Positions 1 to 64,000 of a stretch of DNA of 64,000 bases are shown here, one piece after another (position 1 is the first letter of the stretch; each line of letters opens with the position of its first letter). Position numbers and translations under genes: made by a program. The notes below the pieces were generated by a model. That model made no database searches. It saw only the letters and a program-made list of their open reading frames with translations, and was not told where the DNA came from. This stretch comes from Promethearchaeota archaeon (GTDB taxonomy: Archaea > Asgardarchaeota > Lokiarchaeia > Sigyniarchaeales > SOKP01), in NCBI GenBank assembly GCA_016839765.1, contig JAEOTP010000071.1, positions 1 through 64,000 on the forward strand, read 5' to 3'.

Positions 1-231
1 ACATGGCAAGTAGTAACTATTGGAAGGTATAATCTCAGAACAACCATGATAGCTATGTGCATGGGGGGCAATATTAGAACAGGTCTTGAAGATACAGTTT
101 ATTATCGTAAAGGTGAACTTGTAGAAAATAATGCGCAATTAGTAAAAAGAATGGTAAGGTTAGCTAAAGAAATGGGAAGAGAACCAGCTACTCTGGACGA
201 AGCAAAAGAAATTTTGGGTTTAAAAAGATAA
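1..231 (+). CDS. 3-keto-5-aminohexanoate cleavage enzyme family (BKACE/DUF849), 3' part; gene begins before the window
   Basis: GGNIRTGLEDT...NAQLVKRMVRLAKEMGREPATLDEAKEILGL is the typical C-terminus of this family; frame is open to the window edge. Confidence 0.85.
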   Translation, partial: TWQVVTIGRYNLRTTMIAMCMGGNIRTGLEDTVYYRKGELVENNAQLVKRMVRLAKEMGREPATLDEAKEILGLKR

Positions 232-425
232 AAAATTCATATTTTTATATTATTCCATAATTAAAGGTTCCTCTTTTTTCAGCAAGAAACATCTGATATA
301 CATAATTACTTGCTATTATGATATAACAAGGCGATCATTGATTTATGTTGAGATTTAGATGAAATAGTTTAGATATTATTTATACAAAATAATTATTATT
401 AAAAATTCTACAAAAATGTGAGAAT

Positions 426-1226
426 ATGGCAGATATTTATATGATACGAGGTGGTTTCTTCGGGTGGGAATTTACTCATAAACTCCTTTATATTATATTT
501 GGGCTGATCCTTTGCATTTATGATTGGAAGAAGAATAAAAGAAAAGATTATTTCTGGGTATTTATATTTGGGACAATCTTGTACCTTGGATCTGAAATAA
601 TGTTATTTCTTTTTGGAGGACGGGTTATGCAGGAAAAATTTTTATTCGGGATAAATATCACTTCCATGCACTGGTTAACAATTCCCCTATTGGCTGTGGC
701 AGATGTCGTAATGTTAGCTGTTATCGCTCTATTTTTCGCAGATAGATTAAGAAACTCAGAAACGCGAAAGAAATGGGGAATTCTTTTTGTAATATGGGTA
801 ATTTGTAGAGATATAATACCTTATGTAATACTATATGGTTTAGGTTACAATTTTGCCACTATTTCTGAAGGGAATCCTCTTATTCCATCTAGAAGAAATA
901 TGATAGAAATGGGTACACTCATAGCTTTATCAATTATGGTCGCGATAGCACTAATCTGGCTCTTTAAAACAGATAAGAAATCAAGAAAGCGAGGTTTATA
1001 TATGATTGGAGTAATGCTTATTCTGATGACTGCATGGACATTTGGAGAATGGTTCTCGGGTCAACGATGGATCGAAATTGGATCGGAAGGGGGTCCCTGG
1101 ACTCTTGCTCCCCCTCTCCTACAATTTGGAATGTTATTATATGATATTGTAATTGAAATGGGGCTTTTTACGCTGTGCTTTCTAGCAGTTCCTTCTCTTT
1201 TAAAATTGATAAAGAAACAAGAATAA
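426..1226 (+). CDS. Multi-pass membrane protein, function unknown
   Basis: 266 aa with about 7 hydrophobic segments. Confidence 0.7.
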   Translation: MADIYMIRGGFFGWEFTHKLLYIIFGLILCIYDWKKNKRKDYFWVFIFGTILYLGSEIMLFLFGGRVMQEKFLFGINITSMHWLTIPLLAVADVVMLAVIALFFADRLRNSETRKKWGILFVIWVICRDIIPYVILYGLGYNFATISEGNPLIPSRRNMIEMGTLIALSIMVAIALIWLFKTDKKSRKRGLYMIGVMLILMTAWTFGEWFSGQRWIEIGSEGGPWTLAPPLLQFGMLLYDIVIEMGLFTLCFLAVPSLLKLIKKQE

Positions 1227-1348
1227 GCTTGCATAAAATTATATAATCTATTAAATCTCTAAATTTTTTTATTATTTTTTTATATATTTTAGTAGATTCA
1301 ATTTCTCTTTCTTATTTAAAATAAAAAATAATAAAATTAAAGATTAAA

Positions 1349-2761
1349 TTATTCTCCTTTTAATTCTGGACGCATTGCTAATTCTTCTCGCATTCTTGCA
1401 AGTCGTTCACCGTGTAATCCATAAGACTTCATAAATAGGATTCCAATTACTAAAGCTACTCCTGGAAAAATAAACATTAGTGCTTTTAATCCAAGTTCCT
1501 TTAAGAATGGATCAGGTACAACAAAAGTATATTCCTTTTCCCAACCAATCGATCCGAACATAGTCCATAAAGTTAAAACCACCAATATTATTGAAATTCT
1601 GTGAATAAATGCATTAATACCATAATAGCTTGCAGATCTTTTAACACCAAATTTGAGAGCATCTTCATCGATCACATCCGCATGAATAATGTCAACGTAA
1701 AACAATATTCCTGATAAAGGAAAACCTTGTATCGCAGTAATTATAATAAATGCGATTTGTAATTCTATTCCACTAATTAATACGAATGGAAATAAGCTAA
1801 TTATCCAAATTCCCATAGTTAAAATGAAAGCATTTCGCATACCAAACTTAAACCCAAGCTTTCTATGAATAGGCATTGTTATAGCTGCTACGACAAATGT
1901 TGACATTAATGCAATACTTGTTAATGTAGCATTATCAATTCCCATTACTTCATCAGCATATATAGGTAGGATTATTGGTAATATACTAAAGCAATACCAC
2001 ACCATTGTATTTGCGATAACAAATTTAACAAAAGTTTTATTTTTTAATGTGATTTTAAGTGATTGAAGGAACGAAGGTCTCTTTTCAAAATCCTCACTCG
2101 ATTCAACTTTTTCTCTTATTCCTTTCAATAAAAAGGGGATGGCTAAAACAAAAGTAATCACTGCAATTATTATCATTGTTAAAAAATATTCATTTTTAAC
2201 AATCACAGCTTCCGCAAGATCATCAGGTACATAGTCACTAATGAATATTGCTGGGACTAAAGCGCTTAAAATTAATGCTAAAATCGTGAATATTTTTATA
2301 AATAGATTAGTGGCAGCTCTTTTTTTCTCAGTAGGAAACATTTCAGGGAAAATTGCATTTACATTAACATCAAAAAGTGTATAAAAGAACTCAAAAATGA
2401 TGATAATAAACAAGAAATAAAAAAATTCGGCTAATTTTGCTCCAGTATCAAATGGTACGAAAAATAAGAATATCATTGATAGGCACAATGGAATAATAGA
2501 AATGATTAGATAATACTTCCTTTTACCCCATTTACCTCTATGTTTTGTGCGCTCTGATAGTGCCCCAAGTATAGGATCGTTAAAAGCATTCCAAACACCC
2601 CATACTACATAACCCAGTATCATTAATGTTGTAGGAATTCCAACTACCGTAAAATAGAAAGTAAATATGAGAAACTGAAAAATCTGATAAGTTAATTGAT
2701 CCGGGATCGCTGATAACCCAAAAAGAAACTTTTCTTTAAAAGATACTTTTCTTTCACTCAT
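1349..2761 (-). CDS. MFS transporter, glycoside-pentoside-hexuronide (MelB-like) family
   Basis: WNAFNDPILGALSERTKHRGKWGKRK and ADVIDED...G.KRS..YYG motifs; about 12 TM segments. Confidence 0.85.
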   Translation of the reverse strand: MSERKVSFKEKFLFGLSAIPDQLTYQIFQFLIFTFYFTVVGIPTTLMILGYVVWGVWNAFNDPILGALSERTKHRGKWGKRKYYLIISIIPLCLSMIFLFFVPFDTGAKLAEFFYFLFIIIIFEFFYTLFDVNVNAIFPEMFPTEKKRAATNLFIKIFTILALILSALVPAIFISDYVPDDLAEAVIVKNEYFLTMIIIAVITFVLAIPFLLKGIREKVESSEDFEKRPSFLQSLKITLKNKTFVKFVIANTMVWYCFSILPIILPIYADEVMGIDNATLTSIALMSTFVVAAITMPIHRKLGFKFGMRNAFILTMGIWIISLFPFVLISGIELQIAFIIITAIQGFPLSGILFYVDIIHADVIDEDALKFGVKRSASYYGINAFIHRISIILVVLTLWTMFGSIGWEKEYTFVVPDPFLKELGLKALMFIFPGVALVIGILFMKSYGLHGERLARMREELAMRPELKGE

Positions 2762-2923
2762 ATGATATCCCTAATTTATAACTAAATTTGCAATAAATCA
2801 TAATTAAATGTATTTAAATTTTGATCTTTTTAAAACTATATCAAAAGAAATAAAATCCATCTTAAAAAAAAAATTCTAATTTATCTTTAAATTACTATTA
2901 ATAATCAAGAAAATTGATATAAT

Positions 2924-3508
2924 ATGACAGAATTAAGTATTGAAGTTACTTATTTTGAGAAGGGGGGCCCGCAAAATACAGATAAAGCTTTAGAAATCGC
3001 AGAAAAATATGCTAAAAAATTTGGAATTAATGATATCATTATTGCAAGTACTACAGGAATGACAGCAGAGAAAGCGGCAGAGATTTTTGATTCTGATATA
3101 TTTAATATAATTATTGTTACCCACGCGTATTATTTTGCAAATAGTTCAATTAGACAAGAATTTCCTGAGGATAAATTAGAATCTTTAAAAAAGAAAGGAT
3201 TAAATTTTCATATTGGGACCCATTCTATGAGTGGAATTGAAAGAGGTTTAAGAATAGGGAAAGAAGCTTGGATGTTTGTGGATTTGTTAGCAAAACTTTT
3301 AGGATGGCAATTCAGTCAAGGAATAAAAGTTTGTATAGAAATATCAGCGACAATCTGTGACGCCGGTTTAATTCCAGATTTAAACAGAGATGTTATTGCA
3401 ATCGCTGGAACAGGACAGGGTGCTGATACAGTATGCTTGATTAAACCAGCACCCACTAGTGAATTTAAAAACTTACGAGTAAAAGCAATACTATGCAAAC
3501 CCTTATAA
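2924..3508 (+). CDS. Pyruvate kinase C-terminal-domain-like protein (COG1751-type)
   Basis: YFEKGGPQNT, IASTTG.TA, QGIKVCIEI...DAG, IAGTGQGADT motifs. Confidence 0.8.
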   Translation: MTELSIEVTYFEKGGPQNTDKALEIAEKYAKKFGINDIIIASTTGMTAEKAAEIFDSDIFNIIIVTHAYYFANSSIRQEFPEDKLESLKKKGLNFHIGTHSMSGIERGLRIGKEAWMFVDLLAKLLGWQFSQGIKVCIEISATICDAGLIPDLNRDVIAIAGTGQGADTVCLIKPAPTSEFKNLRVKAILCKPL

Positions 3509-3541
3509 ATAATTAAAAAAGAATTTGAATTAAAAAAATAT

Positions 3542-4729
3542 TTAAATTATATTTAATTTTTTTCCGACTTTTTCGATTGCCCTAAGCGCATACTCTAAAT
3601 CATCTTTAGTTAATAGAGCATTCATTTGGACTCTAATTCTGGATAATTCTCTAGCTACCATAGGAAAGACAATGGGAGTACCATAAACGTTTTCTTCTTC
3701 AAATAGAATTCTTGCCAGTTCTTGTGCTTTACCTGGATCACCAATTATTAAAGGGATAATCGGAGTTTCTGAATTTCCAGTATTATACCCCATATCTTGA
3801 ACTTCTTTCTTGAAATAATTGGTATTCTCCCATACATTTTTAACATGTTGCGGTTCACTTTCAACTACTTCTATTGAGGCTATGTTAGCAGCAACAACAC
3901 CAGGAGGATGTGCTGTACTGAGTAAATAAGTTCTACTTTTATTCGCACAAAATTCTATTAGATCTTTTGAACCTGCCACTGTGCCTCCAAATACCCCAAA
4001 ACCTTTACTCATTGAACCTCCCTCTACATGAACCTTACCTTGTAAGTTAAAGTGAGCTACAATGCCTCTTCCTTCTCCCAGCACGCCTTCACCATGGCAA
4101 TCATCAACAAATATCATCGCACCAAAATCTTCTCCTACTCGTGCAACATCAGCTAAAGGAGCTATATCACCATCCATTGAAAATACACCATCAGTAATGA
4201 TACAAATTCTTCTTGCACCTTCTTTCTCAGCTTCTTTGAGCTGATCTTCTAAATCTCCTATATCTCTATGTTTATAAATAATACGCTTCGCTCCTGATAA
4301 TCTAACTCCGTCAATGATTGAACCATGATTTAATTCATCAGAGACTACGATATCTGGTTTTCCAACTAACATTGGAATTAATCCCGAATTAACTGCAAAA
4401 CCAGTTTGGCATAAAAGAGATGCTTCTACCTCTTTAAATTCTGCAAATTTAGCTTGAAATTCCTTTGTTAAATCAAAAGAACCAGCGATCACAGGAACTG
4501 CTCCTGCACCGGCACCATATTTTTTTGTTGCATCAATTGAGGCTTGTATTACTCTCGGGTGAGTTGCTAATCCTAGATAATTATTAGTATTGAGCATTAG
4601 TACATCTTTTCCATCAACTGTAGAATGAGGTTTTGAACCTTTTTCAAGATATCGGATTATCCATTCTAAATTGTTGTTTCTTAATTCAGTCATATCTTCC
4701 TTAAGAAAAGCAATTGGATCTCTCTTCAC
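3542..4729 (-). CDS. kbl: Glycine C-acetyltransferase (2-amino-3-ketobutyrate CoA ligase), AOS family PLP enzyme
   Basis: NNYLGL, SDELNHGSIIDG, DGVFSMDGD, DDCHG, SMSKGFG, RIRVQM; divergent from a threonine dehydrogenase. Confidence 0.85.
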   Translation of the reverse strand: MKRDPIAFLKEDMTELRNNNLEWIIRYLEKGSKPHSTVDGKDVLMLNTNNYLGLATHPRVIQASIDATKKYGAGAGAVPVIAGSFDLTKEFQAKFAEFKEVEASLLCQTGFAVNSGLIPMLVGKPDIVVSDELNHGSIIDGVRLSGAKRIIYKHRDIGDLEDQLKEAEKEGARRICIITDGVFSMDGDIAPLADVARVGEDFGAMIFVDDCHGEGVLGEGRGIVAHFNLQGKVHVEGGSMSKGFGVFGGTVAGSKDLIEFCANKSRTYLLSTAHPPGVVAANIASIEVVESEPQHVKNVWENTNYFKKEVQDMGYNTGNSETPIIPLIIGDPGKAQELARILFEEENVYGTPIVFPMVARELSRIRVQMNALLTKDDLEYALRAIEKVGKKLNII

Positions 4730-4910
4730 ATAATCACCTATTAAAATTAGATTTTTTTGAAAAAATTAATATTTTAAAGGTATTTAAAAAAGTATATTAG
4801 TTTTACCCAAATTAAAAGAACATTCAAAATCATAAGGAAAGACATAAACCTTTTTTAATTGAGTATATTAAGAATAATACTAAATTTTTTGAAATAAAAA
4901 GTTGATATAA

Positions 4911-5855
4911 ATGAGAAAAATTTTAGTAATAGGAGCTGCTGGACAAATTGGAAGTGAACTTGTCCCAGCTTTAAGAGAGAAATATGGAAATGACAATGTT
5001 ATAGCAACTGGAAGAAAAACACCATTACCTGAGATAATAACTGAAAATGGTCCAGTTATTTATTTAGATACATTAGAAAAAGATTTGCTTTCTAAAGCAT
5101 TATTTGAATATGATATTAATACAATATTTCATATGGCTTCAGTTTTATCTGCTACAGGGGAAAAGATGCCACAAACTGCGTGGAACATAAATATAAACGG
5201 GTTAATTAATGTCTTAGAGGCTGGAAGAAGGTATAATATTGATAGAATAATATGGCCAAGCTCTATTGCGGCTTTTGGACCAACTACACCTAGAGAAAAC
5301 ACACCAAACACTACAACTTTGCAACCTACAACAATGTATGGCATTACGAAAGTAAGTGGCGAATTATTAATTGAATATTATTTTAAAAAATATAAACTTG
5401 ATACAAGGTCGATGAGATTACCGGGTATTGTAAGCAGTGAAACGTTACCTGGTGGTGGGACAACTGATTATGCGGTAGAAATATTCTATGAAGCAATAAA
5501 GAATAAACATTATACCTGCTTCTTAAAGGAAGATACAGTCTTACCCATGATGTATATGCCTGATTGTAATAAATGTATGATAGATCTTTTAGAAGCAGAT
5601 GTTTATAAACTTAAACGTCACGTCTACAATATTACCGGATTTAGTTTTTCAGCAGGTGAACTGGCAGCTGAAATTAAAAAACATATTCCAGAGTTCACTA
5701 TAGAATATAAACCTGATTATAGGCAAGAAATTGCTGATTCATGGCCTAAATCCATAGATGATTCCCTTGCTCGTGAAGAATGGGGTTGGAATCCTAATTA
5801 TGATTTAGAAAAGATGACAGAAGATATGATAGAGAAATTAAGTAAAAGATTATGA
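4911..5855 (+). CDS. L-threonine 3-dehydrogenase, SDR/epimerase type
   Basis: GAAGQIG Rossmann motif, YGITK catalytic motif, PGGGTTDYAV, LPMMYMPD, RQEIADSWP. Confidence 0.85.
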   Translation: MRKILVIGAAGQIGSELVPALREKYGNDNVIATGRKTPLPEIITENGPVIYLDTLEKDLLSKALFEYDINTIFHMASVLSATGEKMPQTAWNININGLINVLEAGRRYNIDRIIWPSSIAAFGPTTPRENTPNTTTLQPTTMYGITKVSGELLIEYYFKKYKLDTRSMRLPGIVSSETLPGGGTTDYAVEIFYEAIKNKHYTCFLKEDTVLPMMYMPDCNKCMIDLLEADVYKLKRHVYNITGFSFSAGELAAEIKKHIPEFTIEYKPDYRQEIADSWPKSIDDSLAREEWGWNPNYDLEKMTEDMIEKLSKRL

Positions 5856-5941
5856 CTATATACAAAAAGCCCTATCTATCTTATTATTTTATTAGAATCT
5901 ATAGCCAAAAATTTTAAATTTCATTTAAAGATAAATATCTT

Positions 5942-6700
5942 ATGGATGATACCGATAATGGATATGCTATAGTTATAGAAGATTTAGTAAAAAAATATGA
6001 TGATTTAATAGCGGTTGATGGATTAAATCTTGAAATTAAAAGTGGAGAATTATTCGGTCTTTTAGGACCTAATGGCGCGGGCAAAACTACCACAATTAAT
6101 ATTCTTAATGGTTTACTAAAGCCAACCAAAGGAACTGCATTCGTTGCTGGATATGATGTAAAAAAAGATCTTAATAACATTAAAGAATTGATTGGAGTAT
6201 GCCCTCAAGAAGCTGCTCTTTACAAATTTCTTACCGGACGAGAAAATCTTGAACTATTTGGAAACCTAAATGGAATGCCAAAAAATAAGATAAAAGAGAG
6301 AATGGATTATCTTTTAGAGTTATTAGATTTTGAAGAGGATAGTAGAAGAAAGGTTAAAGGATATAGTGGAGGGATGCTTCGCAAGTTAAATATGCTTGTT
6401 GCATTGATTCACGATCCAAAAATAGCATTTCTTGATGAACCAACCGTTGGAATGGATCCTAGAGCTCGTAGGAAGGTTTGGGAATTTATTGGATCTCTTA
6501 AAAGCCAAAACAAAACCATCATTTTAACAACTCATTATATCGAAGAAGCTGAAGCTCTCTCGGATAGAGTTGGCATTATTGATTATGGTGAACTTATTGC
6601 GCTTGGTACTCCAAAAGAATTAATGGAAAAACATGAAGCTAAAAATTTAGAAGAAGTATTTCTTAAAATAACGGGTAGAAGAATATTGGAGGGGATTTAA
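5942..6700 (+). CDS. ABC-2 type exporter ATP-binding subunit
   Basis: GPNGAGKTT Walker A, YSGGM signature, FLDEPT Walker B, TTHY. Confidence 0.92.
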   Translation: MDDTDNGYAIVIEDLVKKYDDLIAVDGLNLEIKSGELFGLLGPNGAGKTTTINILNGLLKPTKGTAFVAGYDVKKDLNNIKELIGVCPQEAALYKFLTGRENLELFGNLNGMPKNKIKERMDYLLELLDFEEDSRRKVKGYSGGMLRKLNMLVALIHDPKIAFLDEPTVGMDPRARRKVWEFIGSLKSQNKTIILTTHYIEEAEALSDRVGIIDYGELIALGTPKELMEKHEAKNLEEVFLKITGRRILEGI

Positions 6701-6702
6701 AA

Positions 6703-7434
6703 ATGAAAATGCAAAAAACATTAGCTCTTGTGAAAATGGAATTAAAAAAAATAATAAGAGAACCAGCTTATTTATTTTTAATGATTTTATTTCCCGCTGT
6801 ACTCACTCTGGTGTTTGGTTTGGCTTTTGGATCTCCTCAATTTAATTATATGGCACCAGGATTATTCGCTTATGCTTGTATTTTTATAATTATGATTGTA
6901 GCTCAATCATTTAGCGATGATCGTGAGCAAGGACTTTTAAAGAGGATAAATATAACTCCTACTACATCTGGAGAATTCATGGGCAGCCATATTATTTCAA
7001 ATACATTACTTTCCATCTTTCAGGTAGCAATTGTTGCCGTTTGCTCACTCATTATAGGTTTCCGGCCGAAAGGAGGTGCTACAGGATTCTTATTAGCATT
7101 TGTCCTCATAATTGTTCTATCTATATGTTCTGTTGGATTTGGGCTGATAACTGCTAGCGTAGCAAAAAGTGCGGGAACAGCCACTGGATTATCATTTATT
7201 TTTATACTTCCACAGATGTTTTTTGGAACGTTTATTCCTCTAAATGATGCAACAAGGATGATTGCGTATTTTCTACCGAGTTATTATGCTACTGATGCAT
7301 TAAATCTGATTTTTCTCGAAGGAGTTCCTTTAACAGAATTAACAATTTGGATCGACCTAGGGATCTTATCAATAATGAGTGTTGTAATTGTCCTTCTCGG
7401 CATATTATTATTTAAAAAATATGGAAAAGCGTAA
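6703..7434 (+). CDS. ABC-2 type exporter permease
   Basis: 6 TM segments, DREQGLLKRI motif, 2 bp downstream of the ATPase. Confidence 0.88.
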   Translation: MKMQKTLALVKMELKKIIREPAYLFLMILFPAVLTLVFGLAFGSPQFNYMAPGLFAYACIFIIMIVAQSFSDDREQGLLKRINITPTTSGEFMGSHIISNTLLSIFQVAIVAVCSLIIGFRPKGGATGFLLAFVLIIVLSICSVGFGLITASVAKSAGTATGLSFIFILPQMFFGTFIPLNDATRMIAYFLPSYYATDALNLIFLEGVPLTELTIWIDLGILSIMSVVIVLLGILLFKKYGKA

Positions 7435-7557
7435 AAATAGAATAATTACGTAGAATTTTTTCATTTTTTTTTCATTATTATCTAACCAAATTAGAAATTT
7501 TTTTAACGTAGAAATCAATTTATTACTAATATTTTGTTGCTAAAATGTGATTTTTAA

Positions 7558-8328
7558 ATGAAAATTGTATTTCATGAAAGATATTATAATTCAAGTTATA
7601 CTTATGATCCAGCAGCAGAAGCAGGACGACTTGAGGGAATTATCAATTTAATGAAAGGCAAGTCAGATTATGAATTTATAAAACCTGAACCTGCTCTAGA
7701 GGAGGATATTCTCAGAGCTCATACAGAAAGGCACCTAAGAAATATCAAACGAAATAGCCTATTATTTGAACTAGCTTCACTAGCTGCAGGGGGTGCTATT
7801 TTGGCAGCAGAAGAAGGCTTTAAAGGAAACCCTACTTTTGCTGTGATACGTCCTCCAGGACATCATGCTTCAGCGGACTCTTGTTGGGGTTTTTGTTTTT
7901 TCAATAATATTAGTATAAGCCTGCTGAAGTTACTTTCAGAGGGAAAGATAAAATCTGCATTTGTGTTAGATTTTGACCTTCACACAGGTGATGGTAATAT
8001 TAATATATTAAAAAACAGAGATGATGATTTCCGCGTTAAGATATTAAATCCATATTCTAATAGTCCTTCCAGTTATATTAAGGAAGTTGAAAATTATATG
8101 CAACAACTTGGAGAGATTGATGTATTTGTCGCTTCAGCAGGATTCGACCAAGGAATAGCGGATTGGGGTCATTTATTATATCCAGAAGATTACACAGAAT
8201 TAGGCAGATTAATGAAGGAATATTCAGAGAAATTATGCAAAGGTCGTCGATATGCGTTATTGGAAGGGGGATATAATCATAATGTTTTACCAAAAAATGT
8301 TGATTCTTTTTGTCAAGGATTTAAATAA
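7558..8328 (+). CDS. Histone deacetylase family (Zn-dependent) amidohydrolase
   Basis: RPPGHHA, GFCFFNN, DFDLHTGDG, SAGFD, LEGGY. Confidence 0.9.
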   Translation: MKIVFHERYYNSSYTYDPAAEAGRLEGIINLMKGKSDYEFIKPEPALEEDILRAHTERHLRNIKRNSLLFELASLAAGGAILAAEEGFKGNPTFAVIRPPGHHASADSCWGFCFFNNISISLLKLLSEGKIKSAFVLDFDLHTGDGNINILKNRDDDFRVKILNPYSNSPSSYIKEVENYMQQLGEIDVFVASAGFDQGIADWGHLLYPEDYTELGRLMKEYSEKLCKGRRYALLEGGYNHNVLPKNVDSFCQGFK

Positions 8329-8369
8329 TTTTACTTTTTTCATATATCACCTTTTTTCTAACTATCATA

Positions 8370-8993
8370 CTAAACACTATCTCTTTTAAGATAATACTTT
8401 AATGAAAAAGTTACTAAATTTGAAAGAAATTCAACAAATTTGTCATCTGTATCAAATAATTCCATTACAGATAAATGATGATATAAAATCGCATTAACAA
8501 GGTTAAATATAAAGATAAATACTTCAATCAACTTTTTCTCAGGTATTTGTTTAAAATTTTCATTTATTTTCTGCAATTTCTCCGCTCTATCTTTAAAAAT
8601 GTTGAAAATTTTCTCTTTGTGGGTATTATGCAATATTTTATCAGATTGTATAGCAGATCTAAAAGCAAGATTATATCCTTTATTTTCTTGGTGATTTTTA
8701 AACAAATCTAAAACAAAATGATTAAGAAAATCCCTTACATTTTCATCATTTATGTTACCTAAATCCTGATGATCCAAAAACGTTTCCATCGAATCTTCAA
8801 AATATTTTCGTATAATATCTTCTTTCCCTTTTGGAAAATATTTATAAATCGTGCCAATACTAATCTTAGCTGATTTTGCAACATGATTTGTACTTGTTTT
8901 ATGATAGCCTCTTTCTAAAATTAGATTAAAAAAGGTATTATAAATTAGGTTAATTTTCTCTTGTTTATCTCGCTTAAACTTTTTACTTGACAT
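8370..8993 (-). CDS. TetR/AcrR family transcriptional regulator (probable start at ATG 8993, MSSKKF)
   Basis: GYHKTSTNHVAKSAKISIGTIYKYFPKGK HTH; the longer ORF-track start overlaps the operator palindromes. Confidence 0.85.
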   Translation of the reverse strand: MSSKKFKRDKQEKINLIYNTFFNLILERGYHKTSTNHVAKSAKISIGTIYKYFPKGKEDIIRKYFEDSMETFLDHQDLGNINDENVRDFLNHFVLDLFKNHQENKGYNLAFRSAIQSDKILHNTHKEKIFNIFKDRAEKLQKINENFKQIPEKKLIEVFIFIFNLVNAILYHHLSVMELFDTDDKFVEFLSNLVTFSLKYYLKRDSV

Positions 8994-9006
8994 AATGAAT
9001 GCATTA

Positions 9007-9057
9007 AATGAGTAATTACTCATTAAGTTTATAAGTAAGCAAATACTCACTTACTTA
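9007..9057. promoter_or_regulatory. Probable TetR operator pair
   Basis: Perfect 18-bp palindrome AATGAGTAATTACTCATT (9007-9024) plus a degenerate copy inside TAAGTAAG-N10-CTTACTTA (9032-9057), between divergent tetR and methyltransferase genes. Confidence 0.7.
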
Positions 9058-9096
9058 AATATTTTCCTTAAAATCAAAAAGTAGTGTTATAAATAA

Positions 9097-9972
9097 ATGA
9101 CTCAAGTCGAAATCATAAAATTCCACAAACCTATAGATCATAATGATCTTAATATGGTAGAAAGCATTATATATCCTATATTTTCTAAGAAAACCAAAAA
9201 AGATAAACATTATTGGAATGAAATCCGTTCATTATTATTATCTGCTATGAAACATTTTAAAGTTAATTCTCTTAAAAGAAATATATTTTGGTTATATGTA
9301 TGTAGAACCATAACCAAAGGTCTAAAAAAAGGATTACCTCTTTTAAAAGTTGAAAAAACACTGCGTAAGTTTATTAGAAGGCATGTTGATAATGAAAAAG
9401 ATATAAAAGCTGAAGAATTTAAATATGCTAAAATCAGGTTTGAAAAAATAAAACAATACATCGTAGGAAATACGATACTTGATCTTGGTGCTGGAAATGG
9501 GCTTTTAGCTCTAGAAATAAAAAAACAGCTTAATAAAGAAGTTAAATTGGTTGATATCGTAGATTATAATTATACAGATTTGCCATTGATTTTATATAAT
9601 CCAGAGAGTAAAGTACCGTTAACGGATAAGGAAGTAGATACTACCATTCTATATACCGTCTTACATCATGCGAGTGACCCCGAACATTTATTGGAAGAGG
9701 CAACAAGAGTAACTAGACGACGCTTAGTAATCAAGGAAAGTTATATTGAGGAAGATGATATTAAGATGACTAATAGCTTTGTTGATTGGTTTTATAATCG
9801 AGTAATTGGTGACGAAGATATCAATGTGCCTCTTAATTTTCTTAAAGTGGAGGCATGGGAACAACTTCTGAAATCATATGGATTTGAAGTGATTGAAACT
9901 AATTATGTTGGAATTGATGAACCCGCTGTACCAGAACAACATGTATTTATTATCGCTGACCGTACAAGTTAA
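9097..9972 (+). CDS. Class I SAM-dependent methyltransferase
   Basis: ILDLGAGNG motif I, YTVLHH, EEATRV. Confidence 0.85.
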   Translation: MTQVEIIKFHKPIDHNDLNMVESIIYPIFSKKTKKDKHYWNEIRSLLLSAMKHFKVNSLKRNIFWLYVCRTITKGLKKGLPLLKVEKTLRKFIRRHVDNEKDIKAEEFKYAKIRFEKIKQYIVGNTILDLGAGNGLLALEIKKQLNKEVKLVDIVDYNYTDLPLILYNPESKVPLTDKEVDTTILYTVLHHASDPEHLLEEATRVTRRRLVIKESYIEEDDIKMTNSFVDWFYNRVIGDEDINVPLNFLKVEAWEQLLKSYGFEVIETNYVGIDEPAVPEQHVFIIADRTS

Positions 9973-10021
9973 TTAAATATTAAGTCAACAAAGAATTAAT
10001 TTTAAGCACTTTCATTTTACT

Positions 10022-11143
10022 TTAATCCTTAAAATATTGTAAAACCTTCTTTATGCATCCAAAGGAACTTTTTACCTTACTTATATCGCAATTATACGTT
10101 ATATTATAAAGCACAATATGCTTTAATCCTACTTTAGCATATTCTTCAATTTTAGATATAATTTCATCTGGTGTGCCATGTAAAAAAGACTCATTACATA
10201 TTTTTGCTGGAATTTTACTAAAAGCTTCTAGCATTGTTTCTCGATCGTAATTTGTTGGGATATAATCAAGAAGCCCATAAAAGTCTTTACCAAAAGGATG
10301 TGAAATTCCGAATTTTTCGAAATATTCATTCGATTGAATAAGAATATAGTTTTTCACGTATGCAGTTTCTAATAATTCATCACATGCGCTATGATCCTCG
10401 TCAATAATTATATTACACCATAAACCAGGAGTAATTTCTTCTGGATTTCGTCCTGCTTTTTTCGCAGAATTCTGAATAATTTCAAGTTTTTCTTTATATG
10501 TTTTAGGATTGAAGTTTGAGGGTAACCAGCCATCTCCTAATCTACCTGTTAATTCACACATCTTAGGTCCGTGTGCAGCAACCCATATTGGTGGAAATTT
10601 CCCTTCTTTATATGGTTTAATAGAAAGAATAGCATTTTTTAATTTCCAAAATTTTCCATCGAAACTAACCTTTTCATCTTTTTTCCAAAGAAGTTTGATT
10701 ATTTTTATTGCTTCTTCTAACCTACTGACTGGTTTCTCCCATTTTATACCATAAGGAATAACATTTTCCCCTTCTCCTGTTCCTATACCGAGAATTGTTC
10801 TTCCTTTTGATATATGGTCCATTGTTAAAAAGATTTGAGCAAGAACAGCTGGATGTCTCCTAAATGTTTCAGTAACGCTTGTCCCTAGAGTAATTTTTTG
10901 TGTATTCCAAGCTGCAACTGACATTACTGAAAAAACATCGTAAAAATCATGCGGACTATTCTGAATTGTAGACATTTTAATAAGGTCTGGAGTCCAAATT
11001 GACTCTGGTATCCACCCCATTAAATGATCAGCAAACCATACTGAATCATAACCACTTGCTTCAATTCTATTTATGGTTTCAATACCTCTATCAAATGGAG
11101 GTATGAAAGTCCCTTCTGTGCCTATCTTAATATCGATATCCAT
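10022..11143 (-). CDS. LLM-class (luciferase-like) flavin/F420-dependent oxidoreductase
   Basis: WFADHL, RRHPAVLAQ...DHISKGR.ILGIGTGE, PPIWVAAHGPK...GDGW. Confidence 0.88.
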   Translation of the reverse strand: MDIDIKIGTEGTFIPPFDRGIETINRIEASGYDSVWFADHLMGWIPESIWTPDLIKMSTIQNSPHDFYDVFSVMSVAAWNTQKITLGTSVTETFRRHPAVLAQIFLTMDHISKGRTILGIGTGEGENVIPYGIKWEKPVSRLEEAIKIIKLLWKKDEKVSFDGKFWKLKNAILSIKPYKEGKFPPIWVAAHGPKMCELTGRLGDGWLPSNFNPKTYKEKLEIIQNSAKKAGRNPEEITPGLWCNIIIDEDHSACDELLETAYVKNYILIQSNEYFEKFGISHPFGKDFYGLLDYIPTNYDRETMLEAFSKIPAKICNESFLHGTPDEIISKIEEYAKVGLKHIVLYNITYNCDISKVKSSFGCIKKVLQYFKD

Positions 11144-11292
11144 TTTATCACTTTTATTTATTTAAGGGTTATAATTAAGAAATTCTAAAAATTTTATAAA
11201 CCTCTCGAATTTTAACATTTATTAAAAAAAATGAATAATTAATAATGTTTTGATTAATATTTTCAAGTAAAATATAAGATTAATAGAGGAGA

Positions 11293-12351
11293 TTGATTAA
11301 TATAATGAGATTTAGTTTTCACATTCCTGTTCCAACTCCTCGTCTTGAATATATGTTCGAAGGAACAAAAAAGGCAGAGGATTGTGGTTTTTTTGGTATT
11401 TTTTATGCAGATCATACAGTAATGCTACCTCCAGGACCAGGAACTTGTTATGATGCTTATTGTTTTCTAACAGCCTTAGCAATGATAACGAACAAAATTA
11501 AGTTATGCACTGGTGTTTCAGATTGTCATCGTTTTCATCCAGCATTAATGGCGCATAAAGTAGCTACATTAGATCAACTTTCTAATGGTAGGGGTATGAT
11601 TGGGCTTGGAGCAGGGGAAGCAATGAATATTGATATGTATGGATTAAATAGAAAAAATTCTATTTCAAAACTAAGAGAATATATTATTTTATTAAGAAAA
11701 TTTTGGACTAAGAAAAGAGTAAACGAAAAAAGTAAGTTTTGGGGTGAAATAAAAAGAGCCTATATTCAAATAAGACCAGTTCAGAAGAGTCCACCTATTT
11801 ATGTTGCTGCAAATGGTCCAAAAACACGTCAAATAACTGGAGAGTTAGCAGATGGCTGGTATCCACTTTATCAACCACCATGGGTTTATAAAAATAATTT
11901 AAAAGAAGTTATGGCTGCAGCAAAAAATGCTGGTCGGGATCCTTCTGAGATTGATTATGTATATGATTGTTTTGTAGCAATAGATGATGATGATCCAGAT
12001 AATGCTATAAAAAGATGTGACTTTTTCAAATCCACTTATTTATTAAATTCTAAAATTACAAATGAAGCATATCCAAGTTTAAATTTGCCTGAAGGTCTTA
12101 ATATTCATAATTTTGAAATGAATAATGAAAATGCATTAGAATATTTAAGTAATCTAGACAAATTACCTAAAACAATTCTCCAAGATTTTAATTGTATTGG
12201 CACAACAGATGATGTTATTTCAAGTATAGAAGAATACAAAAAAGCGGGAGTGACAAATATTAGTATAATGAATAGAGGTCCAGATCCTAATAAAGTTTAC
12301 GAGATTTTTCGAGATAAAATTATCCCTTACTTTAAGGATTTAGATAAATAA
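11293..12351 (+). CDS. LLM-class flavin/F420-dependent oxidoreductase (divergent paralogue)
   Basis: FYADH, RFHPA..A..VATLDQLSNGR..IGLGAGE, PPIYVAANGPK...ADGW. Confidence 0.88.
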   Translation: MINIMRFSFHIPVPTPRLEYMFEGTKKAEDCGFFGIFYADHTVMLPPGPGTCYDAYCFLTALAMITNKIKLCTGVSDCHRFHPALMAHKVATLDQLSNGRGMIGLGAGEAMNIDMYGLNRKNSISKLREYIILLRKFWTKKRVNEKSKFWGEIKRAYIQIRPVQKSPPIYVAANGPKTRQITGELADGWYPLYQPPWVYKNNLKEVMAAAKNAGRDPSEIDYVYDCFVAIDDDDPDNAIKRCDFFKSTYLLNSKITNEAYPSLNLPEGLNIHNFEMNNENALEYLSNLDKLPKTILQDFNCIGTTDDVISSIEEYKKAGVTNISIMNRGPDPNKVYEIFRDKIIPYFKDLDK

Positions 12352-12378
12352 AATTATTTTATTTTTGGGGATTATTAA

Positions 12379-12912
12379 TTAAATTTTCCATTCTTTTACT
12401 AAGATACTCATAAATATGACATCATGGTATTGACCATTCTTAAAAACTGCTTGTCTTTTTCTTCCTTCTTCAACAAATCCTACTTTATTATAGCATTTTA
12501 TAGCTCTAATGTTAAAATCATCAACTTCTAATTCTATTCGATTTAGATTTAGTGTATTAAAACCATATTTAACTAATAATCGTAATACCTCAGTGCCATA
12601 TCCTTTCCCTTGATTTTCTTTATCACCAATAAAAACACCGCAAACCGCAGTTCTATCTTTCCAATTTATATCTTGAAGTCCGCAATTGCCAATTAGTTTT
12701 TCCTTAGTGTTATTTTCAGTTAACAAAATAGAAAAAATAATTGTATTTTCTTCAGTTTTAAGATTATCAAACCATTCTTCTTCCATATCACGTGTAAGTG
12801 GGCGATATCTTATTAAAAATTGTGTGATTTCAGGATCATTTAACCATTCAAGGAATTTTTCAATATATTCCCTTTTAAGGGGTGCTAATTTTATTCTTTC
12901 TCCTTTAAGCAT
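12379..12912 (-). CDS. GNAT N-acetyltransferase, RimJ/RimL type
   Basis: QGKGYGTE, LNLNRIEL.V...N.RAIKCY.KVGF..EG. Confidence 0.88.
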   Translation of the reverse strand: MLKGERIKLAPLKREYIEKFLEWLNDPEITQFLIRYRPLTRDMEEEWFDNLKTEENTIIFSILLTENNTKEKLIGNCGLQDINWKDRTAVCGVFIGDKENQGKGYGTEVLRLLVKYGFNTLNLNRIELEVDDFNIRAIKCYNKVGFVEEGRKRQAVFKNGQYHDVIFMSILVKEWKI

Positions 12913-12974
12913 AGAAAATAATATTTAATAAAAGTATTAAATTTTCTTCAAGCTCAAAATTTTATTGAAAAAAA

Positions 12975-15851
12975 TTAAAAGTAAATACCTTTCTTACGAG
13001 AAAAATATTTCACCAGTTCAAAACCACCAATGCAAATAAGAGAAATTAAGAAACACACTAACCAATCAAACCCAGTCAAATACATAAACATAAAATTTAT
13101 GCCCCATGTCGCTAAAGTAACTTGTACACCAGGAATATACATTAAAGCTATGAAAACTCCGAATAATAACCCAATTAAGAGATACATAAATTTTGTACTA
13201 TCCTCTTTTATACTTTTAATTAAGGATTTGTTAGGTCTCCGAATTTGAAATACTAAGAAAGATTCGCAGAAAAACAAAGTAACCATAAGCATTGTTAGAG
13301 TTTTTGCTTGAATTAGGACTTCTTTTGAAGTCTCTGAGGAATAAAGGTATGCATCATTAAAACTTCCAAAATCTAAATCATCTGGGGTAGGATATAACCC
13401 CGTGTAAACTATAAAATATGTTATAATCATACAAGCAGCTAATAATATACCAAATATAAATAAAAGAATAAAAGTATTCTTTGAAAGTATTTCTTCCTCA
13501 TCTCGTGGTTTTTGCTTCATGACATCTTTAGACGTTTTATCAAAAGTTAAAATTAAACCAGGAAAAAGGTGTAGAGTTATTGTTAGAAAAATCCATTGAT
13601 AGTAGAAAGCTTCGCTCAAAAAATAGGGAAGTCTAAATATTACCGTTAAAAAAAATTGTACAAGTCCCTCGAAAACATTAATACAAATATAGAAAAATAC
13701 CACAGCACGTATACGAGAGAAGATTCCCCTACCTTGTTCAATTCCAGTAACAATTGAATTAAATGAATCATCGCTAATGACCATATCCGAAGCTTCCTTA
13801 GCTACGTCTGTTCCTTGAATTCCCATTGCGATACCAGCATCTGCCATATTGAGTGCAAGAGCATCATTCACACCATCGCCTGTCATTGCAACTACCTTAT
13901 TGGCATCTTGATATTGCTCGATAATATCTTCTTTGTGCTCTGGAGATACTCTAGCAAAAACCTTAATTTTATTGAAATCGTAAAATGAATCAATTTCTTT
14001 CACATCCTTACCCTTAACAACTAACTCATCTTCTTCCTTTATTATAGCTATTTGTGTTGCAATAGCCCTTGCAGTGGTAGGTGAGTCTCCTGTGATCATA
14101 ACAACATCAACACCAGCATCATGACATTCAATTACACTCTCACGAACTCCTTCCCGAGGTGGATCAAGAATAGTAACAAATCCTATATAGATCATTTCTG
14201 ATTCATATAATTCTCTATTTTTATCACTTTCGGAAGGCAATTCATCTAATTTTTTATAACAAATGCTTAATATGCGATACCCTTGTGCTGCGTATACATC
14301 AGCAATTTTTATTACTTTTTCTTTTATTTCATCAATTAAATCCACTTCCGTGTTTTTATACAAAATTTTTTTACATAGTGGCATGAGTATATCACTTGCA
14401 CCTTTAGTGAAGGAGTAATATTTCCCATCTCTCTTATAAATTTTCGTCATTCTTTTAACTTTTGAATCAAATGGATATTCCTTAATATATTCAAAGTCTT
14501 CAAGCATGTATGAGCCCATTCCTTTTTGAAAAAGAACCATTAAAGCGCCTTCAGTGGGAGATCCAATGACATTCCAGTTTGGGATAATTTTGCCTGAAAT
14601 TTCAATTTCATTTTTAACTAACGCAGAATTGTTATTTAGAAATCCTGATGTTAATAATAATTTGAGTTGTGGATGTTCATCAATATGCTTTATATAAACA
14701 GGATTTTTTGGGTCATCAATCAAGATAATATCACCTTCAGGACTATAACCACTTCCAGTTACCTTGTAATTAGACCCATTTGTCCATACATGTTGGATGC
14801 TCATTTGATTTTTAGTTAGCGTACCAGTTTTATCTGAACATATTACGCTTACTCTTCCTAAACTGTCAACGGAGGCAAGGTTTCTTATAATAACACCATG
14901 ACGAGCCATAACTAATACTCCTGTAATCAGAATTATTGTTACTAATAAGGGAATATTTAAAGGAAGTAGATCCATAGCTGAATTTAAACTAATAACCACT
15001 TCTGGGGTGCCTTCAGCAACCCATTTTATTAAGAGAACTAAAAGCCAAAAACCAAAAACAATTAACCCTAACCATTTACCAAAATGATTCATTTTTTGAC
15101 GGATAGGGATTTCACTTGTGCCCGCCTCCTCTAATCCTTGAGAAATTTTTCCAATTTCAGTGTCTTTGCCTATCTTTACGGCTATAGCAGTTGCGTTACC
15201 TGTTGTGATATATGTTCCATAAAAAACCATATTAAAACGTTCTCCAATTGAGATTTCAATATCAGATAATGCATAACCTTCATATAATTTTTTAACTGGT
15301 TCACTTTCACCTGTTAATGACGCTTCATTAACCTCAAGATTAGATGCTCTTATTATTCTTCCATCTGCAGGAATTCTATCACCTTGTGTTAATACTAAAA
15401 GATCTCCTACGACAACATTTTTGGTAGGTATATCCATCTTTTCACCATCTCTAATGACTGTCGTAGTTGGAGCTGTCATTTCTCTTAAAGCTTTTAATTT
15501 CTTAGTTGCTCTATATTGTTGTACGATTGCGACAAAACAATTTAAAAAAACGATCCCTAGAGTTATTCCCACAAACATTAAATTTCCTCCTCCAAAGAAT
15601 GCTGCTAAAAATAAAATTACCGCCCCAATTAGGTAAATTACAATTAACCAGTTAAATAAAGGTGCTAAGTAGATTTTAATAAATCCTTTTGAGGCTTTAG
15701 GTATTTCATTAAAGCCATATAATTCCAATCTTTTCTGTACATCCTCTTTTGATAATCCATTAGTGGGATTTGTCTGAAATTCAGAATAGATTTGGTTTAA
15801 ATCCATTGTATAATAAGGTTCTGGCATAAAAGGATCTCCCGTAACTTTCAA
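12975..15851 (-). CDS. P-type ATPase, P2A (SERCA-like) scaffold with non-canonical transport site; ATG at 15827 is a likely start
   Basis: LTGES, CSDKTGTLT, KGA, DPPR, MITGD, FARVSP, TGDGVND; TM4 reads DLLPLNIP instead of PEGLP. Confidence 0.9.
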   Translation of the reverse strand: MKVTGDPFMPEPYYTMDLNQIYSEFQTNPTNGLSKEDVQKRLELYGFNEIPKASKGFIKIYLAPLFNWLIVIYLIGAVILFLAAFFGGGNLMFVGITLGIVFLNCFVAIVQQYRATKKLKALREMTAPTTTVIRDGEKMDIPTKNVVVGDLLVLTQGDRIPADGRIIRASNLEVNEASLTGESEPVKKLYEGYALSDIEISIGERFNMVFYGTYITTGNATAIAVKIGKDTEIGKISQGLEEAGTSEIPIRQKMNHFGKWLGLIVFGFWLLVLLIKWVAEGTPEVVISLNSAMDLLPLNIPLLVTIILITGVLVMARHGVIIRNLASVDSLGRVSVICSDKTGTLTKNQMSIQHVWTNGSNYKVTGSGYSPEGDIILIDDPKNPVYIKHIDEHPQLKLLLTSGFLNNNSALVKNEIEISGKIIPNWNVIGSPTEGALMVLFQKGMGSYMLEDFEYIKEYPFDSKVKRMTKIYKRDGKYYSFTKGASDILMPLCKKILYKNTEVDLIDEIKEKVIKIADVYAAQGYRILSICYKKLDELPSESDKNRELYESEMIYIGFVTILDPPREGVRESVIECHDAGVDVVMITGDSPTTARAIATQIAIIKEEDELVVKGKDVKEIDSFYDFNKIKVFARVSPEHKEDIIEQYQDANKVVAMTGDGVNDALALNMADAGIAMGIQGTDVAKEASDMVISDDSFNSIVTGIEQGRGIFSRIRAVVFFYICINVFEGLVQFFLTVIFRLPYFLSEAFYYQWIFLTITLHLFPGLILTFDKTSKDVMKQKPRDEEEILSKNTFILLFIFGILLAACMIITYFIVYTGLYPTPDDLDFGSFNDAYLYSSETSKEVLIQAKTLTMLMVTLFFCESFLVFQIRRPNKSLIKSIKEDSTKFMYLLIGLLFGVFIALMYIPGVQVTLATWGINFMFMYLTGFDWLVCFLISLICIGGFELVKYFSRKKGIYF

Positions 15852-15970
15852 AAATTTATTAATATATTGTTATAAAATTAAATCATTTTAATAGATAGAC
15901 TATAACAATAATTCTTTTTATTTTATTTCTTTTTGATAAAAAAATTGGTTTATTATACCATAAAATAAAA

Positions 15971-16786
15971 TTAATTTTTAGAATTAGATTTAATTTTTTC
16001 TCTAAATTTCTTAATTAATTTACTCCAATCAATATAAACTAATAGGAACAGAATTATTATAGATGTTGCCCAAAGTAGAGAACTTAGTAAAATCTCCAAT
16101 AGCGTGCTCTCTGGGATAATTCCCAAACTAGCAGCATCGAGATCAATCCCAAATAAATTAAAGAGAAATTCACCAAAAGCGGTATCTGCTAACCAAATAG
16201 GAAGTGCGCTACATAAAAAGCATAGAACAAATTTTCCCATGAAACAATAAATCAAGGTTTTAAAGATACTATATTGGGCTATGCCGAGAACAATTAGAAA
16301 TGCATCATCTGGAAGAGGTGTTGCAGCAAAAATGAAAATTAATATTGGTGCCCAACCTTTTTCAACATAACGTTTCATACGTTCAACACTTTCTGAGTCT
16401 CTAAGAAGATTTTTAGATCCACGACCAATTAACCATGCAGTAATTTCCCCAATACTTGCTCCAAGACCACCTACAATTCCAAGTAAAATTGGATTTACAC
16501 CAGGAATTACTGCAGATATTACTATAAGCGCAATTGTATAGGGAACAGGAAATATTATTGTAAAGTTTCCAAAAATGCTAATTAAAAAAACTCCAAGATA
16601 AATTCCAAAGTCTCCAAATTCTCCGTAAAACCACATAACAGTGGTAGCAAGCCATTGACCAAAATTTATATTTAATACGGCTAAAAGAATAAATAAGATT
16701 AATATACCACAAATAAAGATGATTCCACCATATTTCTTTATAAAAACCATCCTATAAGAGGATTTTACGGCCTTTTCTTCGTTCAT
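15971..16786 (-). CDS. DedA/VTT-domain (SNARE-associated) membrane protein, VMP1-like
   Basis: Re-entrant-type motifs GNFTIIFPVPY and FAATPLPDD, and GGLGASIGE helix. Confidence 0.8.
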   Translation of the reverse strand: MNEEKAVKSSYRMVFIKKYGGIIFICGILILFILLAVLNINFGQWLATTVMWFYGEFGDFGIYLGVFLISIFGNFTIIFPVPYTIALIVISAVIPGVNPILLGIVGGLGASIGEITAWLIGRGSKNLLRDSESVERMKRYVEKGWAPILIFIFAATPLPDDAFLIVLGIAQYSIFKTLIYCFMGKFVLCFLCSALPIWLADTAFGEFLFNLFGIDLDAASLGIIPESTLLEILLSSLLWATSIIILFLLVYIDWSKLIKKFREKIKSNSKN

Positions 16787-16829
16787 TTAATTTCTTTCTA
16801 TGTTTATTAAATATAAAAAAAACAAAATT

Positions 16830-19673
16830 TTAGAATATTATATTTTTTCGTCTTGCTAAGTATTTAATCACTTCAATTCCGAAAATCCCTGGCAGAGACA
16901 ATAAAATACAAATTAACCAGTCAGTACCGCTAAGGAACATGAAATTAATCTGGAAATTTAATCCTGATGACGCTATGAAGGAATTAATGGGTAATGAAAA
17001 ACAAATATGTAATATATGTAGTAGTAAAGTAAATGAGTTGATAATAAATAACTTCCAGCTAAATTCCTCTTTAATACTTTTAAACAGGGATTTATTTGGT
17101 CTTCTTATACTCCATATAAAAGTTGTTTCCACAATAAAAAGCGTCGTAATAAACATGGTTCTTGCTTTTTGTGCAATTAAATCACTTTCTAAAAGACTTA
17201 AATTAACATTCCAAGAATTTAAGGGAATCATTTCCCCTAAAGTTAGTTGTAAAGCCAAAACTATACCTAAACCCATTAGGAAAGCATGAATAAGTAATAA
17301 TATCCATATGTTTCTATTTAATAATTCCTCTTTATTTCTTGGAGGTTCATTCATGACATCTATAGGTGGTTTATCAATAACTAATGCTAATGAAGGAAGT
17401 GAATGAACTATCCCAAAAATATAAATATGCTGCCATTCTGAACTAAATAACGCAAATGTTGGTATGAATTCATAAGTAAAGAATATCAGCGCCTCCATAA
17501 TATTTAAACATATGAAGAAGTAAACGATAATTCGGATCTTAGCAAATAAGCCTCTACCGATCTTCACACCTTTTACTATAGATGTAAAATTATCATCTGA
17601 TATTACAAGATCTGCAATCTCTTTAGCAACATCGGTACCAGTAATTCCCATAGCTATTCCTGCATTGGCTAACTTTAAAGCTAAAGCATCATTAACTCCG
17701 TCACCTGTCATAGCAGTTATCTTATTCTGTTTTTGATAATTTTTAACAATGACTTCTTTATCTGAAGGAGATACTCTAGCAAAAACCGAGACCCGATTAA
17801 AATCCTGTTCATTGAGTCTTGATATTTCATAACCTTCAATAACCAAATCATTTGGTTTGTATATCCTCATTTGAGATGCTATAGTTTGAGCCGTGCTAGG
17901 ATGATCACCAGTTATCATTACTACTTTTATACGTCCAGATTCACATTCTTCTACTGATTCCCTTACTTGACTACGAGGTGGATCTAATATCGCCAAGAAA
18001 CTTAGAAAAGTCAGATCTTTCTCAATACTCTCTCTAGTTTCTACTAATTTATTTTCTATTTTTTTATATGCAACAGCTAAAGTTCTATAACCTTGTTTTG
18101 CTTTTGATTGAATATTATTCAAAATCTCTTCCTTTTTATCCATTGATAGGGTTTCTATTTGTCTATTGGTTTCTATGTCAGTACATATTTCTAGAATTTT
18201 TTCAGGAGCACCTTTAGAAAAGATATAATTAGTATCACCATCGCTATTTGATCTACAAATGGTAGACATACGTTTGATTTCAGAACTAAATGAAAATTCT
18301 TTTATTTTTTCATAGCTTCTCTTAATATCATATAAGATATAACCTGCTTTTTCAGCTAATACTAGAAGTGCTGCTTCTGTAGGTGATCCTAAAGCTCTTC
18401 TTACTGCCATTTCTTTCCTGCCTTTTCCTCTTACTTTAACATCTTCATAAATAAGATTTGCATTATTATTTAGTACACTTGATTCAATGAACGTTTGAAA
18501 TGTTTTATTATCTTGTAGGTTAATAACTTTACCATTTTCTGAAATAAAGCCTTCAGTTTCATATCCAGAACCTGTAACATTATATTCTATGTTATTAATC
18601 CAAAACTTTTCTACTGTCATTTCGTTTTTGGTTATTGTTCCAGTTTTATCTGAGCAAATTACAGATACCCTCCCTAAGGATTCAATAGCAGAAAGATTTT
18701 TTATAATAACACCATGTTGAGCCATATTAAGAACGCCAGTAATTAAAACTAGTGTTGTCAATATGGGCAAATTAATAGGCATAATATTCATTGATCTAAG
18801 AATTGAGCTAATCAATGCTTCACTGATATAATCTCCATAAAATTTTCCCTGAATGCCTAAAAGAGCAAATTTATATATAATCAGAACTGCAAGAATAATA
18901 ATTACAATGGAACCTAAGATATATCCAAGTTTGTTTAATTTTCTTGTTAATGGAATTTCTTCAATACTTCCCATTTCATTTAATTGAGTTGATATTTTTC
19001 CAATTTCTGTATTAACTCCTGTTCCTGTAACTACTGCCTTTGCCCTCCCAGTATCAACATATGTGCCCATAAATACCATATTAAATTGTTTCTGTATTGG
19101 TAATTCTGCATTTTTTAGTTCACCATTATTTTTTTCAACAGGCTCACTTTCACCTGTCAGAGCTGCTTCATCAATAGTTAGGTTGACGAAATCAATGATT
19201 CTAGCGTCAGCAGGAATTTTATCCCCTTGTTCTAATAAAATTATATCTCCTGGTATTAATTCTCTTGTTGGGATTTCAAATTGTTCACCATCTCTCAAAA
19301 CAGTTGCTTTTAATGCGCCAATTTTTCTTAAAGATTCGAGGGCTTTCTGTGCTCTAAACTGCTGGATTATTACAGTTATAGAGTTTAGGAAAACTACGGT
19401 GAAGGTAATTATTGTTGATGCTGGAGACCCTAGGAGTAATACGATAATTCCAGAAATTAGCAAGATAACTATCAAAAAATTAAAAATGGGAGCTAAATAA
19501 ATTTTCCAAATGGATTTTTTAATTTTAGGTAATTCATTATATCCATATTTAGAATAAAATTGCTCCAAATTTGATAATTTTAACCCTTTTTCTTCATCCG
19601 TATTAAACTCTTTAATTAACTCATTAATAGATTTTGTATAATAGTTATTATTATATAAATGAATTTGAGACAT
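16830..19673 (-). CDS. P-type ATPase, P2A-like scaffold with non-canonical transport site (paralogue of 12975..15851)
   Basis: LTGES, CSDKTGTIT, KGAPE, DPPR, MITGDH, TGDGVND; TM4 reads NIMPINLP. Confidence 0.9.
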   Translation of the reverse strand: MSQIHLYNNNYYTKSINELIKEFNTDEEKGLKLSNLEQFYSKYGYNELPKIKKSIWKIYLAPIFNFLIVILLISGIIVLLLGSPASTIITFTVVFLNSITVIIQQFRAQKALESLRKIGALKATVLRDGEQFEIPTRELIPGDIILLEQGDKIPADARIIDFVNLTIDEAALTGESEPVEKNNGELKNAELPIQKQFNMVFMGTYVDTGRAKAVVTGTGVNTEIGKISTQLNEMGSIEEIPLTRKLNKLGYILGSIVIIILAVLIIYKFALLGIQGKFYGDYISEALISSILRSMNIMPINLPILTTLVLITGVLNMAQHGVIIKNLSAIESLGRVSVICSDKTGTITKNEMTVEKFWINNIEYNVTGSGYETEGFISENGKVINLQDNKTFQTFIESSVLNNNANLIYEDVKVRGKGRKEMAVRRALGSPTEAALLVLAEKAGYILYDIKRSYEKIKEFSFSSEIKRMSTICRSNSDGDTNYIFSKGAPEKILEICTDIETNRQIETLSMDKKEEILNNIQSKAKQGYRTLAVAYKKIENKLVETRESIEKDLTFLSFLAILDPPRSQVRESVEECESGRIKVVMITGDHPSTAQTIASQMRIYKPNDLVIEGYEISRLNEQDFNRVSVFARVSPSDKEVIVKNYQKQNKITAMTGDGVNDALALKLANAGIAMGITGTDVAKEIADLVISDDNFTSIVKGVKIGRGLFAKIRIIVYFFICLNIMEALIFFTYEFIPTFALFSSEWQHIYIFGIVHSLPSLALVIDKPPIDVMNEPPRNKEELLNRNIWILLLIHAFLMGLGIVLALQLTLGEMIPLNSWNVNLSLLESDLIAQKARTMFITTLFIVETTFIWSIRRPNKSLFKSIKEEFSWKLFIINSFTLLLHILHICFSLPINSFIASSGLNFQINFMFLSGTDWLICILLSLPGIFGIEVIKYLARRKNIIF

Positions 19674-19767
19674 TGTTTTATTATTAAGATAATTAACTTT
19701 ATTGAATAATTATAATTATAGAATTCACCCTTATTAATTATTTATCCTTCAAAATGAGTTGTAGTTT

Positions 19768-20742
19768 TTAAACGAATTCTACCTGCTCTGTTTGAGTATC
19801 CCCTAAAATATCTTTTAATACATTAAATTTTTTTCTAATTGTAGTACTTGAAAATTTGCTGGTTTCCTCAATAAGATTTTGGGTAAATATTTTCTTATTA
19901 TCTAAAGTCTGACCGACATAATAAATTAATCCTGCTGTAAATGCTTTATAATTGAGGTTTTGTATTTGAGAATAAGAAATCTTGTTTAGTAATTCAGCTG
20001 CTAATAGTTGCATTTCGATTTTTAATTTTTCATATTCAGATTTATTTGAAAAATGGGTTTTTATCTTATCATAACTAATACTATTGAGATCTTTTTGGAA
20101 TAATATTTTTATTTTTCCCTTAATTTCACGCTCTAATGTACCTTCATCTTTAACGCTCTTATCAAATAATTGTTCGGTTCTTTTTACTTTAAGCATTGCA
20201 TTATTAAGCATTTTTTTATTAATTTTATGACCTAATTCTCTGGCAACCTTAATGTATTCTTCTATCCTAACATTCGTCGTGTCTTTTATCTCCATCCAAA
20301 CAATTGCTAAAAAAATAATTACCATATTTTGATATGTATGCCTATGGTATTTGTTATATCTGAGATATCGATTTTTGATCCTTTGATTTTTTACTTTATT
20401 AATATTCAATCCTATTCCATAAGTCTTAAGCAATTCAATTGTTTTTTTTTGTTCAGAAAAACTAGTTTTATAATCTCTAAACCATTTATTTAATGTTTTA
20501 ATTTGGTCATACTTTTGTTTAATTTTTGGATCTTGCGTTGCTTTTGAATCTCCAAACCTTATTTTGCGTTCGTAATCCAATTGTGATTCTGAATAAATTC
20601 TATTAGAAGAAGGTGTTTCAAAATCTATTCGTTCGTCTAATATTAGTCCACAATCTTTACAAACAAGATATCCTCCAGCTTGTTCTAGGTTCCGGTGTTC
20701 ACATTTAGAGTTTTCAGAGGATTGTTCTCTTTTTTTTTTCAA
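19768..20742 (-). CDS. Divergent TFIIB/TFB-like protein (Zn ribbon plus cyclin-like repeats)
   Basis: CEH...GGYLVCKDCGLIL Zn ribbon; KAFTAGLIYY...TQNLIEETSKFSSTTIRKKF C-terminal HTH. Confidence 0.7.
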   Translation of the reverse strand: MKKKREQSSENSKCEHRNLEQAGGYLVCKDCGLILDERIDFETPSSNRIYSESQLDYERKIRFGDSKATQDPKIKQKYDQIKTLNKWFRDYKTSFSEQKKTIELLKTYGIGLNINKVKNQRIKNRYLRYNKYHRHTYQNMVIIFLAIVWMEIKDTTNVRIEEYIKVARELGHKINKKMLNNAMLKVKRTEQLFDKSVKDEGTLEREIKGKIKILFQKDLNSISYDKIKTHFSNKSEYEKLKIEMQLLAAELLNKISYSQIQNLNYKAFTAGLIYYVGQTLDNKKIFTQNLIEETSKFSSTTIRKKFNVLKDILGDTQTEQVEFV

Positions 20743-20879
20743 AAATAGCTCAATCTAATAATTTTTTAAAATAATTTGACAATATTTCAAAAAAATAATA
20801 TGTTAAAATTTTATTTAAATTTTTATAAAATGTCATCAAAATAAATATTATTAATAACTTTACAATTAATTATCAAAAC

Positions 20880-21464
20880 TTGAATAAAACTGGGAGTTTA
20901 AATATGGAAAAAGATACGACTTTAAAATTTTTAACCTATTTTAGTATAGGTTTTACATTAGTAATTTTAATCGAATTTATAGTTATAATTTTATTTAGCA
21001 CGATAATTGAACTAAATTTAGGACCTTATACTGTAAATATAATTACCATGATATTTACTTCAGGATTTACTTCAATAGATGTAATATTAGAATGGATACT
21101 ATTACTTACTGCTATTTGTGGGTCTTTAGCTTTAAATATTGCCTTGCTTATATTTGCCATAAAAAAGAAGAAAGAGGGTATTTTATTAGCAAAATTCCTT
21201 CTTATGATTGGAATGTTTTTTCTAATCTCCGGTTTTATTAAACTGTTTTCTATTTATCTTTTAGCTAATAGTGTAATTCAATATAATAGTAGTTCAATTG
21301 TTTTTCAATTAGCTCTTTACACAGATTCTATTACACCCTTTTTAGGTGCTGTAATGTGGATTTATATTTCGGCAGTAACAATGAGTATCTTAGTCTCAGG
21401 GCTTGTTTTTGGCGGAATTGGACTTAAAACCATGTTAAAAATGGAAGAAAAAAGTACTAATTAA
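20880..21464 (+). CDS. Four-TM membrane protein, function unknown
   Basis: Four hydrophobic segments. Confidence 0.65.
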   Translation: MNKTGSLNMEKDTTLKFLTYFSIGFTLVILIEFIVIILFSTIIELNLGPYTVNIITMIFTSGFTSIDVILEWILLLTAICGSLALNIALLIFAIKKKKEGILLAKFLLMIGMFFLISGFIKLFSIYLLANSVIQYNSSSIVFQLALYTDSITPFLGAVMWIYISAVTMSILVSGLVFGGIGLKTMLKMEEKSTN

Positions 21465-21500
21465 AATTATTAAAAAATTTAAAAAAAAGTCTTAAAATAT

Positions 21501-22424
21501 TCAGGATAATTTACTTTTAATTTGTTTTGCTCTACTTCTTAAAGTAACTTCTGTTATTTTTGCTATTTCTGCTACTAAACTCTGTGTTTTTTTCGCATTT
21601 CCATCTTTAGCAGCAATGTAGATACATGCTGCTGCTAATCCTTTTGGATCTTTACCTGTACGTTTCAATCCATTACTAGATGCTGTTCTTAGCATTTCTA
21701 TTGCGTTTTTTTGAATATTCATAGGTAACTCTAATTCATTTCCAAATCGATAAACTAAACTTTCTGCGGTAATAGGTTGATATCGTAATCCTAATTCAGG
21801 TAATACTTCACGAATTATCATAGCTAAACTTCTATGAACTGTTCTTCTAGGAGTTAATGAGGCTTCGCATAATTCATCTAATAAACGAGGAAAATCATGC
21901 ACTCTTATTGCAGCATATAAAGATCCTGCTATAAATCCATTAATTGAACGCCCCATAGTTAGTTTTTTCTTCGCAACAATACTATATACTTTCCAAGCTG
22001 TTTCACTGATGTATTCTGGAATGTTTAATTTAGATGTAAGCATTTTTAATTTAGGTTTAGCTTCCCAAAAATTCCTTTCAATGCTTGAAATTAATGAATT
22101 TTGAATTTTTGATAATCTCGAAAAAAGAGCTTGCTCTTTAGGACCAATTGATTTTCCTTTAGAATCCGTCTTTGTAGTGGGTAACATAGTTCTAGGACCA
22201 AAATCTCTCCACCTGGGTTCAGTCCTACGTCTAGTTTGAACTTCTTCAGCTGTATAAGCCCTTCTTTCATTTCCAACATAAGTTCTTTCTAAAATCATTC
22301 CACAATTTAAACAAACTTTATTTCCATCCCTCTCTTCGATACTTGGATTTTCACAGCATTCACAAACTTGTAAATTATCATCTAATTTATTGTTCTTCAG
22401 AAGATCTCGATAGCTATTATGCAT
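21501..22424 (-). CDS. tfb: Transcription initiation factor IIB
   Basis: CECC...CLNCG Zn ribbon, ERRAY, GRSI...AGSLYAA.R, GKDPKGLAAACIY, TQ..VA.IAKITEVTLRSR. Confidence 0.92.
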   Translation of the reverse strand: MHNSYRDLLKNNKLDDNLQVCECCENPSIEERDGNKVCLNCGMILERTYVGNERRAYTAEEVQTRRRTEPRWRDFGPRTMLPTTKTDSKGKSIGPKEQALFSRLSKIQNSLISSIERNFWEAKPKLKMLTSKLNIPEYISETAWKVYSIVAKKKLTMGRSINGFIAGSLYAAIRVHDFPRLLDELCEASLTPRRTVHRSLAMIIREVLPELGLRYQPITAESLVYRFGNELELPMNIQKNAIEMLRTASSNGLKRTGKDPKGLAAACIYIAAKDGNAKKTQSLVAEIAKITEVTLRSRAKQIKSKLS

Positions 22425-22709
22425 GATAACTCACTGTGAATAAAATGTTAAGAATGATATTCATTTTAAGAAAATTTTTATTAAAGAATTAGATATTATT
22501 ATTCCTTTAATATTAACATATTATCCTAGTCGCATTTATAAACCTTTGCCCTAAATGGTGAACATCATTGAAAGTTTTCTCCCATAATATTCCCATTTTA
22601 TTGAAATTTTTCAATATCCTATTAAAAGCGACTATTAAAAGCGATATAAATTTTAATTAATTAATAAATAGATTCATTAATCAAATTACTAATTTAAGAG
22701 GATATTATA

Positions 22710-23228
22710 TTGGATTTTTATGAAGTTGTGAAAAAAAGAAGAAGTTATCGGTTTTACAAGCCTGATATGATTCCTGAAAAAGATAAAGTCGATAGAGTTC
22801 TAAATGCCGCCAGATTAGCTCCAACATGGGCAAATATGCAAGGAGTGCACTATATCGTAGTTCAAAAACCTGAGAAAGTTAAGATGATATGGAAAGCTAT
22901 AGACCAAAAAGATAAATTTTCTAATGCTCCTATTTTTATCGTGGGTATTATAAAAGAAACAGCTTCAGGGATTAATAAAGCTGGTATTAAATATTATACC
23001 TTAGATTTTGGAATTTGTTTTGAACATTTAATATTAGCAGCAACTGTAGAAGGTTTGGCAACGTGTTGGATCGGTATCTTTGACGAGGAAAAAATTAAAG
23101 ATATCTTGGAAATTCCAAAAAAGTATCGAGTGTTAGGCATAACTCCATTAGGTTATACGATCAAAGAAAAAGGGGAAATTTCAGATAGATTATCATTGGA
23201 AGAAATCGTCCATTATGATAAATATTAA
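22710..23228 (+). CDS. Nitroreductase family protein
   Basis: KRRSYR, AARLAPTWANMQ, LAAT.EGLATCWIG. Confidence 0.9.
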   Translation: MDFYEVVKKRRSYRFYKPDMIPEKDKVDRVLNAARLAPTWANMQGVHYIVVQKPEKVKMIWKAIDQKDKFSNAPIFIVGIIKETASGINKAGIKYYTLDFGICFEHLILAATVEGLATCWIGIFDEEKIKDILEIPKKYRVLGITPLGYTIKEKGEISDRLSLEEIVHYDKY

Positions 23229-23288
23229 TATTTTTTTAACATACTCTTGAAAAGAAAAAATAAAATAATTAAAAATTCTATCCTACTT

Positions 23289-25019
23289 ATGAAAATCATT
23301 AGGATTAATCTAGAATCTAATGAAATAAATTATGAAGAAATATCTAGAGATTCAAAATATTTTTTATTAGGAGCACGAGGATTAACTTCTCAAATAGTTA
23401 ATGATGAAGTTCCTCCCAATTGTGATCCTTTAGGAACAAAGAATAAACTTATAATAGCAAATGGGATTCTGGCTGGAAGTCCCTTTCCAAATTCTGCTCG
23501 TACTTCTATAGGTGCTAAAAGTCCTTTAACAAATGGCATAAAGGAGGCAAATGTAGGTGGTCGTCCTGCAATGATGTTAGCCCGATATGGCATCAGAGCA
23601 ATTGTTTTGGAAAATCAATCAGCAGATCTGAAAATCATCTCAATTCATGAGAATCAAATAAAAATACTCCCAGAGGAAGAATATAAGGGCTTGGGAAATT
23701 ATAAGCTTCACAAAAAACTTAAGAACACATATGGGGATAAGATCGGAATCTATTCTATCGGTCCTGCTGGAGAATTTATGATGAGAGCAGCAAGTGTAGC
23801 TGCCAATGATTTAGAAGGGTATCCAAGTAGACATGCTGCTCGAGGAGGTTTAGGAGCAGTTATGGGTTCAAAAAATGTTAAAGCTATTGTTATAATTCCC
23901 CCAAAGGTTTCACGGGTTAAAATTCATGACATTAAAAAATTTAGGGAAGTCTCAAAACCATTTGCTCAAAATTTAGCAAATACTAAACAAGTGTTTTCTA
24001 CATTTGGAACTCCGCTAATGATGAGACCTATGAATGAATATGGTGGGATACCCACAAAAAATTTCCACATGGGCTCATTTGATAAAATTGAAAATATTAC
24101 AGGTGAAAAACTTCATGAGATTGTAACCGCAAGAGGTGGTAAGAAAAGATTAGCTTGTATTCCTACATGTGTAATTAAATGTTCTAATTTAGTACTTGAT
24201 AAATATGGAAATCATATTACCTCTAGTCTTGAATATGAGACTATGGCATTAAATGGAACCAATCTTCTAATTGATGACATTGACAGCTTAGCAAAAATAG
24301 ATCACTTATGTGATGATGTAGGAATAGATACGATTGAATTTGGAGGAACTGTCGGCGTTGCGATGGATTGTGGAAAAATTGATTGGGGTAATGCGGAAAG
24401 AGTTTTTGAGATCTTAGATACAGAGATTAGAAATAACACTGCTGAAGGTCAATTATATGGAAATGGAGTTAAAATTATTGGGAAAACATTAAAAGCACAG
24501 AGAATACCTGAAGTAAAAGGTCAAGGAATCTCCGCTTATGACTGTAGAGTATTTAAAGCAATGGGAGTTACATATGCAACCTCACCTATGGGAGCAGATC
24601 ATACATCTGGTGCCGCCATTGCTGGAAGAGTTGCAAGTCAGCATAAAAACTATGGAGAATTAACTAAAAATGAAAATAAATTTGATTTATCTTTCGAACT
24701 ACAGATTTATACAGCAGTATTAGATTCAATGGGATGCTGTTACTTTATAGGACCGAGTTATGAAAATATGGAAATTATAGCAAATGCTATTAATGCTATG
24801 TACAATCTTAATTTAACGAGAGATGATGTAATTAAAATTGGTATTAATATCATAAGAACTGAACTTGAATTCAACGAGAAAGCAGGAATTACTCATGAAA
24901 TGAATGACATTCCAGAATTTTTCAGAACAGAATCCTCAGAACCAACAGGATTAAAATACACCTTTGATAAAGACGATTTAAAAGCCTTTTGGAGTAGATT
25001 AGATACACATGAGTTTTAA
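23289..25019 (+). CDS. Aldehyde:ferredoxin oxidoreductase family (tungstopterin) enzyme
   Basis: KSPLT.GIKEAN.GG, IGPAGE, RGGLGAVMGSK, C.PTCVIKC, EYET, D..GIDTI; ATG at 23289 gives the typical MKIIRI start. Confidence 0.9.
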   Translation: MKIIRINLESNEINYEEISRDSKYFLLGARGLTSQIVNDEVPPNCDPLGTKNKLIIANGILAGSPFPNSARTSIGAKSPLTNGIKEANVGGRPAMMLARYGIRAIVLENQSADLKIISIHENQIKILPEEEYKGLGNYKLHKKLKNTYGDKIGIYSIGPAGEFMMRAASVAANDLEGYPSRHAARGGLGAVMGSKNVKAIVIIPPKVSRVKIHDIKKFREVSKPFAQNLANTKQVFSTFGTPLMMRPMNEYGGIPTKNFHMGSFDKIENITGEKLHEIVTARGGKKRLACIPTCVIKCSNLVLDKYGNHITSSLEYETMALNGTNLLIDDIDSLAKIDHLCDDVGIDTIEFGGTVGVAMDCGKIDWGNAERVFEILDTEIRNNTAEGQLYGNGVKIIGKTLKAQRIPEVKGQGISAYDCRVFKAMGVTYATSPMGADHTSGAAIAGRVASQHKNYGELTKNENKFDLSFELQIYTAVLDSMGCCYFIGPSYENMEIIANAINAMYNLNLTRDDVIKIGINIIRTELEFNEKAGITHEMNDIPEFFRTESSEPTGLKYTFDKDDLKAFWSRLDTHEF

Positions 25020-25670
25020 TCATTTACCTTTCTTTTTCCTATTTCGAAGCATTGCATGATGATAAAAATCAGAATTGGGAACCTTATTTTTACCAATGAG
25101 TTCAAATCCGAAATGTTCATAAAATTTTACATTTCTTTCATTTTCAGTATGTAAGTAGCATGGTAAGTTTTGTTCATCAATTTCAGCAAGTTTCATTCTT
25201 AATAGCTTACTGCCATAGCCCTCAGTTTGATATATAGGATCTATACCAATAAAGGCTAAATACCAATGAGGAAAATTCACATGTTCATTTTGAAATGAAT
25301 TAGCAATTTCTTCAAAGATACCCATTCTCTCTATAAGTAAAGAATCTGAAAAATCCATTCTTCTGACTTTTCGCAATCTTCTAATAATCTCCTTAGATTG
25401 TTTACCTATTATCTGATCTTTTATTCCATGAGGATGCCACACAACAACACCTTCAATATTACTTGATGTAATATATACTTCACCAGATAAAATTCCAAGT
25501 AAAATCAGAAACTCGCCGTGAATAGCAATTTTAATCTTTCTTTCAATAGGATCTGGAAAACAATACACAAATAAAGGATCATCTTGAAAAGCTCGACCAA
25601 GTACCTTACTCGCTACTTCAATTTGATCTTCTGATATTCGTTTAAGATGATCTAATTTATTCATATTCAA
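25020..25670 (-). CDS. GNAT N-acetyltransferase
   Basis: WYLAFIGIDP..Q..GYGS.L, CYLHT....NV.FYEHFGF. Confidence 0.85.
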   Translation of the reverse strand: MNMNKLDHLKRISEDQIEVASKVLGRAFQDDPLFVYCFPDPIERKIKIAIHGEFLILLGILSGEVYITSSNIEGVVVWHPHGIKDQIIGKQSKEIIRRLRKVRRMDFSDSLLIERMGIFEEIANSFQNEHVNFPHWYLAFIGIDPIYQTEGYGSKLLRMKLAEIDEQNLPCYLHTENERNVKFYEHFGFELIGKNKVPNSDFYHHAMLRNRKKKGK

Positions 25671-25743
25671 TCTAGAAGCACAATTTCTTTTAAATTATTT
25701 AAATTATAAATTTTACTTATTTGTTAATCTTTGCTGTGATTTA

Positions 25744-26541
25744 TTAATATTTATAATTTTCAATAGCTATTCTTTTAATAGTGGCAAGAGTAATTTCCCC
25801 TTCAAGTTCTACACACTTTTTATAATCTTCTTGGAACCAAGGTACAATCCAATCTTCAAGCGGGTTATAATAACTATAAAAGATGGCTCCAAATTTTACA
25901 TTTCTCACATTAGAAATAGCGGCTAGCGTGTTTAATTCTCCATTTTCTATTGAAACAAACCCATTATTTTGCAAATTTTCAACTTGTTTAATATCAATTT
26001 TATAAAAAGCTTCTATTGAATAGTTTTTCCCAATGTGATAACTCATTGTTCTTTTTTTTACTTCATCAAAGAATACACTTATGATTTCTTTATCGATTGT
26101 TGTGATATCGTTGGGTTTACGTCCATAATAAATTGATGTACCGTCTGGTCCTATAGCATGAGTTGGGATTAAAAAATCCAATAATTTAACGTTTTCCGCA
26201 ATTCCCCAAGCACCACACACTAATAAAAGAACTTTAGCCCCGCATGTTATCAAGTCCTCTGCTACTGAAGCAATAGGAGATGCCCCCATTGGAGGCATTA
26301 TAGCAGAAATAGATATCCCATCAAAATTTCCATTAAAAATTTGATTAGATGCATATGGATGATATGGGGCTAACCATTCTTTTGATTCCATCTTTGCTTG
26401 CTTTATTAAATAGTCTAATAGAGATTTAGAAAATAATAGAATTGCGTAATCGTTAATTTTAAAATCACTTTTGTTTTTATTTGAAACTTTTATAGCGTTT
26501 TTAACAATATCTTCCGAATTTAGACAATATTTATTAGGCAT
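25744..26541 (-). CDS. Nucleoside phosphorylase (PNP/UDP family 1)
   Basis: MGASP.ASVAEDL..CG, CGAWG, DGTS..Y, S.EAFY, IENGE. Confidence 0.75.
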   Translation of the reverse strand: MPNKYCLNSEDIVKNAIKVSNKNKSDFKINDYAILLFSKSLLDYLIKQAKMESKEWLAPYHPYASNQIFNGNFDGISISAIMPPMGASPIASVAEDLITCGAKVLLLVCGAWGIAENVKLLDFLIPTHAIGPDGTSIYYGRKPNDITTIDKEIISVFFDEVKKRTMSYHIGKNYSIEAFYKIDIKQVENLQNNGFVSIENGELNTLAAISNVRNVKFGAIFYSYYNPLEDWIVPWFQEDYKKCVELEGEITLATIKRIAIENYKY

Positions 26542-26597
26542 ATTAGTTTCCTCCCACTCTCAAAAAGAAGTTAATAAAAGGAAATTTAAAAATCTAT

Positions 26598-27149
26598 TCA
26601 AACGTAATTTAGTAAACCTTTTCTGTTCATAATTAATTCCATTGAAAGGATTAATAAGATACCTAAGGATAACAGGAGTATTGGAATTAAACCAGTTAGA
26701 ATACCGAACAGATATATTAAAATATTGAGTATAAAAATAATAGTTAAAATTGCATAGCTTACTCCTCCGATAATGGCCCACATTTTCTCTTTCTTATAAA
26801 TTGAAGGAGAATAATGCCAACAAATTAACAATAGGAAATTAGAAAGTAAAACAACTATGAATAATGTAGAAGTTACCAAATCAATTAATATACCGATTAT
26901 AGCTATTATAATTGATAAAATACCTAAAGTAATTGAGATTTTTAATAAATTATTCCTCAAGTAATTCATTTCAAATTTGAGACCAATGCTAAGAATCATC
27001 CAGGGTAGATTAAAAAAGATAATGAGCAAAAAGAGGAGCCAATTATTTAAAACGAAAAAATCTAAAAATAATGAGGAAAATAAGCTTATTAAAATTAGAG
27101 CAGCTCCAAATAGCCGTATCAAACTCAATTTTTTAGCTTTAATACTCAT
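26598..27149 (-). CDS. Six-TM membrane protein, function unknown
   Basis: Very hydrophobic 183-aa ORF. Confidence 0.65.
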   Translation of the reverse strand: MSIKAKKLSLIRLFGAALILISLFSSLFLDFFVLNNWLLFLLIIFFNLPWMILSIGLKFEMNYLRNNLLKISITLGILSIIIAIIGILIDLVTSTLFIVVLLSNFLLLICWHYSPSIYKKEKMWAIIGGVSYAILTIIFILNILIYLFGILTGLIPILLLSLGILLILSMELIMNRKGLLNYV

Positions 27150-27282
27150 AATGATTAATTATTTATTCAATCAAATTGTATTTTAAAATTTTGTTAATAT
27201 GATATCTTTATAACTATGAATCTCTAATTCTGAATTATTATTAAATATTTTAATTAGTTGATTATTTATATTATGAATAAGG

Positions 27283-28662
27283 TTGATTTCATTGAATAAA
27301 GAGAATGTATTTGAACAATTAGAACATATTGTTGGAAAAGATTTTGTATCAAATAGAGAAGAAGATTTATATATTTATTCTCAAGATCCAGGAGCTTCAT
27401 TACCTCGTCATGTTGATTTTGTAGTAATGCCAGAAAATGTAGAAGAAGTACAAAAGATTGTAAAATTAGCCAATCAAGAGAAAGTTCCAGTTATCCCTAT
27501 GGGTGGGGGTTTAACGTTAAGTGGATTAATAATTCCTGTAAAAGGTGGCATTGTTATGGATATGAAACGAATGAATAGTATAATTGAAATAAATGCACTA
27601 AGTAAATATGCACTTATAGAAGCAGGAGTTACGACAGGACAATTACTTTCATTTTTAAATGAAAATTATCCAAATTTACAGCCTCCAGTACCGGATGCTC
27701 CTCCTTCTGCAACTATTGCTGGTAATGTTTTGATTCATGGCTCAGGTTATTTATCTCAAAAATACGGTAATCATGGTGCTATGATAAACGGTTTAGAAGT
27801 AGTTCTTCCAAATGGAGATATATGTAAAATGGGATCTTGTGCAGTGTCTAAATATTGGTTTGCAAGGGGACCTATTCCAGATCTTATTGGCTTATTTATT
27901 AGTTCATTCGGTACAATGGGAATTGTCACTAAACTTTCAGTTCAGTTATTTGATAAACCTAAATTTCGAGAAGTAGTATTTGGATTACTAAATGACCCCA
28001 ATGACATCCCTAATATTCTCCTAAAAATTACTGAAACTGGTTTAGCTGAGGATGTCTTGATTGGAATGCAAGATAAACCTGATTGGATGAAAGGATATGT
28101 TTTTATCATCGCATATGTTACAGGTGAATCTCAAGAAGAAATAGATTCTCATATTAAAATATTCAAACGTATATATCGTAAAGCTAAAGCGAGATACATG
28201 AAGACTGCGGAGAGAATTAGAAAAGTTTATTTAGAAAAGCCCATTTTTGCTGCAGCAGCGGCAGATTATAGAAAAGGTGGCGGTTTTGAATATGTTGGAG
28301 CTAATATGCCTCTTGAAAATCTTCCCGAAGCTTATAAAAAAGGTGCTGAAATTTCAAAAAGATATGGGATTGTCCCAACTTTAGGATCACGGCTTATTGG
28401 AGGAACCCATAATATTGTAATGTTTTTTTCTTATTCATTTAATCGGGCTGATCCTAAAGATATGGAAAATGCTAGAGAGGCTTTGCACGAGACTAATAAA
28501 TTAGCTTTGGAGTTAGGCGGCATTCCCTGGAAAGCAGAACTATCAGGGCAACAATTAATTCTTAAAAAAATGGACCCTAACTATAAAAAGTTGTTTAACA
28601 CGATTAGAAGCATACTTGATCCAAATCACATAATGAATCCAGGAAATTGGGAGGTGAAATAA
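27283..28662 (+). CDS. FAD-binding oxidoreductase, GlcD/D-lactate dehydrogenase family
   Basis: PMGGGLTLSG, EAGVT, ATIAGN, GLEVVLPNG, SSFGTMGIVTK, LDPN.IMNPG. Confidence 0.88.
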   Translation: MISLNKENVFEQLEHIVGKDFVSNREEDLYIYSQDPGASLPRHVDFVVMPENVEEVQKIVKLANQEKVPVIPMGGGLTLSGLIIPVKGGIVMDMKRMNSIIEINALSKYALIEAGVTTGQLLSFLNENYPNLQPPVPDAPPSATIAGNVLIHGSGYLSQKYGNHGAMINGLEVVLPNGDICKMGSCAVSKYWFARGPIPDLIGLFISSFGTMGIVTKLSVQLFDKPKFREVVFGLLNDPNDIPNILLKITETGLAEDVLIGMQDKPDWMKGYVFIIAYVTGESQEEIDSHIKIFKRIYRKAKARYMKTAERIRKVYLEKPIFAAAAADYRKGGGFEYVGANMPLENLPEAYKKGAEISKRYGIVPTLGSRLIGGTHNIVMFFSYSFNRADPKDMENAREALHETNKLALELGGIPWKAELSGQQLILKKMDPNYKKLFNTIRSILDPNHIMNPGNWEVK

Positions 28663-29837
28663 AAATTACAATTAATTCTGAACAAGATTGGAAAGATATT
28701 GTTCATAGATGTTTTCGTTGTGGTTACTGTAAATTCACTCAAAATTTTAGTGATTTCAATTGTCCAAGTTATAGGAAATTTAAATTTGAAACATATAGTA
28801 CAGGTGGAAGGATGTGGTTAATTTATGGTATAATAAACGGAGAGATACAATGGAATTCAGGTATAGCTAATGTTTTATATGCGTGTAGTACTTGTGGAAA
28901 TTGTATAGAAAATTGTCGATTTGATAAATTTAATGATTTTCTTGTTGATTTTATTGAAGCTGCCAGAGTTGAAGCTGTAAATAATGGATTTTGCCCAGAA
29001 AAACAAAAAGTTCTTTTGGAACGCACTGAAAATAGAGAGATGTTTAATCCTTATGGAGAAATTAATTCCAATAATGAAGAATTGAAGAGTAAGTATAATT
29101 TACCAGATAATGCAGAATGGGTTTACTTTATTGGATGCACATCCAATTACCGTCAGAAGAATCTAAGAGATGCTACGCTGAATTTTCTCAAGAAAGCAAA
29201 AATAGACTTTACATTGATAGATGAACATTGTTGTTGTAGTCCAATTATAAGGACTGGACAAACCAAGCCAGTAAAAGATTTTATGAATTATAATCTAGCT
29301 CAAATCAAAAATACAGGAGCAATGAAAGTTATTACATCATGTGCTGGTTGTTATAGGACTTTAAAGAAAGATTGGTCTAAATTTGAAACAGACTTGGGTA
29401 TTGAGATATTTCATACGATAGAGCTAGTAAAAAAACTTTTAGATGAGGAGAAAATTAAATTTAAATCAGAATATAACAAAAAGGTAACATATCATGATCC
29501 TTGTCATTTAGGAAGACATATGGGGGTTTATGAAATCCCAAGAGAGGTTCTTAAACAAATACCAGGAGTTGAATTGGTAGAAATGAAACGTAATAGGGAG
29601 AACGCTTGGTGCTGTGGAGCTGGTGGTGGAGTAAAGATTGGATATCCAGAGTGGGCTGTTGAAATTTCAGGTGAACGCTTAGAGGAGGCAAAACAAACTG
29701 GAGCAAGTGAAATTACTTCAGTTTGTCCATTCTGTAGGACTAATTTGTCAGATGCTAATCAAAAATATAGCATGAATTTTGAAATAATTGATATAATTGA
29801 AATTTTTGATAAATTAGATTATGAAATAGTGGATTGA
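28647..29837 (+). CDS. Fe-S oxidoreductase, GlcF/HdrD family (4Fe-4S plus CCG domains)
   Basis: CFRCGYC, CSTCGNC...C, YFIGC, CCCSP, SCAGC, YHDPCHLGR, CCGAGGG, CPFC. Confidence 0.88.
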   Translation: MGGEIKITINSEQDWKDIVHRCFRCGYCKFTQNFSDFNCPSYRKFKFETYSTGGRMWLIYGIINGEIQWNSGIANVLYACSTCGNCIENCRFDKFNDFLVDFIEAARVEAVNNGFCPEKQKVLLERTENREMFNPYGEINSNNEELKSKYNLPDNAEWVYFIGCTSNYRQKNLRDATLNFLKKAKIDFTLIDEHCCCSPIIRTGQTKPVKDFMNYNLAQIKNTGAMKVITSCAGCYRTLKKDWSKFETDLGIEIFHTIELVKKLLDEEKIKFKSEYNKKVTYHDPCHLGRHMGVYEIPREVLKQIPGVELVEMKRNRENAWCCGAGGGVKIGYPEWAVEISGERLEEAKQTGASEITSVCPFCRTNLSDANQKYSMNFEIIDIIEIFDKLDYEIVD

Positions 29838-29902
29838 ACCGAATAATTAAAATATTTTATTTCTTATTTTATTTAGGATCTTTTTAATTTAATTTACTCA
29901 AG

Positions 29903-30775
29903 GTGGATATATTGAGATTAGGAGCTCATATGAGTGTAAGCGGTGGAAAATATATGGCTCTTGAAAGAGGGAAAGAGCTTGATTGTGAAGCAATTCAGGT
30001 TTTTATAAGAAATGTTCGAGGATGGGCGTCTAAACCTTTAGAACCAAAAGAAATCAATGAATTTTTAGAAATGAAAGAGAAATTTCAAGAACAGATTTGG
30101 CCCCTTCTCTCTCATAATAGCTATTTAATTAATTTAGCTACTTCGGATCAAGAGAAACTTATTAAATCTTATACTGCCATGCTAGATGAATTAACTAAAG
30201 CTGAACAACTTAAATTAGATTATGTAGTAATCCATCCTGGTACTTATAATTTTGAAGATGAAAATGAAACTAAAAAGACGGGATTAACTCGTATTGCTGA
30301 ACAATTAAATGAATTAATACAAAACACTGGCAAATCTAAAGTTAAAATATTATTAGAAACCGTTGCAGGACAGGGTCATAATTTAGGGCGTAAGTTTCAT
30401 CATTTAAAATTTATAATTAATAAAATTAATAATAAAGACCGTATCGGAGTATGTTTTGATACATGTCATTCTTTTACTTCGGGGTATGATTTTACAACCA
30501 AAAAAAAATATAATGAAATGTGGAATGAATTTGATGACGTTGTAGGATTAAATTATCTCTTTGCATTTCATCTAAATGATTCTGAAAAAGGTTTAGGATC
30601 TCGAGTTGATCGTCATACACATATAGGGCAAGGAAAAATAGGTAAAGAAGCATTTGGATTTTTTATCAATGATGAGAGATTTAAAAACCATCCTGGAATT
30701 TTAGAAACTCCAAAAGGCAAAGATATGAAAGAAGATGTAATGAATTTAAAAATCTTGAAGTCATTGATTAAGTAG
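29903..30775 (+). CDS. nfo: Endonuclease IV (AP endonuclease)
   Basis: GAHMS, H.SYLINLA, HPG, LETVAGQG, CFDTCH, HLNDS, DRH.HIG.G, LETP. Confidence 0.93.
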   Translation: MDILRLGAHMSVSGGKYMALERGKELDCEAIQVFIRNVRGWASKPLEPKEINEFLEMKEKFQEQIWPLLSHNSYLINLATSDQEKLIKSYTAMLDELTKAEQLKLDYVVIHPGTYNFEDENETKKTGLTRIAEQLNELIQNTGKSKVKILLETVAGQGHNLGRKFHHLKFIINKINNKDRIGVCFDTCHSFTSGYDFTTKKKYNEMWNEFDDVVGLNYLFAFHLNDSEKGLGSRVDRHTHIGQGKIGKEAFGFFINDERFKNHPGILETPKGKDMKEDVMNLKILKSLIK

Positions 30776-30920
30776 ACTTACTGAAATAGTTATTTATAGT
30801 TTAGAATTAATAGGTAATATTCCATGGATAAAAACCATTCCTTTTTGACCAACATCCCTCCCCTGATCATAATCATCTGCATAATTGATATGTTTAAGAT
30901 TTTTAAAATTAAAAATAGTG

Positions 30921-31325
30921 TTATTCTATGTCAAACCAAACAGGAGTTTTGTCATCTACTAGTCCATTATAATTTATAGTTAACTCCTCACCCTCAGAAA
31001 TATCCTTAATAGCAGAAAATTCAATTGCATTTCGTTTGTAATCATACAAATATTTAACATTAGGCTCGTAGGAATGATTGATAAATTGGCTTACACTAAG
31101 CGTTATAGCGTTTTTAAATTCCGGTAAATGTTTTGGATCTTCCCAAATGTAGCAATAATCATATAATCTTGTTTTACATATTTTCTTGTAATCTTTATTT
31201 GGGATAGGAATTACATGTGCTATATCGATGAGAGCCCCTCTTTCAATTTGCCTTTTAGCAAATGCGCCTCTCCCTTTTTTCTCTGAAATATATTTTACTT
31301 CTATATATTCATGCATAAATATCAT
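30921..31325 (-). CDS. SET-domain protein-lysine methyltransferase (stand-alone)
   Basis: KGRGAFA, FINHSYEPN, AIKDI..GEELTINY. Confidence 0.88.
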   Translation of the reverse strand: MIFMHEYIEVKYISEKKGRGAFAKRQIERGALIDIAHVIPIPNKDYKKICKTRLYDYCYIWEDPKHLPEFKNAITLSVSQFINHSYEPNVKYLYDYKRNAIEFSAIKDISEGEELTINYNGLVDDKTPVWFDIE

Positions 31326-31371
31326 CTATTAATTGCTAATTAGAATATTTAATTAAATAACCTATATATTT

Positions 31372-31959
31372 TTATTCTATTGAAGCATGTCGCTTATCAA
31401 TATCAGCTTCTGACACACCTAATATCGTCATCAATACGCCTCCAATCGTATCTAAAATTGCTAGAGTTGAAATATCAAATAATGTTGTGTATGGGGCTAA
31501 AGTCTCTTCTGTTATTGCTTTTTCTTTACTTTTTCCTTCAATTTGAATTATTAGATCAGATAATTTTGCAATATTACTGTATGGATTGCTTGTAAATAAG
31601 ACTAGTTTTCCACCCATATCTTTAGCTTTTTCTGCTATTGCCAATGGAGAAGTTGTCTCTCCGCTTCCAGAAATAATAATTAATAAATCCTTGTGATTAT
31701 ATCTATGAGTAACAGCATCAGATATAAAGCAAGATTTAATTCCTAGATGCATTAATCTTTGGGCAAAACATCTACCTATAAAACCAGATCTACCTGCTCC
31801 ATAGAGAAAGACCATACGGTTATCACCATAAGTCTTAACAATTAAATCTATCAAGTTATTTATTTTTTCAAAATTGATTATATTACTATTTTTATTTATA
31901 ATTTCAGCTATTTCCATAAGGATATCTAAAAATCTCTTTTTTCGTTCTTCAAATTTCAT
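31372..31959 (-). CDS. hxlB: 6-phospho-3-hexuloisomerase (SIS domain)
   Basis: GAGRSG, FAQRLMHLG, ISGSGET, RHASIE terminus. Confidence 0.8.
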   Translation of the reverse strand: MKFEERKKRFLDILMEIAEIINKNSNIINFEKINNLIDLIVKTYGDNRMVFLYGAGRSGFIGRCFAQRLMHLGIKSCFISDAVTHRYNHKDLLIIISGSGETTSPLAIAEKAKDMGGKLVLFTSNPYSNIAKLSDLIIQIEGKSKEKAITEETLAPYTTLFDISTLAILDTIGGVLMTILGVSEADIDKRHASIE

Positions 31960-31978
31960 TTTTACTCACTTTTTAAAC

Positions 31979-33241
31979 TTATTCTTCTCTGAAAATTTCG
32001 GGATGTATACATCTTCTCCATTGTTCTACTGTTTCTTTTGGTCCCAGTCCAATTAATAAATCCCCTTCTTGAAATATGAAATCAGATTTAAAACTATAAA
32101 TCCATTTATCTTCTCTTTTCAGGGCAATAATATGAAAACCTCTTTTATAACGCCGATCTTGTGATTCTTCATATGTTTTATTCTTAAAATATGAATCTGG
32201 TGATAAAATTTCACGTACAACTACTTCTTGAGTTTCTTCAATAGCTTTTTGTAAAATGATATGGGGCTCAAAGCCTTTTAAAATATTTTCAGCTATATTT
32301 GCGGCGGCATCTGATATTTGTTCACAAGAAAAAACAATTCTCATTATACCTGTAAGATCACGAGGATTACCTACTAAATGAGCAAAATCTAAGAGATCTT
32401 TCTCGAATGTAATATTTAACCCATCCATAAGCTCTTCCATTTCTAAAACATCTTCAGCAACTTCATAACTATTAAAGAACAACGAAGCTAAAGCCAATTC
32501 TATCATCGTTTCCGAAATATCTGTAATTAATACATAATCTTTTTTTAATTCTTGAAGATTTTCTAATGTTTCTGGATTAGATAAGTCAAACTCTGATTCC
32601 TTCTTTTGATCATCAATCTGAAAAGAAATAACTTCATCATCAAAAACTAAGTTTTTTAATTCTCTAATCGGCTCGATTTCTCCTTTGATTATTAAAATAT
32701 CATTTTCTTGTATAATCTCATCTTTATTAAATAACCATTTTTCATCTCTTTTGATAGCAATTAAATCTACTCCATGTATTGAGCGAAAATGAACGTCACG
32801 CCGACATTTTCCTATAAATTCACATTTCCTTTTAACAGTAACTTTAACTATTGGTTCAGGTACCTCATCCCAGAATAATTGCGTAAAATCACAGATATCA
32901 CTATTAATATATACTACTTTTGCAATATCTGCTAATGCGTCTGAAATTTTATCAATCGAGTATCCCATAACTACTATTGGTTCTAGTTTTTTTGCCTCTT
33001 TTACACCTCCTGCCTGTGTCTGAATGATTTGTAAATTAAGTAAAAATGTTAATTCATGGATTCGCTTTTCAATTTTAGAAGCCTCATTAGCAATTTCCTT
33101 ACTTCCAAATTTTATTGCACTGTAAGCTAAATCAATCATTAAATCTATGCTTTGTTTCATTTCTCTAAGAATTTCTCTCACGGAGAGCGGTTTATATTTA
33201 AATTTCTTCTTCTTTCCATGCACCATACTATTTTTTTTCAC
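31979..33241 (-). CDS. PhoU-like plus TrkA-C (RCK_C) tandem-domain protein
   Basis: LMIDLAYSA / TMIELALASL duplicated PhoU helices, each followed by IAIKR.....W RCK_C. Confidence 0.8.
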   Translation of the reverse strand: MKKNSMVHGKKKKFKYKPLSVREILREMKQSIDLMIDLAYSAIKFGSKEIANEASKIEKRIHELTFLLNLQIIQTQAGGVKEAKKLEPIVVMGYSIDKISDALADIAKVVYINSDICDFTQLFWDEVPEPIVKVTVKRKCEFIGKCRRDVHFRSIHGVDLIAIKRDEKWLFNKDEIIQENDILIIKGEIEPIRELKNLVFDDEVISFQIDDQKKESEFDLSNPETLENLQELKKDYVLITDISETMIELALASLFFNSYEVAEDVLEMEELMDGLNITFEKDLLDFAHLVGNPRDLTGIMRIVFSCEQISDAAANIAENILKGFEPHIILQKAIEETQEVVVREILSPDSYFKNKTYEESQDRRYKRGFHIIALKREDKWIYSFKSDFIFQEGDLLIGLGPKETVEQWRRCIHPEIFREE

Positions 33242-33245
33242 TCCT

Positions 33246-33797
33246 TTAAATAAATAATAAAATAAATAATATCATAAAAAACGGGGTCAGAAAATCTAAC
33301 AATGATGTTGTAATCGGTATTAAGAAGTTGTTTGGATCTTTACCTTTTCTAAATAAAAAAATTGAACTAACGAACAGAAATACAAACATCAAGCTAAAAA
33401 GCAGTAATACAGTAATCATAATAATTAATATTATTAAAAAAGGGTTTACTATTATTATTCCGGAAATATAACTAAAAATATATCCTAGTATAATTAATGC
33501 AAATAAACTTAATAAAATAGTTATAAGTAATCCATAAAAATCTTCCTTTAATCTATTTGATTTTTGAATTTTAGGAGATATAGTACCAATATATAAATGA
33601 GATGTTAATCTAGAGATTAAAACTGTGGAAATATCTCCTATTAGAGAATTCAATGAAGGTAAAATTAATAAGATAATTGGAAAACTGTATAATACCTCTC
33701 GATTTTCTGAAAGAATAGTACCAGAAATCAATCCAAATATTGAGGATATAATAACTACTACAATTGATTCCTTGAAAATTCTCTTAAAGTAATCCAT
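33246..33797 (-). CDS. MgtE-family divalent cation transporter, membrane half
   Basis: P.LNS.IGD...SR.TS.L, GKDPNNF.IP.TTS..D. Confidence 0.8.
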   Translation of the reverse strand: MDYFKRIFKESIVVVIISSIFGLISGTILSENREVLYSFPIILLILPSLNSLIGDISTVLISRLTSHLYIGTISPKIQKSNRLKEDFYGLLITILLSLFALIILGYIFSYISGIIIVNPFLIILIIMITVLLLFSLMFVFLFVSSIFLFRKGKDPNNFLIPITTSLLDFLTPFFMILFILLFI

Positions 33798-34352
33798 TCA
33801 TGGCACCCCCAAAAGGATTATAGTGAGATAAAAACATATTACTGTAGAAAAGTCATCAACTGCCGTCATAATAGGATTTACAATGTTATTTGGATCTAGC
33901 CCATATTTGAAAGCTATATAATTTAAAATTGTTGAACAAGGGATTGAAATTGTTAGAGTTAATAGTATTGAAAAAATTGGAATAACAATTAATAAATCAA
34001 AGCGTACAAGAAATAATTTTACCAAAATTAAATCTAATAACAAACTAGATAAGCCAATTATAAATGCGGTTACCATCGACAATATATAAGTCGCAAGTAC
34101 ATTTTCTATCCAAGATTTTTTATTAAATTGACCAATAATTAAATCTCTAGAAGTTCTCGCAATAAAAGGACCACTTATATTTCCCCGCATAGAAAGTAAA
34201 GCAGGAACGATTAGAATTAATATAAAGAAACTGTCAAAAGGCAGAATTAAAAGGGTTAAAACAACGCCCGCCAAAATATCTCCCATAATTGAGACGATTT
34301 CTGCTGGAAAAACCTCTTTAACAATTTTCCCTTTAGTATCCTGCGCTTCCAT
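33798..34352 (-). CDS. MgtE-family divalent cation transporter, membrane half
   Basis: PALLSMRGNI, GLDPNNIVNPIMTAVDD; abuts the next MgtE-type gene. Confidence 0.8.
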   Translation of the reverse strand: MEAQDTKGKIVKEVFPAEIVSIMGDILAGVVLTLLILPFDSFFILILIVPALLSMRGNISGPFIARTSRDLIIGQFNKKSWIENVLATYILSMVTAFIIGLSSLLLDLILVKLFLVRFDLLIVIPIFSILLTLTISIPCSTILNYIAFKYGLDPNNIVNPIMTAVDDFSTVICFYLTIILLGVP

Positions 34353-34616
34353 ATACCATCATCATCAATATCTGATGATTCAGAAGTCGAATTTTCAAAC
34401 ATCTTTCTATTATTTATTTAAGGTTTAAATTAATTTAAAAATTTACTGAAAATTTGTAAAATATAATTAATTTGAATAAGAATAGCAATAAATTCTACTT
34501 TATCTTAAAATTGATCGATCTCTTATTATTAAAATTTTTATAAATTAGTCAAGCCTAATTATAATTCATTAATAAGTTAATTATTTAATTCAAAGTTATC
34601 TATAATATTATTTGAA

Positions 34617-35321
34617 ATGAAATTTGAAAAGTATGAATCTCGGTTCCAAGCGGGACAAATTTTAGCTGAATTTATATTAAAAAGTTCCACAGATTTAAAA
34701 AGCAAATTAGATAAATTTATTGACAAATTTTTTGTTTTTACAATACCTAATGGTGGTGTTCCTGTGGCTGAAGGATTTTGTAATAAACTAAATTTAAAGT
34801 ATGACATTATAATAGTTAGAAAGATTAAAATACCATTTAATACAGAAGCGGGCTTTGGAGCTATTACCACCGATGGTACAATTTTAATAAATGAACCTTT
34901 ATTAAATAGCTTAAATTTATCTAAATTTCAGCTTGAAAAATCAATAGAAAATACTAAAAATGAAATTAATAAGAGGACTAAATTTTATAATAAAAGTCCT
35001 GATTTACATGAGATATACAGAAAACTTATAGAAAATCAATATATTTTTTTAATGGATGATGGATTAGCATCCGGGTTTACGATGTTAGCTGCAATCCAAA
35101 TGATTAAAAAATATAAACCTGCTAAAACTTATATCGCAATTCCAACAGCACCATTACATACAATATCGAAGGTTCAAAAAGAAGTTAGTGAAGTTTTTTG
35201 CCCTAATAGCAGAAATACAATGTGGTTTGCTGTAGCTGATGCTTATCAATATTGGTATGATCTTCCTGAATCTGAAGTTCTTGAAATAATTAAAAAATCA
35301 AAGTTCTATTTTGACAAATAA
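34617..35321 (+). CDS. Phosphoribosyltransferase family protein
   Basis: R.QAGQ.LA, IPNGGVPVA, VRKI, MDDGLASGFT PRPP loop. Confidence 0.88.
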   Translation: MKFEKYESRFQAGQILAEFILKSSTDLKSKLDKFIDKFFVFTIPNGGVPVAEGFCNKLNLKYDIIIVRKIKIPFNTEAGFGAITTDGTILINEPLLNSLNLSKFQLEKSIENTKNEINKRTKFYNKSPDLHEIYRKLIENQYIFLMDDGLASGFTMLAAIQMIKKYKPAKTYIAIPTAPLHTISKVQKEVSEVFCPNSRNTMWFAVADAYQYWYDLPESEVLEIIKKSKFYFDK

Positions 35322-35366
35322 ATAAAACAAATCCTTGATAAAAAGAAAAGTAAAAAAAATATGAAA

Positions 35367-35633
35367 TTATGAGCTAACTAATTGAAAGAGAATCGAGGCA
35401 TGCGGAATGTAAAATTGATCTCCTTTCTTGATTACAACAGTATGGAAGTATTCTGCTAAACCAAGGAATCCGCGAATTACTGATTCATCTTCTTCAAATT
35501 TGAAAACAACTTTAGCGATAGCGGCACTTGTACCAAAAGTAACTTTATCATAAACACGTTCATCTATTAATGGAATTTTAAGTTCATTTACAATCTCATA
35601 GACCCGCTTAATAAAAAGTTCACGCTTAGGAAT
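35367..35633 (-). CDS. Small conserved-looking protein (88 aa) absent from the ORF track; probable ATT start
   Basis: Open frame (I)PKRELFIKRVYEIVNELKIPLIDERVYDKVTFGTSAAIAKVVFKFEEDESVIRGFLGLAEYFHTVVIKKGDQFYIPHASILFQLVSS*, with GGTGA 6 nt upstream and a T-rich tract downstream. Confidence 0.75.
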   Translation of the reverse strand: MPKRELFIKRVYEIVNELKIPLIDERVYDKVTFGTSAAIAKVVFKFEEDESVIRGFLGLAEYFHTVVIKKGDQFYIPHASILFQLVSS

Positions 35634-36048
35634 AATCCATCACCACTTTTCGAAAAATCTCCTCAATGATTAAATTATATTGAATTATATTTTTTATTTT
35701 AATTTTGAATTTATTTCATTCGAATAATTTAAAAATTTCTAATGAAATATCGTATATAATATTATTAGATTTAGGATTTTTAATTGTTATTTTTTTTGGT
35801 TTAAGATTTTAGATTTAATTTAGGATTTCACAAATTAGAAAATATTGTCATTCTTAAAATTAAAGGTTAAAATAACCTTTATCATTATTTTTTTTTCATG
35901 GAATTTTAATGTATTTAGTTAAAAAATAGGGTATATTCACAAATTATAAAAAACATAAAAGCAAAAATATAAATTAATATAATTGAATTATCACTATAAA
36001 TATATAATATTCTACTTTTAAAAATAACTTAGAGGATTTGATTAAATC

Positions 36049-36738
36049 TTGGTTTCAAAAGAACAAAAAAAGCTGGAACGCGTTATTAATTTTATGAAAA
36101 AGGGCTTGACTTCTTTATCAGATGATCTTGGGGAAACTGTTAAAGGGATTAATGATTTTATAAAATCTTTAAATAAAGCTATGAAAGATTTAAAAGAAGT
36201 AAAAGTTGAAGCTGAAGTTCAAACAGTTAGTACTTCCTCTAAAATAGTTGCAACGCCGGCTACTGGTAATGTTAAAACGGCTGCTGCGAGTACATTATTT
36301 AATTTATTAAGTGGAGGGAAAACACCAGTTCAAGCACCAACTACTGCTAGTGCTAGTCCTGGACTTCCTAAACCTCCTATAGCTGGAGCTCCAAAGGCTC
36401 CTCCTAGCGGTGGTGGTCCTCCAAAAGCACCACCAGGTGGCAGTCCTCCAACGCGTACTAATTTACCTCCAGCTCCAAAACTACCACCAGTATCAGGAAG
36501 TGGTGCTCCTCCTGTCGCTCCAAGTGGCGGGGTAGTAAAAGCACCAACATTTGCAAAACGAACCGGCCCCCCTGCAGCTCCTACCAGTGGCGGTCCACCA
36601 AGAGCTCCTGGAGCAGTGCCTCCCGTAGCACCAGCAGGATCAAGTGTCGCACCAAGAGCAGGAGGAGGTTTAAGTTCCTTAAGAGATGAGATGCTTGAAG
36701 AATTAAATCGTTTAAAGAAAATAATGAGAGGAGAATAA
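36049..36738 (+). CDS. Helical N-terminus / Pro-Gly-Ala-rich linker / WH2-like C-terminal helix protein
   Basis: Many PP and PxxP motifs; ends GGGLSSLRDEMLEELNRLKKIMRGE; GAGG upstream of the TTG start. Confidence 0.75.
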   Translation: MVSKEQKKLERVINFMKKGLTSLSDDLGETVKGINDFIKSLNKAMKDLKEVKVEAEVQTVSTSSKIVATPATGNVKTAAASTLFNLLSGGKTPVQAPTTASASPGLPKPPIAGAPKAPPSGGGPPKAPPGGSPPTRTNLPPAPKLPPVSGSGAPPVAPSGGVVKAPTFAKRTGPPAAPTSGGPPRAPGAVPPVAPAGSSVAPRAGGGLSSLRDEMLEELNRLKKIMRGE

Positions 36739-36836
36739 GCAAAATATAATTTTTCTTTTATGTAATAACTCCTATTTTTTATTGCTCTAATTATTTTCAG
36801 AAAGTTTTTTATTTCTATAAGAAGTGATTATAATAG

Positions 36837-37583
36837 ATGGAGAAAAAACATTATATCCTATGTGAAAATAAAATCCCTATTGTTGTTCCTAAAAGGTTAA
36901 TGGTTTTTGCGGGACATCCTGATGATGAAATCATATCATGTGGCGGGACGATACTTAAATATCAAGAATTAGGGTCTGAAATTATAATAGTAATTGCTAC
37001 CAGTGGTTTAGGAGGATATACTAAGAAATTAGACAAACCCAAGATTTTAGAACATCGTAAAAATGAGCTAAAATTAGTTGAAGATATAATAAAAGCTAAA
37101 ATAATTGATTTAAATTATTCAGATATTGAAATTAATAGGAAAAAGATATCCAAAATTACAAATTTAATACGAGATTGGCAACCACAAGTTATATTAATTC
37201 CTCATTTTTCGGATTTTCACCGTGTGCATCGTAATTTATCATTAATTACCCGTGAATCGATATATCATTGTTCAAGTGGAAAAGCGTATGGAGGTCATGA
37301 AAGAAGTTGGACTCCTTATGGAGTGTATTACTATGAATCTCCATCTTGTAAGTTTCAATATATTGATGCTTCAGTTTTTGTAATTGTCGATATAGAATAT
37401 TATTGGAATAGGAAGAAACAGATATTTAATCAAGTCTATGAATCGCAAAAAGAAGTACTCGAGCGGGTAATAGAATGGGCAGAAGACACAGCAATCTTAA
37501 GAGGGAATGAAATCAATTCGAAATATGGTGAAGCATATATTCCAATGACTGAATACACACCACTTAAAATCCTTTTGGTTTAG
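36837..37583 (+). CDS. PIG-L/LmbE family N-deacetylase
   Basis: AGHPDDE..SCGGT, R..E, H..DFH..H, YGEAY. Confidence 0.88.
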   Translation: MEKKHYILCENKIPIVVPKRLMVFAGHPDDEIISCGGTILKYQELGSEIIIVIATSGLGGYTKKLDKPKILEHRKNELKLVEDIIKAKIIDLNYSDIEINRKKISKITNLIRDWQPQVILIPHFSDFHRVHRNLSLITRESIYHCSSGKAYGGHERSWTPYGVYYYESPSCKFQYIDASVFVIVDIEYYWNRKKQIFNQVYESQKEVLERVIEWAEDTAILRGNEINSKYGEAYIPMTEYTPLKILLV

Positions 37584-37698
37584 ATTGCTAAAACTGAGGT
37601 ATATTTCACTGAAAATTTTATTAGTATAAAAATAAATAAATTAATTGATTATTAAATCAAAAGAATATGTAAACGAATTCCGATTCTAATTTGAAATT

Positions 37699-38814
37699 AT
37701 GGGAAATTTAACTGTTGTTCTCGATCTAGGATCCTTCGCCACAAAATGTGGTTTTGCTGGAGAAGATATGCCATCTCAGGTTTTTTTTACTATTGTTGGA
37801 ACTCCTAAATACCAACAAATCGATTTTGATTATGGAGGCGCAAAAACCGAGGAATTTTATGTAGGAGATGAAATCCAATCGTTAGGCCTCTTTAAAGTTC
37901 TTTATCCTATTGAAAAGGGAAGAATACAGGATTGGATATCGTTTGAAAAGATTATTGATTACATTTTTTACAACCTTCGAGTAGATCCAAGTTTAGTTAA
38001 TATTCTTTTCGCTGTCCATCCTTTATTTCCCCAGCAAGATTTAGCTCGATTATTTGAATTATTTTTAGAACACTATCAATGTATGGCATTTTATCCAGTA
38101 TTAGATTCAATGCTACCACTATACTCAGGAGGATTTCAGACAGGTTTGGTTGTAGAAATCGGTGATAGTCTTACTAGAATTGTACCAATTTATGAAGGGT
38201 ATAAGCTAGATCATGCAATTCGGATTTTAGAATTGGGTGGTAGAACCTTGACCAGATATATGGAAAAAATCCTAGGGGAGATTGGATTCTCTGCTGACTC
38301 ATCGATAAGACGAGAATTAGTTAGGGCACTGAAAGAAAAAGCATGCTTTGTATCCTTAGACTACAAGGAAGATCTTAAGCGTGTTGAGCAATATGAGAAG
38401 CCTTATTCATTACCTGATGGCTCTACTATTAAATTAAGTGGAGAACGATTTAAGGTTCCAGAACTTTTTTTTAATCCTTCTTTAGAACTTGAAGAAGACT
38501 CATTACCTAAAGCGATAATGGATGTAATAGAAGAATGTGATGTTGATATCCGTCCAGAATTATTAAATAATATATTTTTATCTGGAGGATCTTCAATGTT
38601 CCCTAATTTAAAGTCGCGAATTCATCAAGAGTTAGAATTAGAATTAGCAAAAAGAAAGAAAAAAGGTCAAATTATCAAAATCATTGCACCTAGAGAACGG
38701 GTTTTTTCTGTATGGGTTGGAGGGTCGATTTTATCTATGTTACCAGAGTTTCAAGATTTATGGGTTACAAGAACTAAATATTTTAATGAAGGTATCCCAG
38801 AAGACCTGTTATAA
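37699..38814 (+). CDS. Actin-family protein (Asgard actin-related)
   Basis: DLGS..TKCGFAGED.P, YPIEKG, TGLVVEIGD..T..VPIYEGY, GGR.LT.Y, KEK.C.V..D, LPDG, ERF..PE.FF.P, LSGGSSMFP, SVWVGGSIL. Confidence 0.95.
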   Translation: MGNLTVVLDLGSFATKCGFAGEDMPSQVFFTIVGTPKYQQIDFDYGGAKTEEFYVGDEIQSLGLFKVLYPIEKGRIQDWISFEKIIDYIFYNLRVDPSLVNILFAVHPLFPQQDLARLFELFLEHYQCMAFYPVLDSMLPLYSGGFQTGLVVEIGDSLTRIVPIYEGYKLDHAIRILELGGRTLTRYMEKILGEIGFSADSSIRRELVRALKEKACFVSLDYKEDLKRVEQYEKPYSLPDGSTIKLSGERFKVPELFFNPSLELEEDSLPKAIMDVIEECDVDIRPELLNNIFLSGGSSMFPNLKSRIHQELELELAKRKKKGQIIKIIAPRERVFSVWVGGSILSMLPEFQDLWVTRTKYFNEGIPEDLL

Positions 38815-38946
38815 CTTTATTATGCTAAAAAATCTAAGTTTTTAACAAGTAACTTGTAAATATTACATGCATATTACACTTCATTAAAAATATTATTCCG
38901 ATATTATAGTATAAACATATTTCTTTTTTTTTTGGTGTAAAGAGCA

Positions 38947-39312
38947 ATGGAAGAATTTCAGAACAGTAATTATGATCAATCGAAAATGTTAAAAAAATAT
39001 TTTAAACCTGATTACTCAGGTTTGTTTAATAAAATCAAAAATATAAAGGTCCCTGTAAAAAATGAAATTTTAATAGGGTTATTAGACGGCAATTGGCATT
39101 CAGAACTGGATTTAATTCGAATAGCAAAACGTCAACAAAAGTACATGGGTGCTGTTACGTTAGGTATGATGATAAACTCATTAAACAACGTATTAAAGAA
39201 TGATTATGTTGAAAAAAGAATGATAGATGGGAAACTATATTATAAAATCAGTGATAATTACGTTGGATTAACACGTGCTGCGTTTAATAAATATAAATTT
39301 AAATTAGATTAA
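38947..39312 (+). CDS. Small protein, probable winged-helix fold
   Basis: Helix-helix-helix followed by a VEKR...KLYYKI beta-hairpin pattern. Confidence 0.55.
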   Translation: MEEFQNSNYDQSKMLKKYFKPDYSGLFNKIKNIKVPVKNEILIGLLDGNWHSELDLIRIAKRQQKYMGAVTLGMMINSLNNVLKNDYVEKRMIDGKLYYKISDNYVGLTRAAFNKYKFKLD

Positions 39313-39329
39313 TTGAATTTATCGAATTT

Positions 39330-41492
39330 TTATTTTTTAATACACTTATCATTTAAAATTTTGTAACCAACACATTTAGAGCAGAAACCTTTACCACTTC
39401 TCTCATTTAAGCCCTCATTCCAGCATTTAGGACATAAGTAATAGATAAATGGCTTGTTATATTTATGTAAAGTCACTTCGAAAATGTTAAATTCACATAA
39501 TAAACATACAGCATTTAATAATTCTAGTTTTCCATTTTTGGGTAAAGATAAATATTTTTTACAATTGTCATCTGAACAAACGAGAAATCGTTTTTTGGGA
39601 AGATTAACAAATTTCATAGGATAATTATTACAAAAGGGACAATTTGACTTTGTTAGAGGAAACTCTTTAGGAACTCGTAGATCTAACTTCTGTTTAAAAT
39701 TGTCTATATTTGAGATTATACTCTCTTTATTTGCCAGTAATTTGTCAAATAATACTAAAAAATCTCTTTTAATTTCATTAACCACATTCTGCCAACTAAT
39801 TTTTCCATCCTTAATATCTTCTAATTTTATTTCAACATCCTTGGTGAAACTTGGTTTTAAAAATGGTAACCATATCTTTATTAAATTTTCAATTAGAAAT
39901 TTTCCTAAATCGGTTATGAAATATCGATATCTCATCCGTTTAATTAATTTCCTAGTTTGAAGTATTCTGATTATTATGGGTCTTGTTGATTTTGTGCCTA
40001 GATGATTTTTTTCCATTAATTTAAGTATAGTTGTATCTGTATATCTAGGTGGAGGTTGAGTTTGTTTTTGATTGAATAGAATTTCCTTAATTGGTATTTG
40101 ATCGCCCAAAATTTGTATTTCTGTATCATATTTGGGTTTCAGAAACGGAGCAATTTCCAAGAAACCCTCAGAAATTAATAATACTATTTGAGCATTGAAT
40201 GGCTCATCCTTAATCAAAAGTTTTAGAAATTGTTTTGATTCAGTCGCTTCTTCACCAAATAAAGCAAGATAGTGCCTTGCTAGTAAATTGTATACTTTCT
40301 TCTGAAGATCATTCTCAAGTTTATCATCCACTAATTCTAAACTAACAAGAGGAGTAATTGGTGGATGATCACCTGCATCTTTTTTACCTCTAGTTGGCTT
40401 AATTCTATTATTCCTTAATAGCTTATCTGTATAGCAACCAAATGAGGAGTGATTTAGGAAATTGCTAATTAAGTCTTTATGGTTAAAATCTGGTTTATAA
40501 ACATCACTTTCTGTTCTAGGGTAAGATATTATTTTATTTAGATATAAGGAATTCATCGTGCTCATCGCAACATGAGCTGATAGCTTTAAATTTTTGGTTA
40601 ATAGAATTAGTGCCTTTGAAGTATTTAATGGGGTTGGTGGAGCTCTTTTAGTAAGCTTTTTAGCATGATCTATAATTTTAGCAATTTTTTCGTTTTTAAT
40701 TTTAAGATATATTTCTCTAGCTTTTTTCTCATACTGTTTTTTAAAAGGATTTAAATCATGTTGTGCCTTAAAATGACCTTTTTCATGTATTAGAACAGCT
40801 TCTATTGTGAAATAAGGCTCTGGCACAAAGGTAAGTATTTCTTGTTCTCTTAAATAAATTAAATATAAAAGCGATGTTTGCACCCTTCCAATTGAAGTGA
40901 ATTTAACTCTAAATCTATTTAATAAAGGACGAAGTGTGCTTGTAATTTCTCTTGTGGATGAAAAACCAATAATAGCATCAATTATAGAGCGTGCTTCTCC
41001 AGATTCACCCCAATTGTATTTAGGAGTAATTAAATTATTAAATTTTTGTAAAATTTCAGTTTTTTGAAGTGAGCTCAGCCATAGTTGAGATACTCTAATA
41101 TTTGGTTTTATTTGTTTTATATATGGTAATGCATCAAACAGTCCAATATTACAACCTTCTATATCTGCATCTGTGCCAATAATACAATGATTTGAAATTT
41201 TAGAGTACTCTTTTAATGCTTTAATATAAGGACCCGTAGAGCTTATCGGAACCTTTTTTATGGCATTTGGATTTGTAATAATTTCACGTGGATTAGTATT
41301 TACCCAACTTTTAAAACTCGGTGTATTTCGATATTCTAGAATATGACCTCTTAGTGGAATCACAAAAACATTTCTTGAAGGAACATGATAAATATTATAC
41401 TTTTTTGTTTTATTAATTGTTTTAACTGGTCCAAGAGCTTCCGCTATAGCTTCAGCTGCTTTTTTTTTCTCAGAAATTATTATAGTTGACAT
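39330..41492 (-). CDS. topA: Type IA DNA topoisomerase with C-terminal Zn ribbons
   Basis: IISEK, GHI, TDADIEG (TOPRIM), GRVQT, ISYPRTES (catalytic Tyr), H.PITP, PP.RY, LGTKSTR, several CxxC. Confidence 0.9.
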   Translation of the reverse strand: MSTIIISEKKKAAEAIAEALGPVKTINKTKKYNIYHVPSRNVFVIPLRGHILEYRNTPSFKSWVNTNPREIITNPNAIKKVPISSTGPYIKALKEYSKISNHCIIGTDADIEGCNIGLFDALPYIKQIKPNIRVSQLWLSSLQKTEILQKFNNLITPKYNWGESGEARSIIDAIIGFSSTREITSTLRPLLNRFRVKFTSIGRVQTSLLYLIYLREQEILTFVPEPYFTIEAVLIHEKGHFKAQHDLNPFKKQYEKKAREIYLKIKNEKIAKIIDHAKKLTKRAPPTPLNTSKALILLTKNLKLSAHVAMSTMNSLYLNKIISYPRTESDVYKPDFNHKDLISNFLNHSSFGCYTDKLLRNNRIKPTRGKKDAGDHPPITPLVSLELVDDKLENDLQKKVYNLLARHYLALFGEEATESKQFLKLLIKDEPFNAQIVLLISEGFLEIAPFLKPKYDTEIQILGDQIPIKEILFNQKQTQPPPRYTDTTILKLMEKNHLGTKSTRPIIIRILQTRKLIKRMRYRYFITDLGKFLIENLIKIWLPFLKPSFTKDVEIKLEDIKDGKISWQNVVNEIKRDFLVLFDKLLANKESIISNIDNFKQKLDLRVPKEFPLTKSNCPFCNNYPMKFVNLPKKRFLVCSDDNCKKYLSLPKNGKLELLNAVCLLCEFNIFEVTLHKYNKPFIYYLCPKCWNEGLNERSGKGFCSKCVGYKILNDKCIKK

Positions 41493-41695
41493 TATAGCTA
41501 TTCTATATTACGCTTTTATTGTTTTAAAAAATTTGAAATAATTAATTTAAGTTTTGATACAATTCAGAATTTCTAATTATTTAAAAAGAAAAATTCCTTT
41601 ACTTAGTTTTAAAGAAATGAACCGTATTATTATATTTAATTATTAGTAGTAGAAGATGCATTCAGAGATCCTTTTAGGTATTGTAACCTAATAAT

Positions 41696-44600
41696 TTAAT
41701 TCTCCCTAAGTGGTAAATTAAAGAAAAACTCAGTTCCTTTGTTTAAACCTTCAGATTTGACCCAAATATTTCCACCGTGAGCTTCTATAATCCCCTTAGC
41801 AATATATAATCCTAATCCACTTCCTTTTTCGAAAGCAGAAAGGTTTTCAGAATACTGCCCAATGGAGACAAATTTTCCAAATAATTTTTCTATCTCCTTT
41901 TTAGTTAATCCTTTTCCGTAATCTTTTACTCTAAATAGAAAATTATTAGTTTGTTTTTCAGCGGAGATTTCTATTAAACCACCTTCATTAGAAAACTTAA
42001 TAGCGTTGGAAATAAGATTTGAAAAAACTTGATAAATTCTCAATGAATCCACATTTAATTTAAGAGATTTATCAAGGTTTAATTTTAATTTTAAATTTTT
42101 TTGATTAATTTGAAAATATAATTCTAACAGGGAATTTTCTACAATATCATGAATTTGTTCTTCAGTAAATTCTAAATCCATCTTTTTAGCATCTATTTTC
42201 ATAACATCCATCAAGCTATTGATGTAATCTTCAAGTCGACGGACATTACTTAGAGATCTCTCTAAATCCTCTTTAATCTCTTCTTTTAAATCTTTTTCTC
42301 TCATAAAGATAAGATCTATATATCCTCCTACAGAAATTAGGGGTGTTTTTAGTTCATGAGCAGCAATACTAATGAAATCAGTTTTTAACTTATCTAATTC
42401 TCTTAATTCGATATTTTGTTCCCTTAATATGCTCTCTGATTCAATTAACTTCTGTTCAGCAATCTTTTTATCAGTAATATCCAATATTATAATTTGTATA
42501 AATACCTTATTACCCAATTTAATAGTTGAAATTTCTGATTCAACCCATGCAATCGTTCCATCTTTCTTAAAAATCTGTATAGCTTGAGGTTTCATTTTTG
42601 GCATCATAAATTCTCCATCACTAATAAGATTTGTAATTCTACGTAATGCCAACTTAGTATCAGAGGGATAAACATCTAATAAATGAAGATAATTTTTACC
42701 AATTAAATCTTCTTTTGTATAACCGAATAAACTTGGTGTTGTAGAATTAACATCAATTATTATACCCTTTAAATCTAATAATACAATACCATAGGGGGAG
42801 TTTTCAAATAAATGTCTATATTTTTCCTCAGATTCTATTAATTTTTCTTCAGCAATTTTCTTGTCTGTGATATCTATGAATGTAGCTAACACAGCAGATT
42901 TCCCTTTATATTCTATTAACTGTGAATGCAACTCTATCCATTTAATTTCTTTTGAAGTTGTAATTATTCTACAATTATAATGAGATGGTAATTTAGATCC
43001 TTCATTCAATTTTGTTGTAAGGTGTTCAAATACAAGATATTGGTCCTCATCATGAATCTTTTGGAAGAACTCATTTTGAGTCCAATTATTTATTTCCTCA
43101 GAAGTATATCCCGTAATTTTAGATATAGCATCGTTAACGTATTTAATATATCTATCTTGTAGAATTACTATACCCATTGAAGACTGTTCAGTTATAGTCC
43201 TAAATTTTTCTTCTGATTCTCTTAATTCCTTAGTTCTTTCTAGAACAATTTGTTCAAGCTCTTTATTCAATTTTTTTAATTCTTCCTCTGATTGCTTCTT
43301 TTCTGTTATATCTCTTCCGATAATAATTCCTTTAGTCTTACCATCTAAGTCAGTAAATGCACTCCCTTTAACTTCTATCCAGATATAATTACCTTTTTTA
43401 TGACGTATTCGAAATTCTGATACGGCCTCACCTTTTTTAAGGCCTTCAATCAAAGTATTCAATGCTATTTTTTTCTCATCAGGATAAACAAGGCTTAACA
43501 CTGATGTACCAATTATTTCTTCTTTCTTATATCCTAATATATCAAAAAACGGTTGTTCATTGGCATATTCAAATTTTAAATTTTGATTTATTATTGAAAT
43601 CAGGTCATAAGCATTCTCAGAGATAAGCCGATATCTTTCTTCTGATTCTTTTAATTCTTGTTCTAAAAGATATTTATCAGTGATATTATGAATTATTCCA
43701 TAGAATCCAATCTTATTTCCTTCCGAATTATACTTTAAGTCTACAGAGGTCTCTAGGATGATGATTTCTCCATCTTTTCTTTTAAATTCGAATTGGAGAA
43801 ATTTCTGGCCTGTACCGGTTTCATATACTTGGTTGAATGCCTCAAATGCTTTATTCCTGTTTTTTTCATCAGCAAATTTTTTGTAACTACTTTCTAAAAT
43901 TTCGGTTTCATAATATCCAAAGATTTCACAAAAAGAATTATTGATAAAAATGAAATTTCCTCTTAAGTCAACCTCAAAATATCCTTCTTTAATATTCTCG
44001 AGTATACTTCGATACTTTAATTCTGATTGACTTAATTTTTGTTCAGAAATTATTCTATTACTGATATCGTTATAAGTAGATAGAAGTCCAATTACATTAC
44101 TTTCTAAATTATGTAGTGGGATTCTATTCACTTCAAACCATACTTTATTTCCATCTGGTAAAGCCCAGGATTCTACTGAATACTCACTTTTATTAGCTTT
44201 AATTGTATGACTTTCTCTTTCTTGAATATGGTTTAAATTATTTTTAGGCCATGGTAATTCTATGTCTCTCTTCCCAACAATGAAATTTGGATCTCTTAAT
44301 TTATTTAATAAAGCATAATTATTGTTACACCCTAAATAATTTAAGTCAATGTCCTTCCAGAAAATAAATTGTGGAATATTTTCAATTACTAAATCTAACA
44401 TTTCATACGTTTCTTGTATAGCTACTTTTGAACTCTTTGATTGTAATAACTTCCAGAATCTTATTTCTGGTAGAGTTCCAGTCATTTCTTTTAACTTTTT
44501 AGTACCTTTTATCCATTCATATTCAAGTTCTTTAAATTTTGAAATATCTTTTGAAATGAGAAAAATTTTAGCATTATAAGCTTTATCAAAAAATCTTTTT

Positions 44601-44890
44601 CCTTTAACTTCATAGTAATTATAATCACTATTAGTCATTATTCTAAATTCTTCCACGGCTTCTCCGGATTTTAATACTCTTTTTAGAAATAAAACGGCTC
44701 TTTTTATATCAGAATCATAAACATAATCTGTAAATTTATTAGACAAACAAGAATAACCAATTGAATCCAGATGAATTTTCTCATTTAAATATTCACATTC
44801 AAAGGATTCATTTAGGATGTAAATCAAATCCTCAATATTATCAGAAAGAACGTCTATTAGGTTGTAATTACCATTTGAAATTGCTGACAT
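41696..44890 (-). CDS. Multi-PAS (about 6) cytoplasmic sensor histidine kinase
   Basis: Repeated SEEK(Y/F)R...EN..PAS...DIT..K units; AHELKTPL H-box; NLISNAIKF, D.GKG, GSGLGL. Confidence 0.92.
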   Translation of the reverse strand: MSAISNGNYNLIDVLSDNIEDLIYILNESFECEYLNEKIHLDSIGYSCLSNKFTDYVYDSDIKRAVLFLKRVLKSGEAVEEFRIMTNSDYNYYEVKGKRFFDKAYNAKIFLISKDISKFKELEYEWIKGTKKLKEMTGTLPEIRFWKLLQSKSSKVAIQETYEMLDLVIENIPQFIFWKDIDLNYLGCNNNYALLNKLRDPNFIVGKRDIELPWPKNNLNHIQERESHTIKANKSEYSVESWALPDGNKVWFEVNRIPLHNLESNVIGLLSTYNDISNRIISEQKLSQSELKYRSILENIKEGYFEVDLRGNFIFINNSFCEIFGYYETEILESSYKKFADEKNRNKAFEAFNQVYETGTGQKFLQFEFKRKDGEIIILETSVDLKYNSEGNKIGFYGIIHNITDKYLLEQELKESEERYRLISENAYDLISIINQNLKFEYANEQPFFDILGYKKEEIIGTSVLSLVYPDEKKIALNTLIEGLKKGEAVSEFRIRHKKGNYIWIEVKGSAFTDLDGKTKGIIIGRDITEKKQSEEELKKLNKELEQIVLERTKELRESEEKFRTITEQSSMGIVILQDRYIKYVNDAISKITGYTSEEINNWTQNEFFQKIHDEDQYLVFEHLTTKLNEGSKLPSHYNCRIITTSKEIKWIELHSQLIEYKGKSAVLATFIDITDKKIAEEKLIESEEKYRHLFENSPYGIVLLDLKGIIIDVNSTTPSLFGYTKEDLIGKNYLHLLDVYPSDTKLALRRITNLISDGEFMMPKMKPQAIQIFKKDGTIAWVESEISTIKLGNKVFIQIIILDITDKKIAEQKLIESESILREQNIELRELDKLKTDFISIAAHELKTPLISVGGYIDLIFMREKDLKEEIKEDLERSLSNVRRLEDYINSLMDVMKIDAKKMDLEFTEEQIHDIVENSLLELYFQINQKNLKLKLNLDKSLKLNVDSLRIYQVFSNLISNAIKFSNEGGLIEISAEKQTNNFLFRVKDYGKGLTKKEIEKLFGKFVSIGQYSENLSAFEKGSGLGLYIAKGIIEAHGGNIWVKSEGLNKGTEFFFNLPLREN

Positions 44891-45081
44891 TTTTTATTTA
44901 AACCTTAAGAGGTAATTCAAAAATTATAACAAATATTATATAGAACTTAAATGTTTAATAAAAAATTAATTTTTTCATAAAAAAGTAAAAACTATTTCAT
45001 ATCAAAACCCCGTTTTGTTGATATATTTTAAAACTTAATCGTTAAATAAATATATTATCATGATTATTTTATTATCAGTTA

Positions 45082-45690
45082 ATGTCATTTGTAGAACCTT
45101 CTTTCGAGATAGATAATAAAGGGCGTGTAATTTGTCAATATCATAGTCAATTTCCTTTTTTTATGAAACCAGAAAAAACCACTCTAGAAGAAGAATACGT
45201 TGATAAAATATTAACATGTAAAACTTGTCAGCATTATAAAGAAAATGACTGTTTTTTTCCAAAATTGGAAGTTGATAGGATCGAATCAGATAGAAACAGA
45301 GGACATTTTCAATGTAAATTATGTGGGAATAAAATCCATCGTATTCTAACCATAATTCAAAGGTTATATGTAAAAGACCGATTTAATATTGATATTCCAT
45401 TAATATGTTGTGATTGCTATGAGAGTTTAAAAGAAAATAGTTTACTCAAAAATTTTAAACACTTTGTATCAGAAAAAAAATATGATCCTATGATATCTTT
45501 TGAATTTTTAATCATATTAGGAATGGTTGCTATCTTATTAGCAGTATTTTTACCATTTCTGTTTCAGTTTTTAATAATTTTTATTATATATTGGATATTT
45601 GTCTTAGGTTTCTATATATATTACTACATAAGAAGATTTTATTATATAAATAAAGGAAAGAAGTATTATACTAAGTTCTCTAAAAAATGA
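45082..45690 (+). CDS. Cys-rich (Zn-finger-like) protein with two C-terminal TM helices
   Basis: CQYH, CKTCQHY...C, CKLC, CCDC; hydrophobic C-terminus. Confidence 0.65.
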   Translation: MSFVEPSFEIDNKGRVICQYHSQFPFFMKPEKTTLEEEYVDKILTCKTCQHYKENDCFFPKLEVDRIESDRNRGHFQCKLCGNKIHRILTIIQRLYVKDRFNIDIPLICCDCYESLKENSLLKNFKHFVSEKKYDPMISFEFLIILGMVAILLAVFLPFLFQFLIIFIIYWIFVLGFYIYYYIRRFYYINKGKKYYTKFSKK

Positions 45691-45754
45691 GTATGCTAAT
45701 TTGAAACATATTAAATTAATTATATTAAAATTATTTCAAATCTTCTTAGATTTT

Positions 45755-46246
45755 TTAAAGGTTCACTTTAAAAATATCTTGAATTGATTTTTCTTGCCGT
45801 TCCTTTTCCAATATATGGCGCCAATTTGGTTCAATTTCATCAAAAGCCTTTTGAGCAAGATTTTTTAATTTATCATCTGTTGAGTTCAAAAAATGCCCTA
45901 TAAAAACTAAAGCTCTTTTATCCTTAATTTTCATAAAGCTTTCAATTATGAAGATGATTTTTAATTTATTTTTTTCTATTTCTGGTTTATCTAATTCTTC
46001 TTTTAATTTTTCAATAATCCCTAAAGTTGCTCTCCCGTCTCCAATTTGCCCTAGCGCCTCAATTATCCGATTAATTACCATAGGATCATATTCATTTTTT
46101 AAAGCTCGGCAAAGTAAATTTACAGCTCTCCCATCCCTAAGAAATCCTAATTGCCTCGCAGCTTCTGCTCTTTTCTGATGATCCCTATGATGGAATAATT
46201 GTTTTATCAATGCATTAAAATGAGCATTTTTTTTATGCCAGTCCAT
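45755..46246 (-). CDS. HEAT-repeat (PBS lyase-like) protein
   Basis: RAEAARQLG...D.RAV..L, IIEALGQIGD.RA repeats. Confidence 0.8.
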   Translation of the reverse strand: MDWHKKNAHFNALIKQLFHHRDHQKRAEAARQLGFLRDGRAVNLLCRALKNEYDPMVINRIIEALGQIGDGRATLGIIEKLKEELDKPEIEKNKLKIIFIIESFMKIKDKRALVFIGHFLNSTDDKLKNLAQKAFDEIEPNWRHILEKERQEKSIQDIFKVNL

Positions 46247-46347
46247 AACTACAATAATAATAGTAAAAATGTTATTATAATCTAATCTTTATATTTCATA
46301 ATCCAAATAAGTGATCAAGAAACTAAAAATCAAGGAGGAGGAGGTTT

Positions 46348-47679
46348 TTATTTATTTAATAGAGAATTCATATGATCAATACGTTTCTGTAATATTTTTA
46401 AAGTGCCTACATCTTTTCTATGGAATAAATTCCCCTTAATACACCCTACTCCTTGTTCAGCAATCTTTTCAGCCTGTTCTAAATTATCAGCAATCCCTAA
46501 GATTCCTATTGCTCTTGAGGTCGTAGTGTAAATTTTATTCTGCTCCTTATATACTGAAGCATAATAGAATTTTGCTCCTATGTCTGCTAACTTTTTTCTA
46601 TTAATTTTTACCAATTCATCTTTTTTTGGAGATACAGGATATCCTTCAGGAGCTAAATACTTGCAAACCGTCGCCATTCTCTTAAATTTAATATCTGATG
46701 ATAATTTTTTATCAATTATTTCCATACAAATGTCATAAAAATTCTTCTCTAATAAAGGCAACACATTCATAGCTTCAGGATCACCAAACCTTACATTAAA
46801 CTCAATTAATTTAATACCTTTAACTGTTTTCATGAATTGTCCGTATAAAAATCCTTTATATTCAACACCCGTTTCTTTTTTAACTGCATTAACCACTAGT
46901 GTCATGTCTTTAAGAGCCTTATCAAAGTCATTCTTATCGATAAAGGGCATGAGGTGATCCTCCATCGAATATGATCCCATACCTCCAGTATTGGGCCCTT
47001 CATCATTTTCATAGGCTCTTTTGTGATCCTGAACAAGTGGTGTACCCACAACATTTTTTCCATCAACGAAGGTTTGAAGGGTAAATTCTTCTCCCTCGCA
47101 CTTTTCTTCCAATAAGAATCCGCTTTTTTTCTGGATTAACTCTTGGCAATAATCAATGATGTCCTTTTTTGAAAAGAGATGATCACCATAAACTTTCACT
47201 CCTTTTCCACCAGTTAAACCATCTGGCTTAACTACAATGTTTTCCTCTCCCATATCTTTAATATAACTAGCAACTCCGTCCATTGAAAAAAACTTTTTAC
47301 TTAAAATATTAGAAGGGATTTTATATTTTTCTAATAGCCCTCTAGTAAATATTTTTGACCCTTCTAGTTGAGCAGCTTCAATTTTAGGACCTACACAGGG
47401 AATTCCACTCTTTTCAAGTGCATCTACTATTCCAACTACTAAAGGAGCTTCAGGACCAATAATAACAAAATCAATTTTTTTTTCTTTACAGTATTCAATA
47501 ATTTCCTTAAAATCTGTTTCTGAATGAATTTTAACTTTTCCTTTACTTAATTCATCCAATCCAGCATTTCTAAAACTCATAAAGGCAAATAGATTTACTC
47601 CACTATTTACTAAAGCCTCTCCAATTACATGTTCTCTTGCCCCATGCCCAACCATTAAAGTATTTATCATATCAATCAA
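46348..47679 (-). CDS. purD: Phosphoribosylamine--glycine ligase
   Basis: G.GAREH, IGPEAPL..G..D, AQLEGSK, KPDGLTGGKGV, QDHKR...GPNTGGMG, EFNVRFGDPE. Confidence 0.95.
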   Translation of the reverse strand: MIDMINTLMVGHGAREHVIGEALVNSGVNLFAFMSFRNAGLDELSKGKVKIHSETDFKEIIEYCKEKKIDFVIIGPEAPLVVGIVDALEKSGIPCVGPKIEAAQLEGSKIFTRGLLEKYKIPSNILSKKFFSMDGVASYIKDMGEENIVVKPDGLTGGKGVKVYGDHLFSKKDIIDYCQELIQKKSGFLLEEKCEGEEFTLQTFVDGKNVVGTPLVQDHKRAYENDEGPNTGGMGSYSMEDHLMPFIDKNDFDKALKDMTLVVNAVKKETGVEYKGFLYGQFMKTVKGIKLIEFNVRFGDPEAMNVLPLLEKNFYDICMEIIDKKLSSDIKFKRMATVCKYLAPEGYPVSPKKDELVKINRKKLADIGAKFYYASVYKEQNKIYTTTSRAIGILGIADNLEQAEKIAEQGVGCIKGNLFHRKDVGTLKILQKRIDHMNSLLNK

Positions 47680-47858
47680 ACCTCAGAAAAATTAGATTAT
47701 TTTAATTTATTTTAAAATTAATTTTAAAATTTCTATTAACCAATAATTATTGGAGTCTTTATTTTTTAATAGAATAAAAAATAATAATTAATTTTAATTT
47801 ATTCTCTATAAGCTATATACTACTATAGAAATACAACTAAATTGAGATTTGAACAAAA

Positions 47859-49001
47859 ATGTCACTAGATAAATATCGTAAAGCTGCTCGTGTTATTGTA
47901 AAAGCGGGATTTTTACCATTTCCTGTAAACGATACTATGATTGAGCTTTTGAAGATATTATTGGATGAAGAAGATTTAGATTTTATTATGGCATTTAAGA
48001 GAAAACCCTCACAAACCATGGAGCAATTAAAAGTAAGCAGTAAAATGTCAGAGGAAGAGATATTATCTCACGTAAAAAAATTAGCTAAAAAAGGTTTTAT
48101 ATTCAATCAACCAAGCTCAAAAGGAGTTATGGTATATCGCCTAATGCCCTTAGTAATGGTTGGAGTATTTGAATACACTTTTATGAAAAAAATCGAATTT
48201 ACTGAAGACAATAAAGAATTAGCTGCATTATTTGCTAAACTTTTTAATGAATTATCAGACTTTATACAAGAAAATTATGATACTGTAATAACGCTATTTC
48301 AAAATATGCCACCATTTGATAGGACAATACCTATTTTAGATAAAAATGTATCTGGTGAAGAAATAAACATAGAGATTAACGAAAAATTAGAAGTTCCAGA
48401 AGAGATAATTATTCCTACACAGAAGATGGAAGATTTAATTAAAAAGTTCAAAGATATAGCTGTAGGCTATTGTTTTTGTAGACACCATCAAGATTTGTTG
48501 GGAAATCCATGTAAACAAACTGAATTAAGAGAAAATTGTTTTACATTCGGAAAGTCCGCTAGATATGTTTCGGAGCAAGGATTTGGAAGGATCATTTCAC
48601 AGGAAGAGGCTTTAAAATTAATAAAGGAATCTGAAAAAGATGGGTTAGTGCATAAAGCTTGGCATCCTCATTCTGATATCTCTAAAGATGAAACAAGCAT
48701 ATGTAATTGCTGCGAAGATTGCTGTGGTACGTTTGATTGGTGGAGAAGAGGCTCGACAGCAATGATAAATTCAACCAATTATATTTCGATTATCGATAAA
48801 GATTCATGCGTAGGATGTGGTACGTGTTTAGAAAAATGTCCTGTTGGTGCTATTGAATTAAACGGTGATGATAAGGCAGAAAGGAATTCAGATTGGTGTA
48901 TAGGATGTGGAGTATGTGTGCACTTTTGCCCAGAAAATGCAATCTCATTAAAAGAAGGAATGAGAAAAGTTTATGTTCCTCCCCCAAGATTAAGAAGTTA
49001 G
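47859..49001 (+). CDS. 4Fe-4S dicluster-domain protein with N-terminal HTH-like region
   Basis: CFCRH, CNCCEDCC, CVGCGTCLEKCP, CIGCGVCVHFCP. Confidence 0.85.
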   Translation: MSLDKYRKAARVIVKAGFLPFPVNDTMIELLKILLDEEDLDFIMAFKRKPSQTMEQLKVSSKMSEEEILSHVKKLAKKGFIFNQPSSKGVMVYRLMPLVMVGVFEYTFMKKIEFTEDNKELAALFAKLFNELSDFIQENYDTVITLFQNMPPFDRTIPILDKNVSGEEINIEINEKLEVPEEIIIPTQKMEDLIKKFKDIAVGYCFCRHHQDLLGNPCKQTELRENCFTFGKSARYVSEQGFGRIISQEEALKLIKESEKDGLVHKAWHPHSDISKDETSICNCCEDCCGTFDWWRRGSTAMINSTNYISIIDKDSCVGCGTCLEKCPVGAIELNGDDKAERNSDWCIGCGVCVHFCPENAISLKEGMRKVYVPPPRLRS

Positions 49002-49031
49002 ATTAGTTTTTCTGTTGTGTCTAATCTTTTT

Positions 49032-49685
49032 TTATTCAAATGTATGAATTTTTTCTTTAAATTGTTCTATTGTGTTTAGGATTTCATTTAATCTTAAATT
49101 AAATTCTTTTGGTTTAATTTTTTTAAATTTTTCAAAATTATTGGCAATTTCTTTGAATTCATCAACCCATATTTTCATTAGAATTTCGCTTTCTTGCCCT
49201 TGAATCCTATTCTTTAATTCTGTTGAAACTAATAACTTTATTTTATCAATGAGTTTTTTTTCATTTATAGCGTAAGATATTTTTAATACATCTTGTTGAG
49301 TTTTAAGAGTACCTAGCTCCTCTGAAACTTCGGATTTATGTTTAAAAAACTCATCATTAAATTTTTTAATCATATCCATTATGATTTCTTCTTGAACTTT
49401 AATTTTTTCCTCAATTTGTTCCCTATTATAATAGGTTTCTTTATTAATATTATTAACATCGCTTTCTAATTTATTGGCTTTTTCTATTACTTCTTGAATC
49501 TCTTTAGGAAGGTTTTTAATAGGATTTAGTTTATTTTCGATTTTTTCAATCCTATCTGTTAAATTTTGAATTGATTTAGGCAAAGTTTTTAATCCATTTA
49601 TTTGATTTTCTATCTTTCTTACTTGATCTGTCAGGTTTTGGAAATCTTTTGGGGTAATCTCTTCTAATTTCTCTTTTTTAGGAAT
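49032..49685 (-). CDS. Coiled-coil protein with 24-aa repeats; frame extends 34 codons upstream of the ORF-track start to a probable ATT start
   Basis: PKDFQNLTDQVRKIENQINGLKTL / PKSIQNLTDRIEKIENKLNPIKNL repeat spans the ORF-track start; GGTGA 6 nt before ATT. Confidence 0.7.
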   Translation of the reverse strand: MPKKEKLEEITPKDFQNLTDQVRKIENQINGLKTLPKSIQNLTDRIEKIENKLNPIKNLPKEIQEVIEKANKLESDVNNINKETYYNREQIEEKIKVQEEIIMDMIKKFNDEFFKHKSEVSEELGTLKTQQDVLKISYAINEKKLIDKIKLLVSTELKNRIQGQESEILMKIWVDEFKEIANNFEKFKKIKPKEFNLRLNEILNTIEQFKEKIHTFE

Positions 49686-49726
49686 CTAACATCACCATAA
49701 TTACTGTTTTAAATAAAATATTTTCA

Positions 49727-50692
49727 TTATCTCTTATTAGAATTGAGATTTAGAATATTGTCTAACTTTAGTTCAAAATCTTCTCTTAATTGATTTAATT
49801 CTTCAGAAGTCTTTTCAATTTTCTCCATTAGGGAATCAATGGGAGTAGTTTTTAAACTTAGAATTAAATCTTTAACTATATTTAAATTATTTTTGAATGT
49901 TTCAATTATACTGTTTTTAACTAAATCGAAATCTACTAAATTAGCTTGAAAATCTGAGTAATCTACTATATTTGTTTCAATTTCTATTCTTTCATCATCA
50001 GGAGTAACTATTTTTTTTACAATTCTGGGAGTTATTTTCTTTTCCAAAGTGGTTGAATCTACATCTTCTAAATTTACAATGAGGTTGAATAAATCATTTT
50101 TCTTCTTATTTATCAAACCTGTAAATTCATTTGCAATCCCTTTAAATTGCTCACTATTACTTTCTCTTTCCAATTTCTCTAAATATCTAAAAATTAATAA
50201 TTCAAAAGCCTCTGAAAGGTTAACCTTCGTTTTTGCAGAAATAAATACTAGTGGTAAGTCGTTTATATCACTTTGTCTAATATTGTTCAACAGGACATCT
50301 GTATCTTCCGGTCTTATTAAATCTGATTTATTTCCAACTAAAAAAATTATACATTCAGGGGATTTATTCCTTAGATTTTCTAGATAAGTTTGTTTAAGTT
50401 CTGATAATGTTTCTTTTGGGTTTGTTAAATCAAAAACCAAAAACGCAGCGTCAATATTGCTAAAAAATACAGGATTAAGCGGGTTAAATGACCGTTGACC
50501 TCCAATATCCCAAATATTTACTCTAATATATTCATCCTTTAATTTATATTCCTTTCTTATTATATTAGAACCGATTGTAGGGATATACATACTTGGAATT
50601 TCTTTATCCATAAAAGAATTTGTCATAGAAGTCTTTCCAACGCCCCAGTAGCCCAAAATAGTTAACTTGATGTTTATCTCAGAAACAATCAT
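49727..50692 (-). CDS. Rab/Ras-like small GTPase with C-terminal helical/coiled-coil extension
   Basis: GYWGVGKT, YIPTIG, WDIGGQ, VGNKSD, SAK. Confidence 0.9.
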   Translation of the reverse strand: MIVSEINIKLTILGYWGVGKTSMTNSFMDKEIPSMYIPTIGSNIIRKEYKLKDEYIRVNIWDIGGQRSFNPLNPVFFSNIDAAFLVFDLTNPKETLSELKQTYLENLRNKSPECIIFLVGNKSDLIRPEDTDVLLNNIRQSDINDLPLVFISAKTKVNLSEAFELLIFRYLEKLERESNSEQFKGIANEFTGLINKKKNDLFNLIVNLEDVDSTTLEKKITPRIVKKIVTPDDERIEIETNIVDYSDFQANLVDFDLVKNSIIETFKNNLNIVKDLILSLKTTPIDSLMEKIEKTSEELNQLREDFELKLDNILNLNSNKR

Positions 50693-50930
50693 ATTCTTAT
50701 TTTAAGATGATTTTAACCGAATCTAATTTAATAAATTATAACAAGAGGGATATATAAATTTGAGCTAAAAAAAGAACTTATACCTACTTGAAAATGAAAA
50801 TAATCATCATAGCATTAAAATACATAATTATTTTCGTTAAATCCTTGCTATTTTCAACCATAAGAAAATTATTTAATAATTAGAAAAATGAGCTAAGGAG
50901 TTTTGTTGCAAGATTGAAACATTTTTCAAA

Positions 50931-51518
50931 TTATTTCTTTTGTTTCTTTATAGAGAACTTATTATAAGCATAAATTATTCGTTGGATTACTGTAAAAATT
51001 GTCCCTATTGCTAAAATAATCATAGTCCAAAAAATTGCCTTATGAAACCAGATTTGAAAAATGGCTCCAATAAAAAGAATAGGAATCCTATCTGTCCTTT
51101 CTAGTAATCCAACGCCATATAAATCATTGGCACCTAATGCTTCAATTTTAGCTCGTGAATATGATGTTAAAAATGCACCTACTAAGACAATTATACATAT
51201 CTCAATTGAAATATATCCACCAAAATAAACACCAATAATTATAAAGAAATCTCCAATTCTATCTAAAGTTGAATCCAAAAAAGCTCCAAATTTGGTTGGA
51301 CCTTGAAGCCGGGCAACAACTCCATCCAATTGATCAAAAAATTCTGTTATAAAAAGGAAAATAATAACAATCAAGAGATTTACGTATAAAAAACCAAAAA
51401 ACGTTATAATTGAAGAAATTAAGCCTAAAATTGTAAAGAAATTAGCAGGGATTTTTGTTAATTTCTTTCCTAAAGGAAGTAATAGTTTTTCAGAAAACTT
51501 CTTTATTTTTAATAGCAT
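50931..51518 (-). CDS. CDP-alcohol phosphatidyltransferase (archaetidylinositol-phosphate synthase-like)
   Basis: DQLDGVVAR....T.FGAFLDSTLDR signature; SY.RAK.E, ERTDR. Confidence 0.88.
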   Translation of the reverse strand: MLLKIKKFSEKLLLPLGKKLTKIPANFFTILGLISSIITFFGFLYVNLLIVIIFLFITEFFDQLDGVVARLQGPTKFGAFLDSTLDRIGDFFIIIGVYFGGYISIEICIIVLVGAFLTSYSRAKIEALGANDLYGVGLLERTDRIPILFIGAIFQIWFHKAIFWTMIILAIGTIFTVIQRIIYAYNKFSIKKQKK

Positions 51519-51633
51519 TGGATAATCTTTCCTAATATTTGATTAACATTTTTTTTTAAAAATAAGAATAAAAAGAAATAAAGCTTTACGTACCTTTAAA
51601 TAGAGAAAAAAAAATAATATTATTGGAAAAAAT

Positions 51634-53157
51634 CTAAATTCCATAAATCGGATAGAATTTATTTTCAATGTATTTTAAGAAGTAATCCGGATTTAAATCT
51701 TCTCCAGTAACTTTCTTAATTAAATCAGAAGCTCTGTAGATTTTTCCATATTGATGTATATTTTCTCTTAAATAATCTAAAAGAGTTGAAAATTCTCCTT
51801 TTTTATATTCTTCTGGTAATGAGGGGTGTTTTTTTAAGGCATCGTTATATATTTGTGCCCCGTATAAATTACCTAAAAAGTAGGTTGGGAAGTAACCGAT
51901 GGCGCCCATTGACCAATGAATATCTTGTAAGACTCCTTGAGCGTAATTTGGGGGCGTAATTCCTAATAGGTCTTCAAATTTAGAATTCCATAATTCTGGT
52001 AATTCTTTCACTTGAATTTTTCCATCTATAAGATCCCTCTCTAATTCAAATCGCAAAATAATGTGTAATCCATATGTTACTTCATCTGCATTTACTCTTA
52101 TATACGATGGCTGAACAATATTTATAGCTTTATAGAGATCCTCCATTGGATAGTCTTTTAAATTTTCAGGGAAATATTTTTGAAAGGTTGGATACCAATA
52201 GATCCAAAATTCCTTACTTCGACCGACAAAATTTTCCCACATTCTTGATTGGGATTCATGAATTCCCATTGAGGTACCTTCACATAGAATTGTATCATAG
52301 AGTTCTTCTCTAATGCCCATTTCATAAAGAGCATGTCCACATTCATGTATTGTTCCAAAAATACATTCATTTAGATAATCTTCTGTTGTTCTAGTAGTAA
52401 TTCTTGTATCTAAAGAGGCTAGTGACGATGTAAATGGGTGAGTTGATCTGTCTTGACGTCCATATCCTAGATTAAAATTAAGTTTTTTAATTATCTCAAA
52501 ACTAAGTTCAAATTGTTTGTCTGGATCATAACTTTTCTTTAATATTGAATCATCCGGTTTATCTGAAGATGCATTTAACTTTTTTACAAAATCTATTAAT
52601 TTCGGTTTTATTGGATTAAATACATTGGCAATCCAATCATATGTGGCACCAGGTTCATATAAATCAATCAATGTAGAATATATATCTGGATGGGTTCCAT
52701 ACAATCTTGCTCTTTCTTTTTGTAATTCGACACTTTTCTCAAGCATCTCTTGGAAAATTGAGAAATCACTTTTAGATCTAGCTTCTCTCCAATCTTTGGC
52801 AGCTAATATACTAGTTTCAGCGATTTCTACAACTAATTCTTCAGGTAATTTCGTTGCGAGATTATATTCTCTAGTAATCTCTCTAAGCATAGCACTTTCA
52901 ATTTCATTAAGATTAGAAAGTTTTTCAGCTTTCTTTATTAAGTTACCAACCTTTTCTGAAGTTAATCTTTTATGAATCAATTTTTCTATTAAGGAGACTT
53001 GTTTAGATCTACCTTCTAGAGATTTGTAATTTTGCATATTAACTTCTTGATCCCAACCTAGAGCCGCTTGTATATAATTTAATCGCATTATTTCTTCAAA
53101 ATATTCCCGAAGTTCTTTAATAGCACTCATGATTATATCCTTCTTTTTATATATCAA
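51634..53157 (-). CDS. Carboxypeptidase M32 (Taq-type)
   Basis: HPF, D.RITT, HECGH, HESQS, IRVNAD, G.LQDIHW, GYFPTY. Confidence 0.95.
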   Translation of the reverse strand: MIYKKKDIIMSAIKELREYFEEIMRLNYIQAALGWDQEVNMQNYKSLEGRSKQVSLIEKLIHKRLTSEKVGNLIKKAEKLSNLNEIESAMLREITREYNLATKLPEELVVEIAETSILAAKDWREARSKSDFSIFQEMLEKSVELQKERARLYGTHPDIYSTLIDLYEPGATYDWIANVFNPIKPKLIDFVKKLNASSDKPDDSILKKSYDPDKQFELSFEIIKKLNFNLGYGRQDRSTHPFTSSLASLDTRITTRTTEDYLNECIFGTIHECGHALYEMGIREELYDTILCEGTSMGIHESQSRMWENFVGRSKEFWIYWYPTFQKYFPENLKDYPMEDLYKAINIVQPSYIRVNADEVTYGLHIILRFELERDLIDGKIQVKELPELWNSKFEDLLGITPPNYAQGVLQDIHWSMGAIGYFPTYFLGNLYGAQIYNDALKKHPSLPEEYKKGEFSTLLDYLRENIHQYGKIYRASDLIKKVTGEDLNPDYFLKYIENKFYPIYGI

Positions 53158-53264
53158 GAATTTTAAATTATACTTTTTTGAATATTTAATCGTTTTAAAA
53201 GAAGTAGGTTGTGAACTTCTGTTGAACTAAATAATAAGTTTGTTTTCAAAATTCTTGAGATTCT

Positions 53265-54770
53265 TTATAAATTTTCTTGCTTAATAAAAATTTCAGCAGC
53301 AGTTTCAACGTCTTGTAAGGTTAATGTTCTTCCTAAAGTGGTTTGTAATTGGTTTATTAAATGTTCACATAATTTTAGACTCAGAGTGCTTCCCTTCTTT
53401 TCAATTAGTTCTTTTAATACCTTGGGAAACTCTTTAGAAGGAGTCTCCTCCTCTATTGTCTCTTTTTGTTCTGAAGACGAAGTTAACGTCTCAACTTTAA
53501 TATCTTCTGGCTTTAACACATCTTTTTCTCCCTTTACTTGATCTTTAGAAGGTTTAAATAAAGTTAACTTTCCTATCTTCGATTCTTTAATTTTTAATTC
53601 ATTTTTTTCTATTTCTGGTTTACTAATTTTAGGTGTTATTTCTGGACGTATTTTAGATTTATCTAGTGGCAGTGGTTTAACCGTAACTGGTTTTGTGAAT
53701 TTAATTTGACCTGGTATTTCAAATTTCTTTTTACTCTCAATCTCATGCCTAACTTTTTTTTCGTCTTCTAATTTTTTTTGTAGTTCCTTTAAAGATTGTT
53801 TAAATGACGCTACATATGTAAAATCTTGAAACATATTGCATATAGTAATTAATTCTTTATACTTTGACATAGCTAATACAAGATTTCCTTCAGCTTTTGC
53901 ATCTTCGGCCTTTTTCTTTAACTCTTCAAAGTTTGAAGGCAAGGATTTTCTTAATTTCATTATTTCAGATATTAATTGAATTAGTTTTCCTTTAATATCT
54001 GGCTCTGTCAGAGAAATTTCTTCAAATTCAGGAATTCCTAATTCATTTTGAATTAATTTAATATCTCCCTTATTAACTAAATCTCGTTTATTGCCAATAA
54101 TTAATATTTTCGAAAATTTACCTTCATTTCGGTATAGATCCATAAAATGACTTATTACCCGCAAATGATAATTTGATAAATCAAATAAGAGTAATATTAA
54201 ATCTGCTCCGCTAATAAATTTAGACCATAATAATGAAAAATTATCTTTAAGCTGGAAATCCCATATATCGAATTTTAAGCTATCAATTTGAAAAATCGAA
54301 GATTTAGCAAAATTCATAATATTTTTTTCATCATTACTTTTTAACATATTAAATAATGTAGTCTTTCCAGAATTAACAGGTCCCACAACAACTATTTTTG
54401 AATGCAATTCATATTGCATATCCTGTAAAAATTTTTCAAATTCTTTTAGGTTAAAATCAGTCTTCTTAAGAGCATTAAGATCAGGAAAAGATTCTTTAAA
54501 TTTCTTACTTATCAACTTTAGAATTTCTTCTACATGTTCACGATTATCTACTAAATCAGTTATCATTAAAAATAGAGCATTTCCAAGTGTCCTATGAAAA
54601 AGTTGAAACTCTCCTAGTGGTTTCTGAAATGTTTTTCCGGGCAAAGGCATATCTATATAAGACTTAATAGTTCTTTTTACGTTTTCTAATTCTTCATCTC
54701 CAAGAGCCATTGCATAGATATAATTATAAATTTGTTCACCCTTATGAAATACGTGAAGTTGCCTTAACAT
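53265..54770 (-). CDS. Longin-like domain / small GTPase / helical (TPR/MIT-like) fusion protein
   Basis: N-terminal beta-beta-alpha-beta-beta-beta-alpha-alpha pattern; GPVNSGKTT, WDFQLK, IGNKRD; A..A...GN...A...Y helix pair. Confidence 0.75.
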   Translation of the reverse strand: MLRQLHVFHKGEQIYNYIYAMALGDEELENVKRTIKSYIDMPLPGKTFQKPLGEFQLFHRTLGNALFLMITDLVDNREHVEEILKLISKKFKESFPDLNALKKTDFNLKEFEKFLQDMQYELHSKIVVVGPVNSGKTTLFNMLKSNDEKNIMNFAKSSIFQIDSLKFDIWDFQLKDNFSLLWSKFISGADLILLLFDLSNYHLRVISHFMDLYRNEGKFSKILIIGNKRDLVNKGDIKLIQNELGIPEFEEISLTEPDIKGKLIQLISEIMKLRKSLPSNFEELKKKAEDAKAEGNLVLAMSKYKELITICNMFQDFTYVASFKQSLKELQKKLEDEKKVRHEIESKKKFEIPGQIKFTKPVTVKPLPLDKSKIRPEITPKISKPEIEKNELKIKESKIGKLTLFKPSKDQVKGEKDVLKPEDIKVETLTSSSEQKETIEEETPSKEFPKVLKELIEKKGSTLSLKLCEHLINQLQTTLGRTLTLQDVETAAEIFIKQENL

Positions 54771-54967
54771 TTTTTTAATCTATCTCTATTTAGGAATCCT
54801 TCTTAATAAAAATATAAAAATTACTAATTAATATATTTTAATATCATTACTTTTAATTTTGATATTTCTCTTAATCCAATTAAAAATTATTGAAAAATTT
54901 TAGATTCTTTGGTATATAATTCTTAAATAAAATATAAATCCATTCGACTTTCAGAAAAATATAAATT

Positions 54968-55900
54968 ATGCCTTTGGAACCAGAACATATTAACAGGTTT
55001 TTAGAAAATGATTCAGATATGAAAACTAGATCTGAATTAATAGATTTGCTTAATAAGAGAATATATAAGTTATGTTTTGAAGAATGTCAAGTGGATCGTA
55101 TATTATGTACTTTATCACCTTTATGCTCTAGGAGATTTCTACTAAAACTTCGGATATTAAGTGGATTAAATATCGAGGATCAACCAAAATTTTGCTATAG
55201 CGTTCATAAAAATATTGTATTACGTGATTTTAGAAATAAAACTGTAGTGTATAGACCTTTTGACGCATATTTATATTTAATAGATTTTCTAGACGTCTTT
55301 TTTCATGGGGATTATAGAAAATTAAATAAATTCCTTTCTAAAAATGAATTTAAAGAAGCAATAAAAATTTTTGACGATAGAATAAATAATCGAGATGAAG
55401 ATTTTCAATATTTAATATCAAAGGAAAAGAATTATATGATTTTTAAATATGGAGATAGAATTTATATAATTTTTATTGACAAAGGATATGTACTATGTAA
55501 TGCAAATAGAGAAAGCATCATAAGTTTAGAACTGTTAAAGGGATTAATTGATTTATTCTCCAAAATCTTCTTCCCCGAAGTAAAAATAAGATTAGTTCCT
55601 AATGAGCATGTAGAAGTTATTACAATAATTCCAAAAGCGACACTATCTGAAATTAGCGAAACTCCAATTGAAAATGAAGAGAATAAAAAAGAATACTATT
55701 TATGGAATGTGTTTCCTAACGATCTGGATGCTTTAAGTCAATTTTGTAAAGAAATAAATTTGTATATCGACAAGCGAGGAAATTTTTCAATAAAATTATG
55801 TATTGGACTAGAATCTATAAATTTGAGATATAGAGATTTAAGATTAATTTTGAATATTATTTTTCGGTTGTATAATGATTTTTATGTATTATGGGTTTAA
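54968..55900 (+). CDS. Hypothetical protein with N-terminal Cys cluster
   Basis: 310-aa ORF, CFEEC...C.LSPLC...CYSVH. Confidence 0.65.
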   Translation: MPLEPEHINRFLENDSDMKTRSELIDLLNKRIYKLCFEECQVDRILCTLSPLCSRRFLLKLRILSGLNIEDQPKFCYSVHKNIVLRDFRNKTVVYRPFDAYLYLIDFLDVFFHGDYRKLNKFLSKNEFKEAIKIFDDRINNRDEDFQYLISKEKNYMIFKYGDRIYIIFIDKGYVLCNANRESIISLELLKGLIDLFSKIFFPEVKIRLVPNEHVEVITIIPKATLSEISETPIENEENKKEYYLWNVFPNDLDALSQFCKEINLYIDKRGNFSIKLCIGLESINLRYRDLRLILNIIFRLYNDFYVLWV

Positions 55901-55929
55901 AAATAAAAAAAAAAGTAAGGTGGAATAAC

Positions 55930-57120
55930 ACGAGTGAAAAAGAGCAAAAAAATCCTGAAATTATGAAAATTAAAGATTTTGTAAATGATGAAAGGTTTGA
56001 TGATGCGGTAAAAATCATAGCGCTTTATTTAGGTGATTCTACTGATGAAGATTACCTAGATCGTCTTGAAGATCTAATTGAAACCCTTTTAACCTTACAT
56101 GGTGGGCGAACCGTATTAAGATTTTTAATTGAACAGTTAATTATCGATATACCCTCCCTATTAGAAAATTTATCAAAGAAAGATTCCGTATTAAGGTATT
56201 CATTCTTATTACTACTAAAAACTGTATGTGAAAATGAACAGGATTTATTCTTTCCTTTTAGTGAAGATTTGTTAAATTCTGATGACCCAAATGTTCGTGA
56301 AGCTGATTTACAATTATTAATTTTCATGGCAGGTGGAGATATCATAATTGAAAATGAGTCATTAATAAATACGATTACGGAAAAATTATCTGATAAAAAA
56401 GATTTTGTTGTTGAAAAAGCGATCCAAGCTTTAACGGCAATTGGCAACAAAAATCCATCTCTAGTTACCAAAGTTATTAAAAATTATGCAAAAGAAAATC
56501 CTGAAAATGAACAAATTATGGAGTCAGTTGATAATATCTTAAAATCTATTGTTTCAATTGAAAAAATTGAAGAGATTGTTGAAGACGAGGGAAAAGAGAT
56601 TACTGAGAAAGAAAAATTAGAAAAGGAAGAGACAGAAATAATAGATAAAGAAATTTCTTTAAAAAAGAAAGAACTGGAATTAAAAAAGAAGAAATTAGAA
56701 TTAGAGGAACAAAAATTAAAAGAGGAAATAATTGAAAAAGAAAAGTTACTTCCTTCTGAAAAAGAATTACCTGAAATTCCCAAAAAGATTAAGAAAAAAA
56801 TCCAAAAAGAAGAATCTGAGATCTTAGATAAAGAGATTGAATTAAAGAAAAAAGATTTAGAACTAAAAAAGAAGAAATTAGAGTTAGAATCAAAAGAAAA
56901 AGAAATTGAAGAAATAGAAATCCAAAAGAAAGAAGAACTACTTAAACGTAGAGAAGAATTACTTGAGAGAGAAGGAGAGCTATCTGAAGTTAAATTGGAA
57001 TTGCAGCAAAAGAAAATTGAGGAAATAAAGGAAAAAATTGTGGACGATGAGATGAAAAGAATGGAACAACGAATTAAAGAATTAGAAAAAAAGCAAGATG
57101 AAAGAGATTCTGAATCTTAA
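55930..57120 (+). CDS. HEAT/ARM-repeat protein with long charged coiled-coil tail; start uncertain (ACG 55930, ATG 55963 or ATG 55891)
   Basis: LLNSDDPNVREA, LSDKKDFVVEKAIQAL HEAT units; E/K-rich tail with internal repeat. Confidence 0.75.
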   Translation, partial: TSEKEQKNPEIMKIKDFVNDERFDDAVKIIALYLGDSTDEDYLDRLEDLIETLLTLHGGRTVLRFLIEQLIIDIPSLLENLSKKDSVLRYSFLLLLKTVCENEQDLFFPFSEDLLNSDDPNVREADLQLLIFMAGGDIIIENESLINTITEKLSDKKDFVVEKAIQALTAIGNKNPSLVTKVIKNYAKENPENEQIMESVDNILKSIVSIEKIEEIVEDEGKEITEKEKLEKEETEIIDKEISLKKKELELKKKKLELEEQKLKEEIIEKEKLLPSEKELPEIPKKIKKKIQKEESEILDKEIELKKKDLELKKKKLELESKEKEIEEIEIQKKEELLKRREELLEREGELSEVKLELQQKKIEEIKEKIVDDEMKRMEQRIKELEKKQDERDSES

Positions 57121-58181
57121 ATTCCTTCTCTATCTCTTTTGTCTTCTTCATCTCTTTCATCGAAATCTATACTAGATTGAGATTTATTTTCAGCAATCGG
57201 TGCTACATATAATCTTTTAACAAGTTTTCGAACCTCATCATTTCTAACGCTTTCAGGAGGTAGCCCCTTTTGAAGCTCTTTTGCAAGTTTATAAGCAAGT
57301 TCGATATACTGTAGATCCTCTAAAAATTCTATAATTTGGATTTTATAATCAACATCTTCCTTAATGATGCTTTCAGCGTATTCCATCAATTTTTCTTTAA
57401 GTAAAAGATCTATTTTTTTACTTCTCTCGACATCTTTAACTTTTTTTACTAGCTGTTTGAAACTATTCATAACATTATACATTTCTGAGCTAGGATACTC
57501 ATCGATATTCTTTAACACATAAAAAATATATAACTCTGCTTTCTCCCATCTTTTTACTTTAAGGGAAGATTCCACAAGATCCAAAAGGACAAGCTCATAA
57601 AGAAATTTGCTGTCAATATTAGGAATTATTTTTTCAAAAATCCAATCTAATAAATTAGGTTGATTGAATTTTTCAATAATATCTATTAGAAATCGTGCTA
57701 CAGAAAAGTAGAGTTTTGCATTCTCGGTCCTTGTAGATTCTAAAAATGAAACCAATGCATATTTAACACGACCCATAGCATCCTCTAAATTAACTGGAGT
57801 TTCCGAAAATTTATAAAATGCTGATTCCAAAATAGGTTTTACTTTAGGCTGATTTTTAAAATCATAAACAAAATATTCTCCCCAGTTGGGACTTAATTTA
57901 CCTTCTTTTTCGAATTTCGAAATTTTTTCTGATGATTTTTTAGCAATTACTGTTGCCTTTCTTACTTTTAGTTTTTCTGAAATAGATTCTATTTCTTCTT
58001 CATTTAGAATTTCTAGTATGATCTTATCTTTTTCATTTGGAACAATAATATGAAAATACATGTCTTTATCTTCTTTAAATAGGTTATCCCTTAAATCCTT
58101 AGGAAATGTAATTCCAGTTTTAGTCCTTTTTATTATATCTTCAAAAAAAAAATTTCCGTTAAAATCATTCTCTTCAGTCAT
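57117..58181 (-). CDS. Hypothetical protein, AbrB/SpoVT-like N-terminus plus helical-repeat C-terminus
   Basis: KRTKTGITFPKDLRDNL resembles the AbrB x(I/F)PK.(L/I)R..L motif; remainder all-alpha. Confidence 0.55.
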   Translation of the reverse strand: MTEENDFNGNFFFEDIIKRTKTGITFPKDLRDNLFKEDKDMYFHIIVPNEKDKIILEILNEEEIESISEKLKVRKATVIAKKSSEKISKFEKEGKLSPNWGEYFVYDFKNQPKVKPILESAFYKFSETPVNLEDAMGRVKYALVSFLESTRTENAKLYFSVARFLIDIIEKFNQPNLLDWIFEKIIPNIDSKFLYELVLLDLVESSLKVKRWEKAELYIFYVLKNIDEYPSSEMYNVMNSFKQLVKKVKDVERSKKIDLLLKEKLMEYAESIIKEDVDYKIQIIEFLEDLQYIELAYKLAKELQKGLPPESVRNDEVRKLVKRLYVAPIAENKSQSSIDFDERDEEDKRDREGI

Positions 58182-58187
58182 TTTAAG

Positions 58188-58781
58188 TCAACCTGTGATA
58201 TTCACTAATTCAACTCCACGTACGTCAAAATTTCTATCAATAAAACAAAGAATAGCATGCCCTGAATGACTATATACAATAGGAACAGGATGAGATTCTG
58301 CATTTTCAATAGAACTTCTTTTTATAAGCAATGGCAAAATTTTATCACATACCATACAAGGGACATTAATTTGCTTTACTAAATTGAGACTCTTAAAATT
58401 AATTATGATATTCTCAACGAATGGTTTAAATGAGTCAAACATATTTGATGAAAATTTTCCAAATGATAAGTAAGACTTAACATCATACCTTTCATTAAAT
58501 TTTTTTATAACTTCCTCAATTAATGCTTCTAATAGTTGGAATTGAATTTCTGTGTTAGATCCTGCTGAATATATTAGATTTTCCATTCTAATATAAGCAA
58601 TTTTCATATTACCTTTATGTAAATGGAAGAAAATATCACTACTAGGATTTTGTTTTAATATATTCATGTCAAGAACAAAACTTTTATAAGATCTTGGCGG
58701 TTTCCATTCAAATATTGTAAATTCATCATTGCTAATATTGACAAATTCCAAATTTTGCATTATTTTTTCTGAACTAAGCAT
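58188..58781 (-). CDS. Longin-like domain protein with C-terminal CxxC...H..H putative Zn module
   Basis: Longin-like secondary-structure pattern; CMVC...HSGH...FIDRNFDVRGVE. Confidence 0.55.
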   Translation of the reverse strand: MLSSEKIMQNLEFVNISNDEFTIFEWKPPRSYKSFVLDMNILKQNPSSDIFFHLHKGNMKIAYIRMENLIYSAGSNTEIQFQLLEALIEEVIKKFNERYDVKSYLSFGKFSSNMFDSFKPFVENIIINFKSLNLVKQINVPCMVCDKILPLLIKRSSIENAESHPVPIVYSHSGHAILCFIDRNFDVRGVELVNITG

Positions 58782-58985
58782 TTAAATCATTCTCTTAAGG
58801 ATTAATTTGAATAGCAAACCAAGTTACTAAGTATTTTAGACTTTAAAATTACCACTATAGTTGTTTATAGGTAATAAATAATTTTCAAATATTTATATAT
58901 TACATCTTAGAATCATTTAATTTTTTTATTTAAAAAAATATTTATTTTTTTCTACATTTCGATTCAATTTCAATTTTTAAAATAA

Positions 58986-59312
58986 AATATTTATATAAGT
59001 AAATTTTTTAGAAAATATGACATATTACTAACTCCTACAGTACTTTGTACTGCTTTTAATTTAGGTAAATCCTATCCTGATGAAATAGAAGGAAAAGAAA
59101 TTTCTAACATGGGTGCATGGATTCCTTTTACTTATCCCTTTAATTTGACGGGACATCCTGCGGCTTCAATACCTTGTGGTTGGTCAAAAGAAGGATTGCC
59201 TATCGGTATGCAAATTGTCGGAAGGCGTCTTGATGATTTAACAGTACTTCAAGTCTCTCAAGCTTTTGAAGAACTGAAACCTTGGCAAGATAGAAGACCA
59301 GAATTTAATTAA
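58986..59312 (+). pseudogene. 5'-truncated amidase (amidase-signature family) remnant
   Basis: Frame reads [13 protein letters not shown]...[18 protein letters not shown]...[10 protein letters not shown]...D..VL..S..FE...PW; the catalytic N-terminal part is absent. Confidence 0.8.
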
Positions 59313-59452
59313 ATTTAAATTTTCCTTTTTTATTTAGAGTAATACTCTACTTTAGATTGATAAATTTATAAATTAATTATGTACAAAAGTTTTTAATTTC
59401 AACTTAATTTGCTAATCATGGAAGTTATTAATATAATTGGTGTTTTATCAGC

Positions 59453-60292
59453 ATGAATAAAAAAAAATTAAAGAGAGAGATTGATTCTTTCAAAGAAACT
59501 CAATTGAAAGAAATATATAAAAATTTATCTTTTGATATTGTATTAGTCCAACCAGAACATGCTGGAAATATTGGTTCTGTAGCAAGAGTTATGAAAAATT
59601 TCAATTTTAATAACTTAATTATTTTTAATCCGCTAGAAAAAGTAAATAAGATTCATAGTTATGAAAGTCAAGGTTTTGCTATGCACGGAAAAGATATACT
59701 TCAAAATGCTAATATAATTTCTCTTGTTCATCAACCAGATCATATCCATAGATTAAAAGCTTTTATGGAACAATATGATTTAATTATAGCAACTACCGCA
59801 AAAGGTAAGCATTATCGAAATATCAGAAGGATGTCTATTTTACCTGAGAATTTAATTCTCCCCGTATCTAAAAAGCCAGTTAATATTGCCATCCTATTTG
59901 GAAAAGAATCCAGGGGATTAACAAATGAAGAGATTGAGATTGCTGATATTTTATTACGTATTCCTACCGGTAGTACATATACTTCATTAAATCTCTCTCA
60001 TGCATGCGGGATAATACTTTATGAGATTTTCAATAAACTAAATCAAATAAGTATAGGTAGAGGTCAAAATCCTGTTTTAATAGCTGATAAAGAAGATAAG
60101 AACATATTTTATGCAATTTTAAAAAAACTCATTAATAAATTAAAAATCCGAACTCACAAAAAAGAGAATGTAATCTTCGCTTTTAAAAACATTTTTGAAA
60201 GAGCACTGATAACTAAGAAAGAACTAAGTCTAATTTTGGGTGTATTCTCAAAAGTAGATTCCATAATTAACGGTTTAGATTTATATAAATAA
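59453..60292 (+). CDS. trmJ: tRNA (C32/U32-2'-O)-methyltransferase, TrmJ/LasT SPOUT family
   Basis: VLVQP...GNIGSVARVMKNF, ILFGKESRGLTNEE, IP....Y.SLNLSHA..IILYE. Confidence 0.85.
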   Translation: MNKKKLKREIDSFKETQLKEIYKNLSFDIVLVQPEHAGNIGSVARVMKNFNFNNLIIFNPLEKVNKIHSYESQGFAMHGKDILQNANIISLVHQPDHIHRLKAFMEQYDLIIATTAKGKHYRNIRRMSILPENLILPVSKKPVNIAILFGKESRGLTNEEIEIADILLRIPTGSTYTSLNLSHACGIILYEIFNKLNQISIGRGQNPVLIADKEDKNIFYAILKKLINKLKIRTHKKENVIFAFKNIFERALITKKELSLILGVFSKVDSIINGLDLYK

Positions 60293-60330
60293 TAAAAAGG
60301 AATTAATATTAATGGGTTAAAATTAATAGG

Positions 60331-60549
60331 TTAAAGTAAAGCTTCGTATAATCTCGGTTTTCGTTTATGATAGACTTTAATTTTTTCGGGATGATTTTCT
60401 ATAATTCTTTTTATTATTTTATTTAGTGAAGCTCGAAAATCGTACCCCATTGCTTCTGCCCAACGAGATGCAGATGCCAATCCAATTTCACTTAATTTTT
60501 CTAAACAAATTACTTCAAATGTACGAAAATTTTTATTACTCTTTACCAT
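60331..60549 (-). CDS. Small basic HTH-like protein (ATG 60549 after GGAGGTG)
   Basis: ASASRWAEAMGY..RASL.KII helix-turn-helix and KPRLYEAL wing. Confidence 0.55.
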   Translation of the reverse strand: MVKSNKNFRTFEVICLEKLSEIGLASASRWAEAMGYDFRASLNKIIKRIIENHPEKIKVYHKRKPRLYEALL

Positions 60550-60644
60550 TAACACCTCCAAATTTCTCTTTCCATGGCTTTAAGAAGTATTGGTAGGGAG
60601 TTAATTCCCATTTCTTGTATTGAATATATGTTAGAAATGGTCAT
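60549..60644 (-). CDS. Possible 31-aa peptide translationally coupled (TAATG) to the HTH gene
   Basis: MTISNIYSIQEMGINSLPILLKAMEREIWRC*; stop overlaps the next ATG. Confidence 0.35.
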   Translation of the reverse strand: MTISNIYSIQEMGINSLPILLKAMEREIWRC

Positions 60645-60704
60645 ATAAAAGGAGAGATGTCCCCAAATTGTATTAAATTACATGATCATTGTATACGAAT
60701 AATA

Positions 60705-60799
60705 TGTAATATTGACAATAATGTGAAAAATATTATTGATCTATTTATGCGATTGAACATGAGGAGGTATTTTAAGCTGTATTATTAACCAATAAATAT
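60705..60799. repeat. Direct repeat copy 1 (about 95 bp) with palindromic core
   Basis: Core GACAATAATGTGAAAAATATTATTG (60714-60738) is identical to 61889-61913; flanks align with mismatches. Confidence 0.85.
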
Positions 60800-60870
60800 C
60801 TCTTAGTTATTAGGCTAGTATTATTGTAAGTATTTCAATATAAACTCATTGACTCCAAACGTTTAAATTT

Positions 60871-61716
60871 ATGGTTTTACTTATTACCTTCATGGAAAAT
60901 GAGTTTATTATTCGTAAATACGGTAATCAAGAAACAAAGATTTTTGTTAAAGATGGTTATCTAAGTCTAGGTGAAGAATCCGCCGAATACATCGGGATTG
61001 AAAATCTTACTACATTAAGAACTCTCTATTTAGATGAATTTGATATTAAAAATGATATTCAATTTGAGATACCCAAAACTTTAGAGAAATTATATTTACA
61101 TAAATGCGTCGATGAAGATGGTGATTTTCCTCTCACTTTTCCAAATCTTTCTGTGTTTTCCACTTCGGTAATGAGTTTTAATATGTCTAAAATTAAAAGA
61201 TTAACAAATTTAACAGAATTGAGACTTGACCTCTCATATATTGACGAAATAAAAGATTTATCCTCCCTTACGGAGCTTAAAATTTTAAGCCTTTTTGGAA
61301 ATCAAATTTCCAAAATCGAAGGAGTAAATAATCTTAAAGATCTAGAAAGATTAAACCTCGGAAATAACAAAATTGAAAAGATCGAAAATCTTGAAAACTT
61401 AAGAAATTTACATTATTTAAACCTTTCTTATAACAAAATCAAAAGAATCGAGAATTTAGACAGTTTAATATATTTAAAAAGATTAAATTTAGCTGAAAAC
61501 CAAATAACAGATCTTTCGGGACTAGAACGGCTTATAAATCTCGAAGAGTTAGAGATTCGAAACAATCCGAAACTCTCTGATGCCTTTTTAACATTTGAGC
61601 AAGTTAAGCCTTACCTTAAAAGTCAATGGAAATTAAAAAAATTAAACGATATGCCTTATCCAGAATCCAAAAAATATCGTTTCTGGGATATGTTTTACTC
61701 ACCTAACCATGATTAA
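60871..61716 (+). CDS. Leucine-rich repeat protein (SDS22/internalin-like)
   Basis: 22-aa LxxLxxLxLxxNxIxxIxxL repeats. Confidence 0.9.
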   Translation: MVLLITFMENEFIIRKYGNQETKIFVKDGYLSLGEESAEYIGIENLTTLRTLYLDEFDIKNDIQFEIPKTLEKLYLHKCVDEDGDFPLTFPNLSVFSTSVMSFNMSKIKRLTNLTELRLDLSYIDEIKDLSSLTELKILSLFGNQISKIEGVNNLKDLERLNLGNNKIEKIENLENLRNLHYLNLSYNKIKRIENLDSLIYLKRLNLAENQITDLSGLERLINLEELEIRNNPKLSDAFLTFEQVKPYLKSQWKLKKLNDMPYPESKKYRFWDMFYSPNHD

Positions 61717-61879
61717 AATAATTCTCTGATTATAAGCGAAGTAGAAATACTTCTTAAAAAATGCTAAAGACCTCTAAGAACTCTACTTCATCTTTTTTGG
61801 CTATTATTGCTACTTGAGAAGTGATAATTAAAGTGATCATAAGATTTGTAGAAGCAATAGCAAGAAAGTATAACTGATG

Positions 61880-61974
61880 TGTAATATGGACAATAATGTG
61901 AAAAATATTATTGTTCTAATTTCTCGATTAGATGTAAAGAGATATTTTAGGTCGAATTATTAATCCCTAAATAT
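61880..61974. repeat. Direct repeat copy 2
   Basis: TGTAATATGGACAATAATGTGAAAAATATTATTGTTCTA...GAGATATTTTAG...ATTATTAA...TAAATAT matches 60705-60799. Confidence 0.85.
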
Positions 61975-62165
61975 ATGCTCAGAGATTCATAAATACCCGA
62001 CTAAAAATATAAGCCAGACACGATATTTTTCTGATTCTAGATTGAAGCTATCCTTTAACTTTATCCAAATAAGTAAATAATTAAATATGGGATTTTGCAT
62101 TAATAATTTAATTAAAAAGTAAGTGTGATTTGAAATTCAATAAAAACCTAAAAAAATGATTAAAA

Positions 62166-62897
62166 ATGAAAAAGAATAAGTATTTAATTCTAAGTTGTAT
62201 CACCATTCTTTCTTTTATAATAGCCCTACAAGCGATTCCACTGGTAAATTGTTTAACAACAACTATAAATGATGGTCAAAATGATGTAGTCGAAATGACC
62301 GGGTTGTTTCCTTCTGGTAAGGGAGATTTTATTAATGAGATTGATATAGTAAAACTTGATATAGATGGACAAAAGTTTAACTTGACTTTAGGGGGAGATC
62401 TAGAAAGCATAAGTTTTATGCATAGTTGGATTGAAGTCGAAGTAATGATATTTGAAACATATAATACTTCAAAATCTGCCTGGGATCAAAAGCAATATGG
62501 TATGATGTATTATCCATATACTGATTATAAAGTCGAATTTTATTGGTTTGAGCCTACTACTATGGGATACAGTCATTGGGGTTGGGATAATGATACATTA
62601 TCATTTGACCAGAATACTGCCCTTGCAGATGAAGTTGGTTCTATATCAGCAAATGTAATAACATTTGAAGTCCCCACACTGGGGGAAGGACTAGTGATTT
62701 TAGACAATTTTACTTTTATAGTTGAAACTACATATGGAAATTGGATGCAAAATCAAAGTTGGTATTATGATTGTATGCCCGATCAATATGCTGAATACAA
62801 TTATCTTGGTGGTGGGATACCAGGTTATGGAATCTTCATAATGCTTGGTGCTATGTTTGGTATTACCGCGATTATAATAAAGAAACGACTAAAATAA
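62166..62897 (+). CDS. Secreted/surface protein with Loki-CTERM/PGF-CTERM-like sorting signal
   Basis: MKKNK plus hydrophobic signal peptide; C-terminal IPGY + TM helix + KKRLK. Confidence 0.8.
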   Translation: MKKNKYLILSCITILSFIIALQAIPLVNCLTTTINDGQNDVVEMTGLFPSGKGDFINEIDIVKLDIDGQKFNLTLGGDLESISFMHSWIEVEVMIFETYNTSKSAWDQKQYGMMYYPYTDYKVEFYWFEPTTMGYSHWGWDNDTLSFDQNTALADEVGSISANVITFEVPTLGEGLVILDNFTFIVETTYGNWMQNQSWYYDCMPDQYAEYNYLGGGIPGYGIFIMLGAMFGITAIIIKKRLK

Positions 62898-62996
62898 ACT
62901 AATTTTCTACCTTTTTTTTTTAATATTGTATCAGCAATTTAAGACATCCAAATTCAATTTAGAAGAAGAAAATGCTTAAAGTAAAGGTAAATATAC

Positions 62997-63887
62997 TTAA
63001 TTTGATAATTTTTCTTTGATTTGCACAACTAATTTTTCGGCTTCTTTAGAATCAGTTATAAATTCAATTTCTTCCAGTGATCTTATTCCTACTCCTAGTT
63101 CTATTGCCCTTTTGATTTGATCTTGCTCAAAAATTGATCCATTGGATACTTCTGGGGTTGTCCCCAAAATTCGTAATATTGCAACTCCGATTGCATCAAT
63201 TGCAATTTTATCCGTACCTGAAACAAAGACATTCGCGTCTTTTCTGGTTCCTTCCATCGGTCCACGATCTACAAAAGCAATAAGGCCGTCCATAATGATT
63301 AAATTGGTTTTATATACCGCATTTATTTCGGCAATCATTTTCCTTTGATGCCTAGAAGAGTGCAATTCCGACATATTTTGTTTAGCAACTAATCCTACTG
63401 CGTTTTTTAGTGATAGAGTAAAATGACCCCCATACATGTGAGTCTTTAAGCAACAAGTTTCAACAATACATTCTGCATCGTCATATATCTTAGCAAAAAG
63501 GAATCCATCTTTCCAGTGACTATCTTCGGGTTTTTTAAGCATATACTCTTCATTAGGTATATCAGTTAAATCAACTGTCTTAAAATCTAATTCTTTTGCT
63601 AACGCATATAACCCTTTTTTCGCAAAAGTCTCAGCTGTATTAGCTGGGCCACTTCGCTCTGCAACTGTGATGGATTTCGCACCCATTTCTCTTAGCTTGA
63701 CGATAATTTGCTTTACTGTTTCCATTGAGCTTGAGGCAGGAGGAGGATCCGCAGTATTGAAATTTGGTTTAAAAATTACATTTTTGTCTTTCACAGGATT
63801 GATAGCTAATAACTCTAAAGACTTGTTTACACCATAAATACGGTCTTTTGTAGAAATAACAGCTACTTTAGTCATATTATACACCAT
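62997..63887 (-). CDS. DUF362 family protein
   Basis: VIFKPNF, AERSG, CLKTH, TLSLKN.VG, IMDG....GP..G, D.IAID. Confidence 0.85.
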   Translation of the reverse strand: MVYNMTKVAVISTKDRIYGVNKSLELLAINPVKDKNVIFKPNFNTADPPPASSSMETVKQIIVKLREMGAKSITVAERSGPANTAETFAKKGLYALAKELDFKTVDLTDIPNEEYMLKKPEDSHWKDGFLFAKIYDDAECIVETCCLKTHMYGGHFTLSLKNAVGLVAKQNMSELHSSRHQRKMIAEINAVYKTNLIIMDGLIAFVDRGPMEGTRKDANVFVSGTDKIAIDAIGVAILRILGTTPEVSNGSIFEQDQIKRAIELGVGIRSLEEIEFITDSKEAEKLVVQIKEKLSN

Positions 63888-64000
63888 TTATTAGATAATA
63901 AATTGTATGTGTAAAATTAAAATTTACTCTTTTAAAAATTAAAATACAATATACTATTGTTTATAAATCAATATTTTTGGGTGGAAATAATCATATTTTT

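What the first reader, a model, noticed from the sequence alone, without database searches (positions are those of the whole stretch)
12975..19673. Candidate lipid-translocation module: two atypical P-type ATPases flanking a VMP1-like DedA/VTT protein
Seen: three co-oriented genes (ATPase 16830..19673, VTT protein 15971..16786 only 43 bp away, ATPase 12975..15851). Both ATPases lack the canonical ion-binding residues (next finding). The middle protein has GGLGASIGE and FAATPLPDD motifs resembling VMP1 (GTAIGE / ASIPNPLFD). Established: DedA-superfamily members VMP1 and TMEM41B are lipid scramblases, VMP1 has been linked functionally to SERCA in animal cells, and P4-ATPases are ATP-driven lipid flippases largely restricted to eukaryotes. 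Inference: an Asgard flippase-plus-scramblase (membrane asymmetry/remodelling) system, or an ancestral VMP1/P2A-ATPase partnership.
Basis: partly seen in the sequence, partly recalled or inferred. Interest (0 to 1): 0.9.

Follow-up and report, generated by a model that had tools for sequence, protein, structure and literature searches.

The report
Asgard pumps with rebuilt cargo site
The two ATP-driven membrane pumps belong to an uncharacterised branch of the calcium-pump family, found across most Asgard archaea, whose cargo site is rebuilt around a glutamate–histidine pair so that it is unlikely to carry calcium, while the small DedA gene between them is an optional neighbour rather than part of a conserved lipid-moving machine.

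Summary
The three genes and the DedA motifs are where stated. The claim that both ATPases lack ion ligands is half right: SERCA site II is gone (E309 hydrophobic, N796 mostly lost, D800 to His), but N768, E771 and E908 remain. Both pumps belong to a monophyletic P2A-derived subfamily present in about 300 of 400 Asgard genomes. They are not P4: TGES, no K873, and P4-profile scores no higher than those of ordinary Ca pumps. The pump pair is conserved across the host family; the VTT gene sits between the pumps in only 15 of 63 loci. Its ortholog lies elsewhere in four genera, is nearly mutually exclusive with an unlinked paralog, and is not found near 40 family members from other orders. The flippase-plus-scramblase module is not supported. 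Best guess: a stand-alone ion pump run by an M5 Glu/M6 His pair, the polarity-reversed counterpart of the Arg/Asp pair of P3A proton pumps (0.35). A convergent lipid flippase stays open (0.25). The scan found this family before on other DNA, and one follow-up reached the same verdict. I found no paper describing it.

The parts
16830..19673 (-). Pump A: P2A-derived P-type ATPase, 947 aa, with rebuilt membrane site
   Evidence: model pLDDT 81, best structural matches P2 pumps
19146..19157 (-). Pump A actuator motif TGES (P2/P3 type, not the P4 DGET)
   Evidence: DGET as P4 motif in PMC4937031
18765..18779 (-). Pump A M4 motif PINLP; Ile300 at the SERCA E309 position, Asn301 conserved in 84/92
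18648..18650 (-). Pump A phosphorylated Asp342 of DKTGT
17493..17504 (-). Pump A M5 Asn724 and Glu727 (SERCA N768, E771), kept
17403..17405 (-). Pump A M6 His757 at the SERCA D800 / AHA2 D684 position
17127..17129 (-). Pump A M8 Glu849 (SERCA E908), kept in 86/92
15971..16786 (-). DedA/VTT membrane protein, 271 aa; optional member of the locus
12975..15851 (-). Pump B: ancient paralog of pump A (43% identical), same rebuilt site; probable start 15827
14949..14963 (-). Pump B M4 motif PLNIP (preceded by Asp, not Asn, at the -3 position)
13668..13679 (-). Pump B M5 Asn725 and Glu728
13569..13571 (-). Pump B M6 His761
13263..13265 (-). Pump B M8 Glu863
19768..20742 (-). Divergent TFB-like gene directly upstream of pump A; a steadier neighbour than VTT (58 of 59 loci)
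12379..12912 (-). GNAT acetyltransferase downstream of pump B; frequent but not universal neighbour within the host family

Best explanation
Both ATPases are members of one uncharacterised subfamily that split from the P2A Ca2+ pumps early in Asgard history and works without a dedicated neighbour. Shown: catalytic motifs intact; Ca2+ site II and the acidic M1/M2 entry residues replaced; a Glu (M5), His (M6), usually a second Glu (M8) and an Asn (M5) conserved at old site I. Inferred: they run the normal phosphorylation cycle and move protons or another small monovalent cation, using the M5 Glu / M6 His pair as the titratable site, at the two positions where P3A proton pumps carry Arg and Asp, with the charges reversed. 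The VTT gene is one of two interchangeable housekeeping DedA paralogs; it came to lie in this locus in an ancestor of part of the host family and was lost or moved several times. Confidence by step: distinct non-Ca2+ P2A-derived family 0.9; VTT not an obligate partner 0.85; cargo H+ or small monovalent cation 0.35.
For: Conservation in 92 family members: E771-site Glu 92, D800-site His 91, E309-site hydrophobic 92. E908 is replaced in one Heimdallarchaeota lineage while Glu and His stay, so the pair, not a full carboxylate cage, is the core. Asgard P3A pumps aligned here have PVALP in M4 (hydrophobic at E309, second Pro kept, as in PINLP), Arg at the Glu727 column and Asp at the His757 column; PMC5387105 equates AHA2 D684 with SERCA D800 and R655 with E771. 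P4 pumps collapse these sites with hydrophobic residues (bioRxiv 666321), whereas they are retained here. One clade with SH-aLRT 100 inside P2A; membrane-domain profiles hit SERCA, LMCA1 and SPCA first. Synteny.
Against: No activity data. P3A pumps keep acidic residues at the end of M2 and a negative pocket near the proton site; this family has neutral QQ there. True P3A pumps coexist with the family in at least five Asgard genomes. Two paralogs kept side by side with fixed differences in M4 (Asn vs Asp at -3), and four copies in one closed genome, fit different organic cargoes better than protons. The VTT-pump linkage persists in three genera, once with changed order.
Confidence: 0.35

Rival explanations
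1. Stand-alone lipid (or other amphiphile) flippase that converged on the P4 solution: Ile300 acts as a hydrophobic gate, backbone amides and Asn301 hold a phosphate headgroup at unwound M4, and the Glu-His pair is a built-in counter-ion allowing cargo-independent phosphorylation.
For: Hydrophobic residue at E309 followed by a small polar residue resembles PISL. Four negative charges on the M1-M2-M4-M6 side are removed. Paralogs differ at the M4 position that selects headgroups in ATP8A1. P4B flippases need no beta subunit (PMC10654040).
Against: The ATP8A1 N353-equivalent is Asn in only 14/92, the N882-equivalent is mostly hydrophobic, there is no M5 lysine, and the buried Glu residues are kept. 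P4 profile scores (108-126 bits) do not exceed those of canonical Ca pumps (up to 122). The hydrophobic M4 residue is shared with P3A pumps, so it is not diagnostic of lipid cargo.
Confidence: 0.25
2. Transition-metal pump (Mn, Fe, Co, Ni or Zn) using old site I, with Asn724, Glu727, His757 and Glu849 as ligands.
For: Asn, Glu, His and Glu are conserved at site I in 81-92 of 92 members; such a ligand set suits borderline metals (general knowledge).
Against: Glu849 is replaced in a whole lineage; the acidic entry residues are neutralised; no conserved metal-related neighbours were seen across the phylum.
Confidence: 0.15
3. First reader's module: the pumps and the VTT protein form a conserved flippase-plus-scramblase system, or an ancestral VMP1/P2A partnership.
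For: Co-oriented, 24-99 bp gaps where present. The VTT tree mirrors the pump tree, so the link is old within the host family, and it persists in three genera. Most genomes keep one of two paralogs, which could serve in trans. VMP1 is a scramblase reported to interact with SERCA (PMC8077175).
Against: 48 of 63 loci have the pump pair without VTT and the VTT-bearing ones are not one clade (AU p 1.6e-5). The ortholog sits beside prolyl-tRNA synthetase-like or other genes in four genera and beside a phosphosugar-mutase-like gene in another family. None near 40 members from other orders. The pumps are not P4 by the tests run.
Confidence: 0.07
4. Pump for another small organic or inorganic solute (amine, ammonium, amino acid, anion), or paralogs with partly regulatory roles.
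For: The signature matches no curated subfamily at its cut-off; paralog expansion in Promethearchaeia.
Against: No direct evidence for any such cargo; no conserved neighbourhood points to one.
Confidence: 0.18

Closest known systems
P2A Ca2+-ATPases (SERCA, SPCA1, Listeria LMCA1)
   Same: Domain set, length, TGES/DKTGT/GDGxND, fold (TM-score about 0.75 to SERCA), M5 Asn and Glu, M8 Glu; nested among P2A in trees
   Different: E309, N796, T799, D800, D59 and E109 replaced; only 420-490 bits on P2A profiles where canonical Asgard pumps reach 670-820. Single-site pumps such as LMCA1 and SPCA keep site II and drop site I (own knowledge); this family does the reverse.
P3A plasma-membrane H+-ATPases (AHA2, Pma1, archaeal P3A)
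   Same: Hydrophobic residue at E309 with both M4 prolines; an ionisable pair at the same M5 and M6 positions
   Different: Pair reversed (Glu/His vs Arg/Asp); about 950 vs 810 aa; 300-355 bits vs cut-off 615; M5-M10 profile lists no P3A among its 60 best; neutral M2 end
P4 lipid flippases (ATP8A1/ATP8A2, Drs2, Neo1)
   Same: Ile at the E309 position followed by a small polar residue; shared P-type fold (Z 24-27.5)
   Different: TGES not DGET; no M5 lysine; N353 and N882 equivalents not conserved; buried Glu residues kept; 17-19% identity; P4 profile no better than for Ca pumps
DedA superfamily / VMP1 family (incl. the Promethearchaeum VMP1-family protein WP_147662241 of bioRxiv 2020.12.18.423352)
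   Same: VTT domain, G-x3-GE..Y/W-x2-GR and PxPDD motifs; an Asgard VMP1-family member is already reported
   Different: 271 aa; nearest look-alikes are archaeal and bacterial VTT clusters; one of three VTT paralogs in this genome; not compared here with eukaryotic VMP1

Membership tests
P-type ATPase superfamily | DKTGT phosphorylation site, TGES-type actuator, GDGxND | tested here: met
P2A lineage (descent) | Best profile, structure and tree placement with SERCA/SPCA/LMCA1 | tested here: met
   quick trees without eukaryotic P4 or P5 rows
P2A Ca2+-ATPase (function) | M4 PEGL glutamate and M6 N796/T799/D800 | tested here: not met
   0/92 have Glu at E309; D800 is His in 91/92
P2A Ca2+-ATPase (function) | Site I M5 N768/E771 and M8 E908 | tested here: met
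   81, 92 and 86 of 92
P2A Ca2+-ATPase (function) | Curated profile cut-off (TIGR01522 798, TIGR01116 703) | tested here: not met
   460/457 and 469/422 bits
P4 flippase | Actuator motif DGET | tested here: not met
   TGES in both pumps and nearly all members (PMC4937031)
P4 flippase | M4 PISL with hydrophobic gate residue | tested here: inconclusive
   Hydrophobic residue present, but motif is PIN[LI]P and P3A shares the trait
P4 flippase | M5 lysine (K873) and headgroup Asn residues (ATP8A1 N353, N882) | tested here: not met
   No Lys; Asn in 14/92 at the N353 site; N882 site mostly hydrophobic; mapping to P4 numbering is by SERCA equivalence
P4 flippase | Profile TIGR01652 (cut-off 431) and PF16212 | tested here: not met
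   108-126 bits, same range as canonical pumps; PF16212 over cut-off in 0 of 201 Asgard genomes searched
P4 flippase | CDC50 beta subunit (P4A, P4C) | tested here: inconclusive
   None found in 5 genomes, but no positive control rang; P4B needs none
P4 flippase | Phylogenetic grouping with eukaryotic P4 | not testable with these tools
   No P4 sequence could be fetched into the tree
P4 flippase | Lipid-stimulated ATPase and flipping | not testable with these tools
   needs biochemistry
P3A H+-ATPase | M6 Asp (D684) with M5 Arg (R655) | tested here: not met
   His and Glu at those columns
P3A H+-ATPase | Profile TIGR01647 cut-off 615.5 | tested here: not met
   340 and 332 bits; true Asgard P3A score 700-1090
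P3A H+-ATPase | Tree grouping with P3A | tested here: inconclusive
   Best tree places the family in P2A; forcing it with P3A costs 15 lnL but is not rejected, p-AU 0.35
DedA/VTT superfamily | PF09335 above cut-off with the conserved motifs | tested here: met
VMP1 family within DedA | Grouping with eukaryotic VMP1 | not tested
   No eukaryotic VMP1 sequence obtained; could not map WP_147662241 onto my loci
Conserved ATPase-VTT-ATPase module | Linkage kept across related genomes | tested here: not met
   15/63 loci; 0/40 outside the order

The most novel reading that the evidence does not exclude
This near pan-Asgard family is an ATP-driven lipid flippase of prokaryotes, derived from P2A Ca2+ pumps independently of (or as a precursor state to) eukaryotic P4 pumps, giving Asgard archaea active control of membrane asymmetry; DedA paralogs may cooperate in trans.
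Probability: 0.25. Interest if true: 0.9.

Novelty: new variant of a known kind. Interest (0 to 1): 0.58.

Why it matters
P4 and P5 pumps are described as eukaryote-only and their origin is open (PMC10654040). Here is a pump subfamily of the archaea closest to eukaryotes, present in about three quarters of sampled genomes and in four copies in one closed genome of the order, with a cargo site unlike any curated subfamily and annotated in databases only as a cation or Ca2+ pump. Whatever it carries, it shows a further way of repurposing the Ca2+-pump scaffold. If the cargo is lipid, it bears directly on when active membrane asymmetry arose; if it is H+, it is a charge-reversed reinvention of the proton pump. 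It is testable by ordinary expression and reconstitution.

Tried and rejected
Complex prediction of pump A (without N domain) with VTT: no answer, score 0.00, no evidence either way. RNA runs: no RNA holder listed, so co-transcription was not examined. Sigma-70 promoter and terminator scan: at chance level and the wrong model for archaea. PDB search with the VTT alignment: no hit. Atlas searches gave only generic VTT and Cation_ATPase_C clusters. CDC50 search had no positive control. Viral contigs gave only canonical P2/P3B pumps, used as outgroups. I could not obtain P4, P5 or eukaryotic VMP1 sequences for trees. The taxonomy of the member labelled Nitrososphaeria could not be resolved. Literature searches found no description of the family; subscription papers, including several P-type evolution papers, are not covered. 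Rejected: the N-x-x-P-I likeness to P4 as a family trait (Asn at -3 is only 14/92); the family as a mere stand-in for P3A (they co-occur); absence being tied to hot habitats (a Njordarchaeum member exists and a Heimdall lineage lacks it); chance decay of the pumps (catalytic and new site residues are invariant).

Full report
Observation. The three ORFs are at the stated coordinates on the minus strand, with a 43-bp gap between pump A and VTT and 119 bp between VTT and the TTG start of pump B; close orthologs suggest pump B starts at the ATG at 15827. Both pumps have the P2-type Pfam set, and the middle protein is VTT. The closest relatives are labelled Promethearchaeota. The genome also holds a canonical P2A pump on another contig, one P1B-type pump and two more VTT genes.

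What the pumps are. They score best on P2A profiles (422-469 bits) but below every subfamily cut-off; P3A gives 332-340, P5 234-245, P4 108-118. The best solved relatives are LMCA1, SPCA1 and SERCA by sequence, by profiles of the membrane parts alone and by fold. In the wide structure search P2 and P3A chains score Z 28-34 and P4 chains 24-27.5; conformational state affects these values. Catalytic motifs are intact. The membrane site is rebuilt the same way in both paralogs, which are only 43% identical. In 92 family members against 45 canonical pumps: E309 is hydrophobic in 92, the next residue Asn in 84, N768 kept in 81, E771 in 92, N796 replaced in all (mostly Phe, Tyr, Val), D800 His in 91, E908 kept in 86, E109 Gln in 87, D59 Asn in 75.

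Distribution. A profile of M5-M10 matches 308 of 400 Asgard genomes at E 1e-25 or better; six of these are weak matches, leaving about 300. Scores are bimodal, 134-235 bits against at most 95 for canonical pumps, and all 40 high-scoring loci fetched carry the signature. Named carriers include Thorarchaeota, Heimdallarchaeota, Borrarchaeum, Kariarchaeaceae, Njordarchaeum and Helarchaeota. It was not found above the gap in the closed Odinarchaeum genome, in the Freyarchaeum family (0/6), a Baldrarchaeia genome or one Heimdall family (0/12). Among 1.84 billion cluster representatives only 73 match at E 1e-30 or better; the full-length ones down to about 1e-25 carry the signature and lower ones are canonical. 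One member is labelled Nitrososphaeria, so strict Asgard exclusivity is not shown. The family is one clade (SH-aLRT 100) inside the P2A radiation; pumps A and B fall in separate old branches. A forced grouping with P3A is worse but not rejected (p-AU 0.35). P4 descent could not be tested by tree, but the P4 profile scores family members (up to 126 bits) no higher than canonical pumps (up to 122), and no P4 C-terminal domain passed its cut-off in 201 genomes.

The linkage. In 63 informative loci of the host family, pump B or VTT follows pump A; VTT is between the pumps in 15 and absent in 48. A TFB-like gene upstream is steadier (58 of 59). VTT-bearing loci need at least three changes on the pump A tree and are rejected as one clade (p-AU 1.6e-5), while the VTT tree mirrors the pump tree: the gene was inherited with the locus and lost repeatedly. 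Across 135 genomes of the family the ortholog is found in 31, and an unlinked paralog of about 240 aa in 78; only 3 have both where independence predicts about 18 (kin are not independent, so I give no p value weight). In four genera the ortholog lies away from the pumps, in several beside a prolyl-tRNA-synthetase-like gene; in one genus it precedes the pumps instead. In another family it sits by a phosphosugar-mutase-like gene. No VTT lies within about 5 kb of 40 members from other orders, and no neighbour is shared across families. This fits a housekeeping DedA function kept through either of two paralogs. It does not exclude cooperation in trans. An Asgard member of the VMP1 family has been reported already (bioRxiv 2020.12.18.423352), and look-alikes occur in other archaea and bacteria.

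Mechanism. Shown: an intact catalytic headpiece on a membrane domain that has lost Ca2+ site II. Inferred: the cargo. The Ile at E309 recalls the P4 gate, but P3A pumps also have a hydrophobic residue there and keep the second proline, as this family does. The P4 residues that bind the headgroup are not conserved: Asn at the N353 position is a trait of the pump A branch only (14/92), and there is no M5 lysine. P4 pumps collapse the ion sites; here Glu727 and His757 are the most conserved membrane residues and lie at the positions of Arg655 and Asp684 of AHA2. Glu849 is dispensable in one lineage, which favours a titratable pair over a metal cage. I therefore put H+ or a small monovalent cation first (0.35), then lipid with the pair as built-in counter-ion (0.25), other solutes (0.18), a transition metal (0.15), and the obligate module last (0.07). 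Neutral M1/M2 entry residues, coexisting P3A pumps and stable paralog differences in M4 argue against protons and keep the lipid reading alive.

Novelty. I found no paper on this subfamily in the searchable library; a survey of Asgard transporters lists only putative Ca2+, Mg2+ and copper P-type pumps (PMC7997004), a 2023 review names no such group in the passages read, and databases call members cation or Ca2+ pumps. Earlier readers of this scan flagged the same pump pair in many genomes, and one follow-up reached the same verdict on the DedA gene; these notes are not independent evidence, and I tested the claims myself. Verdict: real, a new variant of the P-type pumps with open cargo; the proposed three-gene lipid module is not supported.

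Noticed in passing
window 19768-20742 (-): Divergent TFB-like protein (zinc ribbon, 22% identical to the TFB at 21501-22424) directly upstream of pump A in 58 of 59 loci; no Pfam hit at default threshold.
   Followed up: partly
L036:1501-2208 and family-wide: A second DedA paralog of about 240 aa, beside methylamine-methyltransferase-like genes, is nearly mutually exclusive with the window's VTT gene (31 vs 78 genomes, 3 with both).
   Followed up: yes
L108, L121, L122: In one genus a third, longer VTT paralog lies 0-4 kb from a different member of the pump family, in convergent orientation, next to a nucleotidyltransferase; in a sister genus the same VTT/transferase pair has no pump in the 1.5 kb flanks read.
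   Followed up: partly
L146, L147, L150, L153: One Heimdallarchaeota family has lost the M8 glutamate in this pump family while keeping the Glu/His pair.
   Followed up: partly
L271-L277: P3A-type H+-ATPases pass the cut-off in 7 of 38 Asgard genomes; two (L275, L276) have Gln instead of the M5 arginine.
   Followed up: partly
L046, L050, L052, L102 (between the pumps): A 179-aa C_GCAxxG_C_C putative redox protein occupies the slot between pump A and pump B in four loci, showing that the slot accepts unrelated genes.
   Followed up: partly
L042:9850-10943, L090: An unknown gene of up to 574 aa with no Pfam hit is inserted after VTT in two loci.
   Followed up: no
L186:2839-4684: One divergent family member lies next to BacA and PAP2 lipid-phosphatase genes; a single case.
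   Followed up: no
L289:5001-7976: A family member labelled Nitrososphaeria archaeon by NCBI, 57% identical to the nearest Asgard sequence fetched; either a non-Asgard occurrence or a labelling error.
   Followed up: partly
L145, L156: Tandem pairs of this pump family also occur in two families outside the host's class.
   Followed up: no
window 36049-38814 (+): Actin-family gene with a proline-rich neighbour, already noted by first-stage readers.
   Followed up: no

Follow-up and report, generated by a model that had tools for sequence, protein, structure and literature searches.

The DNA analysed here (the window) is a stretch of 64,000 nucleotides, and it carries two P-type ATPase genes, P0001 and P0002, with a gene for a VTT/DedA-family membrane protein between them. 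The two pumps are 43% identical paralogues, both are encoded on the minus strand and both reading frames are intact. The features of the locus are:

16830..19673, minus strand: P0002, P-type ATPase of the PINLP/His clade, P0002-type subclade, 947 aa
18759..18794, minus strand: M4 motif of P0002, SMNIMPINLPIL, with I300 and N301 in the places of SERCA E309 and G310
18636..18650, minus strand: phosphorylation motif DKTGT of P0002 (D342), from translated coordinates
17493..17504, minus strand: M5 NIME of P0002, N724 and E727 corresponding to SERCA N768 and E771
17382..17414, minus strand: M6 GIVHSLPSLAL of P0002, H757 at the SERCA D800 position (alignment to SERCA2)
17127..17129, minus strand: M8 Glu849 of P0002, at the SERCA E908 position
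15971..16786, minus strand: VTT/DedA-family membrane protein between the two pumps, 271 aa (Pfam VTT_dom, E 1.2e-8)
12975..15851, minus strand: P0001, paralogous P-type ATPase, P0001-type subclade, 958 aa from a TTG start
14943..14978, minus strand: M4 motif of P0001, AMDLLPLNIPLL, with L298, N299 and an extra Asp294
13668..13679, minus strand: M5 NVFE of P0001, N725 and E728
13548..13580, minus strand: M6 ITLHLFPGLIL of P0001, H761
13263..13265, minus strand: M8 Glu863 of P0001, from translated coordinates

Translation of P0001 probably begins with the ATG at 15827, preceded by GGGAG. Translation of the exact coordinates placed TGES, DKTGT, TGD, KGA and GDGVND in both pumps. Against the P-type superfamily model TIGR01494 the two proteins scored 283-285 bits (cut-off 62), with DKTGT, TGES, TGD, GDGxND and the E1-E2 and HAD domains in place, and P0002 matched the Pfam families E1-E2_ATPase, Cation_ATPase_N, Cation_ATPase_C and Hydrolase. 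The distance from the M4 proline to the phosphorylated aspartate is 43 residues in both pumps (P299 to D342 in P0002, P297 to D340 in P0001), the same spacing as between P308 and D351 in SERCA. Because TGES, DKTGT, TGD and GDGVND are intact, the two genes appear to encode working P-type ATPases with an ordinary catalytic cycle, as the initial annotation of this locus had proposed.

At the membrane site M4 reads PINLP in P0002 and PLNIP in P0001, where P2 pumps carry PEGLP. The equivalences of the site residues were fixed by HMMER alignments to solved pumps: PINLP lies over PEALS and VHSLP over NDSLP in the alignment to LMCA1, and in that to SERCA2 the residues N724 and E727 of P0002 lie over the NVGE motif, with F753, V756 and H757 at the positions of N796, T799 and D800, respectively. 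In P0001 the last three positions carry T, L and H. The site-II ligands of SERCA are absent, as E309 is replaced by Ile, N796 by a variable hydrophobic residue and D800 by His, and the M4 Ile is followed by a new, nearly invariant Asn. The site-I residues, namely the M5 Asn and Glu and the M8 Glu (SERCA N768, E771 and E908), are retained. Additionally, the acidic funnel at the cytoplasmic entry is neutralised, with the M1 Asp/Glu changed to Asn and the M2 'QE' changed to 'QQ'. Translation and alignment thus confirm the altered M4 and the M6 His in place of SERCA Asp800 that had been noticed at first reading, together with the retention of M5 NxxE, M8 Glu, DKTGT, TGES and GDGVND in both proteins. 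Near the site P0001 has Asp294 in M4, where P0002 has Asn296; because of this difference, and because the tandem paralogues come from two old subclades, they may differ in ion or in stoichiometry.

The P2A scaffold that had been assigned to the two pumps is supported by their closest sequence relatives as well as by fold matches. The best solved relatives by sequence are LMCA1, SPCA1 and SERCA (E 1e-126 to 1e-105), and the AF2 model of P0002 (pLDDT 83.8, M4 unwound at residues 296-301) is matched best by SERCA2b, SERCA1a, SPCA1, LMCA1 and Na,K-ATPase, with a TM of about 0.76. The top NCBIfam models are the PMR1-type, SERCA-type and IID ones, all of them under cut-off (TIGR01522: 469 and 460 bits, cut-off 798; TIGR01116: 422 and 457 bits, cut-off 703), and both proteins stay under the cut-off of every equivalog. 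Like the P2A Ca2+/Mn2+-ATPases (Listeria LMCA1, 6zhf/9euq; human SPCA1, 8iwp/7yag; SERCA1/2), the pumps of the clade to which P0001 and P0002 belong have 10 transmembrane segments and N- and C-terminal cation-ATPase domains, and share with them TGES, DKTGT, GDGVND, the 43-residue M4 spacing, M5 NxxE and M8 Glu. In contrast, M4 is PEGLP in the P2A pumps and P-(I/L/V/F)-N-(I/L/F)-P in the clade, M6 is N..TD in the former and x..xH in the latter, and in the entry funnel the clade has Asn for the M1 Asp and Gln for the M2 Glu.

These changes are conserved. Among 80 clade sequences the M4 Pro (P299) and the hydrophobic residue are found in all 80 and the Asn (N301) in 77; in M5, E727 is invariant (80/80) and N724 is present in 76, and the M6 His (H757) is kept in 79/80. 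The M8 Glu (E849) occurs in 74/80, five of the 80 sequences having Ile instead, which corresponds to a loss in one subclade. The funnel residues are M1 Asn in 74/80 and M2 Q105 in 76/80, in place of the Glu seen in 7/7 canonical pumps. TGES of the A-domain is likewise kept (T 77, G 80, E 80 and S 76 of 80, by position). The clade is monophyletic with a support of 0.987, the subclades within it are well supported, and sequence identity across its radiation falls to about 35%. Since a whole monophyletic clade is marked out by these changes, with near-invariant residues, the site pattern appears to be the result of neither chance nor decay. The initial annotation had argued against decay from the same loss in two paralogues, and the argument now extends to the whole clade with its near-invariant Ile-Asn, Glu and His.

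When 1.84 billion representatives were searched with phmmer, the P-hydrophobic-N pattern gave way sharply to PEGLP after about 35 clusters. E-value cuts of 1e-100 to 1e-200 on the clade HMM left clade members and canonical pumps unseparated, the latter reaching about 890 bits, and membership was called by a score above about 1000 bits or by direct inspection of the motifs. About 200 of the 301 sampled Asgard genomes (about two thirds) carry one or more copies, often as several paralogues, and ten Asgard families have canonical PEGLP pumps only. The 502 sampled genomes of Thermoproteota and Halobacteriota contain no clade member, and the clade residues are missing from all 81 P-type ORFs of non-Asgard relatives (PE at M4 in 79/81, a hydrophobic residue followed by Asn in 0). 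A scan of contigs for related loci relied on generic patterns and serves as a negative control only; its hits were one clade member and 79 canonical pumps from outside the Asgard archaea. Within the genomes and named proteins that we examined, the clade is confined to Asgard archaea. Sequence and model comparisons point to an uncharacterised, Asgard-specific offshoot of the P2A (LMCA1/SPCA/SERCA-like) pumps. Our literature searches found no paper on the clade or its motif, and this large Asgard branch of the calcium-pump family is apparently undescribed.

As to function, the residues at the site suggest, with a probability that we put at about 0.55, that the clade consists of pumps for protons or for a small cation other than Ca2+, with one Glu-His-Asn site. 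A single binding site would be formed by the M5 Glu (plus Asn), the M6 His, the M4 Asn and usually the M8 Glu. The cargo would be a small cation, though not Ca2+; the most plausible candidates are H+ and monovalent or transition-metal cations, and in the case of H+ a Glu-His relay could work together with the M4 Ile, as in P3 proton pumps. In the P3 H+-ATPases the E309 position is taken by Ile or Val, and in the P3A H+-ATPases (AHA2, PMA1), as in the clade, a hydrophobic Ile/Val after the M4 Pro replaces the gating Glu (PMC4937031). By this likeness the logic of the clade would be that of a single protonatable centre. In P3A pumps the proton is accepted by an M6 Asp, with which an M2 Asn and an M5 Arg are paired, whereas the clade has the M6 His and keeps Glu in M5 and M8. 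The two pumps reach 332-340 bits against the P3A model TIGR01647 (cut-off 615). The P2D (ENA-type) Na+/K+ efflux ATPases of fungi, bryophytes and protists are another group of P2 pumps for ions other than Ca2+, and their M4 departs from PEGLP. The two proteins were compared with them by model score: TIGR01523 gives 428 bits for P0001, where it ranks second among the models, and 414 bits for P0002 (cut-off 645).

The same genome also encodes a canonical PEGL / NxxE / NxxxD pump and a CPC pump, therefore Ca2+ and heavy-metal roles are covered elsewhere in it. CorA and MgtE-domain genes are present as well, therefore Mg2+ uptake is also covered. TrkH, KdpA and Kup were not found in this genome. 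Phylogenetic profiling for a missing ion system gave no discriminating signal for K+, since nearly all of the 301 Asgard genomes lack TrkH and KdpA, those with the clade as well as those without it. Two features of the site itself count against a cation or proton: the M8 Glu is missing in one subclade, and His is unusual as a ligand of alkali cations. So does the funnel, where the change of three acids to Asn/Gln would equally suit a neutral or amphipathic cargo.

The gene neighbourhoods were compared at 21 loci. Recurrent elements are the tandem pair itself and, in one family (f1), a TFIIB-like gene; the other neighbours are lineage-specific (VTT, NUDIX, subtilase, panB, MFS, YhhN, a PGAP1-like hydrolase and SCP2). 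On this basis a conserved lipid module around the pumps was rejected. The VTT gene is a variable passenger and not a conserved partner: among the tandem loci of family f1 that were fetched it occurs in the window and in one other locus (L128) only, and the listed pump pairs of the same genus have an insert of at least 1 kb in four cases and are directly adjacent in seven. Oligo-T runs follow the stop codons of P0002, the upstream pump, and of the VTT gene. Two aspects of the neighbourhoods count against a cation or proton cargo, namely that they contain no ion-specific partner and that a few lipid-related genes appear in them across lineages.

Among the alternatives, the one that survives best, though we hold it to be improbable, is that the clade pumps carry an organic cation or a small polar organic compound, for example a polyamine as in P5B pumps, which the Glu-His-Glu cluster would bind. 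The membrane core keeps acidic and His residues, the hard-cation ligands and funnel acids are lost, and the history of P5B pumps tells that an M4 motif lacking Glu can signal organic cargo (PMC4033846). However, no P5 signature is seen, as PP(E/A)LP is absent and TIGR01657 gives 234-245 bits (cut-off 618), there are no genes of polyamine metabolism near the pump loci, and nothing specific points to an organic class of substrate.

It is slightly less probable still that the clade is a lipid flippase or a carrier of a lipid-linked substrate, being the archaeal analogue or forerunner of the P4 flippases, in which the M4 Ile would serve as a hydrophobic gate and the head group would pass along an Asn/Gln-lined M1-M2-M4 groove. 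The Ile at the E309 position is as in the PISL motif of P4 pumps (PMC4937031), the acidic funnel residues are swapped for Asn/Gln, and lipid-related neighbours occur occasionally (VTT in this genus, YhhN and a PGAP1-like hydrolase in family f24, SCP2 in family f9). The initial annotation had called M4 flippase-like and had suggested that the pumps perhaps represent an independent or transitional route from ion pump to flippase, an idea that finds no support. The only common feature is that a hydrophobic residue follows the M4 Pro, and P3 proton pumps have it too (PMC4937031). With ATP8A2 and Drs2 the clade has just the P-I dipeptide of PISL in common, the next residue being Ser in P4 flippases and a conserved Asn in the clade. 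The NxxP pattern that had been read in M4 holds in part: the Pro, the hydrophobic residue and the following Asn are conserved, but the upstream Asn is variable (D 19, S 17, N 17 and T 17 of 80). This residue stands three positions before the Pro and is out of register with N359 of ATP8A2, which stands four positions before P363 (PMC4937031).

The remaining P4 hallmarks that we tested are all missing. The A-domain motif is TGES and not DGET in both proteins; the position of ATP8A2 K873 in M5 is I, V or L in the clade; TIGR01652 gives 108-118 bits (cut-off 431); the M4 segment alone matches MgtA, SPCA1, PMA1, CopA, LMCA1 and SERCA but, up to an E of 10, not a single P4 pump; and the top 50 fold matches of the AF2 model contain no P4 or P5 structure. 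Additionally, the invariant M5 Glu and the nearly invariant M8 Glu and M6 His are buried at the canonical ion site, where P4 pumps have no need of a buried Glu, and most of the tandem loci lack the VTT gene. The initial annotation had named unconserved homologues, or the same motif in a characterised ion-pumping subfamily, as findings that would speak against it; the homologues do conserve these positions, and the characterised P3 H+-ATPases have the same M4 hydrophobic residue, though not the whole motif (PMC4937031). Its proposal of a new substrate is sound as far as it means one other than Ca2+, while lipid or organic substrates for the clade are unsupported. The chance is equally slim that the clade is an Asgard invention which moves a non-ionic or amphipathic cargo (the head group of an archaeal lipid, an intermediate linked to a lipid, or an organic cation) via the neutralised M1-M2-M4 funnel. 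If true, it would be an independent step from ion pump to 'giant-substrate' pump on the archaeal side of eukaryogenesis.

The database names 'Ca2+-transporting ATPase' and 'P-type Ca2+ transporter type 2C' imply that these are still Ca2+/Mn2+ pumps, and the closest overall similarity to LMCA1, SPCA1 and SERCA as well as the preserved site-I N768, E771 and E908 are in line with it. We nevertheless regard this as quite unlikely, with E309, N796, T799 and D800 all replaced and the replacements conserved, the Ca2+ equivalogs far under cut-off (469 against 798, 457 against 703) and a canonical Ca2+-type pump encoded elsewhere in the same genome. That the clade consists of decayed or non-transporting ATPases (a sensor or a pseudo-pump) is very improbable, for nothing beyond the loss of the classical ligands favours it, and against it stand intact frames, the presence of every catalytic motif, strong conservation of the new site residues although identity falls to about 35%, and one or more copies kept in about 200 sampled genomes.

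Subfamilies of P-type ATPases are defined by the signatures of their membrane sites. Until now every new signature has gone together with a new substrate, as in the P5 pumps. The subfamily with Ile-Asn, Glu and His is labelled 'Ca2+-transporting ATPase' in databases, and this label feeds inferences on Ca2+ signalling in Asgard archaea. Asgard P2 pumps, either of this clade or of the canonical kind, have for example been read as putative Ca2+-ATPases (PMC7997004). The family is readily amenable to biochemical testing. Its substrate, once identified, would fill a gap in the membrane physiology of Asgard archaea and would also reveal a new way to build a P-type transport site.

The window, contig C53 of an Asgard genome of 3.3 Mb (96% complete), contains two P-type ATPase genes and a VTT/DedA-family membrane protein gene, all three in the same orientation. 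Close homologues carry the names Promethearchaeota, Lokiarchaeota, Hodarchaeota, Hermodarchaeota and Thorarchaeota.

Genes of the pump locus
16830-19673, minus strand: P0002, P-type ATPase, 947 aa
15971-16786, minus strand: VTT/DedA-family membrane protein between both pumps, 271 aa
12975-15851, minus strand: P0001, P-type ATPase, 958 aa counted from the TTG start

The longest P0001 reading frame opens with TTG, and an ATG lies eight codons further in at 15827 (window 15827-15851, minus strand); this ATG is the likelier start, since it is preceded by GGGAG and gives a better N-terminal alignment with P0002. Along their whole length the paralogues share 43% identity, and each has the complete P2-type domain set. 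Translation of the exact coordinates bore out all motifs quoted in the initial annotation: TGES, DKTGT, KGA, TGD and GDGVND are unbroken in both proteins, and in both the M4 Pro and the phospho-Asp stand 43 residues apart. P0001 and P0002 are real, intact pumps. The same genome additionally encodes a canonical PEGL / NxxE / NxxxD pump and a CPC heavy-metal pump.

The residue register was set by HMMER alignments against LMCA1 and SERCA2. P-I-N-L-P of M4 aligns onto P-E-(G/A)-L-(P/S), SERCA N768 and E771 of M5 are matched by N724 and E727, and N796, T799 and D800 of M6 by F753, V756 and H757; E849 of M8 aligns with E908 in SERCA numbering. Every side-chain ligand of SERCA site II is lost in the window pumps. 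Site I keeps both Glu and the Asn but has His for Asp800, and the M4 Ile is followed by a new conserved Asn.

Among 1.84 billion cluster representatives, about 35 clusters lead the phmmer ranking (at least 530 bits), all with M4 P-[ILVFW]-N-[ILF]-[PVI], and below them the list turns abruptly into PEGLP pumps. Conservation was counted in 80 clade sequences taken from the phmmer representatives and Asgard genomes: Pro (80/80), a hydrophobic residue (80/80, Ile in 69) and Asn (77/80) in M4, Asn (76/80) and Glu (80/80) in M5, His in M6 (79/80) and Glu in M8 (74/80). The M1 Asp/Glu is changed to Asn in 74 of the 80, and the M2 'QE' to 'QQ' in 76, this Glu being present in 7/7 canonical pumps. In SERCA these positions form the acidic cytoplasmic entry funnel, which the M1 and M2 changes neutralise, a feature beyond what the initial annotation saw. 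The maximum-likelihood tree separates the clade from canonical pumps with SH-like support of 0.987 and resolves old subclades (P0001-type, P0002-type, two more PIN(I/L)P groups, a PINIV group and a basal PFNFP group). The rebuilt site marks a clade and is no accident.

About 200 of the 301 sampled Asgard genomes, by a hand count of rows with E-value 0, score above roughly 1000 bits with the clade HMM. Ten other Asgard families top out at 695-894 bits; no clade pumps were found in them, and on inspection their pumps are all canonical, with PE(G/A/S)L and the M6 Asp. E 1e-285 was attained by 0/251 sampled genomes in the phylum of a Bathyarchaeia genome and by 0/251 in that of a Methanosarcinales genome, and the clade motif occurs in none of 81 P-type ORFs from 79 non-Asgard loci. 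The taxon-named clade members, basal subclades included, are Asgard without exception. No description of the clade was found in the literature searched. Six very long relatives (P0160, P0161, P0174, P0190, P0261 and P0272; about 1550-1700 aa) have a C-terminal half that matches a PEGL-type pump, and three of them (P0160, P0161, P0174) carry a second DKTGT in the N-terminal half with a non-PEGL M4-like segment before it; by sequence, the six look like double P-type ATPase fusions.

TM4 had been called flippase-like, and a route from ion pump to flippase proposed. The likeness comes down to one residue, the Ile that follows the M4 Pro, and according to a review of P4 pumps P3 H+-ATPases have Ile or Val at that position too (PMC4937031). 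In contrast to P4 pumps, the clade pumps have neither DGET nor the M5 Lys, their upstream M4 Asn is out of register with that of P4 pumps, and they score far under the cut-off of the P4 family model. For P0001 and P0002 no NCBIfam subfamily equivalog reaches its curated cut-off; PMR1-type, SERCA-type and IID models score highest and the P4 model ranks last (108-118 bits). The AF2 model (pLDDT 83.8, pTM 0.75) has the usual M4 unwinding at residues 296-301. Its closest fold matches are SERCA2b, SERCA1a, SPCA1, LMCA1 and Na,K-ATPase, and the top 50 include neither a P4 nor a P5 pump. The M4 segment alone finds MgtA, SPCA1, PMA1, CopA, LMCA1 and SERCA as best solved matches and resembles no P4 pump. 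Kinship with flippases is unsupported.

The paralogues stand in tandem at 6/6 loci of the window's family, and the VTT gene lies between them in just two of the fetched loci of that family, the window and one other. Among the same-genus pairs listed, 4 contain an insert of at least 1 kb and 7 have the two pump genes side by side. P0002 and VTT each have oligo-T runs behind the stop codon, and AT-rich TATA-like stretches precede each of the three genes, so co-transcription does not follow. VTT is a passenger rather than a partner. In the second locus, from a same-genus genome (L128:8609-11250), a 574-aa NUDIX-domain protein accompanies the VTT/DedA gene; most tandem pairs have neither gene. In other lineages a lone clade pump adjoins unrelated genes, in one of them subtilase, panB and MFS, in another YhhN and a PGAP1-like hydrolase. 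Further neighbours of clade pumps, and two small ORFs of the window, are as follows.

Neighbouring and other genes
19768-20742, minus strand: divergent TFIIB-like protein, 324 aa, N-terminal zinc ribbon, immediately upstream of the pump pair
21501-22424, minus strand: bona fide TFIIB
33267-33659 and 33825-34208, minus strand: two small MgtE-domain ORFs
L125:7128-7829, plus strand: YhhN-family (lysoplasmalogenase-like) membrane protein, family f24
L125:10951-11853, minus strand: PGAP1-like alpha/beta hydrolase, which with the former flanks the f24 pump
L118:6183-8150, minus strand: ~655 aa protein directly downstream of a clade pump in another Asgard lineage, weak Pfam E3_UFM1_ligase match (E 1e-5), family present in 5 family-f9 loci

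The TFIIB-like gene lies beside or near the pump pair at 6/6 loci of the window's family (f1), and its product may be a dedicated regulator of the pair. The two small ORFs, of 183 and 186 aa, are adjacent and both hit the membrane domain of MgtE; by sequence they resemble an MgtE-like Mg2+ channel in split or minimal form. Searches of the window's own genome gave no TrkH, KdpA or Kup; across the 301-genome Asgard sample TrkH gave one weak fragment (1/301) and KdpA no hit over cut-off (0/301), and control genomes match. Profiling of K+ and Mg2+ uptake against clade presence gave no discriminating signal.

The intact motifs imply an ordinary Post-Albers cycle. In view of the Asn/Gln lining of the funnel and the scattered lipid-related neighbour genes, a lipid cargo and an organic cargo each retain a low probability. 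A residual Ca2+/Mn2+ role is quite unlikely, and decay very unlikely indeed. The tightly conserved buried Glu and His point to a cargo that is charged or can be protonated. Thus we infer, with a probability of roughly 0.55, that these Asgard ATPases would be single-site pumps and would carry H+ or a different small cation other than Ca2+.
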